The position numbers were made by a program, and so were the translations under genes. Below are positions 1 through 64,000 of a stretch of 64,000 bases of DNA, in pieces. The stretch comes from Clostridiales bacterium (GTDB lineage: Bacteria; Bacillota; Clostridia; Christensenellales; Borkfalkiaceae), in the NCBI GenBank assembly GCA_015055525.1, contig SVHZ01000004.1, positions 187 to 64,186 of the forward strand, given 5' to 3'. The notes beneath the pieces are model-generated. The model saw only the letters and a list, made by a program, of their open reading frames with translations. It was not told the origin of the DNA and did not search any database. Position 1 is the first letter of the stretch; each line of letters opens with the position of its first letter.

Positions 1-19
1 CTTTTTAGTGATATTTACA

Positions 20-1243
20 TTATTCGTCAATGATTATTTTAGCAGTAAATATGCCGTTTTGGGCAGTAAAATTATACATACCGTTAAACTTTTCTGCAGT
101 AGTTATTATACTGTGTATTCCTATGCCATGCATTTCGCTTGGCATTTCTAAAAAGTTAAAATCGTCTATGCAAGAGTTTTCGCAAGTTAAAACAAGGCGC
201 TGTGATTTATGTTTTATAGTAACGCTTATAAAGGCATTAGTTTTTTTACTTTGTATTGCACCGTGAAGAGCGTTTTCTAAAACGTTAGCAACGATTTGCA
301 CAAGTTCGGGTGCAGAAATAGTTAATTCTGGTTTTACAGCCGCTGTTATTTGGGTTTTTATGCCCTCCACACTCGCTTTTTTATGGTAAACCTTTAAAAT
401 GTTGTTTACCGTTTCGTTTTCACAAAAACGCCCAGTCGTCATTGTTTCTATGCTTTCATTTTGACGGATTAAATAGTCTTTAATATCGTCAAGTTTACCG
501 TCTTTAGCGAGAGATAAAAGCATTTGATAATGGTGGCGCATATCGTGGCGGTTTTGCTTTACAATTTCCGATTCTTTGGCTTGCGCGTCAACTTGTGCTT
601 GTAAAAGTTCAGTACGAATTTGTTTTTGCTTTGCTTTAGATAACTCTACTATGTTTTTCATACTATAAAAAATAGCGATATAAGTTACGCAAAAAATAAC
701 AGTGCTTATCAAATAAATAACTGTTTCTTTATTTGTAAACGGCATTCCAATTTGGAAAACTGTCATCGTTATAAAAAGCACTAAAAACGCAACTACTATA
801 GCAAAAAATCCCCTCCAACCACTTTTTATGTACGGTGTGACTTTCTTAAACGATGGCAACATTAGAATATATAAAGCAACTTGCATAAGCGCAACGACTA
901 AAAAGGCAATTATAATATTTACAGCCGTACTTTTAATGAAAAATACAATTATATTATAAAGCATTGAAAAACAGGTGTTTACACAAGCATAACTTAAAAA
1001 TAAAAAGATTTTTTCTTGTATTCTGCCTTTGGTTGTAATTATAAATAATATAAAATGCAAAGCAAAAGATATAAAAAAGTTTAATATTGGCGTATCTACT
1101 AATAAGAAAAAGCAATAAACTCCGTAAGCAAGCCAAATTAGCGAAGTAAATAGTAAGTTAAATCTTGGCTTTGCAAAGAATATAGATGCCGCAATATGCG
1201 ATAGCAAAGTTAGTATTAAAAATACAATATGTTGTGGTAACAT
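20..1243 (-). CDS. Membrane sensor histidine kinase (GHKL ATPase, LytS/AgrC-like class that partners LytTR regulators)
   Basis: 407-aa ORF. The N-terminal ~190 aa are 5-6 hydrophobic helices, followed by a His-rich segment (NRHDMRHHYQ) and C-terminal GHKL-type motifs (NVLENALHG, HGIGIHSI). It lies 14 nt downstream of a LytTR regulator gene on the same strand. Confidence 0.8.
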   Translation of the reverse strand: MLPQHIVFLILTLLSHIAASIFFAKPRFNLLFTSLIWLAYGVYCFFLLVDTPILNFFISFALHFILFIITTKGRIQEKIFLFLSYACVNTCFSMLYNIIVFFIKSTAVNIIIAFLVVALMQVALYILMLPSFKKVTPYIKSGWRGFFAIVVAFLVLFITMTVFQIGMPFTNKETVIYLISTVIFCVTYIAIFYSMKNIVELSKAKQKQIRTELLQAQVDAQAKESEIVKQNRHDMRHHYQMLLSLAKDGKLDDIKDYLIRQNESIETMTTGRFCENETVNNILKVYHKKASVEGIKTQITAAVKPELTISAPELVQIVANVLENALHGAIQSKKTNAFISVTIKHKSQRLVLTCENSCIDDFNFLEMPSEMHGIGIHSIITTAEKFNGMYNFTAQNGIFTAKIIIDE

Positions 1244-1257
1244 TATTCTTTCTCCAT

Positions 1258-1971
1258 TTAATTAAAGTAGTTAAAGAACGCTGTCTTTAATGCTGTGATT
1301 GCGGTGTGCGATAATTTTAGTTCTTTGCCTGTTTTAATAAGCACGCTTGAAGTGGTTACTTTTTTAACGTGATTTAAGTTAATGATATGACTTCTTCCAC
1401 ATCTAAAAAAGCAATCAAATTCTTTTACCTTTTCGTAAAATTCAGTAGAAGTTATGCGAACGAGTATCTTTTCGCCGTTGCTTAAATAAATGCGCTGATA
1501 TTTGTCTTCGGCTTCTGCATAAAGTATCTCTTTCACGGTAAAATGGCGGTAGCCGTTATCTACTTTTATCACGATGCTATCGTTTTGGTGGTCTTTTACG
1601 CTTAGCATTGCCTTATCCATTGCAAAAAAGAAGTTTTCTTCAGTATACGGTTTTAATAGGTAATGCGTAGCGTTTACACCAAACGCTTCTAAAGCATGGT
1701 CTGTTGACGACGTTAAAAATACGATAGGACTTAAAACGTTTCTACTGCGAAGTTCGGTGGCAACACTCATACCCGTTAATCCTTGCATAAAAATATCAAG
1801 TAAGTACACGTCGTATTTTTCGCCGAGCTCGATTTTTTCAAGCAAATCCTTTGCGCCCGAAAAAAGTTCGGTTTCAATTTGGGCGTTTTTTTCTTGCTTA
1901 TACTTTGCAAGCAGAGTGGAAATCATATCCAAATAAATTTTTTCGTCGTCTAAAACTGCAATTTTTATCAT
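1258..1971 (-). CDS. LytTR-family response regulator
   Basis: 237 aa with an N-terminal receiver domain (IAVLDDE, DVYLLDIFM, LTSS, YLLKP) and a C-terminal LytTR-type DNA-binding region (FFRCGRSHIINLNHV). Confidence 0.85.
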   Translation of the reverse strand: MIKIAVLDDEKIYLDMISTLLAKYKQEKNAQIETELFSGAKDLLEKIELGEKYDVYLLDIFMQGLTGMSVATELRSRNVLSPIVFLTSSTDHALEAFGVNATHYLLKPYTEENFFFAMDKAMLSVKDHQNDSIVIKVDNGYRHFTVKEILYAEAEDKYQRIYLSNGEKILVRITSTEFYEKVKEFDCFFRCGRSHIINLNHVKKVTTSSVLIKTGKELKLSHTAITALKTAFFNYFN

Positions 1972-2082
1972 TTTTTATCTCTTTTTCGTTGGATTTTTAT
2001 TAAGCATATCATATTTTTGCAAGTTTTTCAATCCGTTTCTATATAACTCTGTATTTTTTGTGTCTATTAAAAAACAACGTAA

Positions 2083-2117
2083 TAAAAAAAAGAACTCAGA
2101 CGATATATCCGAGTTCT
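2083..2117 (-). terminator. Rho-independent terminator (minus strand)
   Basis: 7-bp stem agaactc/gagttct (2091-2097 with 2111-2117), followed on the minus strand by a T8 run (plus A8 at 2083-2090). It closes the non-coding block at 2128-2504. Confidence 0.6.
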
Positions 2118-2127
2118 AATTTTCTTT

Positions 2128-2504
2128 TGACCGCTTGAAAGTGCAATTTCCTATAAATTTTTAATGTTTCAAAAAATCCCTTATAGGGAACGCCTTTACC
2201 TATCCGTTTTTGTTTTGGTTGCGGGAGATTCCCCTGCTAGGGGAAATGTCACTTGTGACAAAAGGGTTGCCGTCCCACGCTAGTGGATGGGATTTGCCCG
2301 ACTAGTGTCGGCACGGGCTATAAAATAATGGTCGATTTTTATTATATAACTACGACCTTCGGGTTATTTGGTGCAAAGCACCAACGTACCGCTAAAGCGG
2401 ATACCGATCCCCTTTCGCCTATATGCTTTTAGGTTTAGTATAAACTATCTTTGGCGAAAGCGGGCTCATAGATACCAAAAGACTTAACGCTCAATCACAC
2501 CATA
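2128..2504. other. ORF-free, GC-rich, hairpin-dense block containing fragments of the adjacent tRNA-fMet (candidate structured ncRNA or integration scar)
   Basis: No ORF is listed here. The block is visibly more GC-rich than other spacers. It holds serial short hairpins with CTAG-centred loops (cccctgctagggg, ccacgctagtgg, ccgactagtgtcgg, tgtcacttgtgaca). 11 nt, ggttgcgggag (2217-2227), are identical to the tRNA 3' end at 2548-2558. 16 nt, acgaccttcgggttat (2352-2367), are identical to the tRNA anticodon/variable region. 10 nt, cgggctcata (2461-2470), are an inverted copy of the anticodon arm. Confidence 0.5.
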
Positions 2505-2509
2505 GCAAC

Positions 2510-2544
2510 AAAAAAGCACCAACCTTTTTGGTTGATGCTTTTTT
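2510..2544. terminator. Bidirectional hairpin terminator immediately 3' of tRNA-fMet
   Basis: 10-bp stem agcaccaacc/ggttgatgct with a T5 loop, flanked by an A-run and a T-run. Confidence 0.65.
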
Positions 2545-2546
2545 AT

Positions 2547-2624
<78 letters not shown>

Positions 2625-2742
2625 ATGACTTGTGCTATTATAATACTTAAATTATCAACTTTTGTCAACTGTTTTTGCTCTTTTAATAAAATATTATTTG
2701 CGTATAATTAAATCTTTTGTCGTTTTTTCTCAACAATAAAAA

Positions 2743-2763
2743 AAGAGTGGCTGAACCACTCTT
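2743..2763 (-). terminator. Rho-independent terminator of the lipoprotein gene
   Basis: Stem aagagtgg/ccactctt directly after the stop at 2769, followed on the minus strand by a T-run. Confidence 0.7.
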
Positions 2764-2768
2764 TTATT

Positions 2769-4325
<1,557 letters not shown>

Positions 4326-4578
4326 TTCCTTAACCCCCTTTATTTCTAATATAGTTAATATTCTTATTATACAATCGATTATAACCGTTGTCAAATAGCA
4401 AAAATTAGCATAAAGTTGAAAAAAAATAGCGTTTATTTAGGAAAAGACTAAACCTTTTTCGTTGGTTTTTGTTATACGCACTTTTATTATAACAGTAACT
4501 GCGTTTAATTGCAATATAAAACTTAAACACTTGAAAGTATCTCTATTTTATGTTATTATGTAAAAAAGGAGATTTAAT

Positions 4579-5352
4579 ATGAAAATTGCTATTGTTACGG
4601 GCGCTTCGTCCGGCATGGGAAGAGAGTTCGTTGTTCAAGCCGACCAAAGATATAATTTAGATGAAATTTGGGTTATCGCTCGCCGTGAAGATAGGCTTTT
4701 AGCACTTCAAGATGAAGTTACCGCTAAAATCGTTCCTATTCCACTTGATTTAACACTTTTAGAAAGCATCGATACCCTTTCTAAAAAATTAAGCGAGGAA
4801 AAACCCGACGTTAAATTACTCGTTAACGCCAGCGGGTTTGGCAAAATGGCAAAATTTACTGAATCTGACCTTAATTCTAACGCAGGCATGTGCGACCTTA
4901 ATCTCAGAGCGCTTATCTTAATTACGCAAACCGTGCTCCCCTATATAAACGAAGGCGGAAAAATTATTCAAGTTGGCTCTATGAGTTCGTTTGAACCCGT
5001 TCCCCACCTTTCAGTTTACGCAGCAACTAAGGCTGGCGTTTTAAGTTTTTCTCGCGCGCTTGCCCACGAACTTAAAAAATCTAAAATTAAAGTTTTATGC
5101 GTTTGCCCGTACTGGGTAAAAACGGAATTTTTCGGGCGCGCAGGCGAAAAGGAAAAACTTCAAAAATTCGATATTTTATACGAATCGAATTTCGTTGTTA
5201 AAGTTGCATATAAAACTATTGACAAAACTAATAAAAACTACGTTGTTCCCGGCAAGTACGCTAAACTCTTACGAGTTATGGCAAAATTTTTAAGCCACGA
5301 CTTTATGATGAACGTTATGGACAAAATGTTCAAGTATGAAAAAACTAATTGA
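4579..5352 (+). CDS. SDR-family short-chain dehydrogenase/reductase
   Basis: 257 aa with the TGASSGMG cofactor motif and the YAATKAG (YxxxK) catalytic motif. Confidence 0.85.
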   Translation: MKIAIVTGASSGMGREFVVQADQRYNLDEIWVIARREDRLLALQDEVTAKIVPIPLDLTLLESIDTLSKKLSEEKPDVKLLVNASGFGKMAKFTESDLNSNAGMCDLNLRALILITQTVLPYINEGGKIIQVGSMSSFEPVPHLSVYAATKAGVLSFSRALAHELKKSKIKVLCVCPYWVKTEFFGRAGEKEKLQKFDILYESNFVVKVAYKTIDKTNKNYVVPGKYAKLLRVMAKFLSHDFMMNVMDKMFKYEKTN

Positions 5353-6625
5353 TTATTCCCTTTTAACAAGCGGTGAAACGATAGCCGTTGCACTCTCAGG
5401 CGGAAAGGATAGCGTTTGCCTTTTGCATCTTTTGTTGTGCGCGAAAAATCAATATAATCTCACAATTAAAGCCGTGCACGTTGACCACTCTATCCGCGGT
5501 TTAGAAAGCGAGCGCGACGCAAATTTTGTGAAAGAACTTTGTAAAAAACTGAACGTTCCGCTCAAAACTTTTAAGGTTGACGCAATAGGGTTTTCCGAGC
5601 AAAACCACCTATCGTTAGAGCAAGGCGCAAGGCTACTTCGCTATCAAATTTTCGAGCAACTCTTAAACGAAGGCTATGCAGATAAAATTGCAACGGCTCA
5701 TCATAAAAACGATTGTTTTGAAACTTTGCTCTTCAATATTTTTAGGGGTTCAGGGCTTTTGGGCGCTAGCGGAATTAAAAATATAAGCGGAAAAATTATT
5801 CGCCCTATACTTTCGTTATCAAGAGAAGAAATTGACGATTATATCGAAGAAAATAAACTTCCTTTCGTTGTTGATAGCACGAATTTTGACAGCGCTTTTA
5901 CAAGGAATTTTATTAGAAACGAACTTACGCCAAAAATTTTAGAACGCTTTCCAGACGCAGTTGAATCAACGTTTAGATTTTCAAAAATAGCGGGCGAAGA
6001 AGATGAATTTTTAGCCGAATTGAGCAAGGCTTGCTTAGAAGAAAAAGACGGTGACTATCGCTTGAAACTTTCAACTCCGCCCGTGTTATTCAAGCGCGCA
6101 ACTATCTTTGCGCTTAAAAATTTAGGGCTTGAAAAAGACTATGAATATCAACACGTTTTGAGCGTTCTTTCGCTTAAAGATAGTCAAAGCGGAGCGGTTA
6201 TAACCTTACCTAAAAACATAACGGCTACAAGAGAATACGATAGCGTTATCTTCTCTTGCAAAACGGTTGAAACGGTCGCTGAAGAAATTGATTTTGAGTG
6301 TAAGACCGTAACTTTTAACAATAAAACCATAACGATTACCGACGGGGATTTAGATAAACCTTATCTCTTATTTGATAAAGATAAAATTCCGAGCGGAGCA
6401 GTTATTAGAACTCGCCGTGACGGTGACGTTTTTACCAAGTTCGGCGGTGGAACAAAAAAACTCAAAGAGTATTTTATAGACAAAAAAATACCCCTTTCCG
6501 AACGGGATAAAATTCCGCTCGTTGCAAAAGGAAACGTTGTTTACTTAATAGTGGGGATTGAGATTTCAGACCTTGTTAGAGTAGACGATAAAACGAAAAT
6601 CAAATTGAAGATAAAGATAGTTTAG
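5336..6625 (+). CDS. tilS: tRNA(Ile)-lysidine synthetase
   Basis: 429 aa with the PP-loop ALSGGKDS and a TilS-like C-terminal domain (RTRRDGDVFTKFGGGTKKLKEYFIDKKIP). It overlaps the SDR gene by 17 nt. Confidence 0.85.
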   Translation: MKKLIDYSLLTSGETIAVALSGGKDSVCLLHLLLCAKNQYNLTIKAVHVDHSIRGLESERDANFVKELCKKLNVPLKTFKVDAIGFSEQNHLSLEQGARLLRYQIFEQLLNEGYADKIATAHHKNDCFETLLFNIFRGSGLLGASGIKNISGKIIRPILSLSREEIDDYIEENKLPFVVDSTNFDSAFTRNFIRNELTPKILERFPDAVESTFRFSKIAGEEDEFLAELSKACLEEKDGDYRLKLSTPPVLFKRATIFALKNLGLEKDYEYQHVLSVLSLKDSQSGAVITLPKNITATREYDSVIFSCKTVETVAEEIDFECKTVTFNNKTITITDGDLDKPYLLFDKDKIPSGAVIRTRRDGDVFTKFGGGTKKLKEYFIDKKIPLSERDKIPLVAKGNVVYLIVGIEISDLVRVDDKTKIKLKIKIV

Positions 6626-6634
6626 GAGCAATAA

Positions 6635-8443
6635 ATGAAATTTTTAACGGGAGTAAATTATTGGGCGAGCAACGCCGGGCTTTATACTTGGCGTAACTTT
6701 GACGAAAAAGTTATTGATAAAGACTTTGAGTTTTTATCTTCTTTTGGAATAGATACTATTCGCGTATTTCCGTCGTGGGACGTTTTTCAACCGATAGAAG
6801 ACGTTCATACCGCAACCGCGTTTCCCTACCGCGTAAACGACTTGCCCGTTGAATACACTAATTTCCCTGATAGCGGACTTTCTCCGTCTGCAATTTCAAA
6901 CTTCAAAACTTTATTAAAACTCGCAAAGAAACACAACTTAAAAGTTATCGTTGCGCTCGTTACAGGTTGGATGAGCGGTAGAAAATTTATGCCAAGCGCA
7001 ATAGCGCATCTCAATCCGATAACCGACGCTAAAGCGGTAAATTTTGAGTGCAGGTTTATTAAAGACTTTATAAATGAAACGAAAGGTTTTGAACAAATTA
7101 TAGCGTGGGAACTTGGCAACGAGTGCAACGCAATGAGCCTTAATAGTGACGAAAATCTTAACGAACTTTGGCTCTCGGCTGTTTCTTCAACTATTAAAAA
7201 AGCAGACCCATCTCGCCCGCTTTATGCAGGTATGCACGGCTTGTCTGCAAACGGGAAGTGGAAACTTCAAACGCTTGGATATTACACCGACGTTCAAACC
7301 ACTCACCCCTATCCCCTTTTCACGCCGTACTGCTCTAAAGATAAGTTGACGGCTATGCGTTCTGCTTTTCACGCTAGCGCAGAAAGTTCGTATTACTCGT
7401 CCATCTCTAAAAAGCCTTGCTTGGTTGAAGAAGTTGGAACGCTCGGACCTATGTTTGCAGGGCAAGACGCCGAGGCCGATTATTTAGAAAAAGCGTATGC
7501 AACGAGTTTTGCGTCTGGCACTACGGGATTTTTATGGTGGTGTTCCTTTGAGCAAGACGTTTTTGATTTTCCGCCGTACGACGTTATCGCTATGGAGCAA
7601 ACGGTTGCTTTTGCATCAAGCAAGCGCGAACCGAAAAAATCTTTATATAAGTTAAAAGAAATGGCAAACTTTGCTAAAACTGTTGGCGATTTAGATAAGC
7701 CGAACGTTGACGCTACCGTTATTTTAACAAATAATCAAGACGAGTGGAAAACTGCTTACGGCGCTTACGTTTTGGGCGTTCAAGCAGGTTTAACCGTTGA
7801 CTTTATATACGAAAATCAAAAATTACCAAATTCAAACAATTATATTTTGCCTTGCATAACGGAAACTTGCTCTATTCCCAAAATTTTACTTGACGATTTA
7901 GTTAAAAAGGTTGAAAGCGGAGCAAATTTATTAGTTACTTATAACGGTGGTTATATCGGCAAGTTTGAAACGCTAACGGGGCTTGACGTTTTAGGAAGAG
8001 ATGAAAAGCCGACCGTTAAAAAATTCGACGGTGGCGAGATTTTATCTAACTTCAATCTTGAACTTAAACCCACCACCGCAAAGATTGAACTTTACGCGAA
8101 AGACGGAAGCGTTCTTCTTTCTAAAAATCAAGTGGGAAAAGGTTGCGTTTACTTCTTAAACGCTCCGCTTGAATACGCTTATACCGACTCATTTAACCCG
8201 GAAGACACTAACCTTTACACTTTCTATAAAAGAACTATTAAAGCGGATAACTCGCTTGAATTTAACGAAAGTAAACTTGCTGTATATCGCTACGGAAAGA
8301 CTAAAGCAATGCTTATAAACTTCTCAGACAAATCGGAGTTTATAGTTTCTAACGTTAAGATTAAAAAAGTTGTTAACGGAACGTTTAACAGCGGAGTTTT
8401 AACCCTTACTAAACCTTACGCTTATATTGAATACGAAGACTAA
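6635..8443 (+). CDS. Clan GH-A (GH5-like) TIM-barrel glycoside hydrolase with a C-terminal extension
   Basis: 602 aa. The N-terminal region matches cellulase-family proteins (GVNYW, IRVFPSWDVFQP) and carries the acid/base motif WELGNECN. Confidence 0.65.
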   Translation: MKFLTGVNYWASNAGLYTWRNFDEKVIDKDFEFLSSFGIDTIRVFPSWDVFQPIEDVHTATAFPYRVNDLPVEYTNFPDSGLSPSAISNFKTLLKLAKKHNLKVIVALVTGWMSGRKFMPSAIAHLNPITDAKAVNFECRFIKDFINETKGFEQIIAWELGNECNAMSLNSDENLNELWLSAVSSTIKKADPSRPLYAGMHGLSANGKWKLQTLGYYTDVQTTHPYPLFTPYCSKDKLTAMRSAFHASAESSYYSSISKKPCLVEEVGTLGPMFAGQDAEADYLEKAYATSFASGTTGFLWWCSFEQDVFDFPPYDVIAMEQTVAFASSKREPKKSLYKLKEMANFAKTVGDLDKPNVDATVILTNNQDEWKTAYGAYVLGVQAGLTVDFIYENQKLPNSNNYILPCITETCSIPKILLDDLVKKVESGANLLVTYNGGYIGKFETLTGLDVLGRDEKPTVKKFDGGEILSNFNLELKPTTAKIELYAKDGSVLLSKNQVGKGCVYFLNAPLEYAYTDSFNPEDTNLYTFYKRTIKADNSLEFNESKLAVYRYGKTKAMLINFSDKSEFIVSNVKIKKVVNGTFNSGVLTLTKPYAYIEYED

Positions 8444-8444
8444 T

Positions 8445-8475
8445 AAAAAAGGAACTCAACTGAGTTCCTTTTTTT
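8445..8475. terminator. Bidirectional terminator between the GH gene and MATE-1
   Basis: 9-bp stem aggaactca/tgagttcct flanked by A6 and T7. It overlaps the last codons of MATE-1. Confidence 0.7.
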
Positions 8476-9874
8476 GTGCTTCGAATTTTATTTTTAGTTT
8501 TTTCATAGCAGGGATTATTGCAATTAAATAAAGCGCAATAGTTATTACCCACGATACGGGATAAGTTGAATATATAAGCGTAAAGTTTTTGGTTAAGGCA
8601 TATATAATTTCAACGTAAATTATTCTAAAAATACAACCTGCAAATACTGCTATAAACATAGCGGTTAAACTCTTGCCTATTGCTCTTAACGAGTAACTTA
8701 GCGCGTTCATCGTTCCGCAAAGGAATAAGAAAATGCCTATTCCCATAAATCTTTGATAAGCGAAATCTAAAACGACTTGGTCGTTAGTTATTAAACCGAT
8801 AACCGGTTTTAATATAACTAGCGCGCCTAAACCAAAAGTTAAACCCATCGTAAAGTTTATTACCGTTCCTAAAATTATGGCCTTTTTCGCTCTTTCGTAA
8901 TTTTCTGCGCCCACGTTTTGACCTATTATGGTTATCAAAGCAGTTGCTACACCCGTCATAGCGTTGTTTACGTAGTTTTCTACTTGGCTTGAATACGATG
9001 CGCCAGCCATAGCAAATTCGCCAAACAAGTTAACCGTAGATTGTATAAATACGTTTGCTATTGAAAAAAGCGAACTTTGGATTCCTGATGGAATACCTAT
9101 TTTCAAAATATCAAGAAGTTCTTTTTTATAAAACTTAGCGTACTTAAATTCAAAACGAGCAACGCCTTTTGCTCTTAAAAGTTGAACGATACAAAGTACC
9201 GCCGCCACGCCTTGAGATATTACCGTTGCTATTGCAACGCCTTCAACGTCCATTTTAGCAACTACTATAAACAGCACGTTGAATAAAACGTTCAAAACAC
9301 CGCCTAATACGAGATAGATAAGCGGGCTTTTACTATCGCCCACCGCTCTTAAAACTGAGGAGTAAAAGTTATAGAGCATAACGAGTGGCATGCCGATAAA
9401 GTATATTTGAATATACTTTACTGCCATAGGAAGAACAGCCTCGTCACAATTCATTAAAATAAGCATAGGCTCGGATAAAAATAAGCCGACTAATACAAGC
9501 ATACCGCCGATAACTAAACTGAGCGGTAAACTCATACCGATTATTTTTTTAACCCCTTCATTATCGCTTGCACCAAGTTTTTTAGAAACGACAATGTTTG
9601 TTCCTATCGAAACGCCGACGAAGAAATTCGTAAAAAGATTTACGAGCGCCGTAGTAGAGCCAACGGCGGCAACCGCTCTATCGCTAACTAAAATACCTAA
9701 AACGGCAACGTCAGCCGTGTTGAACACGAGTTGCAAAACGTTAGTAAGTATTATGGGAATAGAAAAGAGAATAATTTGTTTGAACAAATTACCACTAGTA
9801 AAATCACGCTCGACTTTACCGTGAGTGCTCCTTACTATTACTTTGTGTGTGTTAACATTATGCCCCATAATCAA
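8456..9874 (-). CDS. MATE-family efflux transporter (paralogue 1 of 3)
   Basis: 472 aa and polytopic. The conserved N-terminal block GKVERDFTSGNLFKQIILFSIPIILTNVLQLVFNTADVAVLG is shared with the two upstream paralogues. Confidence 0.85.
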   Translation of the reverse strand: MIMGHNVNTHKVIVRSTHGKVERDFTSGNLFKQIILFSIPIILTNVLQLVFNTADVAVLGILVSDRAVAAVGSTTALVNLFTNFFVGVSIGTNIVVSKKLGASDNEGVKKIIGMSLPLSLVIGGMLVLVGLFLSEPMLILMNCDEAVLPMAVKYIQIYFIGMPLVMLYNFYSSVLRAVGDSKSPLIYLVLGGVLNVLFNVLFIVVAKMDVEGVAIATVISQGVAAVLCIVQLLRAKGVARFEFKYAKFYKKELLDILKIGIPSGIQSSLFSIANVFIQSTVNLFGEFAMAGASYSSQVENYVNNAMTGVATALITIIGQNVGAENYERAKKAIILGTVINFTMGLTFGLGALVILKPVIGLITNDQVVLDFAYQRFMGIGIFLFLCGTMNALSYSLRAIGKSLTAMFIAVFAGCIFRIIYVEIIYALTKNFTLIYSTYPVSWVITIALYLIAIIPAMKKLKIKFEAQKKELS

Positions 9875-11258
9875 AACCTTTTTCTTTTACACTTGACTCA
9901 ATTGAAACTTTTATTTTTTTGAGTACGCTTACTAAAACTACAAGTAACGCAACGGCAGTTATTCCCCAAGAAAGGGGGTATGCAACGAAAATTAAAGTGT
10001 AATTTTTATAAAAATCAAACACTAACTTTATCCAAAGAGTTATAACGCCAAAAGAACCTAAAAGGCTTATGATAGCGCTTATTAAACTCTTGTTTAATGC
10101 TCTTAGCGTGTTTGAAAGAACTTCCATTATTCCACACAAGAAATACGGCAACCCCACCATTAGCATTCTAATTAAAGCGTAATTTACAACTTCGCTATCG
10201 CCTGAAACCATAAAAATTGCAGGTTGGATTATAAGAGTTCCTATTATACCAGACCCTATACCGCCGATAGCAACTATTATAATGCTATACAAGATTGATT
10301 TTTTAATTCTTTCAAAGTTTTTTGCGCCGTTATTTTGGCCAACCATCGTCGTTATAGCAAGCGCTACGCCGTGAACGATACGATAAACGTAAATTTCTAT
10401 TTGATAAGCATAAGAAGAGCCTGCAACCGCTTTTTCACCGCAAGTGTTGATAGACGATTGAATTAACACGTTAGAGAAAGTTAAAAGCGCGCTTTGAACA
10501 CCGGCAGGTATTCCTATTTTTAGAACTTCTAACAATTCTTTTTTGTAAAATCTTATGCTTTTAACGTCAAGTTTAATTATCCCTTTTGCTCTTAAAAGCG
10601 CAATTAAGCAAAGCACGCTTGAAAGGCCTTGTGATACTGTGGTTGCAATGGCAACGCCTTCAACCGTCATTTTCAAAACGACGATGAAGAAAATATTTAA
10701 GATAACGTTAACAACACCGCCTATCATAAGATAAATAAGCGGACGTTTGCTATCGCCTGCCGCACGCATTATTGCCGCTAAAAAGTTATATAAAATTGCT
10801 AAGGGCGAACCTAAGAAATAAACTTTCAAATACGTAGTAGAAAGATCTATAAGCGCAGGGTCGCTTTTCATAAGTTCTAAAAAGAACCTTGCGCCAAAAT
10901 ATCCTATAATTAAAACAGCCGTGCCAAAGGTAATACCTAAAACAACGCTTAAGCCCACCACTTTTTTAACGCCTTCGCTATTTTTTGCCCCAAGATATTT
11001 TGATGCTAAAACGTTAACGCCTACGGAAACACCTAAAAATAGGCTTAATATTAAATTTACAAGAGAACTCGTTGAGCCAACCGCCGCAACGGCACTATCT
11101 CCAACCAACACGCCTAAAACGGCGATATCAACCGTGTTAAACAAACTTTGCAAAACGTTGGTTAATATTATTGGGATAGAAAATAAAATTATTTGGCTAA
11201 ACAAATTACCCTTAGTAAAATCATACTCGATTTTACCGCGAGTAGCGGTGTTTCCCAT
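9858..11258 (-). CDS. MATE-family efflux transporter (paralogue 2 of 3)
   Basis: 466 aa with the same conserved blocks (AAIMRAAGDSKRPLIYLMIGGVVNV is identical to paralogue 3). It overlaps paralogue 1 by 17 nt. Confidence 0.85.
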   Translation of the reverse strand: MGNTATRGKIEYDFTKGNLFSQIILFSIPIILTNVLQSLFNTVDIAVLGVLVGDSAVAAVGSTSSLVNLILSLFLGVSVGVNVLASKYLGAKNSEGVKKVVGLSVVLGITFGTAVLIIGYFGARFFLELMKSDPALIDLSTTYLKVYFLGSPLAILYNFLAAIMRAAGDSKRPLIYLMIGGVVNVILNIFFIVVLKMTVEGVAIATTVSQGLSSVLCLIALLRAKGIIKLDVKSIRFYKKELLEVLKIGIPAGVQSALLTFSNVLIQSSINTCGEKAVAGSSYAYQIEIYVYRIVHGVALAITTMVGQNNGAKNFERIKKSILYSIIIVAIGGIGSGIIGTLIIQPAIFMVSGDSEVVNYALIRMLMVGLPYFLCGIMEVLSNTLRALNKSLISAIISLLGSFGVITLWIKLVFDFYKNYTLIFVAYPLSWGITAVALLVVLVSVLKKIKVSIESSVKEKGFDYGA

Positions 11259-12655
11259 TATTTTTCCTCCGCTTCAAAAGTCAACTTTTTCACCATAGGC
11301 AAAAGAACCGCAAAACCAACGGCAGTAGTTACAATCCACGACACGGGGTAAGAAAGGTAAATGAGTGTTATATTTGGACTGATAGCGTTTACGACGCTTA
11401 CCCAAATAACTCTTAATATACACGCGCCAATGAGAGAAATTATCATACCCGTAAAACTCTTGCCAAGCCCACGCATAGAATAAGTTGCTATTTCCATAGT
11501 TCCGCACAAGAAATAAGGCAATCCCACGATAAGTATTCGATTAAACGCAATGGCTACAACTTCTTTATTTTCTGCCAAAACCCCAACTAACGGTTGGCAT
11601 ACTACGGCAGAAATTAAACCTAACACTATACCCACTACACTCGTTAAAATAGTCCCGTATAAAATAGTTCTTTTAATTCTTTCTTTATTTTTTGCGCCGT
11701 AGTTTTGGCTAATAAACGTCATAATAGCAACCGATACGGCGTTCATTGACGTATAAACGTACGCTTCGATTTGTTGAGCGTAAGAAACGCCCGCCATAGC
11801 AACGTTACCAAACTGATTGATTGAAGATTGAATAGTTACGTTTGAAAAAGAGAACAACGCGCTTTGAATCCCGGACGGAACGCCTATTCTTAAAACGTCT
11901 AAAAGGTCTTTTTTATAAAAACGAATATACTTGAATTTAAGTTGAACAGAGCCTTTTGCTCTTAAAAGTTGAATTAAGCAAAGCGCTGCGGCAATACCTT
12001 GAGCAACTACCGTTGCTATCGCAACGCCCTCAACCGTCATTTTCAAAACGGTTACGAAAAAGATATTCAAGCCTACGTTTACCACACCGCCTATCATAAG
12101 ATAGATAAGCGGGCGCTTGCTGTCGCCTGCCGCACGCATAATTGCCGCCAAAAAGTTATAGAGCATTACAAGCGGAACACCCAAAAAGTAAACTTGAAGA
12201 TAAGTGGTTGAAAGGTCTATAACGTTTTCATCCGACTTCATAAGCGTTAAAAAGAATCTTGAACCAAACCAACCCACAAATACTAAAACAAAACCGAAGA
12301 TAAGGCTTAAAAGTATGCTCATACCGATAACGCGCTTAGCACCTTCTTCATCGTGATTGCCAAGATGGCGTGAAACAACAACGTTAACGCCTATTGCTAA
12401 ACCTATGAAAAATCCCGTCAAAAGGTTTACGAGCGAACTTGTTGAACCTACCGCAGCAACGGCATTATCGCCAACTAATGCGCCTAAAACTGCAATATCT
12501 GCCGTATTGAAAACGAGTTGAAGAACGTTTGTAAGCAAAAGAGGCAAAAAGAATAAAAGCATTTGCTTAAAAATAGGACCCGTAGTAAAGTCCTTTTCTA
12601 TTTTGCCGTTTTTCATTAAACCTCGAATTTTAATTCGCCTTGTAAAACTGTTCAT
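11258..12655 (-). CDS. MATE-family efflux transporter (paralogue 3 of 3)
   Basis: 465 aa. It overlaps paralogue 2 by 1 nt. An alternative ATG at 12616 also has an SD, so the start is uncertain. Confidence 0.8.
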   Translation of the reverse strand: MNSFTRRIKIRGLMKNGKIEKDFTTGPIFKQMLLFFLPLLLTNVLQLVFNTADIAVLGALVGDNAVAAVGSTSSLVNLLTGFFIGLAIGVNVVVSRHLGNHDEEGAKRVIGMSILLSLIFGFVLVFVGWFGSRFFLTLMKSDENVIDLSTTYLQVYFLGVPLVMLYNFLAAIMRAAGDSKRPLIYLMIGGVVNVGLNIFFVTVLKMTVEGVAIATVVAQGIAAALCLIQLLRAKGSVQLKFKYIRFYKKDLLDVLRIGVPSGIQSALFSFSNVTIQSSINQFGNVAMAGVSYAQQIEAYVYTSMNAVSVAIMTFISQNYGAKNKERIKRTILYGTILTSVVGIVLGLISAVVCQPLVGVLAENKEVVAIAFNRILIVGLPYFLCGTMEIATYSMRGLGKSFTGMIISLIGACILRVIWVSVVNAISPNITLIYLSYPVSWIVTTAVGFAVLLPMVKKLTFEAEEK

Positions 12656-12762
12656 AATTTCCTCATCGGTTGCGTTATCAGTAATAGAATACCACCTAAA
12701 AATTTTTAACGCAACTTTTTAACCCCTAAAAATAAATTTATTATCAAATAAATTTGGATATG

Positions 12763-12792
12763 CAAAAAACGGCGGAATATTCCGCCGTTTTT
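12763..12792 (-). terminator. Terminator of glyA
   Basis: Palindrome acggcggaatattccgccgt flanked by an A-run and a T-run, directly after the glyA stop at 12794. Confidence 0.75.
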
Positions 12793-12793
12793 A

Positions 12794-14047
12794 TTAATCT
12801 TTATAGATAGGGAATTTTTCGCAAAGAGCAATAACTTCAGATTTAATTTGCTCTTTCTTTTCTTCAAAATTAAAGGTTACGTCATAGATAAATTCTGCGA
12901 TTTTTTCCATTTCTGCTTCCTTAAATCCACGCGAAGTAACCGCAGGAGTACCAATTCTTACACCGCTTGTTACAAACGGACTTTGCGGGTCGTTAGGAAT
13001 TGCGTTTTTATTTAAGGTAATGTGAACTTCATCTAAACGCTTTTCAAGTTCTTTACCCGTAATACCCGTATCGATAAGGTCAACGAGCATTAAGTGGTTA
13101 TCAGTTCCGCCTGAAACGAGTTTGAAACCTTTTTTAACAAGAGCGTTGGCAAGCGCTTTTGCGTTCTTTGCAACTTGAATTTGATATTCCTTAAATTCAG
13201 GTTTTAACGCTTCGCCAAGAGCAACTGCCTTTGCTGCAATTATATGCATGAGCGGACCGCCTTGAGTTCCTGGGAAAACCGCTTTGTCAATTGCCTTTGC
13301 ATACTCTTCTTTACAAAGTATCATACCGCCACGAGGACCGCGCAAAGTCTTGTGCGTAGTAGTCGTAACAACGTCTGCATACGGAACGGGGCTTTCGTGA
13401 ACGCCGGCTGCAACTAAGCCTGCAATATGCGCCATATCAACCATTAAGTATGCGCCAACTTCATCTGCAATTTCTCTAAACTTTTTGAAATCAATAGCCC
13501 TTGCGTATGCGCTTGCGCCTGCTAAAATAAGTTTTGGCTTATGAGCAATAGCGAGTTCTCTAATTTTATCGTAATCAAGAACTTGCTCTTCTAAACTTAC
13601 TTCGTAAGGAACGATATTAAAATATTTACCAGAGATGTTAACGGGAGAGCCGTGAGATAAGTGACCGCCGTTTGCAAGTGAAAGTGAAAGAACGGTATCG
13701 CCCGGATTAAGAAGGGCGAAAAATACTGCTAAGTTTGCGTTTGCCCCGCTGTGCGGTTGAACGTTAGCGTGCTCTGCGCCGAATAATTTTTTAGCGCGTT
13801 CTCTTGCTATTTCTTCAACCTCGTCAACGTACACGCAACCGCCGTAATATCTCTTTCCGGGATAGCCTTCGGCGTACTTGTTAGTAAGCACCGTGCCAGC
13901 GGCAAGAAGTACCGCTTCGCTAACGATATTTTCAGATGCTATAAGTTCAATATTTTCTTGTTGACGATGAAGTTCTCTTTCAACTGAAACAAAAACCTCA
14001 TTGTCTAATTGTTTAAGTTTATCAAAAAACATAATTTTTTTCTCCAA
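12794..14047 (-). CDS. glyA: Serine hydroxymethyltransferase
   Basis: 417 aa with the PLP-lysine block [14 protein letters not shown] and a conserved SHMT N-terminus ([12 protein letters not shown]). Confidence 0.95.
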
Positions 14048-14084
14048 TTTGTTTGTTTAACTCAAAGTTTGTTCAATGCTCTAC

Positions 14085-14212
14085 TTTAAGGCGTTAGAAA
14101 CAAGTATTTCAAGGCTCGACAAGTGGGGGCGGGTACAATAGACCTTTTTGGTCATTGTAATCGTACACACTTGGCAGTTAACGCAGAAATACGCCGTTTT
14201 TAACGACTTAAA
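14085..14212. repeat. Dispersed ~125-nt hairpin element, copy a (type 1)
   Basis: Starts tttaaggcgttagaaac and ends gtttttaacgacttaaa, so the ends are inverted repeats. It has the central hairpin aatagacc-ttttt-ggtcatt and an internal stem caagtg/cacttg. Its terminal TTAA supplies the stop codon (14208-14210) of the upstream transporter gene. Confidence 0.8.
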
Positions 14213-15608
14213 GGAGGGTGATCATAAGTTGGCAAGCGAGTACAACTAACACAAGCGCAATAGGATAAGTTGATGCGTACGCAGACGCTACGTCTTCAGT
14301 TTTTGAAACGTGAATTAAAGTTCCAAGAGCAGGAGTAGAAGTCATACCACCGGTAATTGAACCAAGACCGTTGAGAAGAGGAAGTTTCATAAGGTACTTT
14401 GAAATAAAGAAACCTGCAAACATAGGAACAATTGTCATAACCGCGCCACCAATAAAGCCCCAAGCAACGATTGCGCCACCAAACGCTCTGATTTGTTCAA
14501 CGAGAGCAACGCCACCTTCAAAGCCTGCGCCAAGTAAGAAGAGCGCTAAACCAAATTCACGGAGAACTTTTTTAGTTCCTTCGGTAACTTCAAGAGAAAT
14601 TTTACCGATGTGGCCAAGGTGACCGAATACTAAACACATAATAAGTACGCCACCAGTCGTTCCAAGTGAGAAACATGGACCGTTATAACCTTCGCCCGAA
14701 AGGGGGATAGTAATAGAACCTAAAAGTAAACCGCAAATAACGGCTAAACCAAAAGGCATAAAACCAAACGGTTCGCACTTGAAATATTTTGAATAATCTC
14801 TTGCGTGTTCAGTTGCGCCGATTTTAAGAAGTTCTCTTTCCTTATCCATATCAACTTTTAATAATTTAGGAAGAAGTTGAACGAATAATACAACGCCTAC
14901 AACGCCAAACGGATACGCTAAAGCGTGACCTAAAGTAATTATTGATTTAAGAGAAGGATCAGCAGCGTCAACCGCAGCAGAGAAACCCGGAGTTGAAGTG
15001 AGTGCGCCAGAAAGTACGCCAGACCAAAATTCAGGGCCGTATTCGGGAGTTAAAAGAGTGCAGATTACTGCAACTAAAGTTCCCGATAAAATAATAACAA
15101 TACCTAAAACGATATAAGTTTTGAAGTTTCTTGCTAAATCTTTGAAAAAGTTAGGGCCTGCAATAAAACCAACCGAGCCTACGAATAAAATAAGACCGAT
15201 GTTTTGAAGAGGGCTAGAAAGATATTTAACAACGGTGTGAGAAGTATCTTTAATAAGGAAAGCGTTGAGAAGGGGAACGTTTTCGGGGATAATAGTACAT
15301 AAGAAACCGAAAAGTATAGCAACTAAGAATACGCCTGCCGTTCCTAAAGTTACGCCCTTAATATCAATGCTACCAAGTAAATAACCAAGCGCAATAATTA
15401 AAAAGGCTACTACGAAAAGAACGAAAGTGGTTGAAAAGTTGAATACGTTAACAACGCCTTCTTTAACCACAACGTCGCCTACGGATTTAGGGTTAATAAT
15501 AGCGCTTGCTATACACCAACCTGCAATTAAAACAACCGCTACGATTGCAATAATAGTCCATAACAATCTGCTACTTTTTTTATTTTGATTTTCCATAATT
15601 TTCTCCAA
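14208..15608 (-). CDS. AAE-family (AspT/YidE/SucE-type) transporter, short form without central RCK_C domains
   Basis: 466 aa with two homologous polytopic halves joined by a short hydrophilic linker (DMDKERELLKIGATEHARDY). Glycine-rich helices are typical of the aspartate:alanine exchanger family. Confidence 0.65.
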   Translation of the reverse strand: MEKIMENQNKKSSRLLWTIIAIVAVVLIAGWCIASAIINPKSVGDVVVKEGVVNVFNFSTTFVLFVVAFLIIALGYLLGSIDIKGVTLGTAGVFLVAILFGFLCTIIPENVPLLNAFLIKDTSHTVVKYLSSPLQNIGLILFVGSVGFIAGPNFFKDLARNFKTYIVLGIVIILSGTLVAVICTLLTPEYGPEFWSGVLSGALTSTPGFSAAVDAADPSLKSIITLGHALAYPFGVVGVVLFVQLLPKLLKVDMDKERELLKIGATEHARDYSKYFKCEPFGFMPFGLAVICGLLLGSITIPLSGEGYNGPCFSLGTTGGVLIMCLVFGHLGHIGKISLEVTEGTKKVLREFGLALFLLGAGFEGGVALVEQIRAFGGAIVAWGFIGGAVMTIVPMFAGFFISKYLMKLPLLNGLGSITGGMTSTPALGTLIHVSKTEDVASAYASTYPIALVLVVLACQLMITLL

Positions 15609-15623
15609 GTAATATTACATTAG

Positions 15624-15656
15624 TTTAGCGTTTGGCGAAATTCGCCAAACGCTAAA
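15624..15656. repeat. 33-bp perfect palindrome (16-bp arms) in the transporter leader
   Basis: tttagcgtttggcgaa-a-ttcgccaaacgctaaa, lying 16 nt upstream (minus sense) of the transporter start. Confidence 0.9.
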
Positions 15657-15696
15657 ATTATTGTTTTGTTTTGAGCAAAGTTTATTTATCCTTCAC

Positions 15697-15822
15697 TTTA
15701 AGACGTTAGAAACAAGCTAGGCAAGGCGTTTGAGATTTTGCGGAAGGGAGCGACCTACGTGGTCGCAGGAATTTCGAAAAATCGCAAAGAACAAAGCATA
15801 GCGCCGTTTATAACGGCTTAAA
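15697..15822. repeat. Dispersed ~125-nt hairpin element, copy b (type 2)
   Basis: Near-identical to copy d (38126-38251), with compensatory substitutions in the internal stem. It ends 1 nt from the stop codon of the FrdA-like gene. Confidence 0.85.
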
Positions 15823-17430
15823 TTACATATCTCCTCTTTTATAGTTAGGCAATAATTGCGGAGATACTTTACCAGTATTTACGCCTGCTTCTTTAAGTTC
15901 TTTGTTAAAGTCAGTTACGTGAGATAAAGTAAGTTTGCCAACTTTTACAGACTTACACTTTTCACTAGCATACTTACCAGCGTTTCTACCGAATACGATA
16001 ATATCAAGGAGTGAGTTACCCATAAGTCTGTTTCTACCGTGGATACCCCCTACTGCTTCGCCTGCTACGTATAAGTTTTCAACGAGCGTAGTTTGACCGT
16101 CTGCATCGATATCGATACCGCCGTTTTGATAGTGTAAAGTTGGATAAATAAGGATAGGTTCTTTTCTAATATCTATACCGTATTTACCAAACATTCTCAT
16201 CATTGCGGGAATTCTCTTTTCGATAGTGCCTTCGCCACCGATAATTTCAATCATCGGAGTATCAAGCCATACGCCTTCGCCGTCAGTAGTCTTAACGCCG
16301 TTACCACGACCTTTACATTCTCTAATGATAGTAGATGCAGTAACGTCACGAGTTTCAAGCGAATATACGAACGCTTCACCGTCTTTATTAACGAGTTGAG
16401 CGCCGAGCGAACGAACTTTTTCAGTAACGAGCGCGCCGTAAATTTGAGTGGGTTCAGCAGCGCCGGTCGGGTGATATTGTAAAGTATCAGCGTATAAGAG
16501 TTTTGCGCCTGCGCGGTAAGCGAGAACTAAGCCGTCTGCCGTTGCGCCGTAGTGGTTAGAAGTTGGGAATCCTTGATAGTGAAGTCTTCCTGCGCCACCG
16601 GTTGCAATAATAACGGTTTTTGCCTTAGCAATTAAGATTTCGCCAGTTTCCATATTTTGTAAAACTGCGCCTGCTGCTCTACCTTGATCGTCTTTGATAA
16701 TTTCAATCGCTGCAGTAAAGTCAACAACGGGGATTCCCCTATTCATAACTTCATCACGAAGAGTTCTCATGATTTCAGCGCCAGAATAGTCTTTACAAGC
16801 GTGCATTCTCTTTCTTGAAGTACCGCCACCGTGAGTGGTAACCATCTCGCCGTCAGCAGTTTTATCGAACATTACGCCGAGATCAGAAAGCCAACGAATA
16901 GCGTCTGGTGCTTCTTTAACGAGTTTTTCAAGAAGGCAAGGTTTAGCGGCAAAGTGACCGCCACCGAACGCGTCAAGATAGTGCTGAGCAGGGCTATCGT
17001 TAGGCTTATCAGCCGCTTGGATACCGCCTTCTGCCATCATTGAGTTAGCGTCGCCAATTCTAAGTTTAGTTACGATCATAACGTTTGCGCCGTTACCGTG
17101 AGCAGTAATTGCGGCAGAAGAACCTGCGCCACCGCCACCGATAACTAAAACGTCAACGTCATAGTCGGGATTTTTAAGGTCGATTTTCTTAGGGTCAAGT
17201 CTTGACTTGCCTTGTAAAAGATCTGCAAGTTCGTGAAGAACTTTTTCACCTTTGTTAGGGCCTACTTGTAAAGTTTCGTAAGCGCCTTCGATATAGTCGG
17301 GGTGGAATTCTTTAAGAACTGCATCTTTTTGTTCAGCAGTCATTCTTGCGTGAAGATTTTTAAGTCTTTCGCTTCTTGACGCTTCTACTTTCTTTATTGA
17401 ATCAAGTTGTTCTTGAGTATATTGATACAT
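15823..17430 (-). CDS. Soluble FrdA/SdhA/TfrA-type FAD flavoprotein (fumarate reductase catalytic subunit-like)
   Basis: 535 aa with the dinucleotide fold VLVIGGGGAGSSAA, plus MAEGGIQAA, the active-site LQYHPTG and GRNRLMGNSLLDIIVFG. A ~90-aa N-terminal extension is present. Confidence 0.75.
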   Translation of the reverse strand: MYQYTQEQLDSIKKVEASRSERLKNLHARMTAEQKDAVLKEFHPDYIEGAYETLQVGPNKGEKVLHELADLLQGKSRLDPKKIDLKNPDYDVDVLVIGGGGAGSSAAITAHGNGANVMIVTKLRIGDANSMMAEGGIQAADKPNDSPAQHYLDAFGGGHFAAKPCLLEKLVKEAPDAIRWLSDLGVMFDKTADGEMVTTHGGGTSRKRMHACKDYSGAEIMRTLRDEVMNRGIPVVDFTAAIEIIKDDQGRAAGAVLQNMETGEILIAKAKTVIIATGGAGRLHYQGFPTSNHYGATADGLVLAYRAGAKLLYADTLQYHPTGAAEPTQIYGALVTEKVRSLGAQLVNKDGEAFVYSLETRDVTASTIIRECKGRGNGVKTTDGEGVWLDTPMIEIIGGEGTIEKRIPAMMRMFGKYGIDIRKEPILIYPTLHYQNGGIDIDADGQTTLVENLYVAGEAVGGIHGRNRLMGNSLLDIIVFGRNAGKYASEKCKSVKVGKLTLSHVTDFNKELKEAGVNTGKVSPQLLPNYKRGDM

Positions 17431-17444
17431 CTTTTTACCCCTCC

Positions 17445-18119
17445 TTACTTTTCAATATCTCTCGTATTGTAAAGCGCTTTTTGCTCTTCGAGAGATTTGT
17501 TCATAATGTCTGCCATGCTTTCGTCGTGCTTGCCTTCGTTGATTTCTTGAACTCTTTCAAGAAGGTGAGCGCACTCAGGAGCAATGTATTTACCGTAAAG
17601 ACGGCGAGCGAGAATTGCAACTTGCGGATGAGAAATACCAGCCGGGCATCTTGAAGAACAAAGACCGCACATAATACAGTCGAAAGATTCTTCCGCGCAC
17701 TTAGCGTATTCACCGCGTTGAGCGTAAGCTATGTATTGCATAGTTTTAAGTTCTTGCGGGCAAGCCTTAGTACAAGCGTTACAGCCGATACAACTATAAA
17801 TTTCAGGATAAAGTTGCATCATAATTTGTTCAGTAGGTTTAACCTTTTGAATATCGTAAACTTGCTTTACGAGTGGGAAGAAAGGAAGAGTTGCTACGTA
17901 CATTCCTTCTTCAACTTGTTGTTGACAAGCAAGGCAAGTTTTGAGTTCGGTTTTACCCTTAATTCTATATAAAGTTGCGCACGCGCCACAGAAGCCGTTA
18001 CGGCAACCGCAACCGCGAACGAGTTGATAGCCTGCATACTCCATAGCCTTCATAATAGTAAGACTTTGAGGTACTTCGTATTTTTTACCGAAAAAGTAAA
18101 CGTTTACCATTTTTTCCAT
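17445..18119 (-). CDS. FrdB/SdhB-like iron-sulfur subunit (2Fe-2S plus two Cys clusters)
   Basis: 224 aa with CGCRNGFCGACA, CIGCNACTKACP and CIMCGLCSSRCP. It has no CCG domain. Confidence 0.75.
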   Translation of the reverse strand: MEKMVNVYFFGKKYEVPQSLTIMKAMEYAGYQLVRGCGCRNGFCGACATLYRIKGKTELKTCLACQQQVEEGMYVATLPFFPLVKQVYDIQKVKPTEQIMMQLYPEIYSCIGCNACTKACPQELKTMQYIAYAQRGEYAKCAEESFDCIMCGLCSSRCPAGISHPQVAILARRLYGKYIAPECAHLLERVQEINEGKHDESMADIMNKSLEEQKALYNTRDIEK

Positions 18120-18150
18120 AATAGTTTTCTCCTAGTCCTTATTTCCGATT

Positions 18151-18978
18151 TTAATACTCTGAAGGAAGTTCTTCGAGTTGGTCCATACGGAATACAGGAC
18201 CGTCTTTACAAATGTATTGATTGCCTACGTTACAACGACCGCATTTACCAATACCGCATTTCATTCTAAATTCAAGCGTAGTAAATACTTGAGTCTTTTC
18301 AAATCCAAGTTCTAAAAGGGCTTGGAGTGTGAACTTAATCATTATCGGCGGACCGCAAAGTACCGCTGTTCTATCCGTAGGGATATTAACTTCTTTAACG
18401 TACGCAGGTACGAAACCAACGTGGCCGTCCCAACCGTCTTGCGGGCGGTCAATCGTAAGATATACGTTGAAGTCTTTTTCGTTTACCCACTCTTGTTGAA
18501 TTTCTTTGAAATCAACTAAATCGTCCATTGAACGTGAGCCGTAAACGATATCAACCGTACCGTAATCTTCCCTATGCGCTCTAACGTAGTTAATTACTGA
18601 ACGGAGTGGCGCTAAGCCTATACCACCTGCTATAAAGAGTAAGTTTTTACCCTTGAAGTCTTTGGTTACGGGGAAACCGTTGCCATAAGGTCCACGAATT
18701 GTGATTTGTTGACCAACTTCGGCTTGGTGAAGCCAAGAAGTTACGCAACCGCATTTCTTTATAGAAAATTCCATAAATTCGGTGTTCGTTGGAGATGAAG
18801 TAATTGAGAACATCGCTTCGCCTACGCCGGGGATAGAAAGCATCGCGCATTGACCGGGCATGTGTTCAAAAGCCTTCTTTCCGTCGGGAGTAACTACTCT
18901 AAAAGTCTTTACGTCGGGGGTGTCTCTTCTTATGTCGGTTATTACGCCGATTACTGGAATAAGCGCTTCGTTAGTCAT
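18151..18978 (-). CDS. flxA: FAD/NAD(P)H-binding oxidoreductase with C-terminal 2Fe-2S (FlxA / AsrB / HydG-like)
   Basis: 275 aa with a ferredoxin-reductase-type fold (LLFIAGGIGLAPL) and C-terminal CGIGKCGRCNVG. Confidence 0.7.
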   Translation of the reverse strand: MTNEALIPVIGVITDIRRDTPDVKTFRVVTPDGKKAFEHMPGQCAMLSIPGVGEAMFSITSSPTNTEFMEFSIKKCGCVTSWLHQAEVGQQITIRGPYGNGFPVTKDFKGKNLLFIAGGIGLAPLRSVINYVRAHREDYGTVDIVYGSRSMDDLVDFKEIQQEWVNEKDFNVYLTIDRPQDGWDGHVGFVPAYVKEVNIPTDRTAVLCGPPIMIKFTLQALLELGFEKTQVFTTLEFRMKCGIGKCGRCNVGNQYICKDGPVFRMDQLEELPSEY

Positions 18979-19996
18979 TGATTTTACCTCCGATTTTCTT
19001 AATTACTTTTACGATATTGAGTGATTGCGGGCATTTTTTAACGCATCTTCCGCAACCTACGCAACCATACTCGCCGTCGTTATTAGACGGGAAGTAGCAA
19101 AGTTTGTGCATAAATCTTTGACGGTAGCGTTGCATTTGAGTTTTTCTCGGATTTTCCGCCGCCATCTTAGTAAAGTCAGAATACATGCAAGAATCCCAGC
19201 ATCTAAATCTCTTTACACCTGCGTTAGTTTCAAAATCTCTAATGTCAAAGCATTGGCAAGTTGGGCAAACGAAAGTACAAGTTCCGCAACCCAAGCAAGC
19301 TTTAGAAAGTTCTTCCCACTCAGGTCTATCAAAGAGTTTCATAAGGTTTTCGCCCTTGAAGTCTGAAAGGTCGAGATTTACAAAGGGAAGCGCGTCTATC
19401 TTTTTAACGATTTCAGCCTTTTCATCTTCTACCTTCTTAGCATCGCCGTCTTCAAGACAAGTGAGTTTTGAAAGCAATTCGCTACCCTTTTCAGTAAGCG
19501 CTTCAAAGAACATTTCTTCATTTGCGATAGTTGCTTGAATATCGCCCTTGGGGTTTGACGCATCTACGCCGAATACTTTACAGAAACATGAACTTTCAGG
19601 ATTGTTACAAGCAAGAGTTATTACGGTAACCGCATCTCTCTTTGCCTTATACATAGTGTCAACAGGTTCGGCAAGGAACACTTTATCTAAAACTTCAAAA
19701 CTCTTAAAATCACAACCGCGAACGCCGAAGAGTACGAAAGGTACTGCTTGTTTTCTAGCGTCTTTGATTTCAATGTTTTTACCCGAAGTCTTAAACTCCA
19801 TCATATCTTCAGATTGAGGGAAGAATAAATCTTTAGCAGATTTTACGGTTTGAAGTGATTTAATATCAACGTCAACGCCGTCTTCGAATTTTTTGAAGTT
19901 CGTTGCGCCCGCAACTTTAACGGGAAGGTAAAGTTCTTGAGCGCTCGCTATTTCCTTATATAATAAGTCTAAATTCTTAATTGCTATCTTTTTCAT
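18971..19996 (-). CDS. flxB: Poly-ferredoxin iron-sulfur protein (FlxB / AsrA / HydB-like)
   Basis: 341 aa with CLGCGTCTFVCPTCQC and CVGCGRCVKKCP. It overlaps flxA by 8 nt. Confidence 0.65.
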   Translation of the reverse strand: MKKIAIKNLDLLYKEIASAQELYLPVKVAGATNFKKFEDGVDVDIKSLQTVKSAKDLFFPQSEDMMEFKTSGKNIEIKDARKQAVPFVLFGVRGCDFKSFEVLDKVFLAEPVDTMYKAKRDAVTVITLACNNPESSCFCKVFGVDASNPKGDIQATIANEEMFFEALTEKGSELLSKLTCLEDGDAKKVEDEKAEIVKKIDALPFVNLDLSDFKGENLMKLFDRPEWEELSKACLGCGTCTFVCPTCQCFDIRDFETNAGVKRFRCWDSCMYSDFTKMAAENPRKTQMQRYRQRFMHKLCYFPSNNDGEYGCVGCGRCVKKCPQSLNIVKVIKKIGGKIND

Positions 19997-20970
19997 CAGT
20001 TGTTACCTCCGAAAACTTCGCTCGGCTCTGCATCGCCTTTTGTAAAGTTAGTGAGCGGACCTTTAGACTCAGTGTCTTCACCTGCTTGATATTCGCCGTA
20101 AAGTCTATTGATATCGCTAATAAACTTTCTGTTAAGAAGATGAAGGGGAATGTGTTGAGGACAAACTCTTGAACACTCGCCACAGTCAGTACATCTTCCC
20201 GCAACGTGGAACGCTCTAATTATGTGGAACATCTTTTCTTCAAAACTATCGCTATTTGCCTTGCTTGCTATACCCGAATTATCGTTATCGAATACGCATT
20301 TAGTACAAGTACAAGCAGGACATACGTTTCTACAAGCGTTACAACGAATACAGTTTGAAAGTTGATCTTTCCAGAACGCGTATCTTTCATCGGCAGTCAT
20401 TGACTCTAACTTTTTAACCATTTCAAAACGGTCGATTGACGGAGTTCTCTTTTCGTTAATTGAAATAACTTCGTCGTAAGAAAGAAGTTTCTTTTCGCAA
20501 ACTGAACATTTACCTAAAACGATTTCGTCTTTCTTGAAAGCGTAATCTTTGCCGTTTGCCTTGATAGTAACTTCTTCAACCGTTTCAACAACGCCGTCTA
20601 CTATTTCAATGCCGTTTTCTTTAAGTTTAGAATTGTCAACTTTACCTTGGCACTCAACGCCTACCGTGTAAACGTTGTCTTTATTAATCCTGTGCTCTTT
20701 GATAAGTTGATTAAAACTGTAACTATCGCAAGGTTTTAAGAAAACTAAAATCTTGCCTTCTTTTTTAGTTTCGCCAACTAAATATTTTGAAAGGTTTGCT
20801 CCGCAAAAAGCGTTGTAAACGAAATCTTTAAGGGAATCTTCAGAAGTAAACACGCAAGGTTCAACGTCAAAACCTAATTCGCCTTTCTTCCAACCGAGAA
20901 CTCTATTTACTTCGCCCGAAGATAAAAGCGCTTTTGCTTTTTCAATCATCATAGATTCTATTCTTTGCAT
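19996..20970 (-). CDS. flxC: 4Fe-4S dicluster protein (FlxC-like)
   Basis: 324 aa with CIRCNACRNVCPACTC and CTDCGECSRVCP. It overlaps flxB by 1 nt. Confidence 0.65.
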   Translation of the reverse strand: MQRIESMMIEKAKALLSSGEVNRVLGWKKGELGFDVEPCVFTSEDSLKDFVYNAFCGANLSKYLVGETKKEGKILVFLKPCDSYSFNQLIKEHRINKDNVYTVGVECQGKVDNSKLKENGIEIVDGVVETVEEVTIKANGKDYAFKKDEIVLGKCSVCEKKLLSYDEVISINEKRTPSIDRFEMVKKLESMTADERYAFWKDQLSNCIRCNACRNVCPACTCTKCVFDNDNSGIASKANSDSFEEKMFHIIRAFHVAGRCTDCGECSRVCPQHIPLHLLNRKFISDINRLYGEYQAGEDTESKGPLTNFTKGDAEPSEVFGGNN

Positions 20971-21398
20971 CTTAAATCCTCCAAGCGTTTATTTTCTCCA
21001 AGAGATGCAACTTTGCTAGCAAAGTCGTTCATAACGGCAGAGAATTTTGCGCCTTCAGCCGCAGATACCCACTCAACGCGAGTTCTTTCTCTTTCAATTC
21101 CAAGATAGTCGAGCATACTGAAAAGTAAACTCATTCTTCTTCTTGTGTAATAGTTACCAGTCGTGTAGTGGCAATCGCCTGGGTGACAACCGCATAAAAT
21201 TACGCCGTCCGCTCCCCTTTGGAAAGCCTTTAATACGAACATTGGGTTTACTCTACAAGAGCAAGGTACTCTTATAATTTTTACTTCTGCGGGGTAAGAA
21301 AGTCTTGAAGAACCTGCTAAGTCCGCGCCCGCGTAACTACACCAGTTACAACAAAATGCAACGATCAATGGTTTTTTAGCGTTATTTATCTCTTGCAT
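20958..21398 (-). CDS. flxD: MvhD/FlxD-type hydrogenase delta-subunit-like iron-sulfur protein
   Basis: 146 aa with AFCCNWCSYAGADLAG and GCHPGDCHY, the hallmarks of the MvhD/FlpD family. Confidence 0.8.
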   Translation of the reverse strand: MQEINNAKKPLIVAFCCNWCSYAGADLAGSSRLSYPAEVKIIRVPCSCRVNPMFVLKAFQRGADGVILCGCHPGDCHYTTGNYYTRRRMSLLFSMLDYLGIERERTRVEWVSAAEGAKFSAVMNDFASKVASLGENKRLEDLRCKE

Positions 21399-23377
21399 AT
21401 CGCGTCTACCTCCGCCATAATTTGCTTGTTGCTAAATCCTTTAAGATCCATTGCGCCAGACGGACAAGCAACCGTACATGCGCCACAACCTTGACATACC
21501 GCTTCGTTAACGCTAGCAACTCTTCTAGTTTCGGTTTTGCCTCCACCGATTCTAAATTCTTTGTCAACGTAAGTGATTGCGCCGTAAGGACAAACGTTCG
21601 CGCAAACCGAACAACCCGTACAAAGCATTTCGTCAGAGTGAGAAACGCAAGCGTTACATTTAAGTTTATCTTTACTCAAAAGACCTACTACTTTCGCAGC
21701 GCAAGCACTCGCTTGAGATACCGTTTCAGGAATATCTTTCGGGCCTTGACATACGCCTGATAAGAAAATGCCTGCCGTAGGACTTTCTACGGGACGGAGT
21801 TTTGCGTGCGCTTCGGTAAGGAAGTTGTTAGTATCAATACTTGCAGTTACCATAGTTGCAATATTTCTAACCGACGGGTTAGGTTCTATTGCCGCAGCAA
21901 GTACTACTAAGTCGGAAGGAATTACTACTTGTTCATTGTTGATAAGGTCTGAGCCTTGAACCATAAGTTTGCCGTTTTCTTCGTAAACTTTACCAACCAT
22001 ACCTTTGATATAGTCAACGCCGTATTGTTCAACCGCTCTTCTAAAGAACTCGTCGTAGTTCTTGCCGGGAGTTCTAACGTCTATGTAGAATACGTGAACT
22101 TCGGTGTTAGGATATTTTTCACGAATAAGCATTGCGTGTTTAGCAGTATACATACAGCAAATCTTACTGCAATACGGCTTACCGCAACCTGACGTATCTC
22201 TTGAACCAACGCATTGAATAAAGGTGATAACCTTAGGTTCTTTGTGGTCTGACGGGCGAACTAAGTGACCATCCGTAGGACCAGCCGCGTTCATAAGTCT
22301 TTCAAGTTCAAGTGAAGTTACAACGTCGGGATAGCTTGAATAACCAAATTCGTTGAAGTTTTCAAGTGAGATAGGCTTGTAACCCGTAGCAACTACGATT
22401 GCGCCGTATTCTCTTTCGATGATTTCATCTTTTTGAGTGTAATCAATAGCGTTTACTTGACAGTTCATTGCGCAAAGACCACACTTGCCGTTTTTAAGTT
22501 TCAAGCATTGTTCAGGGTCGATGATTGCAACGTTCGGGATTGCTTGAGCAAACGGAATATAAATTGCAGGGCGCTTGTTAAGACCCATGTTGAAATCGTT
22601 AAGACCTTTCTTTGAAGGGCATTTTTGCATACATACGCCACAGCCCGTACATTTCTTTTCGTCAACGAATCTTGCTTTTCTTCTAATTTGAACTTTGAAG
22701 TTACCAACGAAACCTTTAACCGATTCGATTTCACTAAAAGTCATAATGTCGATTTTTTCGTTTTGAGCGCAATCAACCATCTTCGGCGTTAAAATACAAG
22801 CCGCACAGTCGAGCGTGGGGAACGTTTTATCGAGTTTTGCCATGTTACCGCCGATAGTTGGAGAAGTTTCAACGATGTCAACTTCATAACCCGCTTCCGC
22901 GATATCTAAAGCAGATTGAATACCCGCAATACCACCACCGATAACGAGCGCTCTTTTAATAACGGCGCTTTCACCCGCGGTGAGCGGAGCGTTAAGTTTA
23001 AGTTTTGCGATAGCGCTTCTACCTAAAACTATTGCTTTTTCAGTAGCCTCTTCAATATCCTTGTGAATCCAAGAACATTGTTCCCTTATGTTTGCAATTT
23101 CAACCATATAGGGGTTAAGACCTGCGCTTTCACAAGTCTTTCTAAAAGTCGCTTCGTGCATTCTTGGAGAACAAGAACATACTACGACGCCCGTTAAGCC
23201 GTGCTCTTTAATCGCGTTTCTAATAAGTGCTTGGCCGTTTTCAGAACACATATATTGATAGTTTTCAGAAATCACTACGCCAGGCTCTAACCTTAACACG
23301 TCGGCAACTTTCTTTACGTCAACCGTCGCTGCGATATTGCTACCGCACCAACATACAAATACACCAATCTTTTGCAT
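21386..23377 (-). CDS. hdrA: Heterodisulfide reductase subunit A-like flavoprotein
   Basis: 663 aa with the FAD fold VIGGGIAGIQSALD, several CxxCxxCxxxCP ferredoxin motifs and an N-terminal Cys-rich domain (VFVCWCGSNIA). Confidence 0.85.
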   Translation of the reverse strand: MQKIGVFVCWCGSNIAATVDVKKVADVLRLEPGVVISENYQYMCSENGQALIRNAIKEHGLTGVVVCSCSPRMHEATFRKTCESAGLNPYMVEIANIREQCSWIHKDIEEATEKAIVLGRSAIAKLKLNAPLTAGESAVIKRALVIGGGIAGIQSALDIAEAGYEVDIVETSPTIGGNMAKLDKTFPTLDCAACILTPKMVDCAQNEKIDIMTFSEIESVKGFVGNFKVQIRRKARFVDEKKCTGCGVCMQKCPSKKGLNDFNMGLNKRPAIYIPFAQAIPNVAIIDPEQCLKLKNGKCGLCAMNCQVNAIDYTQKDEIIEREYGAIVVATGYKPISLENFNEFGYSSYPDVVTSLELERLMNAAGPTDGHLVRPSDHKEPKVITFIQCVGSRDTSGCGKPYCSKICCMYTAKHAMLIREKYPNTEVHVFYIDVRTPGKNYDEFFRRAVEQYGVDYIKGMVGKVYEENGKLMVQGSDLINNEQVVIPSDLVVLAAAIEPNPSVRNIATMVTASIDTNNFLTEAHAKLRPVESPTAGIFLSGVCQGPKDIPETVSQASACAAKVVGLLSKDKLKCNACVSHSDEMLCTGCSVCANVCPYGAITYVDKEFRIGGGKTETRRVASVNEAVCQGCGACTVACPSGAMDLKGFSNKQIMAEVDAICKR

Positions 23378-23392
23378 TGTCTACTCCCTCGA

Positions 23393-23779
23393 TTATTTGT
23401 TTAATTTTCTGAACATACTTACGAGAAGTTGTTGTGGGATCGTTTCGTCAATCATTTGAGGAACGGTTTCAGCAGGAACTTTGTTTCCGCCTTGTTGTCT
23501 TATAACTTCTTGGCGAACTGCTTCAATAACGTTTGCAGGAGCAACTCCACGCGGGCATCTTTCTACGCAAGCAAAACAACTTAAACAAGTGTAGAGAGAT
23601 TTGCTGCTCAAAAGTTTATCAATTTCGCCTTTTTCTATATAAGTTACGAACTGATGTGGCTTAATATCCATATCGGCATACGCTGGGCATCTACCCGAAC
23701 ATTTACCGCATTTCATACATTTTCTAACGTCAGTTCCACTTCTTTCTTTAATGAGTTCAACTTGTTCTTTCTTTTCCAT
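23393..23779 (-). CDS. hdrC: Heterodisulfide reductase subunit C-like (4Fe-4S dicluster)
   Basis: 128 aa with CMKCGKCSGRCP and CLSCFACVERCP. Confidence 0.8.
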   Translation of the reverse strand: MEKKEQVELIKERSGTDVRKCMKCGKCSGRCPAYADMDIKPHQFVTYIEKGEIDKLLSSKSLYTCLSCFACVERCPRGVAPANVIEAVRQEVIRQQGGNKVPAETVPQMIDETIPQQLLVSMFRKLNK

Positions 23780-23782
23780 ATC

Positions 23783-24565
23783 TTACTCCTTTACGCCAAG
23801 CGCTTCGGCAAGAAGTTCCGTAAAGTAATATACGGGAACGTCACTATTGCCGTTTTCAGTAAGGTTATACATACAAAGCGGACAAGCGGTAACGATTTTT
23901 TCCGCACCTGCGTTTTTTGCCGAATCCATAACTTTACTGCTCTTTTTAACCGCTATTTCTTTGTTGGTTGCAGATACGTATGCACCACAGCACTCGTTTC
24001 TGAACGCGTATTTAACGGGGGTTGCTCCAATTGCAGTTATAAAATCTTCGATGATGCTTGGATTTTCAGGATTGTCAAACGCGAGCGTTTGAGATGGGCG
24101 AAGAAGTAAACAGCCGTAATAAGCACCGATCTTTTGACCTTTGAGCGGATTTACAACCGCCGCTTTAAGTTTATCAAAGCCAACGTAATCTCTTAAAAGT
24201 TCAAGATAGTGAATAACGTCCGTTTCGCCTTCGTAAGCCTCTTCAAGAGCGAGATAGTTGTTTGCTTTCAAACGAATATTAGCGTCGTTTTTCATATCGT
24301 CGTTCACTCTTTTGAGAACGTGGTGACAAGCAGAGCAAAGAGTGAGAAGTTTTCCGTCTTCTGCCTTTGCGCTTGCCAAAGTTCTAACGGCTGAAAGTTT
24401 AGTAGCAACTTCGTCACGAGAAACGGGGTAAACCGCACCGCAACATTGCCACTCTTTGATTTCTTCAAAGTCAACGCCTAATTTTTCAAGGCACTTTCTT
24501 CCGTATAAGTCTAAATCTTTTGCTTTAGTTTTAAGGGTACAACCCGGATAATAAGAAAATTTCAT
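23783..24565 (-). CDS. hdrB: Heterodisulfide reductase subunit B-like (two CCG domains)
   Basis: CCG motifs WQCCGAVYP and NECCGAYVS. The ATG at 24565 is preferred over the GTG at 24571 and sits 2 nt after the fumC stop (TGAttATG). Confidence 0.8.
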   Translation of the reverse strand: MKFSYYPGCTLKTKAKDLDLYGRKCLEKLGVDFEEIKEWQCCGAVYPVSRDEVATKLSAVRTLASAKAEDGKLLTLCSACHHVLKRVNDDMKNDANIRLKANNYLALEEAYEGETDVIHYLELLRDYVGFDKLKAAVVNPLKGQKIGAYYGCLLLRPSQTLAFDNPENPSIIEDFITAIGATPVKYAFRNECCGAYVSATNKEIAVKKSSKVMDSAKNAGAEKIVTACPLCMYNLTENGNSDVPVYYFTELLAEALGVKE

Positions 24566-24567
24566 AA

Positions 24568-25932
24568 TCACACCATTTGTTCAGGTTTGAACACCTTGTC
24601 AAATTCTTCCGCGCTTAAGAAACCAAGAGAAACGCACGCTTCTTTTAAGCTGATGTTTTCCTTGTGCGCAAGTTTAGCAGTTTTAGCCGCGTTTTCATAT
24701 CCGATGTAAGGGTTAAGAGCGGTTACGAGCATCAAAGAATTATATAAGTTGAATTTCATCTTTTCTTTGTTTGCCTTAATTCCAGACGCGCAGTTTAAGT
24801 TGAACGAACGAATACCGTCTGCAAGCAACTTAGCCGATTGTAAGAAATTATAAATGATAACGGGCATAAATACGTTAAGTTCAAAATTGCCTTGTGATGC
24901 GGCAAAACCAACAGCCGCGTCGTTACCCATTACTTGAACTGCAACCATTGTAAGCGATTCGCATTGAGTTGGGTTAACTTTACCGGGCATTATTGAAGAA
25001 CCCGGTTCGTTTTCAGGAATAAAGATTTCGCCAAGACCGCAACGTGGACCGCTTGAGAGCCATCTAACGTCGTTTGCAATCTTCATAAGGTCAGCGGCGA
25101 GCGCTTTCAACGCACCGTGAGCAAACACGATTTCATCTTTTGCAGTTAAGGCGTGGAACTTATTGTCCGCCGTCTTGAAAGTTTTACCTGTTAAGCGAGA
25201 AACTTCTTCCGCAACCGCAGTATCAAAACCCTTTGGAGCGTTAAGACCCGTGCCAACGGCAGTACCGCCGAGCGCAAGTTCTTTAAGACCGGGGAGAGAA
25301 AGTTCAAGCATGCCCTTTGATTTTTCAAGCATATTTCTCCAACCGCTAATTTCTTGAGAGAAACTTACGGGAACAGCGTCTTGAAGGTGAGTTCTACCAC
25401 TCTTAACGATTCCTTCGTTTTCCTTTTCTAAACGCTTGAATACTTCAATGAGCGCGTCGATTTCAGGGAATAACTTATCTTCAATTGCAATAACCGCAGC
25501 AATGTGCATTGCAGTTGGGAAAGTATCGTTACTAGATTGGCTCTTATTAATATCGTCGTTTGGATGAAGAAGTTTTTTGCCTGCGATTTCGTTACCACGG
25601 TTTGCTATAACTTCGTTGGCGTTCATATTTGATTGAGTGCCAGAACCCGTTTGCCAAACTACGAGCGGGAAATGCCCGTTGAGTTCGCCCGAGATAACTT
25701 CGTCACACGCTTTAGAAATTGCGTTTAACTTTTCATCGTCAATTTTACCTAAACGGTGGTTTGCATAAGCAGCAGCCTTTTTAAGTATACCGAAAGCGTG
25801 AGTAATTTCTCTTGGCATAACTTCTCCGCCAATTTTGAAGTTTTGATAACTTCTTTGAGTTTGGGCAGCCCAGTACCTATCTGCAGGAACTTGCATTTCA
25901 CCCATCGTATCTTTTTCAATGCGGTATTCCAT
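24568..25932 (-). CDS. fumC: Class II fumarate hydratase
   Basis: 454 aa with the signature GSSIMPGKVNPTQCE (the fumarase TQCE form, not the aspartase form). Confidence 0.9.
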   Translation of the reverse strand: MEYRIEKDTMGEMQVPADRYWAAQTQRSYQNFKIGGEVMPREITHAFGILKKAAAYANHRLGKIDDEKLNAISKACDEVISGELNGHFPLVVWQTGSGTQSNMNANEVIANRGNEIAGKKLLHPNDDINKSQSSNDTFPTAMHIAAVIAIEDKLFPEIDALIEVFKRLEKENEGIVKSGRTHLQDAVPVSFSQEISGWRNMLEKSKGMLELSLPGLKELALGGTAVGTGLNAPKGFDTAVAEEVSRLTGKTFKTADNKFHALTAKDEIVFAHGALKALAADLMKIANDVRWLSSGPRCGLGEIFIPENEPGSSIMPGKVNPTQCESLTMVAVQVMGNDAAVGFAASQGNFELNVFMPVIIYNFLQSAKLLADGIRSFNLNCASGIKANKEKMKFNLYNSLMLVTALNPYIGYENAAKTAKLAHKENISLKEACVSLGFLSAEEFDKVFKPEQMV

Positions 25933-26001
25933 AGTTTCTCCTTGTTAAGTTAAATTCTATTGAATTTATAGTCGTTTTATTTTTTCGTTTCTTTAACGGG
26001 A

Positions 26002-26949
26002 TTACACGTTAATTTGATTAATTACAGCTTTCATAGCCTCGCCAGATGCTACGAGTTTCTCAACTTCTTCTTCAGTTAAGGTAGGAGTTAAGGTCGTTTT
26101 AATTCCATCAACGCCTAAAACTGCAGGGATTGAAATGCAAACGTCTTTAATTCCGTATTCGCCTTTCATTAAAACGGATACGCAAACAACGCTATCAACG
26201 CCTGAATATAAGCACTTGCAAATGTAAGCAACCGCAGCGGCAACGCCGTTGTAAGTTGCGCCCTTTCTAGAAATGATAATTCCGCCAGACTTTCTAATGT
26301 ATTCGGCAACTTCTTCTTTATCGTAAGGTTCAATCTTTATAGAAGGATCGGTAACAACGTCAGCATACTCGTCAATATTCACGCCTGCGATTTTTACCTT
26401 TGACCAAGGAACGAAAGAAGTATCGCCGTGTTCACCTAAAACGTCAGCGTCAACTTGAAGAGGTGATACCTTATAAATTTCAGAAAGCCTTGTTCTTAAA
26501 CGCGCCGTATCAAGGCTAGTTCCCGAACCGATAATTCTGTTAGTTGGAATATTAGTAATTTTATGGAAAGTGTAAGTTAAAACGTCAACGGGGTTAGCAA
26601 CGATAACGTATAACGCATCAGGGCAAACCGCAGAAATTTTAGGAGCAATGCTCTTTAAGATGTTAACGTTGATTTGAGCAAGGTCAATTCTCGTTTGACC
26701 AGGCTTTCTTGCTACGCCCGACGTAATTATTACAATATCAGAACCTTTAGCGTCTTCATAATCGCCTGCTCTTACGATTGCGGGATTAAGGAACGGAGTT
26801 GCTTGATAAATATCCATCGCTTCGCCAAGAGCCTTTTCGTTATTAACGTCGATAAATACGATTTCCGACGCCGTGCCTTGCGCTACGAGAAGATATCCTA
26901 TTGATGAGCCTACTGCGCCTGCGCCAATGATTGTAATCTTTCTTTTCAT
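26002..26949 (-). CDS. mdh: LDH-like malate dehydrogenase
   Basis: 315 aa with the Rossmann motif ITIIGAGAVGS. The substrate-specificity loop GVARKPGQTR carries Arg (MDH type) rather than the Gln seen in LDHs. Confidence 0.75.
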   Translation of the reverse strand: MKRKITIIGAGAVGSSIGYLLVAQGTASEIVFIDVNNEKALGEAMDIYQATPFLNPAIVRAGDYEDAKGSDIVIITSGVARKPGQTRIDLAQINVNILKSIAPKISAVCPDALYVIVANPVDVLTYTFHKITNIPTNRIIGSGTSLDTARLRTRLSEIYKVSPLQVDADVLGEHGDTSFVPWSKVKIAGVNIDEYADVVTDPSIKIEPYDKEEVAEYIRKSGGIIISRKGATYNGVAAAVAYICKCLYSGVDSVVCVSVLMKGEYGIKDVCISIPAVLGVDGIKTTLTPTLTEEEVEKLVASGEAMKAVINQINV

Positions 26950-26971
26950 TTTCTTTTCTCCAATATTTTAT

Positions 26972-26989
26972 TTGTTAAATTTTTAACAA
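26972..26989. promoter_or_regulatory. Rex operator (TTGTTAA-N4-TTAACAA)
   Basis: The sequence ttgttaaatttttaacaa is a perfect match to the clostridial Rex-box consensus. It lies 22 nt upstream of the mdh ATG. Confidence 0.7.
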
Positions 26990-27216
26990 TGTTTTTCAAA
27001 ATCAAAAGCGGTAAAAGGATATAATTATCCTTATTCCGCCAAACGCAAATATAGTATAACATATATTTTTTATAACGCATAGCGTTTTTAGTAGGTTTTT
27101 GAAGATTTTTCCGAATTATTTTATAATTTTTATAAAATTATTTTACATGTGTACAATATTTTTCATTTTAGAAGGCATTGTTTGACTTAATTTGCAATAT
27201 AAATTATACTTGTAAC

Positions 27217-28428
27217 ATGAAAAATTCTAAACCGTACAACAAAATAAACCCTTTTGTTTATGGAGTTGCAAAAATTGCATCCAAGTTTTTTTGTTCTTTC
27301 AAACTGAATTTGAAACTTGTAAAGAACGAGTACGCGCCAAACGACGGGCGTAAAAAAGTTGTAATTTGCAATCATGAATCGTTTTACGATTTTATGGGAA
27401 TACTTGCATACTTAAAAGGGTCGGCGCACATAGTAATGAGCAAGACTATGCTTAGAACTATGCCGATTAAAAATTTAATAATAAAAGCGGGCGTTATTGA
27501 AAAAAATCAATTTCAAACGACGGTGCTTGACATGCGCAAAATGAAAGCGGTGCTTGACGATAATAAAACGCTCGTTATTTTCCCCGCAGGATTGATGCCC
27601 GAAGGCGGAGCGGGAACGCCTATTCCAGACGCTACGGCTAAAACTCTTAAATGGTTTGACGCCGACGTTTACGTTGCAAAATTTAGAGGAACTTTTCTCA
27701 CTAAGCCAAAGTGGTCTAAGGTTATGAGAAAAGGTAAACCAACTCTTGAAATTTATAAACTTGCAAGCCGTGAAGAACTTAACGAATTAAGCGTAGAACA
27801 CACCTTGCAACTTATAACTTCTCATCTTTATTTCGACGCGTACAAAAACAATCTCTTAGACGGGGTTAAGTACAAGCGTGGCGATAATCTTTTAGGCATT
27901 GAAAACGTCTTATACAAATGCCCGTACTGCGGTGAAGAATACTCAATGAAAGTTGTAAACTTAAACCAATTAACTTGTAAATCTTGCGGTTATTCGGTTA
28001 TAAGTGACGAAACGGGTATTTTGAAATCAAACGGAGCAAAACCGCTCGTTTATAGTCTGGTTAGCGACTGGCATCGTTTCATTGAAAAGAGCGTTTACGA
28101 AAAGGTTGCGTCCACTCCAAATTTTAACGTTTCAACGGGGGCTGACGTTTATAAAATTAACGATAAAAAACGAAAATTTGAACTTGCTGGCAGAGCGATA
28201 GTTTCGCTTGACAAGGAAAAATTTACGCTTGACGGAACGCTATATAATAAGCCGTTTTTCAAAGAGATTTCTGCAACGAAAACCCCTATTCTGCCGTCAA
28301 CTCCAGGAAAATGCTTTGAACTTCAAGACGATAACGACACGTATAGAATTTGCCCCGACGCTCCCGAAAAATCAATCGAGTGGCTACTTACGTTAAAAGC
28401 GGTTTATAAACTTTCAAAAGGGAAGTAA
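27217..28428 (+). CDS. PlsC-family acyltransferase with a C-terminal Zn-ribbon-containing extension
   Basis: Carries the HX4D motif NHESFYDF, VIFPAGLMPEG and CPYCGEE...CKSCGY. The ATG at 27217 is preferred over the upstream TTG at 27178. Confidence 0.7.
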   Translation: MKNSKPYNKINPFVYGVAKIASKFFCSFKLNLKLVKNEYAPNDGRKKVVICNHESFYDFMGILAYLKGSAHIVMSKTMLRTMPIKNLIIKAGVIEKNQFQTTVLDMRKMKAVLDDNKTLVIFPAGLMPEGGAGTPIPDATAKTLKWFDADVYVAKFRGTFLTKPKWSKVMRKGKPTLEIYKLASREELNELSVEHTLQLITSHLYFDAYKNNLLDGVKYKRGDNLLGIENVLYKCPYCGEEYSMKVVNLNQLTCKSCGYSVISDETGILKSNGAKPLVYSLVSDWHRFIEKSVYEKVASTPNFNVSTGADVYKINDKKRKFELAGRAIVSLDKEKFTLDGTLYNKPFFKEISATKTPILPSTPGKCFELQDDNDTYRICPDAPEKSIEWLLTLKAVYKLSKGK

Positions 28429-28432
28429 AACT

Positions 28433-28957
28433 ATGGATAACTTAATTTTAAGAAAGGTTAAAATAGAAGATAAAGAAGGGTTTTCAAAATATCTTGAAGA
28501 ACTCGTAAAAGCAAGCGGGTCTTTTAAGGGCGTTGAGTTTGAAGACGGGCTTAGTTTTGAAAATTTAGTTAAATATTATAAGGAAAAGGAGCAAATCCCG
28601 TTTACTAATTACTATCAAAACGAAACGCCGTTTTTTCAATACGTTATGGTGGAAAAGGACACGGATACTATCGTTGGCGCTGTGAATATTCGCCCCTTTC
28701 TAAACGAGATGTTAGATAAGAATTTTGAAGGGAATATAGGTTATTCGATAAGTTCTAACTGCCGTGGAAAAGGTTATGGAAAACTTGCTCTTTCACTTGC
28801 GATTAAGGAGTTTAGAAAGTTAAACCCCAATGACAAAATAGTGATTTGTTGCTATAAAGAAAACGTGGGATCGAGAAAGATTATTGAATCTCACGGTGGA
28901 AAACTTATAGAAGAAATCCCCGGCGTTTTAACCCCGCAAAAATATGTAATAGAATAA
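28433..28957 (+). CDS. GNAT-family N-acetyltransferase
   Basis: 174 aa with the acetyl-CoA motif CRGKGYGKLAL. Confidence 0.75.
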   Translation: MDNLILRKVKIEDKEGFSKYLEELVKASGSFKGVEFEDGLSFENLVKYYKEKEQIPFTNYYQNETPFFQYVMVEKDTDTIVGAVNIRPFLNEMLDKNFEGNIGYSISSNCRGKGYGKLALSLAIKEFRKLNPNDKIVICCYKENVGSRKIIESHGGKLIEEIPGVLTPQKYVIE

Positions 28958-28959
28958 GT

Positions 28960-28987
28960 AAAAAGCACGCAGTTTGCGTGCTTTTTT
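28960..28987. terminator. Bidirectional terminator between the GNAT gene and cysS
   Basis: Stem agcacgca/tgcgtgct flanked by A5 and T6. Confidence 0.75.
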
Positions 28988-28998
28988 AGTGATATTTT

Positions 28999-30381
28999 TT
29001 ACTTTTTGTCTATAGAATATCCATCCTTAGTATTTTTTACGATATACCCAAGTTCGCCTATTTCCGCTCTTAACGCATCGGCAACAGGCCAGTTCTTTTC
29101 TGCTCTTGCCTTTTGCATTTGCTCGGCTTTTTCGATTATTTCAGCGGGAATATCTTGTTCCTTTTTCTCTTCGATTTTATCAAGGCTTAAACCAAACACT
29201 CTATCAAAATCAAGCGCTAAATCGTAAATATCTTTTGATGCAGGCTCTTTAAGCATAGTAAAGAGAACGCCGAGAGCAGACGGAACGTTGAGATCGTCCG
29301 CCACGTCTTCAGAAAATTCTTTTTTGTACTTGTTAAGCACTTCTTCGCTCGTTTTTGCGGGCGAATTTTTGTGTTTTAATAATGATGCGCAAAGGCGTTC
29401 GTAAGAAACTTTAGCCCCGTCCATACCCTCAAACGTAAAGTTGAGTTTTTTGCGGTAGTGAGCGTTTAAGCAGAAGAATCTAAATATCATCGGCGAATAG
29501 CCTTTTTCGATAAGTTGATCGATAGTATAGGTGTTTCCAAGAGATTTACTCATTTTACCACCGTCAACTTGCATAAAGTCACCGTGAATCCAGAATTTTG
29601 CAGGGTTTTTACCCGTTAAGCCTTCACTTTGAGCAATTTCGTTTTCGTGGTGAATGGGGATATGGTCAACACCGCCCGTGTGAATATCGAACACGTCGCC
29701 AAGGTGGATTCTTGACATCGTTGAACACTCGATATGCCAACCGGGATAACCTTGCCCCCAAGGGCTAGGCCATTGCATAATGTGTTCTTTGGGCGCTTTC
29801 TTCCAAATAGCAAAGTCGTAAGGATTGCGCTTGCCGTCGTTAACTTCAATGCGAGCGCCTGCTTTAAGGTCTTCAAGCGTGTTTCCAGATAATTGACCGT
29901 AATCTTTGAACTTTGAAATGTCATAATAGATGCCGTCGTCAGTTTCATAGCCGTAGCCGTTTTCAACTAAACCTTCAACGTACTCTATCATTTCGTTTAT
30001 ATAATCAGTTGCCTTGCACACGATTTCGGGAACGCCGATATTAAGCCTACCAAAGTCTTTCATAAAAATATCGGTGTAATATTTAGCAATTTGCCAAGGG
30101 TCTTTTTTCTGCTCGCGAGCAGTTTTTGCCATTTTGTCTTCACCGTTATCGCCGTCGTCGGTAAGGTGGCCAACGTCGGTTATATTCATAACGCCTTTTA
30201 CGTTAAAACCTTCGTAGCGAAGAACTCTTCTTAATAAATCCATAAAAACGTAAGTACGCAAATTGCCTATGTGCGCGTAATTATATACGGTAGGACCGCA
30301 AGAATACATTCTAACGGTATCCGTTCCATCTAAAGTAGTAAAATCTTCTTTCTTTCTTGTTAAAGTGTTATAAAGTTTCAT
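28999..30381 (-). CDS. cysS: Cysteine--tRNA ligase
   Basis: 460 aa with the HIGH-type motif YAHIGNLRTY and KMSKS. Confidence 0.95.
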   Translation of the reverse strand: MKLYNTLTRKKEDFTTLDGTDTVRMYSCGPTVYNYAHIGNLRTYVFMDLLRRVLRYEGFNVKGVMNITDVGHLTDDGDNGEDKMAKTAREQKKDPWQIAKYYTDIFMKDFGRLNIGVPEIVCKATDYINEMIEYVEGLVENGYGYETDDGIYYDISKFKDYGQLSGNTLEDLKAGARIEVNDGKRNPYDFAIWKKAPKEHIMQWPSPWGQGYPGWHIECSTMSRIHLGDVFDIHTGGVDHIPIHHENEIAQSEGLTGKNPAKFWIHGDFMQVDGGKMSKSLGNTYTIDQLIEKGYSPMIFRFFCLNAHYRKKLNFTFEGMDGAKVSYERLCASLLKHKNSPAKTSEEVLNKYKKEFSEDVADDLNVPSALGVLFTMLKEPASKDIYDLALDFDRVFGLSLDKIEEKKEQDIPAEIIEKAEQMQKARAEKNWPVADALRAEIGELGYIVKNTKDGYSIDKK

Positions 30382-31006
30382 TTTTTTCTATCCTTTCTTC
30401 AAGTTCTTGAATTTTTTGTTTTAATAAGTTGATTTCATCTAAAACGGGGTCGCGCTTATCTTGTTCTAAATCTTGCTCTACTCTAACTCCGTTCATCTTG
30501 ATAACTTTTCCAGGAATACCAACTACGGTTGAATAGGGCGGAACGTCTTGAAGTACCACGCTACTTGCGCCGATTTTACAGTATTCCCCAACGGTAATAC
30601 CGCCAAGCACTTTCGCGCCTGCCGAAATTACCGAACCCTTTTTGACGGTTGGGTGACGTTTTTTACCTTTATCCTTACCCGTACCGCCGAGCGTTACGCC
30701 TTGATAAATTACAACGCCTTCTTCAACTACCGCCGTTTCGCCTATAACCACCCCTTCGCCGTGGTCGATAAATACGCCGGGGGCAATAGTTGCCGCGGGG
30801 TGAATTTCAATTCCCGTTTTACGCTTTGCAGATTGAGAAATAACTCGCGCTAAAAACTTAAACCCGTGGCGGTAAAAAAAGTTTGCCCTACGGTACATTA
30901 TAAGCGCTTTTATCCCCGAATATGTAAAACGAACTTCAAAACGAGTTCTAGCCGCGGGGTCGTTTTTCATAGCGGCATCAATATCTAATTTCAATTTTTT
31001 GTTCAT
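30368..31006 (-). CDS. cysE: Serine O-acetyltransferase
   Basis: 212 aa with left-handed beta-helix hexapeptide repeats (IHPAATIAPGVFIDHGEGVVIGETAVV). It overlaps cysS by 14 nt. Confidence 0.9.
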   Translation of the reverse strand: MNKKLKLDIDAAMKNDPAARTRFEVRFTYSGIKALIMYRRANFFYRHGFKFLARVISQSAKRKTGIEIHPAATIAPGVFIDHGEGVVIGETAVVEEGVVIYQGVTLGGTGKDKGKKRHPTVKKGSVISAGAKVLGGITVGEYCKIGASSVVLQDVPPYSTVVGIPGKVIKMNGVRVEQDLEQDKRDPVLDEINLLKQKIQELEERIEKNETL

Positions 31007-31082
31007 TTTATCCTTGATTATTAAAAAAGTTTATTTAATGCTTGAGCAAGCTAGGCTTACTCAAAGTTGAGTTGAAAGATGT

Positions 31083-31207
31083 TTTAAGACGTTAGTTGCA
31101 AGCATATCAAGGCTCACTTTGGCGATAGGCTGAGATAGACCTTTTTGGTCATCGAAGTCTATCGGCTAAGTAGAAACGATGATAGGCGATGTAAATAACG
31201 GATTAAA
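31083..31207. repeat. Dispersed ~125-nt hairpin element, copy c (type 1)
   Basis: Runs from tttaagacgttag to aataacggattaaa, with the central hairpin gatagacc-ttttt-ggtcatc and an internal stem ggcgatag/ctatcggc. It sits between the T-box terminator and cysE. Confidence 0.75.
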
Positions 31208-31436
31208 AAAGCGTTCTTATGCTTTAACATAAGGACGCTTTTTAGTAACGTGGTTCCACCTTAATTGGTTCTCATTAAGCGTATAACGGCGCGACCCGTG
31301 GATAATTAGTCCCCCTTAACAGCAAAACGCACTTTCGCTCTTTTTCGGCGTGGGCTTTCACCTTACCCCACTCTCTTTAGCCTTAAAATAAGTTACTCTT
31401 TCTTGCAACGGTTTAATTATTTGTAATTTTATTTTA
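31205..31436 (-). promoter_or_regulatory. T-box leader (Cys specifier) with intrinsic terminator, preceding cysE-cysS
   Basis: The minus strand shows an AGAGAG stem-I element, a gaaagTGCg candidate specifier loop, the T-box sequence aattaaGGTGGAACCACGtta, and the terminator aaagcgtccttatg-ttaaag-cataagaacgcttttttaat. A TTGCGT-17-TAAAAT promoter lies at 31431-31459. Confidence 0.8.
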
Positions 31437-31556
31437 ACATACCGCTTAAAAAAACGCAATTATTTTAACGCATTTATTTTTTTGTGTGTTAATTCCGCTT
31501 GCAAAAAATCGTTTGGTGGTATATACTAATTAAAACAAAAGTTTTATAGGTGAGAT

Positions 31557-32840
31557 ATGATAGACATTAAACTTATTATTGAAAAACCCGAAGTCGTAAA
31601 GGCTTCGCTCAAAAAAAAGGGATATGACGTTGACTTTTCTGAAGTTATCGCGCTCGATGAAAAAAGGCGTTCTCTCTTAAAAGAAATTGAAGGTTTGAAA
31701 GCGGAAAGAAACAGAGTTTCTGCGGAAATTCCCAAACTTAAAAAGCAAGGTCTTCCCGTTGAAAACATCTTTGCTGAAATGCGCGCTATCGGCGATAAAA
31801 TTACTGCCGGCGATGCTGAAATTAACGAAGTTTCAGAAAAGATTTTCAACTTTATCGCTTGCCTTCCCAATATGCCGGACGATGATTTAGTTGCAGGCGA
31901 AAAAGAAGCAAACGAAGTTGTTAAGGTTTACGGCAAACTTCCCGAATTTAACTTCCCCGTTCAAAACCACGTTGACCTTTGCGTAAAAAACGGCCTTATC
32001 GATTATGAAAGAGGCGTTAAACTTGCAGGTAACGGTTTCTGGGCGTACCGTGGTGACGGCGCTAGGCTTGAATGGGCGCTCCTTAACTTCTTTATTTCTG
32101 AACACTTAAACGACGGTTACGAATTTATTTTGCCACCGCATCAACTTTCTTATAACTGTGGTTTTGGTGCAGGTCAATTCCCCAAGTTCTCTGACGAAGT
32201 TTACTGGCTTGACGTTGACGAGGACAGAAAGAAGAATAGATTTATGCTCCCAACTGCTGAAACTGCTCTCGTTAACCTTTACGCAGGCGAAATCGTTGAC
32301 GAATCAAAACTTCCTTTTAAGTTCTTTGCATACACTCCTTGTTATCGTAAAGAGGCAGGCTCGGCTCGTTCTGAAGAACGCGGTATGATAAGAGGTCACC
32401 AATTTAACAAAGTTGAAATGGTGCAATACACTACTCCCGAAGGGTCTGACAAGGCTTTTGAAGAACTCGTTAACAAGGCTTGTTCGCTTATGGATAAATT
32501 AGGTCTTCACTTTAGGCTTTCTAAACTTGCCGCGGGCGATTGTTCTGCATCAATGGCAAGAACTTACGACGTTGAAGTTTGGATTCCATCAATGGGAATA
32601 TTTAAGGAAGTATCTTCTGTTTCTAACGCAAGAGATTATCAAGCGAGAAGAAACAACACTAGATATAGAAATAAAGAAACGGGTAAACCTTGTTTCGTTC
32701 ACACTCTTAACGGTTCGGGCTTAGCAACTTCAAGAGTGTTCCCCGCTCTTATTGAACAATATCAAAATGCAGACGGATCAATCACCGTTCCCGAAGTATT
32801 AAGACCGTTCATGGGTGGACAAGAAGTAATTAAACTTTAA
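31557..32840 (+). CDS. serS: Serine--tRNA ligase
   Basis: 427 aa with an N-terminal coiled-coil arm and class II motifs (FRKEAGS-like CYRKEAGSA, GSGLATSRV). A TTGCAA-17-TATACT promoter lies upstream at 31497-31525. Confidence 0.95.
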   Translation: MIDIKLIIEKPEVVKASLKKKGYDVDFSEVIALDEKRRSLLKEIEGLKAERNRVSAEIPKLKKQGLPVENIFAEMRAIGDKITAGDAEINEVSEKIFNFIACLPNMPDDDLVAGEKEANEVVKVYGKLPEFNFPVQNHVDLCVKNGLIDYERGVKLAGNGFWAYRGDGARLEWALLNFFISEHLNDGYEFILPPHQLSYNCGFGAGQFPKFSDEVYWLDVDEDRKKNRFMLPTAETALVNLYAGEIVDESKLPFKFFAYTPCYRKEAGSARSEERGMIRGHQFNKVEMVQYTTPEGSDKAFEELVNKACSLMDKLGLHFRLSKLAAGDCSASMARTYDVEVWIPSMGIFKEVSSVSNARDYQARRNNTRYRNKETGKPCFVHTLNGSGLATSRVFPALIEQYQNADGSITVPEVLRPFMGGQEVIKL

Positions 32841-32847
32841 TTTAATA

Positions 32848-32889
32848 AATTAAAACCCCCGACGATCCCGTCGGGGGTTAGTTTTTAGT
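32848..32889. repeat. 42-bp direct repeat copy 1 (bidirectional terminator hairpin)
   Basis: aattaaaacccccgacgatcccgtcgggggttagtttttagt. It is identical to 33801-33842 except for one loop base. Confidence 0.95.
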
Positions 32890-33220
32890 AAACGTTTTCT
32901 AAATAAACACAAAGTTTAGGTATATCGTTTTGTAAAGTGTCGAGTATAACGTTTAAGTCCGTATGTCCGTAATCGTGAACTATTCTATTCCTTAAACCAC
33001 TTATTGAACTCCAAGCAATTTCTGTGTTTTTATTTTTGAAACTCTCAGTTAACTTGTTCGAATTTTCCGCAATTTGAATAAAGCGAAAAAATATTGAATC
33101 AAGCACGGTTTCATCACTTAAAATTTGTTCTTTAGTGTATTTTTTAGATAAACCCATCAAATATCTTACGTCCACAAGTATTTTATCAACGTAATATCTA
33201 TCATTTTTTATATTATCCAT
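32885..33220 (-). CDS. hepT: HepT-like (DUF86) toxin of a type VII TA system
   Basis: 111 aa with the RX4HXY motif in GLRNRIVHDYGH. It overlaps the mntA-like gene by 8 nt. Confidence 0.8.
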   Translation of the reverse strand: MDNIKNDRYYVDKILVDVRYLMGLSKKYTKEQILSDETVLDSIFFRFIQIAENSNKLTESFKNKNTEIAWSSISGLRNRIVHDYGHTDLNVILDTLQNDIPKLCVYLENVY

Positions 33221-33683
33221 AGATTTTTACTCCACTTGAAAATATTTCATTTGTTAATTCAAAATTGTTTTTAATTTGCTCTTGATTTAGCAAATCAACT
33301 TTCTTTTTAAGTTCAATGCGCAAATCTTCAACAAGCCCAAAAAATCTTAAACCCGTTTCTTTAGTGGACACAAATAAATCAACGTCACTCGTAGGCGTTG
33401 CCTTGCCTTTTGCGTACGAACCAAACAAATAACAATAGTCTACTTTATAATTTGAAAATACGCGCACGCAAGCCTCCTTAATTAATTCAACGGTTAAAAT
33501 CCCCGTTTCTTCATCAATAAATCCATACTCGCTAAGCACTTGACACATTGCTTTATATTTAATATTTGATTGCTTATTTTCATCATTTTCATACTTTGCA
33601 TAAGTCCTACGAGTTACGCCTATTATAACCGACGCCTCTTCTTGAGACAGCCCTTTTTGTTTTCTAATATCTTTAAGTTTCAT
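33213..33683 (-). CDS. mntA: XRE-HTH fused to an MntA-type nucleotidyltransferase antitoxin
   Basis: 156 aa with an N-terminal HTH (LSQEEASVIIGVTRRTYAKYE) and the NTase motif GSYAKGKATPTSDVDLFV. Confidence 0.8.
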   Translation of the reverse strand: MKLKDIRKQKGLSQEEASVIIGVTRRTYAKYENDENKQSNIKYKAMCQVLSEYGFIDEETGILTVELIKEACVRVFSNYKVDYCYLFGSYAKGKATPTSDVDLFVSTKETGLRFFGLVEDLRIELKKKVDLLNQEQIKNNFELTNEIFSSGVKIYG

Positions 33684-33700
33684 AATATCACCTTGAAAAC

Positions 33701-33790
33701 ATTATATACGTTTTCCCATTTTTTGTCAATGCAATTGGGAAATATTTTCCCATTTATAAAAATTTATTTGGGAAATTTCTTCCCTTTTTA
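33701..33790 (-). promoter_or_regulatory. Consensus sigma-70 promoter of the TA cassette with GGGAAA operator-like repeats
   Basis: The minus strand reads TTGACA-17-TATAAT (plus 33724-33729 and 33701-33706). An inverted repeat gggaaatattttccc lies at 33737-33751, and further tgggaaa copies flank and overlap the promoter. Confidence 0.65.
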
Positions 33791-33800
33791 TACTTTTCCA

Positions 33801-33842
33801 AATTAAAACCCCCGACGATTCCGTCGGGGGTTAGTTTTTAGT
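33801..33842. repeat. 42-bp direct repeat copy 2 (terminator of the downstream lipoprotein gene)
   Basis: aattaaaacccccgacgattccgtcgggggttagtttttagt. Confidence 0.95.
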
Positions 33843-35810
33843 TTAGTTAAAAAATTCGTTCTTTTTGCCTAATTGTTGTTTAAGTTCAGCATAAGTAACT
33901 TTTTCTTTAACAACTTTTAACGTTTCAACAAAGTTTGAAATATTTGCACTTGCAACACTTAAACTAGACGTTGGTAAAGAAGGCGTAGTTGCAAAAGTAT
34001 TTTTATTCATTTCGGTAACTTCACTTGCAAAACTTGAAGAACTATTCGATTGTACAAACAACATAGGAATTTCAGTTTCAACAACCTTATATTCTGCGTT
34101 TTCTCCGCTACCCGTCTTTACAACGTAATAAACGGTTTTCATTTCAATATCAAATCTTCTTGACGTTTTAATTGTAAGTTTCGTGTTATATTTAGGCTCG
34201 AATTTATTACTTGAATTATTAACGTATACGTCGTGATGGTTTTTACTTGGAAGAGTTTCACTATTCTTTATTAGTTTTACACTATTAATTCCCGAAACGT
34301 CGCTAAGTTTTACCCAATAAGTATCGTATTCAACAAGTTTGTTGGTTTCTATAACTTCCGCTGAAAGATATTCGCCAGTTTTTGCAGAATACACTTCTTC
34401 GTAACCTTCAATAAGCAAGTCATCGCTTTCTCTTTTTGCACTTGCAACGATTGCGTAGTTTTCGTTAAAAGATATAATGGCACTCGTTTTTAATGCAACT
34501 GATTCCGCTCCCGTATATTCGTAAAAATATCCCGTTACGTTATCATCATCTCTTACAAACTCAACTTGTTTCATCGCCAAAACGCCTTTTACTGTAAGCG
34601 CTACGTTAAATTTAAGATAATCGTCACGCATTTCGTAATTCAAAATAGAGTTTTCCGAAATTTGAATTCTACCTTTATTAACGTTATTTTCAGAATCAGC
34701 ATAAAGTTCCAAGGCAAACGCGCTATTACCTACAAGCATTGTACTTTGCTTATTGTTAACCACAATTTTTATATTAAAACCAGCCACCGAACCCGTCCAC
34801 TCGTTATAGTTATCTGGGTTATCGTTCATAAAATTTTGATAAGTTGCCGCTATCGTTTCACCAACGGCAAAAACGGCGTCGAACTTTCCTAAAAGCGAGT
34901 CCATCTCTTTAACGCCTTCCCATAAAACGTACATTTGCTTGCCAATGAATTTATCATTGATTGATGACACGCTTACGTTCTTTGAAAAATCTAAAATCGG
35001 ACTATTTGAACAAGCAAGGCTTTCTGTTGCAAATGCATCTGGTAAGAAAGACCAAGGATCAGGTCTTTGCATTATTGTATCAATAACTGCTTTTGCATTA
35101 CCAACAACTTGTGAAACGCTTGTTATAGTTAACGTTGCAGATAAAGTTTTATCAATATAGTTGGGGTTTTTTAAGGTTGCAGTTGCATTATATACACCAG
35201 CAACACTTGCCTTGTTGTTTGTGTAAACAATTTGAGTGTTTTCTGGAAGGGTCCCTTCGACCGTTATAGATTTTTCAGTTCCCGTAGAAACAAAGGTTTT
35301 ACTTTCAAACTTAATGTTTGATGGGAAATTTATCTTTTTAATAGTTAATTTTGCAGAATCAACGTAAGTATTATAACCTTCCGCGCTTATGCTTACTGAA
35401 ATATTGTATTCGCCCGCATTTATAAACGGACCACCGTTTGTATAAGTTATCGTTGCTTGAGCGGGCGCTCCCGTTACGAAAATAGTATGTTCGTTGCCGT
35501 CATAATCAATCGTTAAATCATTAAACGTTATATTTGTAAACGATTCTTTCGAAGGGTTGCTCGGCTGTTCTGGGTTACTCGGTTGTTCTGGGTTACTCGG
35601 TTGTTCTGGGTTGCTTGGTTGTTCCGGATTGCTCGGTTGTTCCGGATTGCTCGGCTGTTCTGGGTTACTCGGTTGTTCTGGGTTGCTCGGTTGTTCTGAA
35701 CCCGCAGGCGGAGCGGTTTGAGAATTGTCGCTAGAGCCACCGCAAGCAATCAATCCACAAAAAGCAAAAACCGTAAGTAATAGCACTAATAATTTTTTGA
35801 TTGTTTTCAT
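33843..35810 (-). CDS. Surface lipoprotein with (EQPSNP)x8 linker and MBG-like beta-rich domains; function unknown
   Basis: 655 aa with a signal peptide and lipobox (FCGLIAC), eight perfect EQPSNP repeats, and segments such as YDGNEHTIFVTG...NAGEYNISVS...AKLTIKK that resemble MBG-type domains. Confidence 0.75.
   Translation of the reverse strand: MKTIKKLLVLLLTVFAFCGLIACGGSSDNSQTAPPAGSEQPSNPEQPSNPEQPSNPEQPSNPEQPSNPEQPSNPEQPSNPEQPSNPSKESFTNITFNDLTIDYDGNEHTIFVTGAPAQATITYTNGGPFINAGEYNISVSISAEGYNTYVDSAKLTIKKINFPSNIKFESKTFVSTGTEKSITVEGTLPENTQIVYTNNKASVAGVYNATATLKNPNYIDKTLSATLTITSVSQVVGNAKAVIDTIMQRPDPWSFLPDAFATESLACSNSPILDFSKNVSVSSINDKFIGKQMYVLWEGVKEMDSLLGKFDAVFAVGETIAATYQNFMNDNPDNYNEWTGSVAGFNIKIVVNNKQSTMLVGNSAFALELYADSENNVNKGRIQISENSILNYEMRDDYLKFNVALTVKGVLAMKQVEFVRDDDNVTGYFYEYTGAESVALKTSAIISFNENYAIVASAKRESDDLLIEGYEEVYSAKTGEYLSAEVIETNKLVEYDTYWVKLSDVSGINSVKLIKNSETLPSKNHHDVYVNNSSNKFEPKYNTKLTIKTSRRFDIEMKTVYYVVKTGSGENAEYKVVETEIPMLFVQSNSSSSFASEVTEMNKNTFATTPSLPTSSLSVASANISNFVETLKVVKEKVTYAELKQQLGKKNEFFN
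35553..35696 (-). repeat. Coding 18-bp tandem repeat x8 (EQPSNP)
   Basis: Units of ggttgttctgggttactc and variants. Another frame on the same strand gives the spurious ORF 35528..35749. Confidence 0.95.
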
Positions 35811-35837
35811 TGTTGTTTTCTCCTTTTTCCTACAAAT

Positions 35838-35867
35838 TAAAAAGTGCGCCGACTAAAGTCAACGCAC
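35838..35867 (-). terminator. Terminator-like hairpin inside the lipoprotein leader (possible attenuator)
   Basis: The minus strand reads gtgcgttgac-ttta-gtcggcgcac (10 bp, two G-U pairs) followed by ttttt. It ends about 28 nt before the ATG at 35810. Confidence 0.5.
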
Positions 35868-36054
35868 AAAAACGCAAACTCCAATCGTCGCTAAACAAAC
35901 TTACGGAAAAATTTGAAATATCAAACAACCATAAACAGCAGAATTTGCATTTTATCAAATTAATACCTGTTTACAGTATTAGCAAAAAAAGAGTATATAG
36001 TCCCATTAACTTAAAATACTCAAATTTTTCCTATTAAGTTTGTTTAGCAGTATA

Positions 36055-36083
36055 ATTATAACACAATGAAACCTTTAATGCAA
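36055..36083 (-). promoter_or_regulatory. Sigma-70 promoter (TTGCAT-17-TATAAT) giving a ~240-nt leader for the lipoprotein gene
   Basis: The minus strand reads ttgcat taaaggtttcattgtgt tataat. Confidence 0.55.
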
Positions 36084-36089
36084 CAAAAT

Positions 36090-36127
36090 AAAAAAGCGAG
36101 TTTGTTTTTACTAAACTCGCTTTTTTG
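36090..36127 (-). terminator. Terminator of rex
   Basis: Stem agcgagttt/aaactcgct flanked by an A-run and a T-run, directly after the rex stop. Confidence 0.7.
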
Positions 36128-36128
36128 A

Positions 36129-36752
36129 TTATAAACTTTTAGTCTTATAAATAAGGCGCATTAAACTCTCGCTCATATTTATATTTTCGCAAACCACGCC
36201 TCCTCCAAAATAAAGGTCGGTGGGAGCAAAGTTCCAAATAGATTTTACGCCCGCATCAACAACGCGTTTTGCCATTTGCTCGGCGTACTCTTTTTGAACG
36301 GAAATTATCGCTATATCAACGTGGTTTTTAGATAGATAATCTTCAAGTTCACTAGCATTGTAAACTTCAACGCCTAAAACACCTGATAAATGTTCCGTTT
36401 CTACGTCGAACACCGCTTTGACGAAAACGTTTTCGTCGGCAAAGCCTTTGTAACTTATAAGGGCTTGCCCTATTCTACCACCACCGATAACGATTGCGTT
36501 GTGGCGCTTGTTTATCCCCAAAATTTCTTGCATAGAGTTTTTTAGAAACTCAACGTCGTAACCAACGCCCGTTTGACCAAATCCGCCAAAGTGAGAAAGG
36601 TCTTGGCGTACTTGCGACGCGGTTATGTTGAGCGCGTTAGAAATAGTTTTTGAAGAAACCCTATCAATTTGACTATTGCACAAATCTTTTAAGTAACGAT
36701 AATATTTAGGAAGTCTTTCAATGACTCTATCAGATATTTTGTTATTGTCCAT
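36129..36752 (-). CDS. rex: Redox-sensing transcriptional repressor Rex
   Basis: 207 aa with the winged-helix N-terminus (IERLPKYYRYLKDL, ISNALNITASQVRQDLSHFGGFG) and a Rossmann NADH domain (IVIGGGRIGQAL). Confidence 0.9.
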   Translation of the reverse strand: MDNNKISDRVIERLPKYYRYLKDLCNSQIDRVSSKTISNALNITASQVRQDLSHFGGFGQTGVGYDVEFLKNSMQEILGINKRHNAIVIGGGRIGQALISYKGFADENVFVKAVFDVETEHLSGVLGVEVYNASELEDYLSKNHVDIAIISVQKEYAEQMAKRVVDAGVKSIWNFAPTDLYFGGGVVCENINMSESLMRLIYKTKSL

Positions 36753-36797
36753 TTCGATTTCCTTGCCTTTCCTTATAAAAAATGATAAAATAATTAT

Positions 36798-37058
36798 ATG
36801 GTAAAAATTTCAGCAAAACTTATAAAAAATCATAGAACGATAAAAAGCATAACTTACAAAAACGTTTGCGAATATTATAGTTCTGACTTTTATTTTCATT
36901 TAAGCGAAACTTGTAGAAAACTCGATATTGCAACCCCCGTAGTTATCAACTACCATAGGGAGAGTTACGAAAAATTTAACTTTATCAAGTTCAAGCCCGG
37001 TGACTTTATTGATAGCGTTAATTTTGACGAGTTGTTAATTGAGAATATAGACGTATAA
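36798..37058 (+). CDS. Hypothetical protein
   Basis: 86-aa ORF in a non-overlapping slot divergent from rex. No recognisable motif and no clear SD. Confidence 0.35.
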   Translation: MVKISAKLIKNHRTIKSITYKNVCEYYSSDFYFHLSETCRKLDIATPVVINYHRESYEKFNFIKFKPGDFIDSVNFDELLIENIDV

Positions 37059-37097
37059 TTTTTTTAATACTCCCCATATTAGATTTAGGGGGTATTT

Positions 37098-37307
37098 ATG
37101 AAAATTACAAGTATTATTTCTTTTGTACTCGTGATAATCGGCGCACTCGTTTGGCTTACGGTTGGCTTGTTTGGATTCAATCCCGTGTCAGCCCTTCTCG
37201 GCGCAGGCGTTATTCCTAGAATAATCTACGTTTTAGTAGGTCTTGCAGGTCTTTGGGTGCTGTTTTTCACACTTATGTACAAACCTTTTACAAAAGTTAA
37301 AAATTAA
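37098..37307 (+). CDS. DUF378-family small membrane protein
   Basis: 69 aa with two TM helices (IIGALVWLTVGLFGFNPVSALLG). The SD gggggt lies upstream. Confidence 0.7.
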   Translation: MKITSIISFVLVIIGALVWLTVGLFGFNPVSALLGAGVIPRIIYVLVGLAGLWVLFFTLMYKPFTKVKN

Positions 37308-37314
37308 GGTCGTT

Positions 37315-37812
37315 TTACGACCTTTTTTTTATGCGAGAAATCGCTAAATAAAGCGGTGTTCCCACCAAGTAAACGGCAAGCGCTTGACCTATAAAAATTT
37401 GAAGAGCGGTTATCATATACACGCCAAAACTTTCAGTTATCGCCAAAAAGGTAAACGGAATAACAATGGCGTTAATAATAACGGGGAAAATTCCGCCAAC
37501 AATAATTTTAAGCGGAACTTTCTTAATTTTCTTACCTACAAAGTAGGTAAGTATTGCCGAAACGAGCGTTGCAATCGTTCCAAAAACAATATCTAACGCA
37601 CCGTTTCCAAAAAGGTTGGCAATCAAGCAACCAACGCCTAAACCAAGTATACTTTCGGGGAAAATTAGCGGTAATAAGCAAAGCGCTTCTGAAACCCTAA
37701 CTTGAACCGCCCCAAAAGAAATGGGATATAAAGCGAGCGTTAACGCCGCGTAAATTGCACCGATAATGCCTGCTCTTGTGATTTTTTTTGCGTTTAATTT
37801 TTCCTTTAACAT
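37315..37812 (-). CDS. queT: QueT-family queuosine-precursor transporter (ECF S-component type)
   Basis: 165 aa. The block AIYAALTLALYPISFGAVQVRVSEAL...GCLIANLF...DIVFGTIATL resembles the QueT family. Confidence 0.75.
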   Translation of the reverse strand: MLKEKLNAKKITRAGIIGAIYAALTLALYPISFGAVQVRVSEALCLLPLIFPESILGLGVGCLIANLFGNGALDIVFGTIATLVSAILTYFVGKKIKKVPLKIIVGGIFPVIINAIVIPFTFLAITESFGVYMITALQIFIGQALAVYLVGTPLYLAISRIKKRS

Positions 37813-37892
37813 AATTCCTCGGTTTTTTACCGAGCGTTTTAGTATCGTTTACGCTCGGTTTTTTTAATGAAGTGTTTTCCGAAAACCTTCTT

Positions 37893-38014
37893 TTAATTTG
37901 CTATTTACTTCGTTATGCTTCGTTTCTGCTCATCGTTTGACCTTCAATGACCAAAAGGTCTATTTCAACTCAAACGTTTCGCGAGCCTTGCCTAACTCGC
38001 ATCTAGCAAATTAA
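37893..38014. repeat. Dispersed ~125-nt hairpin element, copy e (type 1, inverted orientation)
   Basis: It has perfect 11-bp terminal inverted repeats, ttaatttgcta/tagcaaattaa. Its reverse complement aligns to copies a and c (ggcaaggctcg, aatagacc-tttt-ggtcatt, agaaacg), with an internal stem cgtttga/tcaaacg. Confidence 0.75.
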
Positions 38015-38125
38015 CTACTTTGCATTTCGGCAAGAGATATTTTCGCTTTGCGAAAGTGATATTTTTTGTTAGAAACAAAAAGTTGTGGATATTTCGATGA
38101 AAACTAAGCTTATTCATCGCTCTCT

Positions 38126-38251
38126 TTTAAGGCGTTAGAAACAAGCTAGGCGAGGCGTTTGTAGTTTTTCGGAAGGGAGCGACCTTGTTGGTCGCAGGAA
38201 TTTTGAAAAACTGCAAAGAACAAAGCATAGCGCCGTTTATAACGACTTAAA
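38126..38251. repeat. Dispersed ~125-nt hairpin element, copy d (type 2)
   Basis: Aligns end to end with copy b. Its last 15 nt form the final codons (FKSL) and the stop of ORF 38237..39628. Confidence 0.85.
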
Positions 38252-39628
38252 ATATACGAATTTTTTATCTCTGCTACTTTCAACCAAGCCGGCTCTTACT
38301 AAGCATTTATACGACTTTTCGTTTTGCAAATAACATTTTGAAACGGGGGTTAAGCCCAAACTTTTTGCATAAGCGCAAATTAGTTTTACAGCCTTACTTG
38401 CAAAGCCTTTCCCCTGATATTTTTTTAATAATCTTACGCCAATTTCTACTTTTTTATCGTAGGTAAAATTATGAAGAACTACTTCGCCAAGCATTTTTCC
38501 GCCAGAAACTTCTCTGATTGCCAAACACAAGTTGTCTTTTTGCTTAAAATCGTTAAGTTGCAGATTATAAAACGCATCTTCGCTTGGAGTTTCTATATCT
38601 TTTTTATAATCGTAACCCCAATATTTATTGAGAGTTTTGTTAACGTAAAGATTATAATAATCTTTCTTGTCCTTTTGAGTAATTGCGGATAAAACTATTC
38701 CATCGCCTTTTATTACGGGGCGACGTTTTATTTTCATCGCTCTTCCCACTTCAACAAAATACTTACTTAATATTATTTCGGGCTGGTATTGTAGTTTTGA
38801 CGTTCGAAGTCCTAAATCTCCCGAATCGTCTTCTCGGTTAATATACACAACGCCCTCACGTTCACACGCTTTCAAAAACTCGTTAAACGTAGTTGGGTAT
38901 ATCCCCCTGTATTCTTTAAGGGCTTTTTCAATATGAATAACGAGAGTTCCGCCAACGTATTCGCCGATGGTAAAGGAACACGTTTTCCCATCGATTTCCA
39001 TATAATAACCGATAAAGTTTGCAACTTTTAAGTTGTTAACGAGCATAAGCGTATTTTTGAACTCGTTTTTCTCAATTCTACCGCTACTCTTGTGTTCTTT
39101 TTTGTATTCCTTCAAAAATTCAAGCACGCGCGGAACGTCTTTATATTCGAGTTTTTTGAACTTATAATTTGGATACGCTTTCTTAAACGCGTTTACGTGA
39201 TTTCTCTGCCCGCTAAACTTTTTACCAACGAGTGTTTTAAGGCGTTGATAATCGTAAATATAATCGCTAAAATCTCTATCGTATTCACTCTTTATATCTT
39301 CACCGTAACGATCTTCAAGCATTGAAAGATACTCTTCTTCAACGCACATAAAGTTTAAGGGGATATGCTTACTTTCTGCGTAACGCTCAATCTCTAAAAG
39401 CGCGCCCGAAACGTCTTTCCCAACGGGTAAAAAAAACGCGGTAAACTTGTTTTTGAAACAGCATTTTAATATGAGAGTATCGTTAAAGATAGCAAAACTC
39501 ACGTTAAACACGTCGTTCCACATATACAAAACGCCTGCGGAAATATCGCAAACTAAATACGGGCTATCTTTGGTATATTTTTGTACCCTTTTTAAGTTTT
39601 TTTCGTTAAGTAAAGTAAATTTTAACAT
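38237..39628 (-). CDS. DUF2156 (MprF C-terminal-like) domain fused to a RimJ/RimL-type GNAT acetyltransferase
   Basis: 463 aa. The N-terminal ~300 aa resemble DUF2156 proteins (DISAGVLYMWNDVF, FSGQRNHVNAF). The C-terminal part is a GNAT (LLKKYQGKGFASKAV). Confidence 0.6.
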   Translation of the reverse strand: MLKFTLLNEKNLKRVQKYTKDSPYLVCDISAGVLYMWNDVFNVSFAIFNDTLILKCCFKNKFTAFFLPVGKDVSGALLEIERYAESKHIPLNFMCVEEEYLSMLEDRYGEDIKSEYDRDFSDYIYDYQRLKTLVGKKFSGQRNHVNAFKKAYPNYKFKKLEYKDVPRVLEFLKEYKKEHKSSGRIEKNEFKNTLMLVNNLKVANFIGYYMEIDGKTCSFTIGEYVGGTLVIHIEKALKEYRGIYPTTFNEFLKACEREGVVYINREDDSGDLGLRTSKLQYQPEIILSKYFVEVGRAMKIKRRPVIKGDGIVLSAITQKDKKDYYNLYVNKTLNKYWGYDYKKDIETPSEDAFYNLQLNDFKQKDNLCLAIREVSGGKMLGEVVLHNFTYDKKVEIGVRLLKKYQGKGFASKAVKLICAYAKSLGLTPVSKCYLQNEKSYKCLVRAGLVESSRDKKFVYFKSL

Positions 39629-39660
39629 AGCAAGTTAAAAGGAAGCAACGCTTCCTTTTT

Positions 39661-40581
39661 TTATCTTATTTTTGATTGATTCTTTTCCAAAAATTCTATG
39701 ATATCGCAAATTCTATCAAGGTCGTCAGTCGTATAATAATCGATATAAATTCTACCTTTTTTATCGTTGCCGATTGCTTGAACCTTAGTTCCTAAAACTT
39801 GTTGCATACGAGAAATAAGGTCTTTAAGTTCTGCGCTTTGATCTTGCTTTCTCTTAATTTCGCGAAGTCTTTTCTTTTCTTCGGGCGGATTGAAATAGTC
39901 TTTAACTTCCCTTTCAATATCTCTAACGGACATACCGTCTGAAACGCTCTTTTTAGCAATTTTAACTTGCGCGTCGATAGGTAACGTTACGAGCGCTCTC
40001 GCGTGGCCTTGAGAAAGTTTACCGTCGGAAACCATTTTGATAACCTGCGCGTCTAAACTCAAAAGTCTAAGCGTGTTAGCGATTGCAGAACGACTTTTTC
40101 CTATTCTTTCAGAAAGTTCTTCTTGGGTAAGACCATAATCGTCCATAAGTTGTTTCATTGCCGTTGCCGATTCTATGGGGTTAAGGTCTTCTCTTTGCAA
40201 GTTTTCAATTAACGAGATTTCTTGAATCTTTCTTTCGTCGTAATCTTTAATGATTGCGGGTATCGTTTCAAGCCCAACCATCTTTGATGCGCGAAAACGC
40301 CTTTCACCTGCGATTATCATATACTTGCCGTTCTCGTCCTTATTCAAAACGATAGGCATAATTACGCCGTTAACTTTGATTGAAGACGCAAGCTCGTCAA
40401 GAGCCTTGGGGTCAAAAACCTTTCTCGGCTGAGATGGGTTTGGATAAATATCTGCTATTTTTATTTCCAAAACACCCGTTTTAATATCTTCTTCGGTTAC
40501 ACCGAAGGTCTTTTTGTAATCTTCTTCCGTTGAAGAAAAGAGTGCGGATAAACCTTTACCTAAACCTTTATTATTCGCCAT
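39661..40581 (-). CDS. parB: ParB/Spo0J chromosome partitioning protein
   Basis: 306 aa with the ParB box IIAGERRFRA and an HTH (LTQEELSERIGKSRSAIANTLRLL). Confidence 0.9.
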   Translation of the reverse strand: MANNKGLGKGLSALFSSTEEDYKKTFGVTEEDIKTGVLEIKIADIYPNPSQPRKVFDPKALDELASSIKVNGVIMPIVLNKDENGKYMIIAGERRFRASKMVGLETIPAIIKDYDERKIQEISLIENLQREDLNPIESATAMKQLMDDYGLTQEELSERIGKSRSAIANTLRLLSLDAQVIKMVSDGKLSQGHARALVTLPIDAQVKIAKKSVSDGMSVRDIEREVKDYFNPPEEKKRLREIKRKQDQSAELKDLISRMQQVLGTKVQAIGNDKKGRIYIDYYTTDDLDRICDIIEFLEKNQSKIR

Positions 40582-41350
40582 CTTCTACCTCTCCTTTTGC
40601 TAAGAATTCTTTTGTGAGTTCTTCATAAGCCCTTGCGCCTGAACACTTGGGGTCGTGAATCATTACGGGTACACCGTGACTCGGCGCTTCCGAAACCCTA
40701 ATGTTTCTCGGAACAACCGTCTTAAACACTTTCTTATCAAAGAACTTTCTAATTTCTTCGGCAATCTGCCTTGAAACTATTGCCCTTCCGTCGTACATCG
40801 TGAGCGAAACACCCTCGATTTCAAGTTTTTTGTTAAGGTGTTTCTTTACGAGTTTAATCGTGTTCATAAGTTGCGATAAACCTTCTAACGCAAAGTATTC
40901 GCATTGAATAGGAATAATTATGCTATCAGACGCGGTGAGCGCGTTTATCGTTAAAAGCCCAAGCGACGGTGGACAGTCAATCGTAATATAATCGTAATAT
41001 TTTGCAACCGATTTGATGGCTTCTTGAAGACGTTTTTCTCTATTTTTGATATAAACGAGTTCAACTTCTGCGCCGGCAAGGTCTATGCCCGCGGGCAAAA
41101 TATCAAGCCTATCGATTTTCGTGGGAATTATAACGTCTTTAACTGCCGTTTCATCAACTAAAACGTTGTAAATAGAGTTTTTAACGGCACTTTTATTAAG
41201 CCCAAGCCCCGTGGTCGCATTTCCTTGCGGGTCCATATCCACAATCAAAACTTTCTTGCCGTACTTTGCAAGGCACGCCGATAAATTAACGCAAGTGGTA
41301 GTTTTTCCTACGCCACCTTTTTGGTTAGAGAACGAAATTATTTTGCCCAT
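40571..41350 (-). CDS. parA: ParA/Soj partitioning ATPase
   Basis: 259 aa with the deviant Walker A motif NQKGGVGKTT. Confidence 0.9.
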   Translation of the reverse strand: MGKIISFSNQKGGVGKTTTCVNLSACLAKYGKKVLIVDMDPQGNATTGLGLNKSAVKNSIYNVLVDETAVKDVIIPTKIDRLDILPAGIDLAGAEVELVYIKNREKRLQEAIKSVAKYYDYITIDCPPSLGLLTINALTASDSIIIPIQCEYFALEGLSQLMNTIKLVKKHLNKKLEIEGVSLTMYDGRAIVSRQIAEEIRKFFDKKVFKTVVPRNIRVSEAPSHGVPVMIHDPKCSGARAYEELTKEFLAKGEVEDGE

Positions 41351-41364
41351 ATAAATCTCCCTTT

Positions 41365-43440
41365 TTAGTTGTTTTCGGGGTTATCTTCCGTGTTTTCAAC
41401 GGGCGTTTCTTCCGTTGAAGTTTCCTTTATTTCTTCGGCTTTAATCTCTTCAGCCTTTTCTACTTCTTTGATTTCTTCTTGAAGTGAAGGGTCTACTTTT
41501 CTAAATGGATTTTGCTTGTCAAGCCCGTCTCTTCCTTCCATAATTTTCATTATTTCTACGGCGGACTTTCCTTCCATAATCATATCAACTTCTTCTTGAT
41601 AAATAGTTTCTCTTTCGATTAAGAGCCTTGCCATATTATCAAGTTTAGATTTGTTTTCAGTAAGAAGTTTGGTTGCCTTTTTGTGAGCAGTTTTAATGAT
41701 TTTTTCAACTTCTTCGTCGATAATCTTTGCAAGTTCTTCAGAATAAGTTGCTCTCGTTTGCATATCTTTTCCAATAAATACTTGATCGCCACCACCGTAA
41801 TTTACAGGTCCGATTTTGTCAGACATACCCCACTCGGTAACCATCTTTCTCGCCCTTTGAGTGATAACGCTAATGTCGTTAGACGCGCCTGCCGAAATAT
41901 CTTTAATGATAAGTTCTTCCGCAACTCTACCGCCAAGCGTCATAGCAATATCGTCTAAGAGTTTGCTCTTTTCAATATGATTACTGTCGTTATCAGGTCT
42001 TGTCATAGTATAGCCTGCCGCCATACCTCTTGGAATTATTGAAACTTCTTGAACGGGATCGCAACCGGGAAGAAGTCTTGCAAGTATTGCGTGCCCCGCT
42101 TCGTGATAAGCGGTAATTCTCTTATCAGATTCAGTAACCACTCTGCTCTTCTTTTGCGGTCCGATAATAACTTTATTAATCGCTTCGTAAAGGTCTACGT
42201 TAGTTATAAACTTTCTATCTGCTCTAGCAGCGAGTATCGCCGCTTCGTTGAGAAGGTTAGCAAGGTCCGCGCCAGAGAAACCTGCGGTTATTCTTGCAAC
42301 TACCTTAAAGTTTACGTCGGGCGCGAGCGGTTTGTTTCTAGCGTGAACTTTCAAGATTGCCTCTCTACCGCGAACGTCTGGAACGTTAACGTAAATTTGA
42401 CGGTCAAATCTACCCGGACGTAAAAGCGCAGGGTCTAAAATATCCGCTCTATTAGTTGCCGCCATAATGATAATGCCGTCGTTTGCCTCAAACCCGTCCA
42501 TTTGAACGAGAAGTTGGTTAAGAGTTTGCTCTCTTTCATCGTTACCACCGCCAAGACCAGCGCCACGATGACGACCAACAGCGTCAATTTCGTCAATGAA
42601 TACTATACACGGCATATTCTTTTTAGCAGTAGCGAATAAATCCCTAACTCTACTTGCGCCTACGCCTACGAACATTTCAACGAAATCAGAACCGGATATC
42701 GAGAAGAAAGGAACGTTTGCCTCGCCCGCAACTGCTTTTGCAAATAAAGTTTTACCTGTTCCCGGAGGACCAACGAGCAATACGCCCTTGGGAATTTTTG
42801 CGCCGAGATTAGCAAACTTTTTAGGGCTTTTCAAAAATTCAACGATTTCTTGAAGTTCTTGTTTTTCTTCTTCAGCACCAGCAACGTCTGAAAATCTTAC
42901 CTTAACGTTTTGGTTTGGTTTTGTTTTAGATTTGCCAAAATCCATAGCCGACTTGTTAGATCCGTTAACAGACTTTGTCATTATCGAAATTAAAATTATA
43001 CCAGCAATAACAACGAGCGCCGGCATTATAAGCGAAGAAAGGAACGCGCCTTCATTAGGATCAGAATAATCTACTTGAACGCCGTGAGCGCTAAGAAGAT
43101 CTAACACCTTATCTCCAAACACAAGGCTCTCAGAACCTCTACCGTAACTTGTAGTGTATCTTTCAACGAACTTTCCGTTAACTAAAACGTAACCTGTAAG
43201 ATTATATTCGTCAACGACGATCAACTTAATAATTTCGTCATCTTTATAACCTTTAACGTTAGTGTACGAAACTTTAAGTTCGCCGTTAATTTCAGCAACT
43301 TCAACGCAAGCGTGATCTAAAAACTCCTTGGTCGTTACGTCTTTAATTTGCATGCCGTTAAGCAAACGGAAAAGCAAAAATCCACCGATTAAAATAACGG
43401 CGGCTAAAATTATCCAAATTTTGTAACTCTTTTTCTTCAT
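41365..43440 (-). CDS. ftsH: ATP-dependent zinc metalloprotease FtsH
   Basis: 691 aa with an N-terminal TM segment, Walker A GPPGTGKT, and the zinc site HEAGHA. Confidence 0.95.
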
Positions 43441-44065
43441 TATGCCTCCAAAATAAATAAATCGTAATATAAAAACGAGTGTAGACTTATTTTAGCATAC
43501 TCATTTGAAAATTTCAACGATTTCACTAAAATATTATGTTTAATTCACATAGATTATATAAATATTATAAAAATTTTATTAAAATTTTTGGAATTGTTTA
43601 TAAGCGCTAATATATAAAAATAGCGCCATTTTATTATAATACGTATTTATAAATTTTGCTACCCATTATAAAACCAAATCAATAAATACGCGTATCTACA
43701 TATAAATATATATAATTATATTATAAAATAAATAAAAAATCAAGAAAGTTATGACAAATTTTTAAGTTTACTAATAAAACTATAAAATACTGCGTTATAA
43801 TTAAAAACCGCAAAACGCGGGTTTTTATCACACAACTAACCAACCACCATAACACGCTAATATTTAGCATATTAAATAAAACTTTAACTTCAACGAATAA
43901 TAACAAACGGTACAATATGCTATCATTATTTAATTAATATCACGCACACAAAGATTGTTATTCTAAAAATTTAACAATCTAAATCAATTTATCACCATAA
44001 CTTACATTATTTAATAATATAAGAACGAGTTTTTTATCATTGTAAAATCTTTGGTAAACAAAATT

Positions 44066-44081
44066 AGTTTCACGTGAAACT
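44066..44081. promoter_or_regulatory. 16-bp perfect palindrome AGTTTCACGTGAAACT (copy 1 of 2)
   Basis: Read directly from the sequence. The same core GTTTCACGTGAAAC recurs 147 bp away. Confidence 0.6.
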
Positions 44082-44212
44082 TTTGAACCTGTTTTTGACC
44101 GTTTATATCCGCAAAATCGCCCATTTTATCGGCAATTTTGAGAATTTGAAATTTTATCAAAAGGTTCATTTATTTTCTTTGTCTACTGTAATTTTCGGTT
44201 GACAAAAATCAA

Positions 44213-44228
44213 TGTTTCACGTGAAACA
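44213..44228. promoter_or_regulatory. 16-bp perfect palindrome TGTTTCACGTGAAACA (copy 2 of 2)
   Basis: Read directly from the sequence. It is immediately followed by a second hairpin, gtacgcaaa..tttgcgtac (44233-44258). Confidence 0.6.
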
Positions 44229-44525
44229 ATTTGTACGCAAAACACCTTGTTTGCGTACGCAAATTTATATAGAATTTATGTTGTTTTTTATTAAAAATAG
44301 TGTAAAATTGCCTATTTTTTATTTGTTGCGCTACTAATTTTATTAAAAATACGCATTGTAAGCGATTTTTGTAATATAAATCGAGGTTTATGTCGACTAA
44401 ATTAAGCGGATTTATGCTCTATAATTATAAATTTGCTCTATTTTTATTACGTAGATTTCAAAATTGACTAAACGTTAATTTATAGCAAAAGAAAACGCAC
44501 CAAAACGGTGCGTTTTAATAAAGTG

Positions 44526-45251
44526 TTATGCAATTATCATATTTTGAATAAAGTCAAGTTGCATTATCCAGGAAACGAACGAATTAAATATACTGTTAAC
44601 AACCGTTCCATCCTCAAGTGTGGGCGCTAATATTGAGTTCATATCCATAAACACCGATAATAAAGTAATAATAAGCGTTGCGGCTATTAAAAATTTAAGC
44701 GCCATTAGGATAGCGCCAAGTATTCTATCTAGCGCTCCTATAATTGAAATTTTAGTAAGACCTTTGAAGATTGATTTTATAATTGCAAATATAATTCTCG
44801 TTACAATAAATATTAAAACAAAACTTATAGCAACGATTGCCCATCTTGATAAAACGTTAATAACGTCAAGTTCCCCTGCTGTTTCAATTATAGCGTTTGC
44901 TAAAATTTCATGCAAGAACGCAGGTATATTAGTAGATGCGAGCAATTCTAAAATTTCTTCTTTTGTTCCCGAAAGTAACTCATCGGTAAGCCCAAACAAT
45001 TCGCCAATTTTATCGTTTAACCACTCAACAAGGCTTGGCATAGAGTTCATAATGAAATCTGCGATCTTATCACACAAAATTACAGCAAGAACAATCGATG
45101 CCACCGATCCGAGAATTGATAAAATTTGACCTAAAAAACCTTTTATTGCGCCGAATATTAATGAAAAAAGCAATACGGCGAGTAAAACAAGGTCAATTAT
45201 AGCGACGTAAGAGCTACCAAGGTTAACAACGGCTGCAAGTGTGTTAAACAT
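44526..45251 (-). CDS. cvpA: CvpA-family membrane protein
   Basis: 241 aa and polytopic. The N-terminal block IIDLVLLAVLLFSLIFGAIKGFLGQILS is typical of CvpA. The terminator aaaacgcacc-aaaa-cggtgcgtttt follows at 44490-44518. Confidence 0.7.
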   Translation of the reverse strand: MFNTLAAVVNLGSSYVAIIDLVLLAVLLFSLIFGAIKGFLGQILSILGSVASIVLAVILCDKIADFIMNSMPSLVEWLNDKIGELFGLTDELLSGTKEEILELLASTNIPAFLHEILANAIIETAGELDVINVLSRWAIVAISFVLIFIVTRIIFAIIKSIFKGLTKISIIGALDRILGAILMALKFLIAATLIITLLSVFMDMNSILAPTLEDGTVVNSIFNSFVSWIMQLDFIQNMIIA

Positions 45252-45483
45252 TAGTATCTCCTTATGTAAATAAAATATTACTTAAACGCGTTACGCGTAA
45301 AAATAAGCGTGTTAATTTTAACATATATAAAACAGATTGTCAATACCAAAAAGACTTAACAATCGTTAAATTAAAAGTACAAAAAACATAATTTGTAATA
45401 CTATTATATTGATTTTAATAAATTTTTGCCTTTATTTTAGCGGTTTATGCAAAAAAATTATAAAAGTTGGAAATATATAACGT

Positions 45484-46017
45484 ATGACACAATTTGTTTT
45501 TAATTCAATAAATAGGAAAAATTATTCTGAAATTGCTAAAGCAATAAACGTAACGCTTGGAAAAGAAAAACCTGTAATTATATGCGTCGGCTCAGATTTA
45601 TCGGTTGGCGATAGTTTAGGGCCGTTTGTTGGAACAAGGTTAACTGAAAATGAAAATAACGATTATTTCGTATATGGAACGCTTGAAAACCCAATAACAG
45701 CAAAAGAAGTTAAAACTATAAACGAAAAAATCAAGCGTATGCACCCGTTTTCAAAAGTTTTAGTGGTTGATGCAGCGCTTGGTAAAAACTCGGAAATAGG
45801 CTACGTTAAAGTGCTTGAGGGTGGAATAAAACCGGGTTTGGGCGTTAAAAAAGATTTGCCATTAATAGGCGACGTTTCAATTATTGCAATCGTAGGAGAA
45901 TACCAGTCGAATTATTATTCTCTTTCGGGAAAAGAACGCTTAAACGCCGTGTATTTAATGGGGCAAGATATAGCAAAGGCAATAAATATTGCTTTTAATA
46001 AAGAAAAAACGCATTGA
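45484..46017 (+). CDS. yyaC: YyaC-family (GPR-like) putative sporulation protease
   Basis: 177 aa. The block VICVGSDLSVGDSLGPFVGTRL is characteristic of YyaC. Confidence 0.7.
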   Translation: MTQFVFNSINRKNYSEIAKAINVTLGKEKPVIICVGSDLSVGDSLGPFVGTRLTENENNDYFVYGTLENPITAKEVKTINEKIKRMHPFSKVLVVDAALGKNSEIGYVKVLEGGIKPGLGVKKDLPLIGDVSIIAIVGEYQSNYYSLSGKERLNAVYLMGQDIAKAINIAFNKEKTH

Positions 46018-46037
46018 TATAATCAATGCGTTAATTT

Positions 46038-46835
46038 TTAGTTTTCGTTTTTGCTATTTCCAAGGAAAGTTCCAAAACCGATTGTTTTCTTTTCAAGTTT
46101 TATAACTTCGGGTTTTTCGTTGCGATCTCTTCTTGGAGTTTTATTATTGTTTCTACGGTCTTTATTGTTTGAGTGGTTTTTACCGCTTGATTTACCGTAA
46201 AATTCAATTTCAGAGCCTTGTTTTAAGTTTTCAGGAACAACTACAACGTAGCGATTTGGTTCAACGCCTTGAGATTCCGTTTTAACTTTATCGTTATCAG
46301 TAAGGGCAGAGTGAATAATTTTTCTTTCAAACGGGTTCATTGGTTCTAAAGCGAACTTTCTTCCGTATTTAACTGCTTTTTCAGCAACTCTTAACGCTAA
46401 CGCTTTCAAAGTTTCTTCTCTTTTTTCACGGTAGTTTTCACAGTTAAGAGATACTTTTTTATATTCTTCGTTGCCGATATTAGCAGCGGCACTTGCTAAA
46501 GTTTGCAATGCGTCTAAAACTTCGCCACGATAACCGATAATAGCGGTTGGGTTAGTGGTTATAAGTTCAATTTCAATCTTAGAGTCGTTTTCTTTAACTT
46601 CGGTAGTTGCTGGGAGTTTTAATAAATCGAAAATTCCGTTTAAGAACTCAGCGGCTCTTTCACCGTCGCTTTCCTTTTTAGAAACTTCAACTTTTGCATC
46701 TTTTCCGCCGATACCTAAGAAACCTTTTTGTGGTTCTTCTAAAACCTTGATTTCTGCTTGTTCTCTTTCAATATTTAACGTTAAAAGACCTTGCTTAATA
46801 GCGTCTTCAATGGTCTTTCCTTGAAAAATTGCCAT
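46038..46835 (-). CDS. jag: Jag/KhpB RNA-binding protein (KH plus R3H) with a basic C-terminal tail
   Basis: 265 aa with a Jag N-domain, a KH-like region (IIGYRGEVLDALQTL) and R3H (ERKIIHSAL). It lies directly downstream of yidC. Confidence 0.85.
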   Translation of the reverse strand: MAIFQGKTIEDAIKQGLLTLNIEREQAEIKVLEEPQKGFLGIGGKDAKVEVSKKESDGERAAEFLNGIFDLLKLPATTEVKENDSKIEIELITTNPTAIIGYRGEVLDALQTLASAAANIGNEEYKKVSLNCENYREKREETLKALALRVAEKAVKYGRKFALEPMNPFERKIIHSALTDNDKVKTESQGVEPNRYVVVVPENLKQGSEIEFYGKSSGKNHSNNKDRRNNNKTPRRDRNEKPEVIKLEKKTIGFGTFLGNSKNEN

Positions 46836-46840
46836 TTTAA

Positions 46841-48052
46841 TTACTTCCTTTTATTTAAGTGAGAAAATCTCTTTTCTTGTTTTTCTTTTTTTTCTTTTTC
46901 AATGTTTTTAATAAATTTTACTTCAACGATTTTGTTAATAATAATAGTTGAAAGCGTACTGAAAACCGTGCTCACTATAAGATAAAGTGAGAACGATGCG
47001 GTATACATAAACGAGAATACACCAAACATAATCGGCATCATCCATTGCATCATTTTACTCGTTTGAGCGCCCGTTTGGTCAACTGATTGAAGTTCAAGTT
47101 GAGCCTTTTGCGACTTAGTCATAATAAGTTGAGAAATAAGCATTGATCCGATTGATAATACTACTAATATTAAATATCCGTTAGGTTGTTTTTTAACTTC
47201 GTCAAGCTTAGTTGATGCAAATAATTCATCATAAACTTTTCCGCCGTTAATAGAAGATTGAATTTCCGGTTGATCACAAGAACAGCCTTTTGAATATTTG
47301 AAAGTTGCGCTTTCATAAACGTCTCTAGAAACGAAGGCTTTTTTCCAAGGTAAATCTTCAATCCAAATGTTTTTTACCCATAAGAAACTATTAGATTCTT
47401 GTAAACTAAGATATTTGTCAGCCGCAGCGTCTCTCGCTTTTACGAGGGCGCTTTCAAGTTTTTCTTCGTCTATATAATATTCAACTTTATGTTCAACTTC
47501 AGGAAGAGTTTCAACCTCGATAGAGAAGTTGCCTTCTTCATCCATAACGTAGTACTTTTTAGTAACGTCTTCATTTTCTCTGATACTATCGCTATATTCT
47601 ACTGCCATTTGGTTGAAAACTTCGATTTTAGCGAAAGTAGAGTATTGAGTGAACGCAGAAATTACCACGATAAAGAAAACGAGCGTAAAAAGAGTTGGTA
47701 AACAAGATGCAAAGGTTGAATAACCTTCCTTCTTGTAAAGAGCCATCATTTTTTTAGAATAGAGTTCTTTATTGTTTGCGTACTGCTTTTGAAGTTTTTC
47801 AAGTTCAGGACGCATTCTCTCCATTCTCAAAGCGTTTTTCTTAGTGGCAACCCTTGAATAAATATCGAGCGGAAGGGGAAGAATTTTCAAAAGTAAAGAG
47901 AAAATAAGTATTCCTACCGCAATATATCCGCCAAACGAAAAATACTCGATAATATTAGCAACGAGTTTAGTTATTCCCGTAAGTGGAACGTTTTGTAAGT
48001 TCCCATCGTAAACAGAAACGGGAACTTGTGATAATAAAGTTAGTAAATTCAT
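46841..48052 (-). CDS. yidC: Membrane protein insertase YidC
   Basis: 403 aa with conserved insertase helices (YSTFASCLPTLFTLVFF, MQWMMPIMFGVFSF) and a basic C-terminal tail. Confidence 0.85.
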   Translation of the reverse strand: MNLLTLLSQVPVSVYDGNLQNVPLTGITKLVANIIEYFSFGGYIAVGILIFSLLLKILPLPLDIYSRVATKKNALRMERMRPELEKLQKQYANNKELYSKKMMALYKKEGYSTFASCLPTLFTLVFFIVVISAFTQYSTFAKIEVFNQMAVEYSDSIRENEDVTKKYYVMDEEGNFSIEVETLPEVEHKVEYYIDEEKLESALVKARDAAADKYLSLQESNSFLWVKNIWIEDLPWKKAFVSRDVYESATFKYSKGCSCDQPEIQSSINGGKVYDELFASTKLDEVKKQPNGYLILVVLSIGSMLISQLIMTKSQKAQLELQSVDQTGAQTSKMMQWMMPIMFGVFSFMYTASFSLYLIVSTVFSTLSTIIINKIVEVKFIKNIEKEKKEKQEKRFSHLNKRK

Positions 48053-48131
48053 AATATCCTTATAAAACCCAATTTTTTATTGGATTTAGATTTTTTTTAA
48101 TACAAAAAGTAAGGGCATTAAGCCCTTTTTT

Positions 48132-48371
48132 TCATAAAATCCATCTTTTTTGGTATTTACTATCCGGAACGGGATCATAACCACCCTTACTTAACGGATT
48201 ACAACGAAGAATTCTCCAAATTATAAGTAAAATAGCAATAAAAACGTTTCTCTTTTTTAATGCCTCTAACGCATACGCCGAACAAGTGGGCGTAAAAATA
48301 CAGTTAGATTTTAATATATGAGTAACGTATTTGCGATAAAATTTAATTATCGCCGTCAAAATCGTTTTCAT
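48132..48371 (-). CDS. yidD: Membrane protein insertion efficiency factor YidD
   Basis: 79 aa with CIFTPTCSAYALEAL and GGYDPVP. Confidence 0.85.
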   Translation of the reverse strand: MKTILTAIIKFYRKYVTHILKSNCIFTPTCSAYALEALKKRNVFIAILLIIWRILRCNPLSKGGYDPVPDSKYQKRWIL

Positions 48372-48690
48372 TACTTAATATCTTTCCTTTTTTAAGAGAA
48401 TATTCTAAATCTTTTCTAAATTCAAAAAAATCATAATTTTCTCTTATCTTTGGTAAAACAACTACGTAATATGGATTAACGCCCGTTTTAATAAGTTCGC
48501 GAACACTTGCCCTTATAAGTCTTTTAATTTTATTTCTTACAAACGCTTTGCCGTGTTTTTTAGATAAACTAATACCAAATTTGAAACTTTCCTTTCTTAT
48601 ATAAAGAAGAGTAAGCGATTTAGTAAAAATTCTCGTTCCCTTATTAAAAACGACGTCGAAATCTTTTTGTTTTTTAAGTCTATTATCCAA
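48343..48690 (-). CDS. rnpA: RNase P protein component
   Basis: 115 aa with the RNR-type motif KAFVRNKIKRLIR. It has a TTG start 11 nt after rpmH, and the start is uncertain. Confidence 0.8.
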   Translation of the reverse strand: MDNRLKKQKDFDVVFNKGTRIFTKSLTLLYIRKESFKFGISLSKKHGKAFVRNKIKRLIRASVRELIKTGVNPYYVVVLPKIRENYDFFEFRKDLEYSLKKGKILSNENDFDGDN

Positions 48691-48701
48691 AATTTTTACT
48701 T

Positions 48702-48836
48702 TTAAGCAGAAAGTTTATGTCTGCCTTTTGCTCTTCTTCTCTTCAAAACGTTTCTGCCGTTTTTAGATGCCATTCTCTTTCTGAAACCGTGAACTTTGCT
48801 TCTTTGTCTTTTTTTAGGTTGGTATGTTCTTTTCAT
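48702..48836 (-). CDS. rpmH: 50S ribosomal protein L34
   Basis: Not in the ORF track because it is under 60 aa. Manual translation gives [44 protein letters not shown], a canonical L34. Confidence 0.95.
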
Positions 48837-48917
48837 AATATAAACTCCTTAAAAGTTTTTGATTTTAATATAAATGCCTATCAATTATACTTATAATTTT
48901 CCTTTTTGTCAAACTTT

Positions 48918-50018
48918 TTAACCATTTATTCTCAAAGGTACTATAAGATATAAGTAATCATTTCCAGAATAAGGCTTAATTACTACCGGATTTATCTTGT
49001 TATTGAAGTATAAATTTACAAATTCATCGTCTATTGCTTTAATACTTTCAATTATGTATTTTGAGTTGAAAGAAATAGTTAAATCTTTTCCTTCAAGGTT
49101 TATAAGAACGTTTTCGTTCATTTTACCAACTTCACTTGAAGATGAAATAGTCATATAATTTTCTTTAATATCAAGTTTAACAATCTTTTTTACGTCAGTC
49201 GTTAAAACAGACGCTCTTTCAATAGCGGTTATAAGTTGATTTTTATTAACTTTTACTAAAGAAAGGTAATCTTCTTTAATAATGTTTCTATAATCTATAT
49301 AATCGCCTTCTAAAAGCCTTGAAATTAAAACAGTTCCGTTTACTTCACACATTAAAACGTTCTTTTGAATTATGATAGTTACTACTTCTTCATCTTTTTC
49401 TAAAATTCTAACTATTTCGTTTAACGTTCTGCTATTTGCAATAAACTTGAAATTTTCACTCTTTTCAATAAGTTTTTTTCTATATAAAGCAAGCCTAAAC
49501 CCGTCGAGCGCAACTGAAGAAATTTCATCTCCTTCAATTTCAATTAAACAACCTTTAAGAAGTGGTCTAGCCTCATCTTGAGAGCAAGCAAAACTTGTTT
49601 TTAAGATAAGTTCTTTCAAATCTTTTTGTTTTAATGAAAAATATTTTTCTTTTATATCTTTATTTATCAAAGGAAACTCTTCCGCTGGTAAAGTTTGAAT
49701 AAAACCTTCACTTGAACCGTAACTTATTTTTAACTCTTTTTCAAATAAAGAAAATTCTATTTCTTCTTCGTCTTCAATCTTTTTAATAAACTCTGCAAAA
49801 GTTTTACCGGGAACAACCGTTTCACCTTCTGTAAAAGTAGACGCTATGATAGTTTTTTCAATAGAAATTTCAGTATCCGTTGCAACGAGTGTTAATTCAT
49901 CGCCTTTTATTGATAACTTAATACCTTCTAAAATAGGATTAGTAGTCTTAGAAGATACTGCTTTAACAACTTTTGCAACCGCTTCAGATAATTGAGTTCC
50001 GTTCACAACGAATTTCAT
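48918..50018 (-). CDS. dnaN: DNA polymerase III beta sliding clamp
   Basis: 366 aa with three-domain clamp sequence features (NPILEGIKL, ARPLLKGC, PVVIKP). Confidence 0.9.
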   Translation of the reverse strand: MKFVVNGTQLSEAVAKVVKAVSSKTTNPILEGIKLSIKGDELTLVATDTEISIEKTIIASTFTEGETVVPGKTFAEFIKKIEDEEEIEFSLFEKELKISYGSSEGFIQTLPAEEFPLINKDIKEKYFSLKQKDLKELILKTSFACSQDEARPLLKGCLIEIEGDEISSVALDGFRLALYRKKLIEKSENFKFIANSRTLNEIVRILEKDEEVVTIIIQKNVLMCEVNGTVLISRLLEGDYIDYRNIIKEDYLSLVKVNKNQLITAIERASVLTTDVKKIVKLDIKENYMTISSSSEVGKMNENVLINLEGKDLTISFNSKYIIESIKAIDDEFVNLYFNNKINPVVIKPYSGNDYLYLIVPLRING

Positions 50019-50369
50019 ATAGATAACTCCTTTTATTTTAGATATAAAATAATAGTAATAATAGATAACGTTAAAATGTTTATAAAAAATTAAAATTCGT
50101 TAAAAATAACCATTTTATAAGAAAAAATAGAAAAAATAACGAAGTTGATAAAAAGTTAATAAAAAAATAAACCATTAATAAAGTTAAATTTTATAAACGC
50201 CGAATACTATAATATTAACATATATATTATATATAATAAATACTAAAAAATCAATAAATTTTGAAAAGTAAAAAGAAAATTTTGAAATATAAACAAATAT
50301 ATTAACATTGTTGATAAAAAGACGTTAATAAAAATTGAAAAGTTAAAAAAAATGTGATATAATCTCACT

Positions 50370-51053
50370 ATGTTTGAGATTTTGAAGATAAAAAACTTAA
50401 TAGAGAGCGAAGAACAAGAGAAAAAACTCTATGAGTTTTTAACTTTACTTAAAGAGTGGAATCAAAAATTTAATCTCACTTCTATAAAAGAAGATAAAGA
50501 AATTGAGATAAAACATTTTGAAGACTGTTTAGTGGGTGCAAAGTTTTTTCCTTATAATAAAAAAGTTGTTGAAATAGGTAGCGGTGGTGGGTTTCCATCA
50601 ATTCCCGTTATGATAGTTAGAAACGATTTATCTTTTACTTTGGTTGAATCTGTTGGTAAAAAGTGTGAGTTTTTAAGGAACGTTATAAAAACTCTTAACT
50701 TAAACGCCGTGGTAATAAACAAAAGAGCGGAAGATTTAGGAAAAGATAGCAAGTTTAGAGAGAGTTTTGACGTTGTTACTGCAAGGGCGGTTGCAAACCT
50801 TAACACTTTATCAGAGTATACCCTTCCTTTAATAAAAAAAGGCGGTATTTTCATCGCTTATAAGAGCCAAAACAACGAAATAATATCTGCTAAAAAAGCA
50901 ATTAAAATTCTCGGCGGAAAAGAGCGAGAAACTTTTAACTATTCTCTTTCAGAAAACGCTGGAGAAAGATGTTTATATATTATTGAAAAAGTTGAAAACA
51001 CACCCCCTTTATATCCGCGCGGAAACGGTAAGGAAAGGAGTAAGCCTTTATGA
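50370..51053 (+). CDS. rsmG: 16S rRNA (guanine527-N7)-methyltransferase
   Basis: 227 aa with the SAM motif EIGSGGGFPSIP. A TTGAAA-17-TATAAT promoter lies at 50334-50362. Confidence 0.9.
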   Translation: MFEILKIKNLIESEEQEKKLYEFLTLLKEWNQKFNLTSIKEDKEIEIKHFEDCLVGAKFFPYNKKVVEIGSGGGFPSIPVMIVRNDLSFTLVESVGKKCEFLRNVIKTLNLNAVVINKRAEDLGKDSKFRESFDVVTARAVANLNTLSEYTLPLIKKGGIFIAYKSQNNEIISAKKAIKILGGKERETFNYSLSENAGERCLYIIEKVENTPPLYPRGNGKERSKPL

Positions 51054-51511
51054 CGGATTTTGACTTGCAAACAACTTGTTGTTTTACCGGTCATAGAGTA
51101 TTAAAAAAAGATTTTGACGATGAAAGTTTATCTATTATTATAGATAAACTTATTAAAAACGGATACAAAACTTTTTTGGTTGGTATGGCGATAGGTTTTG
51201 ACTTAAAAGTTTTTGAAATACTTCAAACAAAAAAGAAATATAATATAGACGTTATTGCTTGCGTTCCCTGTAAAGATCAAGATAAATTTTACAATGCAAA
51301 ACAAAAAGAGCAGTATTTAGACGCTATCAAAAATGCAGATAAAGTTATATATTTAAGCGAAGAATACTTTGACGGTTGCATGCAACAAAGAAACAGATAT
51401 ATGGTAGATAATTCTTCTATTTTAGTTGCTTATATGTACGCTAAAATTGGTGGAACTATATATACCGTAAACTATGCAAAAAGACAAGAGAAAAATATAA
51501 TTTATGTTTGA
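51050..51511 (+). CDS. SLOG-superfamily DUF1273 (YpsA-like) protein
   Basis: 153 aa with CCFTGHR near the N-terminus and an overall YpsA-like layout. Confidence 0.6.
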   Translation: MTDFDLQTTCCFTGHRVLKKDFDDESLSIIIDKLIKNGYKTFLVGMAIGFDLKVFEILQTKKKYNIDVIACVPCKDQDKFYNAKQKEQYLDAIKNADKVIYLSEEYFDGCMQQRNRYMVDNSSILVAYMYAKIGGTIYTVNYAKRQEKNIIYV

Positions 51512-52040
51512 AAAATTAGCCCTTATTTCAAGTTTTATAGCGATGGCGCTCGTTGCCACGTCATATTTTGTTAAAAAGAAAGAACTATATCTTGCTTTTC
51601 AGTTTTTAGGAATAATTTTCCTTATTTTATCGCAATTTTTCTCGTTTGAGTATTTTGCTGCGGTAGGTCTTACGATAGCTCTAATTAGAACTTTTACTTT
51701 TTATATTTATGAAAAAAACAATAAAACTGCTTCTATAATATGGCCGATTATTTTTGCAAGCGCGTCTATAATAAGTTATTTAATTATAAACTTATGGATA
51801 TTAAAAACTCTAAAACCGGTTGACTTTTTATGTTTAGTTTCGTTGATACTTTACGCGTTTATATTTAGAATAAGGAACTTAAAAATAGTAAGATATTCAA
51901 TGATTATTCCAACGAGTATGAGTATTATATATTATATATTGATAAGCGCTCCAATCTTTACGATTTTCTCATATTCGTTCGAACTTATAGCAGACGTAGT
52001 TTCAATATTTAAGTATCATCTTCCAAGAAGAAAAATATAA
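51504..52040 (+). CDS. Small polytopic membrane protein (YgjV-like?)
   Basis: 178 aa with 5-6 hydrophobic helices. It overlaps the upstream gene by 8 nt. Confidence 0.5.
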   Translation: MFEKLALISSFIAMALVATSYFVKKKELYLAFQFLGIIFLILSQFFSFEYFAAVGLTIALIRTFTFYIYEKNNKTASIIWPIIFASASIISYLIINLWILKTLKPVDFLCLVSLILYAFIFRIRNLKIVRYSMIIPTSMSIIYYILISAPIFTIFSYSFELIADVVSIFKYHLPRRKI

Positions 52041-52043
52041 AAC

Positions 52044-52068
52044 AAAAACGCCCTTTTTGGGCGTTTTT
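52044..52068. terminator. Bidirectional terminator
   Basis: aaaaacgccc-ttttt-gggcgttttt, between convergent genes. Confidence 0.8.
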
Positions 52069-52071
52069 ATT

Positions 52072-53505
52072 TTACTTTAATAATTCGATTGCTGATTTTA
52101 CTCTACTAATACTTTCTTCTTTACCTAAAATTTCTAAAACTTCGGTTGCGCCACCCGGGGTAACTTCAAGACCGGTAAGAGCAATTCTTAAAACGTAGAA
52201 GAGTTGGCGAGATTTAATCTCTAAACTTTCCGCCGTTTGAGAAAGGGTTGCAAAAAGCGTGTCGTTATCAAAAGAAGAAATATTTTCTAATGTTTTCAAA
52301 ACAACGGGTAAAACCTTTTCAGCAAGAAGATAATCGGTTTTTTGTTTCTTGTTTTCATATAAAGCCTTGTCAAAATCTTCTCTCTTGATAAGGAAAGCGA
52401 TTTTTTCAGGAATTTCCGATAAAATTTCAATTCTTGACTTTATAAGTTTAGCAATTTTTTCAACGTTTAACGAGCCTATATCACACTTTTCAAAGAAGGG
52501 TTTTGCCCTTTTTATAAACTCTTCGTCGCTCATTGCTTTTAAGTATTCGCCGTTGAGCCATTTAAGTTTAACGTCGTCAAAAATAGACGGAGATTTTGAA
52601 ATTCCAGTAAGATCGAAAAGTTCAATCATTTCAGGAACGGCCATTTTTTCAGCGTTGTTTTTCGGGCACCAGCCGAGAAGGGCAACGTAGTTAATAATCG
52701 CTTCTTCAACGTAACCTTTCGAAATAAAGTCGTCAAAGTTAGCGTCGCCGTAGCGCTTAGAAAGTTTGCGCGTAGCGTCTTTCATAATAGTTGGAAGGTG
52801 AATATAAACGGGGCGTTCCCAACCGAACGCATCGTACATAAGATTGTATTTCGGTGTTGAAGAAAGATATTCCGTACCCCTTATAACGTGAGAAATCTCC
52901 ATCAAATGGTCGTCGACAACGTTTGCAAAGTTGTAAGTAGGCATACCGTCTGACTTTATTAAAATATTGTCTTCAAGATCAGAATAATCAACTTCGATAG
53001 TGCCGTAAATTAAATCTTCGTAACTGCTCTTTCCTTCAAGGGGAATATTTTGGCGGATAACGTAACTTTCGCCGTTTGCTATTCTTCTTTCCGCCTCTTC
53101 CTTAGAAATTTTTAAGCAATGTTTATCGTATTTGCGGTTGCCGTTTTCATCGGTTAAACTTTCAAGCCTTTCTTTAGAGCAGAAACAATAATACGCTCCG
53201 CCAAGGTCGATAAGTTTTTTAGCGTAACCAAGATATAAGTTTTTTCTTTCGCTTTGAACGTACGGGCCGTAATTACCGCCAACGTCAGGACCTTCGTCGT
53301 ATTTAAGACCGGAAGATAAAAGCGAAGAATAAATAACTTCGAGCGCTCCTTCAACGAATCTTTCCCTATCGGTGTCTTCAATTCTTAAAATAAAATCACC
53401 GTCGTTGTGCTTAGCAAACAAATAAGCGTATAACGCCGTTCTCAATCCGCCAAGGTGCATAAACCCCGTGGGGCTAGGCGCAAATCTCGTTCTAACTTTT
53501 TTCAT
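52072..53505 (-). CDS. gltX: Glutamate--tRNA ligase
   Basis: 477 aa with the HIGH-type motif PSPTGFMHLGGLRTA and KLSKR. Confidence 0.95.
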   Translation of the reverse strand: MKKVRTRFAPSPTGFMHLGGLRTALYAYLFAKHNDGDFILRIEDTDRERFVEGALEVIYSSLLSSGLKYDEGPDVGGNYGPYVQSERKNLYLGYAKKLIDLGGAYYCFCSKERLESLTDENGNRKYDKHCLKISKEEAERRIANGESYVIRQNIPLEGKSSYEDLIYGTIEVDYSDLEDNILIKSDGMPTYNFANVVDDHLMEISHVIRGTEYLSSTPKYNLMYDAFGWERPVYIHLPTIMKDATRKLSKRYGDANFDDFISKGYVEEAIINYVALLGWCPKNNAEKMAVPEMIELFDLTGISKSPSIFDDVKLKWLNGEYLKAMSDEEFIKRAKPFFEKCDIGSLNVEKIAKLIKSRIEILSEIPEKIAFLIKREDFDKALYENKKQKTDYLLAEKVLPVVLKTLENISSFDNDTLFATLSQTAESLEIKSRQLFYVLRIALTGLEVTPGGATEVLEILGKEESISRVKSAIELLK

Positions 53506-53512
53506 AATACTC

Positions 53513-54225
53513 CTATAAAATTTTATCTTTTATATATTCTTTGATATTTTGTAATCTATTGTCGTAAAAATAACTATACACTTCGTCGTTACTAACGATA
53601 ACGTGGTCGAAAAGCGTTACTTTGTGAAAGTTCAAGAAAGTGAAAACGTTAGCCGTTGCCTTATCGTCGGCATCTGAAGGGTAAGGAAACTTTGCAAAGT
53701 GATTGTGCATAATTACCGCAGATTTTGGTTTATATGCAAGAACGCCTTTGGTAAACGCATCAAAATCAAGATTAACGCTATTTGCACTACCGTCGTCAAG
53801 CATAGTATAACCTAAAACTCTTCGCTTTGCGTCTAAGTAAAACATATAAAAAACTTCGTGATCTAAACCTTTGAATAAACTAGTCGCAAGTTTTTAACCG
53901 AATCAATATTGTTAAGAACAATAGTCTCTTTTTTAGAATTATCTATGAGAGAGCCCATATAGTTCACTAACGATATAAGCGTTGCCGAAGTTTCGCCAAC
54001 TCCTTCAATTCTAGATAAAAGTTCGGGGCTTGCAGATAAAACGGCTTGCAAATTACCAAACTCTTTTATTAGGCGGTGGGCGACAGGATTAGTGTCCTTA
54101 CGAGGGATGGAATAAGAAAGGAGAAGTTCTAAAAGTTCGTGTTCCTTAAACGTTTCTTTTCCCTTATTAAATTTTTCGCGCAGGCGTTTTCTATGCCCGT
54201 CGTGCAAGGAATCTTTTTCGCTCAT
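53513..54225 (-). pseudogene. radC: radC-like JAB-domain gene interrupted by a frameshift (two ORFs: 53863..54225 and 53513..53845)
   Basis: The N-terminal ORF has the RadC HhH part (HRKRLREKF...ELLELLLSYSIPRKDTNPVAHRLIKEFGNL). The C-terminal ORF has the JAMM motif HNHFAKFPYPSDAD. The C-terminal frame stays open upstream to KLATSLFKGLDHEVFYMFYLD, and the two frames meet at an A5 run (plus ttttt at 53891-53895). Confidence 0.7.
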
Positions 54226-54325
54226 CTTTAGTAACATCCGTATTTTTTTATCATTGTAACACATTTTTTGCAAAAAGTTAACCATTATTATATGTATTTT
54301 TCAAAAAATAGTATATAATAAAAGC

Positions 54326-55552
54326 ATGAAACAGTATTTTAATCAAGCGATAAACGCTCTTAGCAAGTGGATTTCAATAAAAAGCGTAAAAGATACGCCT
54401 TCTTTTAACGCCCCGTTCGGCGCGGGAGTAAAAACAATGCTCGACGCCGTTTTACAAGACGGAAAAAATTTGGGTTTTGAAGTCAAAAATTACGACGGTT
54501 TTATAGGTGAGATTATCTACGGTAACGGCGACGATAAAGACGGGCTTGCCGTTTTGTGCCACCTTGACGTTGTTCCCGAAGGCGATTTGTCAAAATGGAG
54601 CGTTCCACCGTATCAGGCGACTATAAAAGACGGTTATATTTTTGGTAGAGGCGTCGTTGATGATAAAGGCGCGCTTGCCGTTTGTTTATACGCGCTCAAA
54701 AGCCTTAAAGACGAAGGTTTTATTCCGTCTAAAAAAATCAAACTCATTTTGGGTTGTGACGAAGAGAGCGGTTGGGGTTGTATAGACCATTATAAAAAGG
54801 TTGCCGTTATGCCTGAAAAAGGCTTTTCGCCAGACGGAGATTTCCCGGTAACTTACGCTGAAAAGGGAATTTATCAGGTAAAATTTACGTTTGATATAGA
54901 CGATAAAGTTGAAGATATATTCGGCGGAGATAGAATAAACGTCGTTTGCGATAAAACCAAAGTTTTATATTGTGGAAAATCTTATGATTTCACAGGCGTT
55001 TCCGCCCACGGCTCAACGCCGGAACTTGGAGATAACGCAATAAAAAAAGCGCTTGAATTTTTAGTTCAAAACAACGCTTTTAGTAAAGAAGATTTCGATA
55101 ATTTATTTAGTGGAAAACCGTTTGAAGGGATTGAAGACGAGAGCGGAAAGTTAACCTTTTCACCAAACGTAATAAAAAAAGTTGATAACAAGGTTGAAGT
55201 TTTAGTTGACGTTAGATATCCCGTTCACTATAATCTTAACGACGTTGATAAAATTTTAGCAAAGATAGGAAGTTTTGAAGTTTTAGAGTACATGGCGCCA
55301 CTTTACGTTGCAAAGGAAGGCGAGTTTGTTAAAACGCTAAACGCCGTGTATGAAAAACATACGGGTAAAGTTGCCGTTTCTCAAACGACGGGCGGTGGAA
55401 CTTATGCAAGGGCGCTTCAACTTGGCGTAGCGTTCGGCCCCGTGTTTGAAGGGGGCGCGGTTTGCCACGTTCCCGATGAGAAAATAAAATTATCTGACCT
55501 TGAAAAATGCATGTATATTTATAAAGACGCAATTAAAGAACTTTCAAAATAA
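54326..55552 (+). CDS. M20-family dipeptidase (PepV/Sapep-like)
   Basis: 408 aa with the metal ligand motifs CHLDVVPEG, VDDKG and GCDEESG. Confidence 0.75.
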   Translation: MKQYFNQAINALSKWISIKSVKDTPSFNAPFGAGVKTMLDAVLQDGKNLGFEVKNYDGFIGEIIYGNGDDKDGLAVLCHLDVVPEGDLSKWSVPPYQATIKDGYIFGRGVVDDKGALAVCLYALKSLKDEGFIPSKKIKLILGCDEESGWGCIDHYKKVAVMPEKGFSPDGDFPVTYAEKGIYQVKFTFDIDDKVEDIFGGDRINVVCDKTKVLYCGKSYDFTGVSAHGSTPELGDNAIKKALEFLVQNNAFSKEDFDNLFSGKPFEGIEDESGKLTFSPNVIKKVDNKVEVLVDVRYPVHYNLNDVDKILAKIGSFEVLEYMAPLYVAKEGEFVKTLNAVYEKHTGKVAVSQTTGGGTYARALQLGVAFGPVFEGGAVCHVPDEKIKLSDLEKCMYIYKDAIKELSK

Positions 55553-55705
55553 AAAACTCGGCATAACCGTAATAGTCGTAGGGATTTTTTAGAAACTATA
55601 AAAGGATAGCAAAATTTTTGCTATCCTTTTCTTTTTGTCTTGCAAAACACACAATTTAACAAAGTTAAGTATAGTGTGCCACACTTTTGAGTTGTATTTT
55701 ATCGT

Positions 55706-56749
55706 TTAGTCTACAAAAGTAAACGCTTCCCACGGAATATTAACGCTCTTTTTTTCGCTTAAAATTTCGTCAATATGCAAAAGTAACGGGAAATCTTCTT
55801 TGTTTAATATTCCTTTTTTAATATTTATCTTTACTGCTCTTGCTACTCTTACTGCAACTACTAACGATTCAAGTGTAACGCCGTTTAATTGGGCTTTGGC
55901 TTGGTCGATATCTAATCCTTTACCAAGCAAAATGCCAACAAGTCTCGTTCTGCCACCATAAACGGTAACGTATAAGTCGCCAACGCCTACACAAAGGTTG
56001 TTTAACGTTAGACTATTTTGAAAATCTAATAATTTATACATTTCTTTGCTTGCTTGTCCGAAAACTGCCGCTTGTGAGTTGAAGTGCAACGTATCGTCGC
56101 CAAAATTCTTTTGGTTAAGACCAATGGTTAATGCAATACCTAAAGCATAGCCGTTTTTAAGAGCAACCGCGCTTTCTATTCCCGTTATATCGGTTGTAAT
56201 ACTTACGTGGTAATAGTTGGTTTGCATAACTTCTTTTAAGTATTGTAATATTTCAAGGTTATCTCCACAAAAAGCAACTTCCGTTTGGTCATGAGCAACT
56301 AATTCGTAACTAGTGCAAGGACCACCAATTGCATTAAGCGAAAGTTTTTTGTTTATACTTTGAAGTTTATTTTTCCACAAATCAACGTAAGTCAATAACT
56401 TTCCGTCGGGCGTATCCATAAGTCCTTTTGTAACAGTAAGAACGATTGCTTTTTCAGGAATAATAGGCAAAACTACGTCTCCAAACCATTCTACGCCAAA
56501 ACTGCTAACGCCACCGATAACAACGTTTGTGTCACGCAAAGCCTCTTGTAAATCTTCGAGTTGATAAAACTTAATACCAGCTGGAAATGGTCTATCAAAC
56601 TTTGGATGTTTGTTGGTTTTTAAGCACTCATCAATAATTTCTTTATCAAGATGTGTACCAACAAGTCTTACTTCATTACCGTTTTCTCGTGCAGGGAATG
56701 CAAGCGCTGAACCCATCATTCCCGAACCTACTATCGTAATAATTGCCAT
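55706..56749 (-). CDS. NAD(P)H-dependent glycerol-3-phosphate dehydrogenase-family protein
   Basis: 347 aa with the Rossmann motif ITIVGSGMMGSALA and GpsA-like central and C-terminal regions. It is divergent from a DeoR regulator. Confidence 0.6.
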   Translation of the reverse strand: MAIITIVGSGMMGSALAFPARENGNEVRLVGTHLDKEIIDECLKTNKHPKFDRPFPAGIKFYQLEDLQEALRDTNVVIGGVSSFGVEWFGDVVLPIIPEKAIVLTVTKGLMDTPDGKLLTYVDLWKNKLQSINKKLSLNAIGGPCTSYELVAHDQTEVAFCGDNLEILQYLKEVMQTNYYHVSITTDITGIESAVALKNGYALGIALTIGLNQKNFGDDTLHFNSQAAVFGQASKEMYKLLDFQNSLTLNNLCVGVGDLYVTVYGGRTRLVGILLGKGLDIDQAKAQLNGVTLESLVVAVRVARAVKINIKKGILNKEDFPLLLHIDEILSEKKSVNIPWEAFTFVD

Positions 56750-56904
56750 AATATACTCCTTTTAGTAAATGAAAATAATTGAAACTTATTGAAAAAGTTT
56801 GAAAATTATAATATAATTATATTATGCAAAACAACTTAAAGTCAACTGCTTTTTGAAGTGGCGTAATTATTGAAAACTTTTCAAACTTTTTCACGAGGTG
56901 TTTT

Positions 56905-57618
56905 ATGACAGTTTACGAAAGACAAAATATTATATTAAATTTTTTGAAGAAACAACACTTTTCCACAATTAAAGAATTATCTAAAACTGTTTGGTCTAGC
57001 GAATCGTCCGTTAGGCGCGATATAAAAATACTCGAAAAAAAGGGGTATCTTAAACAATTTTATGGCGGAGTCATTTTATCGGGGTATGAAAACAGCGTTG
57101 TTCCAGTTGCCCTTAGAAACAATCATAACAGTTCAGTAAAGGACGAACTTGCAAAACAAGCCGCCATGCACTTTTTTGACGGAGCAAACGTATTTATGGA
57201 CGGTTCTTCTACGGTAAGACGGATTCTAAAGTATATAAACGGTTTTCATCGTATAAAGATAATTACAAACAATCAGTTAATTTTTAACGAAAATATTTCA
57301 CCTGAAATACAGGTTTATTGTACGGGCGGTAGATTTGTTCCTGAAAACAATATTTTTGTTGGACGTTCTGCAGAAAATTTTTTGAAAGGCATTAACGCAG
57401 ACTTGATGTTTTTTTCTAGCCAAGCAATATCGGAAACTGGCGTAATTTCCGATGCTTCCGAAGACGAAACTTCTTTACGACAAATAATGTTATCTCAGGC
57501 AAAAAAGAAAATCTTTTTGTGCGACTCATCTAAAATCGGCTTAAAGTATACATTTAACGTTTGCAATAAAGATGAAATAGATGAAATTATATGTGACAAA
57601 AAACTGCCTTGGGAATAA
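56905..57618 (+). CDS. DeoR-family transcriptional regulator
   Basis: 237 aa with an N-terminal HTH (TIKELSKTVWSSESSVRRDIKILEKKGYL) and a DeoR C-terminal sensor domain. Confidence 0.85.
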   Translation: MTVYERQNIILNFLKKQHFSTIKELSKTVWSSESSVRRDIKILEKKGYLKQFYGGVILSGYENSVVPVALRNNHNSSVKDELAKQAAMHFFDGANVFMDGSSTVRRILKYINGFHRIKIITNNQLIFNENISPEIQVYCTGGRFVPENNIFVGRSAENFLKGINADLMFFSSQAISETGVISDASEDETSLRQIMLSQAKKKIFLCDSSKIGLKYTFNVCNKDEIDEIICDKKLPWE

Positions 57619-57696
57619 AAACAATATACATATCCCCGTTTTAGGTTAGTTTTACAAAAAATCCCTATGTGAAGAGCAACTAGTCGAGTTTTTGTT

Positions 57697-59055
57697 TTAT
57701 TTAATCTTGGTGTAAAGAACGCAACTACAAGTGCAAGGATTTCCGCAGTTGGGGCAAGAAAACCCTTCTTTTATGCTTGACTCGTACCAATACTTTGGCA
57801 TTGTTATTTCTTCAATAAAGCCAAGGTTTTCTAAAACGGAGGCAACGTTTGTTATCCCAGAGTGTTTCCATGCGGTAGAGATAAAGCAAGTTATTCCGTC
57901 TTCTTTTAATTTTTCTATGCATTTGCCAACGAGCGCCGTTGCTATTCCCAAATGCTTAAATTCCGATTTAGTTGCAACGGTTGCAATATAGCCTATTTCT
58001 TTTGCAAACATCATATTTCTAAGTTTGTAACCTTTGCTTATCTTAACTGCATCGTCGTAAGAAATTTTTTTGTAAATGCAAAACGAAATAACGTTATTAG
58101 TCGCGTTTTCAACGGCAACGTAAAGTTCATCGCTCAAATTTTTATCTAGGGTTTTTTCAAGCCTTTCTTTTGTAAGATAATCTTCCCCAAGTTCAGCATC
58201 TGCAATCTTTATTACGCTTGCAAAATCTTGAAGAGTTGCTTTTCTTGTAGAAAAGCCTTTGTATCTACGTTTGAATATATATTTACCCGTAGTGATAGAA
58301 TTGTTAACGTTGTCGTATCCCGACCAGAAACCTTCTAAAGTGTTAGCGTCTTTGACGTTGAGAAAGAAATTGCCTATACCGTCGTCAATGTTAGATTTTG
58401 CAAAATACGTTCCAACAATTCGCTTGTTGCCGTAAATTTTTGCCCTTACGTCCCAAGCCTGAGAATCGCCAAACCAAGTTTTTCCCGTTATTCGCCCCAT
58501 AAAACTTTTCAAAACGACGGGCGCTCTTCTCATAACCACTCTGCCGTCTTCTTCGTCTTCGTAAAAGGACATATATTCACCGCTTATCTTAAAGCGTTTT
58601 CTCACCTTAACGTCGTAAACGGGAGATTCCGTTATGTGCTTTTTGCGTTGGAGCATACCGCTTAAAATTTCAAGCCGAGAAGATAGCGTTTGGTTTGAAA
58701 ATTCTATCGCTTGAAACATCCTTAAAGTTTCAAGGTCGTTTGGCATATCAACGGGGTATTCAAAACCTTCTTCTTGCAAAACGATAACGTTCAAATTATG
58801 CTCGATAGCAAGTAAAATTTCTTTATAAACCCAGTCGTTTGGCTCTTTGCATCTATCAAGAGCGCCAACCGAAAGAATTAAAACGTAGTTTAGCGAGTTT
58901 ACGAGATTGTGTTTAAGTTGCTCGTCAAAACGACCGGAACTCATACCCGTTATATCGTAAAAAGGGTTATAACCTTTGAGTTTAAGATAGTCGTAAACTC
59001 TTGCGGCAAAGTTTGCCCCGCCTATTCTTCTATAACTAATAAACGTGTCGAACAT
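57697..59055 (-). CDS. TIR domain - unknown beta-rich middle domain - GNAT acetyltransferase - Cys-rich tail fusion protein
   Basis: Start set at the ATG at 59055 (SD aaggag). The TIR N-terminus reads MFDTFISYRR...YVLILS...NDWVYKEILLA (an SxWCxxEL-like motif with Glu). The GNAT motif is EFKHLGIATALVGKCIEKL. The C-terminus is CPNCGNPCTCSC. Confidence 0.75.
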   Translation of the reverse strand: MFDTFISYRRIGGANFAARVYDYLKLKGYNPFYDITGMSSGRFDEQLKHNLVNSLNYVLILSVGALDRCKEPNDWVYKEILLAIEHNLNVIVLQEEGFEYPVDMPNDLETLRMFQAIEFSNQTLSSRLEILSGMLQRKKHITESPVYDVKVRKRFKISGEYMSFYEDEEDGRVVMRRAPVVLKSFMGRITGKTWFGDSQAWDVRAKIYGNKRIVGTYFAKSNIDDGIGNFFLNVKDANTLEGFWSGYDNVNNSITTGKYIFKRRYKGFSTRKATLQDFASVIKIADAELGEDYLTKERLEKTLDKNLSDELYVAVENATNNVISFCIYKKISYDDAVKISKGYKLRNMMFAKEIGYIATVATKSEFKHLGIATALVGKCIEKLKEDGITCFISTAWKHSGITNVASVLENLGFIEEITMPKYWYESSIKEGFSCPNCGNPCTCSCVLYTKIK

Positions 59056-59243
59056 AAATTTTCTCCTTCTAAAGTAGTATAACACGATTTTTCACTATTT
59101 GTCAAAGTGGAAGATATTATTTTTAGCGAGCGCCCACCTATTTATTGAACAGGTGCTTAAATTAAATAGTAAACGATAAAATTATTGCTAAAAACTAATA
59201 ATTATGATATAATTAGCAAATCAAAAATACAAATGAGGCAAAT

Positions 59244-61352
59244 ATGTTCAAAAAGTTAAAACAATGGTTTAGTATTCAAGTTGTAAAAAATCCAAGAAAT
59301 ATGGTGCTTGGTGCAATCTTGTTATTCAACGTTATTTTCGTTGTTTTGTCGGCGCTTATCATAAGCGCTTTGTCGCTTGACGGAACAGAAAATATGAGTT
59401 TCTTAGAAGCGGCGTTCTGCACGATTACTATGATTCTCGACGCTGGTTGTATATCTTACGTTATTGCTGATATTGGTCACTCTGGCGTGATTATAACTAT
59501 CGTGTGTTTGCTCGTTGTTTTTACCGGTATGATTTCGTTTACGGGCGCAGTTATCGGTTACGTTACTAACTACATTTCTTCATTTATTGAAAACGCAAAT
59601 TCAGGCAAGAGAAAACTTCACCTTTCAAATCATTTCGTTCTTATAAACTGGAATAGTAGAGCGTCTGAAATCGTCAACGATATGCTTTATAGCGAAACGG
59701 AGCAAAAAGTAGTAGTTTTAGTTCCCGACAGGAAAGAAGAGATTGAAAAGGAGATTGAAGAAAGGCTTTCTGAAACTATCGTTAGGGAAAACAAGGCGAT
59801 AGAAAAAGAGTTTGCGCATCTTCCCTTCTTTGCAAGAAAGTTAGCAATAAGAAAAAATCGTTTTAAGAAAAAAGTTACCGTTATTATCAAGGAAGGGGAT
59901 ATCTTCTCTTCAAAGCAATTAAGAGATATTTCTCTTGATATGGCAAGGTCTATAATAATTCTCGAAGGCGATTTTAACAATAGCACTTGCAAGTATGAAA
60001 GCGCCGAAAGAAGAAACGAACTTGGAAAAGGCAACGCTTTAACGATAAAAACGCTTATGCAAGTTGCCGATATTACCGCGGCGGAAACTTCGCTTGACGA
60101 TCAAAGAATTATCGTTGAAATTACCGACCTTTGGACTTTGGATATCGTCAACAAGATAATTGAAGCAAAACAAGTTGACGGGAAGTGCAATATTATCCCC
60201 GTTAGAATCAACCAAGTTCTCGGTCAAATTTTATCTCAATTCTGCATTATGCCAGAACTCAACGCGGTATATAGCGAACTCTTTTCTAATAAAGGTTCAG
60301 AATTTTATTCTGAAAAAACTCAAGAGTATACTGAAGAAATTTCGTTTATCGAAGGTTACTTAAAAGAACATAATCACGCCCTTCCAATAACGATAAGGGA
60401 AGAAAACGGCAATCATTTTGCTTATTACTTGGGTGAAAATAATAAAGATTTACATAGAAAAACTCACGTTAAAACAACAGATTATGCAATATCTCTTAAA
60501 AAGAACTACTGGCTTGAAAAGAGAAACGTTATAATTTTGGGTCATAACAGCAAGAGCAAATTTATTATGGCTGGTTTCCAAGCGTTTAGCAACGAGTGGA
60601 AGCGCGGAAACGAAGAAATCGTTGATATTTTAGTTGTTGATAATAAAGAAAATCTTGAAAAAGCAAATTATTACAAAGATTATTCTTTCGTTACCAATAC
60701 CGTTGAGGCGGATATTTACGATAAGGAAAAACTTGTTAAAACTATTGAAAATTACGTTGACGCGCACGCTGGCGATATAAGTATTCTTATTCTATCTGAT
60801 GATATGGCGTCTAATGATAATATCGATGCAAGTGCGCTCGTTAACCTTATCAACGTGAGAAACGTCATCGATAAAAAATTAAAAGAAAATCCTAATTTTG
60901 ATGCGAAAAAGATTGACGTTATCGTTGAAATTATCAATCCTAAGCATCACGACATCGTTAATAGTTATAGCGTTAAGAACGTTGTTATTAGTAACAGATA
61001 CGTAAGTAAAATGGTTACTCAAATTAGTGAAATGGAAGCCCTTTATAACTTCTATAACGATATTCTTTCTTACGACGAAGAAGGCGTTGACGATTATAGC
61101 AGTAAAGAAGTTTACATTAAGAAAGTTACTCGCTATTTTGATGAAGTTCCCGCTCCGACAACTGCCGATCAATTAGTTCGCGCAATATACAAAGAGTCTA
61201 TGAAACCCGATAGTGAAGGCCATATTAACCCGACAATTGCAATCGGTTACGTTGACCAAAACGGAAAAGTTATTATTTTTAACGGTGACTTATCTAAGTT
61301 CCACGTAGAACTCACAGAAAAAGATAAAATTATCTTATTTGCTTTCCACTAA
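59244..61352 (+). CDS. CASTOR/POLLUX-like ion channel with tandem RCK/TrkA-N-like cytoplasmic domains
   Basis: 702 aa with an N-terminal pore module (three hydrophobic helices and a filter-like CTITMILDAGCI). Two Rossmann-like blocks begin HFVLINWNSRASEIV and NVIILGHNSKSKFIM. A TTGCTA-17-TATAAT promoter lies upstream. Confidence 0.65.
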   Translation: MFKKLKQWFSIQVVKNPRNMVLGAILLFNVIFVVLSALIISALSLDGTENMSFLEAAFCTITMILDAGCISYVIADIGHSGVIITIVCLLVVFTGMISFTGAVIGYVTNYISSFIENANSGKRKLHLSNHFVLINWNSRASEIVNDMLYSETEQKVVVLVPDRKEEIEKEIEERLSETIVRENKAIEKEFAHLPFFARKLAIRKNRFKKKVTVIIKEGDIFSSKQLRDISLDMARSIIILEGDFNNSTCKYESAERRNELGKGNALTIKTLMQVADITAAETSLDDQRIIVEITDLWTLDIVNKIIEAKQVDGKCNIIPVRINQVLGQILSQFCIMPELNAVYSELFSNKGSEFYSEKTQEYTEEISFIEGYLKEHNHALPITIREENGNHFAYYLGENNKDLHRKTHVKTTDYAISLKKNYWLEKRNVIILGHNSKSKFIMAGFQAFSNEWKRGNEEIVDILVVDNKENLEKANYYKDYSFVTNTVEADIYDKEKLVKTIENYVDAHAGDISILILSDDMASNDNIDASALVNLINVRNVIDKKLKENPNFDAKKIDVIVEIINPKHHDIVNSYSVKNVVISNRYVSKMVTQISEMEALYNFYNDILSYDEEGVDDYSSKEVYIKKVTRYFDEVPAPTTADQLVRAIYKESMKPDSEGHINPTIAIGYVDQNGKVIIFNGDLSKFHVELTEKDKIILFAFH

Positions 61353-61356
61353 GATT

Positions 61357-61384
61357 AAAAACGGACGATTATCGTCCGTTTTTT
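61357..61384 (+). terminator. Terminator of the channel gene
   Basis: aaaaacggacga-ttat-cgtccgtttttt. Confidence 0.8.
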
Positions 61385-61464
61385 GTTGGAAAAATAAAAA
61401 ATTCAGTTTTTCTCTTTTATTATTTTTTATTATATGATAATATAATAGAGTAAAGTTAAAGGCT

Positions 61465-62982
61465 ATGAAAAAGTTATTGTTTAGTAAAATCAAAGAGTCG
61501 CTTATATCAATACTCCCCGTTACGCTACTCGTTATAATTTTGAATTTTACACCGCTTATCAATCTTGAAACGGAAGAAGTGGTGATTTTTAGCGTGTCTG
61601 CGTTGTTTTTGATTTTAGGAATAGGCTTTTTCACGTTAGGGGCAGACGTTGCTATGACGCCTATGGGCGAACACGTTGGCGCAGGTTTAGCAAAATCTAA
61701 AAAGGTAAGCCTTCTTTTAATCGTTTGTTTTGCGCTCGGTTTTCTTATTACCGTTGCCGAGCCTGATTTGAGCGTTCTTGCCGATCAAGTGGGAAGTTCC
61801 TTAATAATTTTATTCGTTGCTCTCGGCGTTGGCTTGTTTTTAATTTTGGCAATTCTTAAAATCGTTTTCAAAAAAGACCTTGCCAGCATGCTCATATATT
61901 TTTATATGGTGCTTTTTGCCTTGGCACTACTCGTTCTTGCGGTAAGCCCTGATAATTTTAAGTTAATACCTTTATCGTTTGACTCCGGTGGCGTTACAAC
62001 GGGGCCAATCACCGTTCCGTTTATAATGGCGCTCGGCGTTGGTATTGCAATGTCTATCGGCGGAAGAAATTCTAGCGAAAACAGTTTCGGTTTAGTCGCT
62101 ATGTGTTCAGTTGGGCCTATCCTTGCCGTTTTAATTTTGAGCATGATAAGCGGTGGAGATATTTCTGCCCCCAACTTAAACGACTATTTGCTCCCAAGTA
62201 ACGTTTTTTATTCAACCCTTTTAACTTTGGTTAAAACTACTAAAGACGTGGCTATTGCGCTCGGCTTAGTCGTTGCGTTTTTCTTTATAATAAACTTTTT
62301 TATACTCAAACTTCCAAAGAAGAAAATCGTTCAAATTTTAATAGGAACTGCTTTTACTTTTATAGGTCTTATAATTTTCTTAACAGCCGTTCACGTTGGA
62401 TTTATGCCAATTGGTTTTAAGATAGGAAAGGAACTTGCAAGCTCGTCAAAAATCGTAGTTACTATCGTTGGTTTTGCGCTCGGATTGATGGTTGTTTTAG
62501 CAGAACCTGCCGTTCACGTTTTGAATAAGCAAGTAGAAGAAATTACGCAAGGCACCGTGTCAAAAAAGGCTATGATGATAGCGTTAAGCGTCGGTGTTGG
62601 TTTATCAATCTGCTTGTCGGTTATTAGAATTATTTTTGGGTTTTCAATTTTATATTATTTAATACCGGGTTATTTGATTTCGTTGGGGCTTTCCTTCTTT
62701 GTTCCTAAGATTTACACGGCTATTGCTTTTGACTCTGGTGGCGTTGCGTCAGGTCCGCTCACTTCAACGTTTATCTTGCCGTTTGCAATCGGGGTTTGCG
62801 TTGCGCTCGGCGGTAATATTTTATCCGATGCGTTTGGTATCGTTGCAATGGTTGCCATGACTCCGCTTATAACTATTCAAACGCTTGGTTTTACGTCGAT
62901 TTCCAAAAAGAGATTTGCTGAAAAACTTGCGATGAGAAAGATTTTAGGCGAAGAAGACGACCAAATTATTAAATTTTTATAG
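61465..62982 (+). CDS. DUF1538-family polytopic membrane protein (internal duplication)
   Basis: 505 aa. The two halves each carry FDSGGV(T/A)(T/S)GP(I/L)T..F (FDSGGVTTGPITVPF and FDSGGVASGPLTSTF). Confidence 0.7.
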   Translation: MKKLLFSKIKESLISILPVTLLVIILNFTPLINLETEEVVIFSVSALFLILGIGFFTLGADVAMTPMGEHVGAGLAKSKKVSLLLIVCFALGFLITVAEPDLSVLADQVGSSLIILFVALGVGLFLILAILKIVFKKDLASMLIYFYMVLFALALLVLAVSPDNFKLIPLSFDSGGVTTGPITVPFIMALGVGIAMSIGGRNSSENSFGLVAMCSVGPILAVLILSMISGGDISAPNLNDYLLPSNVFYSTLLTLVKTTKDVAIALGLVVAFFFIINFFILKLPKKKIVQILIGTAFTFIGLIIFLTAVHVGFMPIGFKIGKELASSSKIVVTIVGFALGLMVVLAEPAVHVLNKQVEEITQGTVSKKAMMIALSVGVGLSICLSVIRIIFGFSILYYLIPGYLISLGLSFFVPKIYTAIAFDSGGVASGPLTSTFILPFAIGVCVALGGNILSDAFGIVAMVAMTPLITIQTLGFTSISKKRFAEKLAMRKILGEEDDQIIKFL

Positions 62983-62994
62983 GGGGGGTAGGTT

Positions 62995-63432
62995 ATGCCA
63001 AAATCTATTAAGCAAGCAATAGAAGAAAAGAAAGAAAACAAGCCTACTTCTACTAGGAAAACGAAAGTGCAACCGAGCGTTCGAAAGTTAAAAATGCTCG
63101 TAACGGTGGTAGATAGGAGTAAAACTCTGTTTTACCTTGATCTTTTAGAGCAGTTTGAAGTGAACGTTCAGTTTGTTTTATACGGAAAGGGAACGGCAAG
63201 CACGCAAATGATAAACTTGCTCGGTTTAGTCGAGGCGGATAAGTCGGCAATAATTTCTTACGTTAGAGAAGATAGAGTTAAAGAGGCGCTTGACGTTTTG
63301 AGCGAAAAGTTTTTGAAGGTAAAAAATGGCAAAGGCATAGCGTTTGCCGTTCCGCTCGATAGTATTATAGGCGTTTCAATGTATCAACTTTTAAGCAACG
63401 ATCAAACCCAAAAAGAAGGGGGTAAAAAATAA
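62995..63432 (+). CDS. PII-like (GlnB-fold) protein with a basic N-terminal extension
   Basis: 145 aa. The core MLVTVVDRSK...YGKGTAS...GIAFAVPLDSIIG fits a beta-alpha-beta PII fold. The start is uncertain, with an alternative ATG at 63094. Confidence 0.6.
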   Translation: MPKSIKQAIEEKKENKPTSTRKTKVQPSVRKLKMLVTVVDRSKTLFYLDLLEQFEVNVQFVLYGKGTASTQMINLLGLVEADKSAIISYVREDRVKEALDVLSEKFLKVKNGKGIAFAVPLDSIIGVSMYQLLSNDQTQKEGGKK

Positions 63433-63740
63433 TGAAAAAGGGATATAAGTGCATATTAGCGATAGTAAACAACGGTTTTTCCGAAACCGCTATGGACGCG
63501 GCTAAAGCGTGCGGAGCAAAGGGCGGAACGATTCTTCACGGAAGGGGAACGGCGTCAAAAGAGGCGGAAAAGATATTTAATATTTCAATTCAACCGGAGA
63601 AAGAAATAGTTATGATAATTGCAAAAACGGAATTGGTTGACGGGATATTAAAAGGGTTATATACGGCAATAGGATCGGCAACGCAAGCGCAAGGCATAGT
63701 ATTTGCGTTACCGGTTGATGAAGTTGTTGGAATTAATTAA
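63432..63740 (+). CDS. PII-like (GlnB-fold) protein
   Basis: 102 aa: ILAIVNNG...HGRGTASKE (T-loop-like)...GIVFALPVDEVVG. Its start overlaps the previous stop (ATAATG). Confidence 0.65.
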   Translation: MKKGYKCILAIVNNGFSETAMDAAKACGAKGGTILHGRGTASKEAEKIFNISIQPEKEIVMIIAKTELVDGILKGLYTAIGSATQAQGIVFALPVDEVVGIN

Positions 63741-63868
63741 GAAAAGGCAAATAAAAATTTTTAGGATAAGCCACATAAAAACGTTTGACAAGAATAATTT
63801 AATATGTTATACTCAAAAAGCGTTTGAGAAAGCGCATCGAACTTGCTATAGATAACAAGTCAAAATAT

Positions 63869-63945
63869 GGCGGCGTAGCTTAGCTGGTTAGAGCGGCCGG
63901 TTCATACCCGGCAGGTCGTTGGTTCGAATCTGACCGCCGCTACCA
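63869..63945 (+). tRNA. tRNA-Met (CAT), elongator type
   Basis: ggcggcgtagcttagctggttagagcggccggttCATacccggcaggtcgttggttcgaatctgaccgccgctacca. It forms a cloverleaf with an encoded CCA and is close to the Bacillus elongator tRNA-Met as I remember it. Confidence 0.85.
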
Positions 63946-63967
63946 AAAGCACACCGTTTAACAAGAA

Positions 63968-64000
63968 GGCCCCTTGGTCAAGCGGTTAAGACATCGCCCT
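63968..64000 (+). tRNA. tRNA, 5' part only (probably tRNA-Glu), truncated by the window end
   Basis: ggccccttggtcaagcggttaagacatcgccct matches the acceptor, D-arm and anticodon stem of Firmicute tRNA-Glu. The anticodon lies beyond the window. Confidence 0.55.

Follow-up and report, generated by a model that had tools for sequence, protein, structure and literature searches.

A SARM1-like TIR domain joined to a barrel-GNAT-Cys module: a candidate one-protein immune switch in Clostridia

The TIR-GNAT gene and its protein

The window, by which we mean the whole stretch of 64,000 nucleotides analysed (contig SVHZ01000004.1, Clostridiales bacterium), carries a gene for a 452-aa protein that joins a TIR domain to a beta-barrel, a GNAT acetyltransferase fold and a cysteine knuckle (Table 1). 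The initial annotation placed the gene at 57697-59055, which is correct, and the motifs it quoted (FISYRR, NDWVYKEILLA, HLGIATALVGKCIEKL and CPNCGNPCTCSC) are all found in the translation. In the list of open reading frames the frame extends to a GTG at 59085. The true start is the ATG at 59055, because AAGGAG lies 7 nt upstream and all relatives begin with MFDTFISYRR.

The gene has its own predicted promoter: immediately 5' of it lies a putative promoter that matches the consensus at 11 of 12 positions. There is no compositional anomaly, with the GC content of the gene (0.35-0.39) matching its surroundings.

Table 1. Features of the TIR-GNAT gene in window coordinates
Feature	Position	Strand	Basis
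Predicted sigma-70-type promoter (TTGACA, 18-nt spacer, TG-extended TATACT)	59076..59105	-	Consensus match
Ribosome-binding site AAGGAG	59063..59068	-	7 nt 5' of ATG; read from sequence
Coding sequence, 452-aa TIR-barrel-GNAT-Cys protein	57697..59055	-	Stop codon included; frame intact
TIR domain, residues 1-135, SARM1-like	58651..59055	-	Pfam, phmmer, Foldseek
Glu79 codon, counterpart of SARM1 catalytic Glu642	58819..58821	-	DWVYKEI aligned with SARM1 DWVHKEI
Flexible linker, residues 136-157	58585..58650	-	pLDDT down to ~46; no predicted secondary structure
Eight-stranded up-and-down beta-barrel, residues 158-272	58240..58584	-	AlphaFold2 models
GNAT acetyltransferase fold, residues 273-452	57700..58239	-	Pfam Acetyltransf_1 and FR47, Foldseek
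Predicted CoA pyrophosphate-binding loop K-H-L-G-I-A (Q/R-x-x-G-x-G/A motif)	57940..57957	-	
Cys knuckle C434-x2-C437-x3-C441-x-C443 (and C445), before the last GNAT strand	57721..57756	-	

Judged by sequence, the features of the protein are far beyond chance, because residues 3-131 match the TIR domain of human SARM1 with E 1e-21 (phmmer against the PDB) and because about 75 full-length relatives exist. These relatives are 41-88% identical to the TIR-GNAT protein and their frames are undisrupted.

An N-terminal TIR domain with a catalytic Glu had been proposed for this gene, and both parts of that proposal hold. Pfam TIR_2 (PF13676) covers residues 5-120 with 31.2 bits (cut-off 28). The SARM1 TIR is the top Foldseek match (E 1.8e-11, TM 0.87, rmsd 2.9 A over 140 columns), and identity to the TIR domains of SARM1 and TIR-1 is 33-34% across ~140 residues (Foldseek). 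E642 is the catalytic Glu of SARM1, which is also sensitive to mutation at Y568, D594, G601 and W638 as well as at E642 itself (PMC8266388). Its counterpart Glu79 is present in 75/75 TIR-type relatives. The other four sensitive positions, counted among the BB-loop and assembly residues, correspond to Y8 (74/75), D34 (75/75), G41 (75/75) and W75 (74/75). Taking SARM1 Y568, R569, R570, D594, G601, F603, W638 and E642 together, each counterpart is kept in 74-75 of the 75 relatives.

The two domains thus have in common the catalytic Glu, the SYRR motif, the BB-loop Asp/Gly/Phe, an ALD(K/R)C motif and the DW motif. They differ at SARM1 H640 and H685, which are Tyr77 and Asn121 in the TIR-GNAT protein. 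On its fold and these residues the domain is classed as a true NADase-type TIR of the SARM1-like clade, and the protein would be expected to have NAD+ glycohydrolase activity. Unlike SARM1, the TIR-GNAT protein has neither ARM nor SAM domains. Hence autoinhibition and octamer scaffolding must come from elsewhere, presumably from the barrel-GNAT module.

Behind the TIR domain follows a linker whose sequence varies between relatives, and then the barrel. The initial annotation had described a beta-rich region of no known family. AlphaFold2 models it as eight antiparallel strands spanning residues 159-272 (pLDDT ~85), and its sequence has no match in Pfam at E<=1, none by PDB profile search and none in PADLOC. 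Foldseek matches are fold-level (E ~1e-3) and include lipocalin-like proteins, NHBA, Cap15 (7n34), avidins and designed barrels.

Cap15 deserves a closer comparison. It is a membrane effector of CBASS with two transmembrane helices and a minimal cyclic-dinucleotide-binding beta-barrel, and it is activated by oligomerisation (PMC10419184). The commonest relatives of our protein resemble Cap15 in layout, with a membrane helix at the N-terminus and an eight-stranded barrel behind it. Superposition of the barrel model on 7n34 gives TM 0.60/0.68, rmsd 3.6 A and E 1.5e-3, which is no better than the match to lipocalin-like proteins, avidins or designed barrels. In contrast to Cap15, the membrane-helix relatives have one helix instead of two and an additional GNAT domain. 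There is no sequence relation and no PADLOC Cap match to the module, and no CD-NTase occurs in the genome or beside relatives. The models weakly suggest that the barrel shares the fold class of Cap15, a resemblance common to many unrelated small barrels.

The C-terminal part was annotated as a GNAT acetyltransferase, in agreement with Pfam Acetyltransf_1 (residues 290-392, 28.5 bits, cut-off 20.7), Pfam FR47 (27.1 bits, cut-off 22.1) and many GNAT structures matched by Foldseek (E 1e-7 to 1e-8). In GNATs the Q/R-x-x-G-x-G/A motif binds CoA. Among module members without a TIR domain, Gly370 of this loop is kept in 93/95, and all 95 have G or A at position 372. Such strict conservation suggests a working cofactor site. 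The Cys knuckle, probably a zinc site, is equally constant in these members: C434, C441 and C443 are present in 95/95 and C437 in 80/95.

Catalysis is less clear-cut. The fold and the CoA loop are shared with Naa30, RimI, archaeal NAT and arylalkylamine N-acetyltransferases. However, similarity to Naa30-type GNATs is marginal (E 0.0015), and alignment to Naa30 shows other residues where GNATs usually have their catalytic Glu (strand 5) and Tyr (helix 4). Beyond the TIR clade, conservation of His398 is lost. The domain also differs from Naa30-type GNATs by a unique AW motif, a YW motif and the Cys3-4 knuckle before its last strand. It may either transfer acetyl groups or bind CoA only. GNAT-Cys proteins of ~185 aa occur on their own, for example on Arcobacter plasmids beside replication genes, and hence the GNAT part has an independent function.

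A module with exchanged N-termini

The barrel-GNAT-Cys module defines a separate, rare family and is the constant part beneath swapped N-terminal domains. An exhaustive HMMER search found residues 150-450 in ~100 clusters at 50% identity. Most module members begin with one conserved hydrophobic membrane helix. Others begin with a TIR domain, an HTH_3 domain, a metallophosphoesterase, an Rx4H HEPN-like domain with a zinc ribbon, or a helical domain. The metallophosphoesterase form matches the PADLOC CBASS effector PDLC00736 (4.5e-27) and PDC-S60 (1e-28). The HEPN-like assignment (P0141, P0148) is weak, being based on a sub-threshold match to HEPN_RiboL-PSP (E 0.0034) and an RNxxxH motif.

A maximum-likelihood phylogeny of the module groups the TIR forms into a single clade (91/87). 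Three further groups are nested among the membrane-helix forms: HEPN-like together with HTH (99/96), metallophosphoesterase (100/99) and helical (99/84). The module stays constant while the N-termini are exchanged. This makes a sensing or regulatory role of the GNAT part more probable than that of a second toxin.

The initial annotation brought up the GNAT toxins TacT and AtaT, which acetylate aminoacyl-tRNA. This kinship was not borne out: by sequence and by fold the domain comes closest, though only weakly, to N-alpha-acetyltransferases and arylalkylamine acetyltransferases. Pfam and NCBIfam (E<=1) return generic GNAT models, with no toxin-type model among the matches. With TacT, AtaT, ItaT and KacT the protein shares the GNAT fold and possibly a role in growth arrest. 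Unlike them, it has no RHH or HTH antitoxin alongside and is a far larger multidomain protein to which they show no specific similarity. No small antitoxin gene is adjacent, and there is no small upstream or downstream open reading frame in an operon with it.

These data bear on a different reading, in which the GNAT domain is the active end of the protein. The module would then acetylate a cellular or foreign target (a protein, an aminoacyl-tRNA or a small molecule), and the N-termini would localise it, regulate it or add a second activity. Such a protein would be either the toxin of an addiction element resembling a toxin-antitoxin system or a modifying enzyme. The strictly kept CoA loop and the stand-alone GNAT-Cys proteins fit this reading. 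So do two particular relatives: the membrane-helix form P0080 has a HicB-like antitoxin gene 22 nt downstream, without a HicA gene, and the HTH-fused P0134 recalls fused toxin-antitoxin or autoregulated layouts.

We nevertheless consider it unlikely that the GNAT domain is the active end. Similarity to toxins of the TacT, AtaT and ItaT type is missing, the usual catalytic Glu and Tyr are absent, and neither the TIR-GNAT gene nor most of its relatives have an antitoxin-like gene beside them. Moreover, TIR, metallophosphoesterase and HEPN-like N-termini are effectors in known systems, and so a constant sensor fits better than a constant toxin. The HTH-fused form is the exception. It is not an obvious killer and counts against the reading of the module as a switch for effectors.

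Neighbourhood, distribution and known defence systems

The gene was annotated as a stand-alone unit between housekeeping-type genes, which is what the flanks show. They encode a DeoR regulator, a glycerol-3-phosphate dehydrogenase-like protein, an M20 peptidase, DUF1538 and P-II, and no partner gene is present. The immediate neighbours are the DeoR regulator and an RCK-like channel gene. The channel was rejected as a partner, being absent beside the 88% identical orthologue and at all other TIR-GNAT loci; a congener carries the channel gene (66% identity) behind another gene. Across 17 TIR-type and 19 membrane-helix-type loci there is neither conserved synteny nor an operon partner, and the position of the TIR-GNAT gene differs in every lineage.

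The gene is accessory. It is present in 1/150 other genomes of the same family and in 1/11 of the same genus. None of 398 sampled genomes of the class yielded the module. A pattern scan of 185,579 species genomes gave hits in only 15. There is no sign of phage origin: relatives are missing from IMG/VR (pattern scan) and from GenBank phages (tblastn), and the matches in BFVD are generic GNATs only. On plasmids we found only the stand-alone GNAT-Cys proteins, on Arcobacter plasmids.

Could the protein be a housekeeping regulator that couples NAD+ and acetyl-CoA metabolism? The metabolic neighbours (the dehydrogenase-like gene and the DeoR regulator) point in this direction, and both domains handle central cofactors. 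But a gene found in so few genomes of its family, and at a new position in each lineage, makes a poor housekeeping gene. Beside the closest orthologue (88% identical) there is neither the DeoR nor the dehydrogenase gene; a Rep-like gene is nearby. We regard this role as highly improbable.

The neighbourhoods of relatives look different in several cases. At two loci (L021 and L011) the TIR-GNAT gene is followed by a gene for a 995-aa TIR protein, which in L021 also has NACHT and TPR domains. L021 further contains genes for another TIR protein, a NUDIX protein (PDC-S07) and an HD protein. Neighbours of the membrane-helix form include IetA, type I and type IV restriction enzymes, TRIP13, a ZorD-like protein, MzaA, PD-Lambda-2_B, PycC with PycTIR, and proteins with Mrr_cat and NA-iREase1 domains. 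Known defence genes thus often adjoin relatives, a statement of raw occurrence and not of enrichment over a background rate. Several other relatives have plain housekeeping neighbours, as in the present window. The initial annotation had made its reading depend on a genuine TIR fold with the catalytic Glu and on homologues in defence contexts. The fold and the Glu hold, and the survey of homologue neighbourhoods did turn up defence contexts at L021, L011 and the membrane-helix loci.

It was also suggested that a TIR-GNAT fusion is not a described system, and we found none in the literature or among PADLOC models. Our literature search found no paper on TIR-GNAT or related terms; an eLife 2020 paper on conflict systems mentions a GNAT domain in another context only. 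In PADLOC-DB 2.0 the barrel-GNAT module (residues 150-452) matches 0 families at E<=1, and TIR models are matched by the TIR part alone. Four membrane-helix relatives match neither Cap15 nor any other CBASS model: three match 0 families, and the fourth (P0126) has one chance-level match (Cas7_IIIf, E 0.039). Since the module has no PADLOC match, the defence reading is built on architecture and context.

The protein belongs to neither of two known systems that use TIR domains. For Thoeris, ThsB matches are poor (NCBIfam ThcB4 35.2 bits with a cut-off of 220; PADLOC ThsB1 29.5 bits over a partial stretch), and no ThsA gene, whether SIR2-SLOG or TM-Macro, is adjacent. For CBASS, there is no SMODS match in the 91.6%-complete genome and no match to the Cap15 model.

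A TIR domain may also act by making a signalling nucleotide, as do ThsB of Thoeris and plant TIRs. An effector elsewhere in the genome would read the signal, and our gene would be one sensor in a distributed TIR network. The genome holds nine TIR open reading frames and one SIR2 open reading frame, other TIR genes adjoin TIR-GNAT in some relatives, and ThcB4 and ThsB are the best NCBIfam and PADLOC names for the domain. Against this, the ThcB4 score of ~35 bits falls far below its cut-off of 220, and the closest relative by far is the NAD-depleting TIR of SARM1. The SIR2 open reading frame is on another contig and matches generic SIR2 defence models but no ThsA model. No SMODS cyclase was found in the genome, and relatives with a membrane helix or a nuclease-type domain cannot make signals. 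A signalling role is therefore very unlikely.

Finally, the protein could act outside its producer, on TIR signalling or NAD+ of a host, or on competing bacteria. A part in interfering with the host has been proposed for bacterial TIR proteins, and the organism is of a gut Clostridia type. However, the TIR domain begins at residue 3, which leaves no room for an N-terminal signal peptide or a domain of a secretion system. The adjacent genes include none for secretion or immunity, and sister forms are membrane-anchored or carry an HTH domain. An external effector is scarcely to be expected.

A candidate one-protein suicide switch

The architecture has parallels among known defence proteins. TIR-SAVED and TIR-STING (CBASS), PycTIR (Pycsar), TIR-NLR/Avs-like proteins and TIR-APAZ of SPARTA all combine an N-terminal TIR with a C-terminal sensing domain. 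In contrast to these, the C-terminus of our protein is not SAVED, STING, cNMP-binding, STAND or APAZ, and it has no cyclase or Argonaute partner. As in defence proteins that swap effectors, TIR is replaced in sister proteins by a membrane helix or an effector of nuclease type, the distribution is patchy and defence genes are nearby.

With modest confidence we lean towards a one-protein sensor and effector of the abortive-infection type that depletes NAD+. Because a SARM1-like domain is combined with a module that elsewhere carries other cell-killing domains, we think it most likely that the protein is a novel anti-phage suicide switch consisting of a single chain. Its function would then be immune.

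To explain how such a switch may work, we propose a stand-alone cytoplasmic suicide protein of the immune type. Its effector would be the N-terminal SARM1-type TIR, and the constant C-terminal module (barrel, CoA-binding GNAT fold and Cys3-4 knuckle) would be the sensing and switching part. At rest, the TIR domains would be held apart. A cue linked to infection would cause the modules to self-associate. The likeliest cue may be a small-molecule ligand of the barrel, an event at the GNAT site that involves acetyl transfer or depends on acetyl-CoA, or a combination of the two. Once the modules self-associate, the TIR domains would meet and a composite NAD+ glycohydrolase site would form around Glu79. 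NAD+ would be depleted, and growth would stop before the phage completes its cycle. In relatives the same module would drive other effectors activated by proximity: the single membrane helix, the CBASS-type metallophosphoesterase and the HEPN-like domain.

A more far-reaching proposal, which we put forward tentatively and hold to be the less probable, concerns the module itself. It may be a new kind of immune sensor that binds an infection-derived molecule, or modifies it in an acetyl-CoA-dependent manner, and activates any fused proximity-dependent effector through induced self-assembly. If true, prokaryotic immunity would have its first sensor with an acetyltransferase fold, and bacteria a way of gating a SARM1-type TIR without ARM and SAM domains.

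TIR NADases are common to bacterial, plant and animal immunity, and the central question is how they are kept off and switched on. Here a TIR close to that of human SARM1 is presumably gated by a module without a described counterpart. If this is confirmed, bacterial defence would gain a new class of sensors, a trigger linked to acetyl-CoA would become a testable idea, and a small, soluble, single-chain model for the activation of SARM1-type TIR domains would become available. For the organisms themselves, the finding means that small genomes of gut Clostridia can hold large, strain-specific sets of TIR proteins.

The TIR-GNAT gene and its protein

The open reading frame listed for the TIR-GNAT gene reaches further, to a GTG at 59085. 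We place the true start at the ATG at 59055, because AAGGAG lies 7 nt upstream and every relative begins with MFDTFISYRR. A near-consensus promoter is present (see the table). The gene for a DeoR regulator is convergent with the TIR-GNAT gene, and a gene for a 702-aa channel-like protein is divergent from it. The composition profile shows no GC difference between the gene and its surroundings.

The domain make-up proposed in the initial annotation is borne out by matches above the curated Pfam cut-offs: TIR_2 at residues 5-120 (31.2 bits, cut-off 28), Acetyltransf_1 at residues 290-392 (28.5 bits, cut-off 20.7) and FR47 (27.1 bits, cut-off 22.1). All motifs cited there occur in the translation.

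The claim of a TIR domain with an NADase-type glutamate holds as well. In a phmmer search of all PDB sequences, the human SARM1 TIR matches residues 3-131 with an E value of 1e-21, and Caenorhabditis elegans TIR-1 matches with 1e-17. In a Foldseek search, our AlphaFold2 model (35 relatives as input, mean pLDDT 84) likewise matches the SARM1 TIR best, with a TM of 0.87, an rmsd of 2.9 A and 34% identity, and the domain is a member of the SARM1-like clade. DWVYKEI is aligned with DWVHKEI of SARM1; therefore Glu79 is the counterpart of the catalytic Glu642. All of the 75 TIR-type relatives in our count have Glu79, Arg9, Asp34, Gly41 and Phe43 (SARM1 E642, R569, D594, G601 and F603); Tyr8, Arg10 and Trp75 (Y568, R570 and W638) are each present in 74, and Arg68 (K628) in 73. 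Unlike these, the equivalents of SARM1 H640 and H685 are lost. In SARM1, the mutations E642A, Y568A, D594A, G601P and W638A strongly lower activity or multimerisation (mutational study, PMC8266388). Because residues for activity and multimerisation are conserved, we infer that the TIR is of the NAD-consuming, assembly-activated type.

A linker of low model confidence (residues 136-157) is followed by eight long antiparallel strands (residues 158-272), which form an up-and-down barrel when modelled separately (17 relatives; pLDDT 85, pTM 0.75). This is the beta-rich middle region earlier described as lacking an assigned family, and sequence searches of Pfam, PDB and PADLOC indeed return no match. 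Foldseek yields weak fold-level matches only (E about 1e-3), to the NHBA C-domain, to lipocalin-like Bacteroides proteins, to Cap15, the cyclic-dinucleotide receptor of CBASS (7n34; TM 0.60/0.68, rmsd 3.6 A), and to designed barrels and avidins. Barrels of this fold class commonly hold small molecules.

The C-terminal part has a GNAT fold according to Foldseek and likely binds CoA. Its CoA loop reads KHLGIA; Gly370 is found in 93/95 relatives without TIR, and all 95 have Gly or Ala at position 372. Trp396, Trp423, Cys434, Cys441 and Cys443 are invariant in the family, the three cysteines each in 95/95 relatives without TIR and Cys437 in 80/95. The Cys knuckle lies immediately ahead of the last GNAT strand. 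The suggested kinship with tRNA-acetylating toxins was not supported: models of such toxins are absent from the Pfam and NCBIfam matches, and the top PDB sequence match is Naa30, with an E value of only 0.0015. In the alignment to Naa30, other residues replace the usual Glu of strand 5 and Tyr of helix 4.

A constant module and its N-terminal domains

A word-indexed search found about 75 full-length TIR-type relatives (41-88% identity), all in uncultured Clostridia-type genomes and all with generic names only. In an exhaustive HMMER search of 1.84 billion representatives, residues 150-450 prove to be a separate module, with about 100 clusters at the 50% level. Most members are proteins of 330-350 aa with one hydrophobic helix ahead of the module; the helix sequence is conserved in metagenomic members (LLGVAWENIxVGLL). 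Others carry two HTH_3 domains, a helical domain, a calcineurin-like metallophosphoesterase (PADLOC CBASS effector PDLC00736, 4.5e-27; PDC-S60, 1e-28), or an Rx4H domain with a zinc ribbon, tentatively HEPN-like (HEPN match sub-threshold only, E 0.0034).

On a maximum likelihood tree of the module (108 sequences, LG+C20), the TIR forms are a single clade with a support of 91/87, which becomes 100/93 once one long branch is left out. Nested next to a membrane-helix form are the HEPN-like and HTH forms (99/96); the metallophosphoesterase form falls within another membrane-helix clade (100/99), and the helical form sits next to a third membrane-helix form (99/84). Because the non-TIR variants are nested among membrane-helix forms, the N-terminus has been exchanged several times over a constant module. 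We found no paper on the barrel-GNAT-Cys module, no PADLOC model of it and no Pfam family for the barrel. Nor did we find a TIR-GNAT system described in papers or in PADLOC, in line with the first suggestion.

The GNAT-Cys part is also found alone, in proteins of about 185 aa. One is encoded on the Arcobacter plasmid CP134857.1, and seven further Arcobacter and Aliarcobacter plasmids carry such proteins (31-33% identity to residues 278-450). On CP134857.1, the one plasmid examined, the gene directly follows those for the replication initiator and a DnaB-like helicase, and a metallophosphoesterase gene adjoins it. The main rival reading, that the GNAT itself is the acting enzyme or toxin, draws on these stand-alone proteins, on the conserved CoA loop and on a gene for an 88-aa HicB-like antitoxin 22 nt after one membrane-helix form (P0080); we give it little probability. 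This pair recurs on two more contigs; at L032 it sits within a xanthine-dehydrogenase-type cluster and no HicA gene is present.

Distribution and neighbourhoods

The window's genome (G000; 1.53 Mb) is 91.6% complete. The TIR-GNAT gene occurs in 1/150 other genomes of the family and 1/11 of the genus (mostly drafts; listed ones 73-100% complete). A search of 398 sampled genomes of the class, mostly draft assemblies in which the module could be missed, did not recover it. When 185,579 species genomes were scanned with a pattern, 15 loci came out. A housekeeping role is unlikely.

Features in the window, in its genome and at related loci
Feature	Location	Strand	Remarks
TIR-GNAT gene	window 57697-59055	-	intact, 452 codons
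Near-consensus promoter	window 59105-59076	-	TTGACA / 18 nt / TG-extended TATACT; consensus match
702-aa membrane protein	window 59244-61352	+	no Pfam match at E<=0.001
RadC-like gene	window 53513-54285	-	two ORFs
UPF0758/HhH part	window 53863-54285	-	
JAB part	window 53513-53845	-	
AT-rich segment	window 50000-50499		GC 0.18 (composition profile)
TIR_2 ORFs, G000	C10:35836-36192; C10:36749-37105	-	above Pfam cut-off
TIR_2 ORFs, G000	C32:6399-6668; C32:6805-7083	-	above Pfam cut-off
TIR_2 ORF, G000	C27:12854-13138	-	above Pfam cut-off
TIR_2 ORF, G000	C49:1178-1501	+	above Pfam cut-off
TIR_2 ORF, G000	C23:24035-24334	+	above Pfam cut-off
TIR_2 ORF, G000	C4:12344-12676	-	above Pfam cut-off
TIR-LRR_5-CutA1 protein	G000:C23:24023-25597 (L002:1495-3069)		524 aa
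Rep-like protein	L003:5812-6942	-	376 aa, P-loop FITGKAGSGKT
Island	L021:1542-16139		metagenome contig NODE_145, 130 kb
P0080 and HicB-like gene	L032:8001-9302		
Stand-alone GNAT-Cys protein	L048:6941-7513		CP134857.1

The gene had been described as a stand-alone unit, which agrees with its neighbourhoods: synteny is gone beyond the 88% orthologue, and the 19 membrane-helix-type loci share no recurring neighbour. The orthologue's locus is without the DeoR and dehydrogenase genes. A Rep-like gene lies about 1 kb from the orthologue, followed by large secreted repeat proteins, which suggests that this region is mobile or variable. Further TIR-type loci lie, for example, between RecN and rpsB, beside BipA and beside an ABC exporter. 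The channel-like gene was ruled out as a functional partner, since the pair occurs at no other locus: in one congener, the orthologue of the channel gene (66% identity) lies behind an unrelated gene, and in another, no channel gene adjoins the TIR-GNAT orthologue. The 702-aa protein, 38% identical in a second congener, is independent of the TIR-GNAT gene.

Elsewhere in the window, the RadC-like gene, a single 250-aa ORF in the closest relative, appears to be split, possibly through a frameshift or a stop, or through an error in the assembly. G000 holds nine ORFs with TIR_2 above the Pfam cut-off, the window gene included; two pairs are adjacent paralogues and one ORF is fused to an SspH-C-terminal/mad8-like region. 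Three sampled congeneric genomes have none and others of the family 0-12; the repertoire is strain-specific. The 524-aa G000 protein on C23 combines a SARM1-like TIR with BspA-type LRR_5 leucine-rich repeats and ends in a CutA1 domain, an architecture that recurs among the listed matches of the TIR-GNAT homologue search.

A survey of homologue neighbourhoods, proposed at the outset, found some contexts that are clearly defence-like, at L021, L011 and membrane-helix-form loci. At L021 and L011 the next gene after TIR-GNAT encodes a 995-aa TIR protein, the L021 copy also with NACHT and TPR; L021 further has NUDIX (PDC-S07), HD and another TIR gene (438 aa). The L021 island also contains two small GNATs and three large proteins whose function is unknown (616 aa, 726 aa and, with a RyR domain, 776 aa); after these come genes for sigma-70 region 4 and HTH_16 proteins, an arrangement known from conjugative elements. 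In a set of 83 genes that neighbour membrane-helix forms, PADLOC recognised IetA (1.7e-70), type IV and type I restriction enzymes, TRIP13, a ZorD-like protein, MzaA, PD-Lambda-2_B, PycC with PycTIR and several candidate families, and Pfam recognised Mrr_cat, AAA_16 and NA-iREase1. Our impression from these raw neighbour lists, not a statistic, is that the family may be enriched near defence genes. Phage collections yielded no relatives.

A proposed mode of action

All evidence on the TIR-GNAT protein is computational. On balance we think that it is a single-chain sensor-effector immune protein that would deplete NAD+ when its module self-associates. The pattern is suggested by a constant C-terminal module, swappable N-termini of known effector types, rarity, the lack of a partner and defence neighbours. 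TIR NADases, HEPN RNases and single membrane helices require self-association for action, and hence we propose self-association for the module. A cue would make the module self-associate, and the assembled module would switch on the fused effector, here depleting NAD+ via Glu79. As the most economical guess, the cue may be a small ligand that the barrel takes up, a step at the GNAT site that depends on acetyl-CoA, or a combination of the two. That the protein instead makes a Thoeris-like signal is unlikely, given a score far under the cut-off and with neither ThsA nor a cyclase found; that it is a secreted effector, acting outside the cell, is unlikely too.

The defining sensor domains and partner genes of the TIR-SAVED, PycTIR, TIR-STING and TIR-NLR families were looked for and not found, as were a sequence match to Cap15 models and a partner cyclase of CBASS, and membership in all these families was rejected. 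By analogy, the single-chain TIR-GNAT sensor-effector may nevertheless work like TIR-SAVED, PycTIR, TIR-STING and TIR-NLR proteins, and the membrane-helix forms of the module may work like Cap15.
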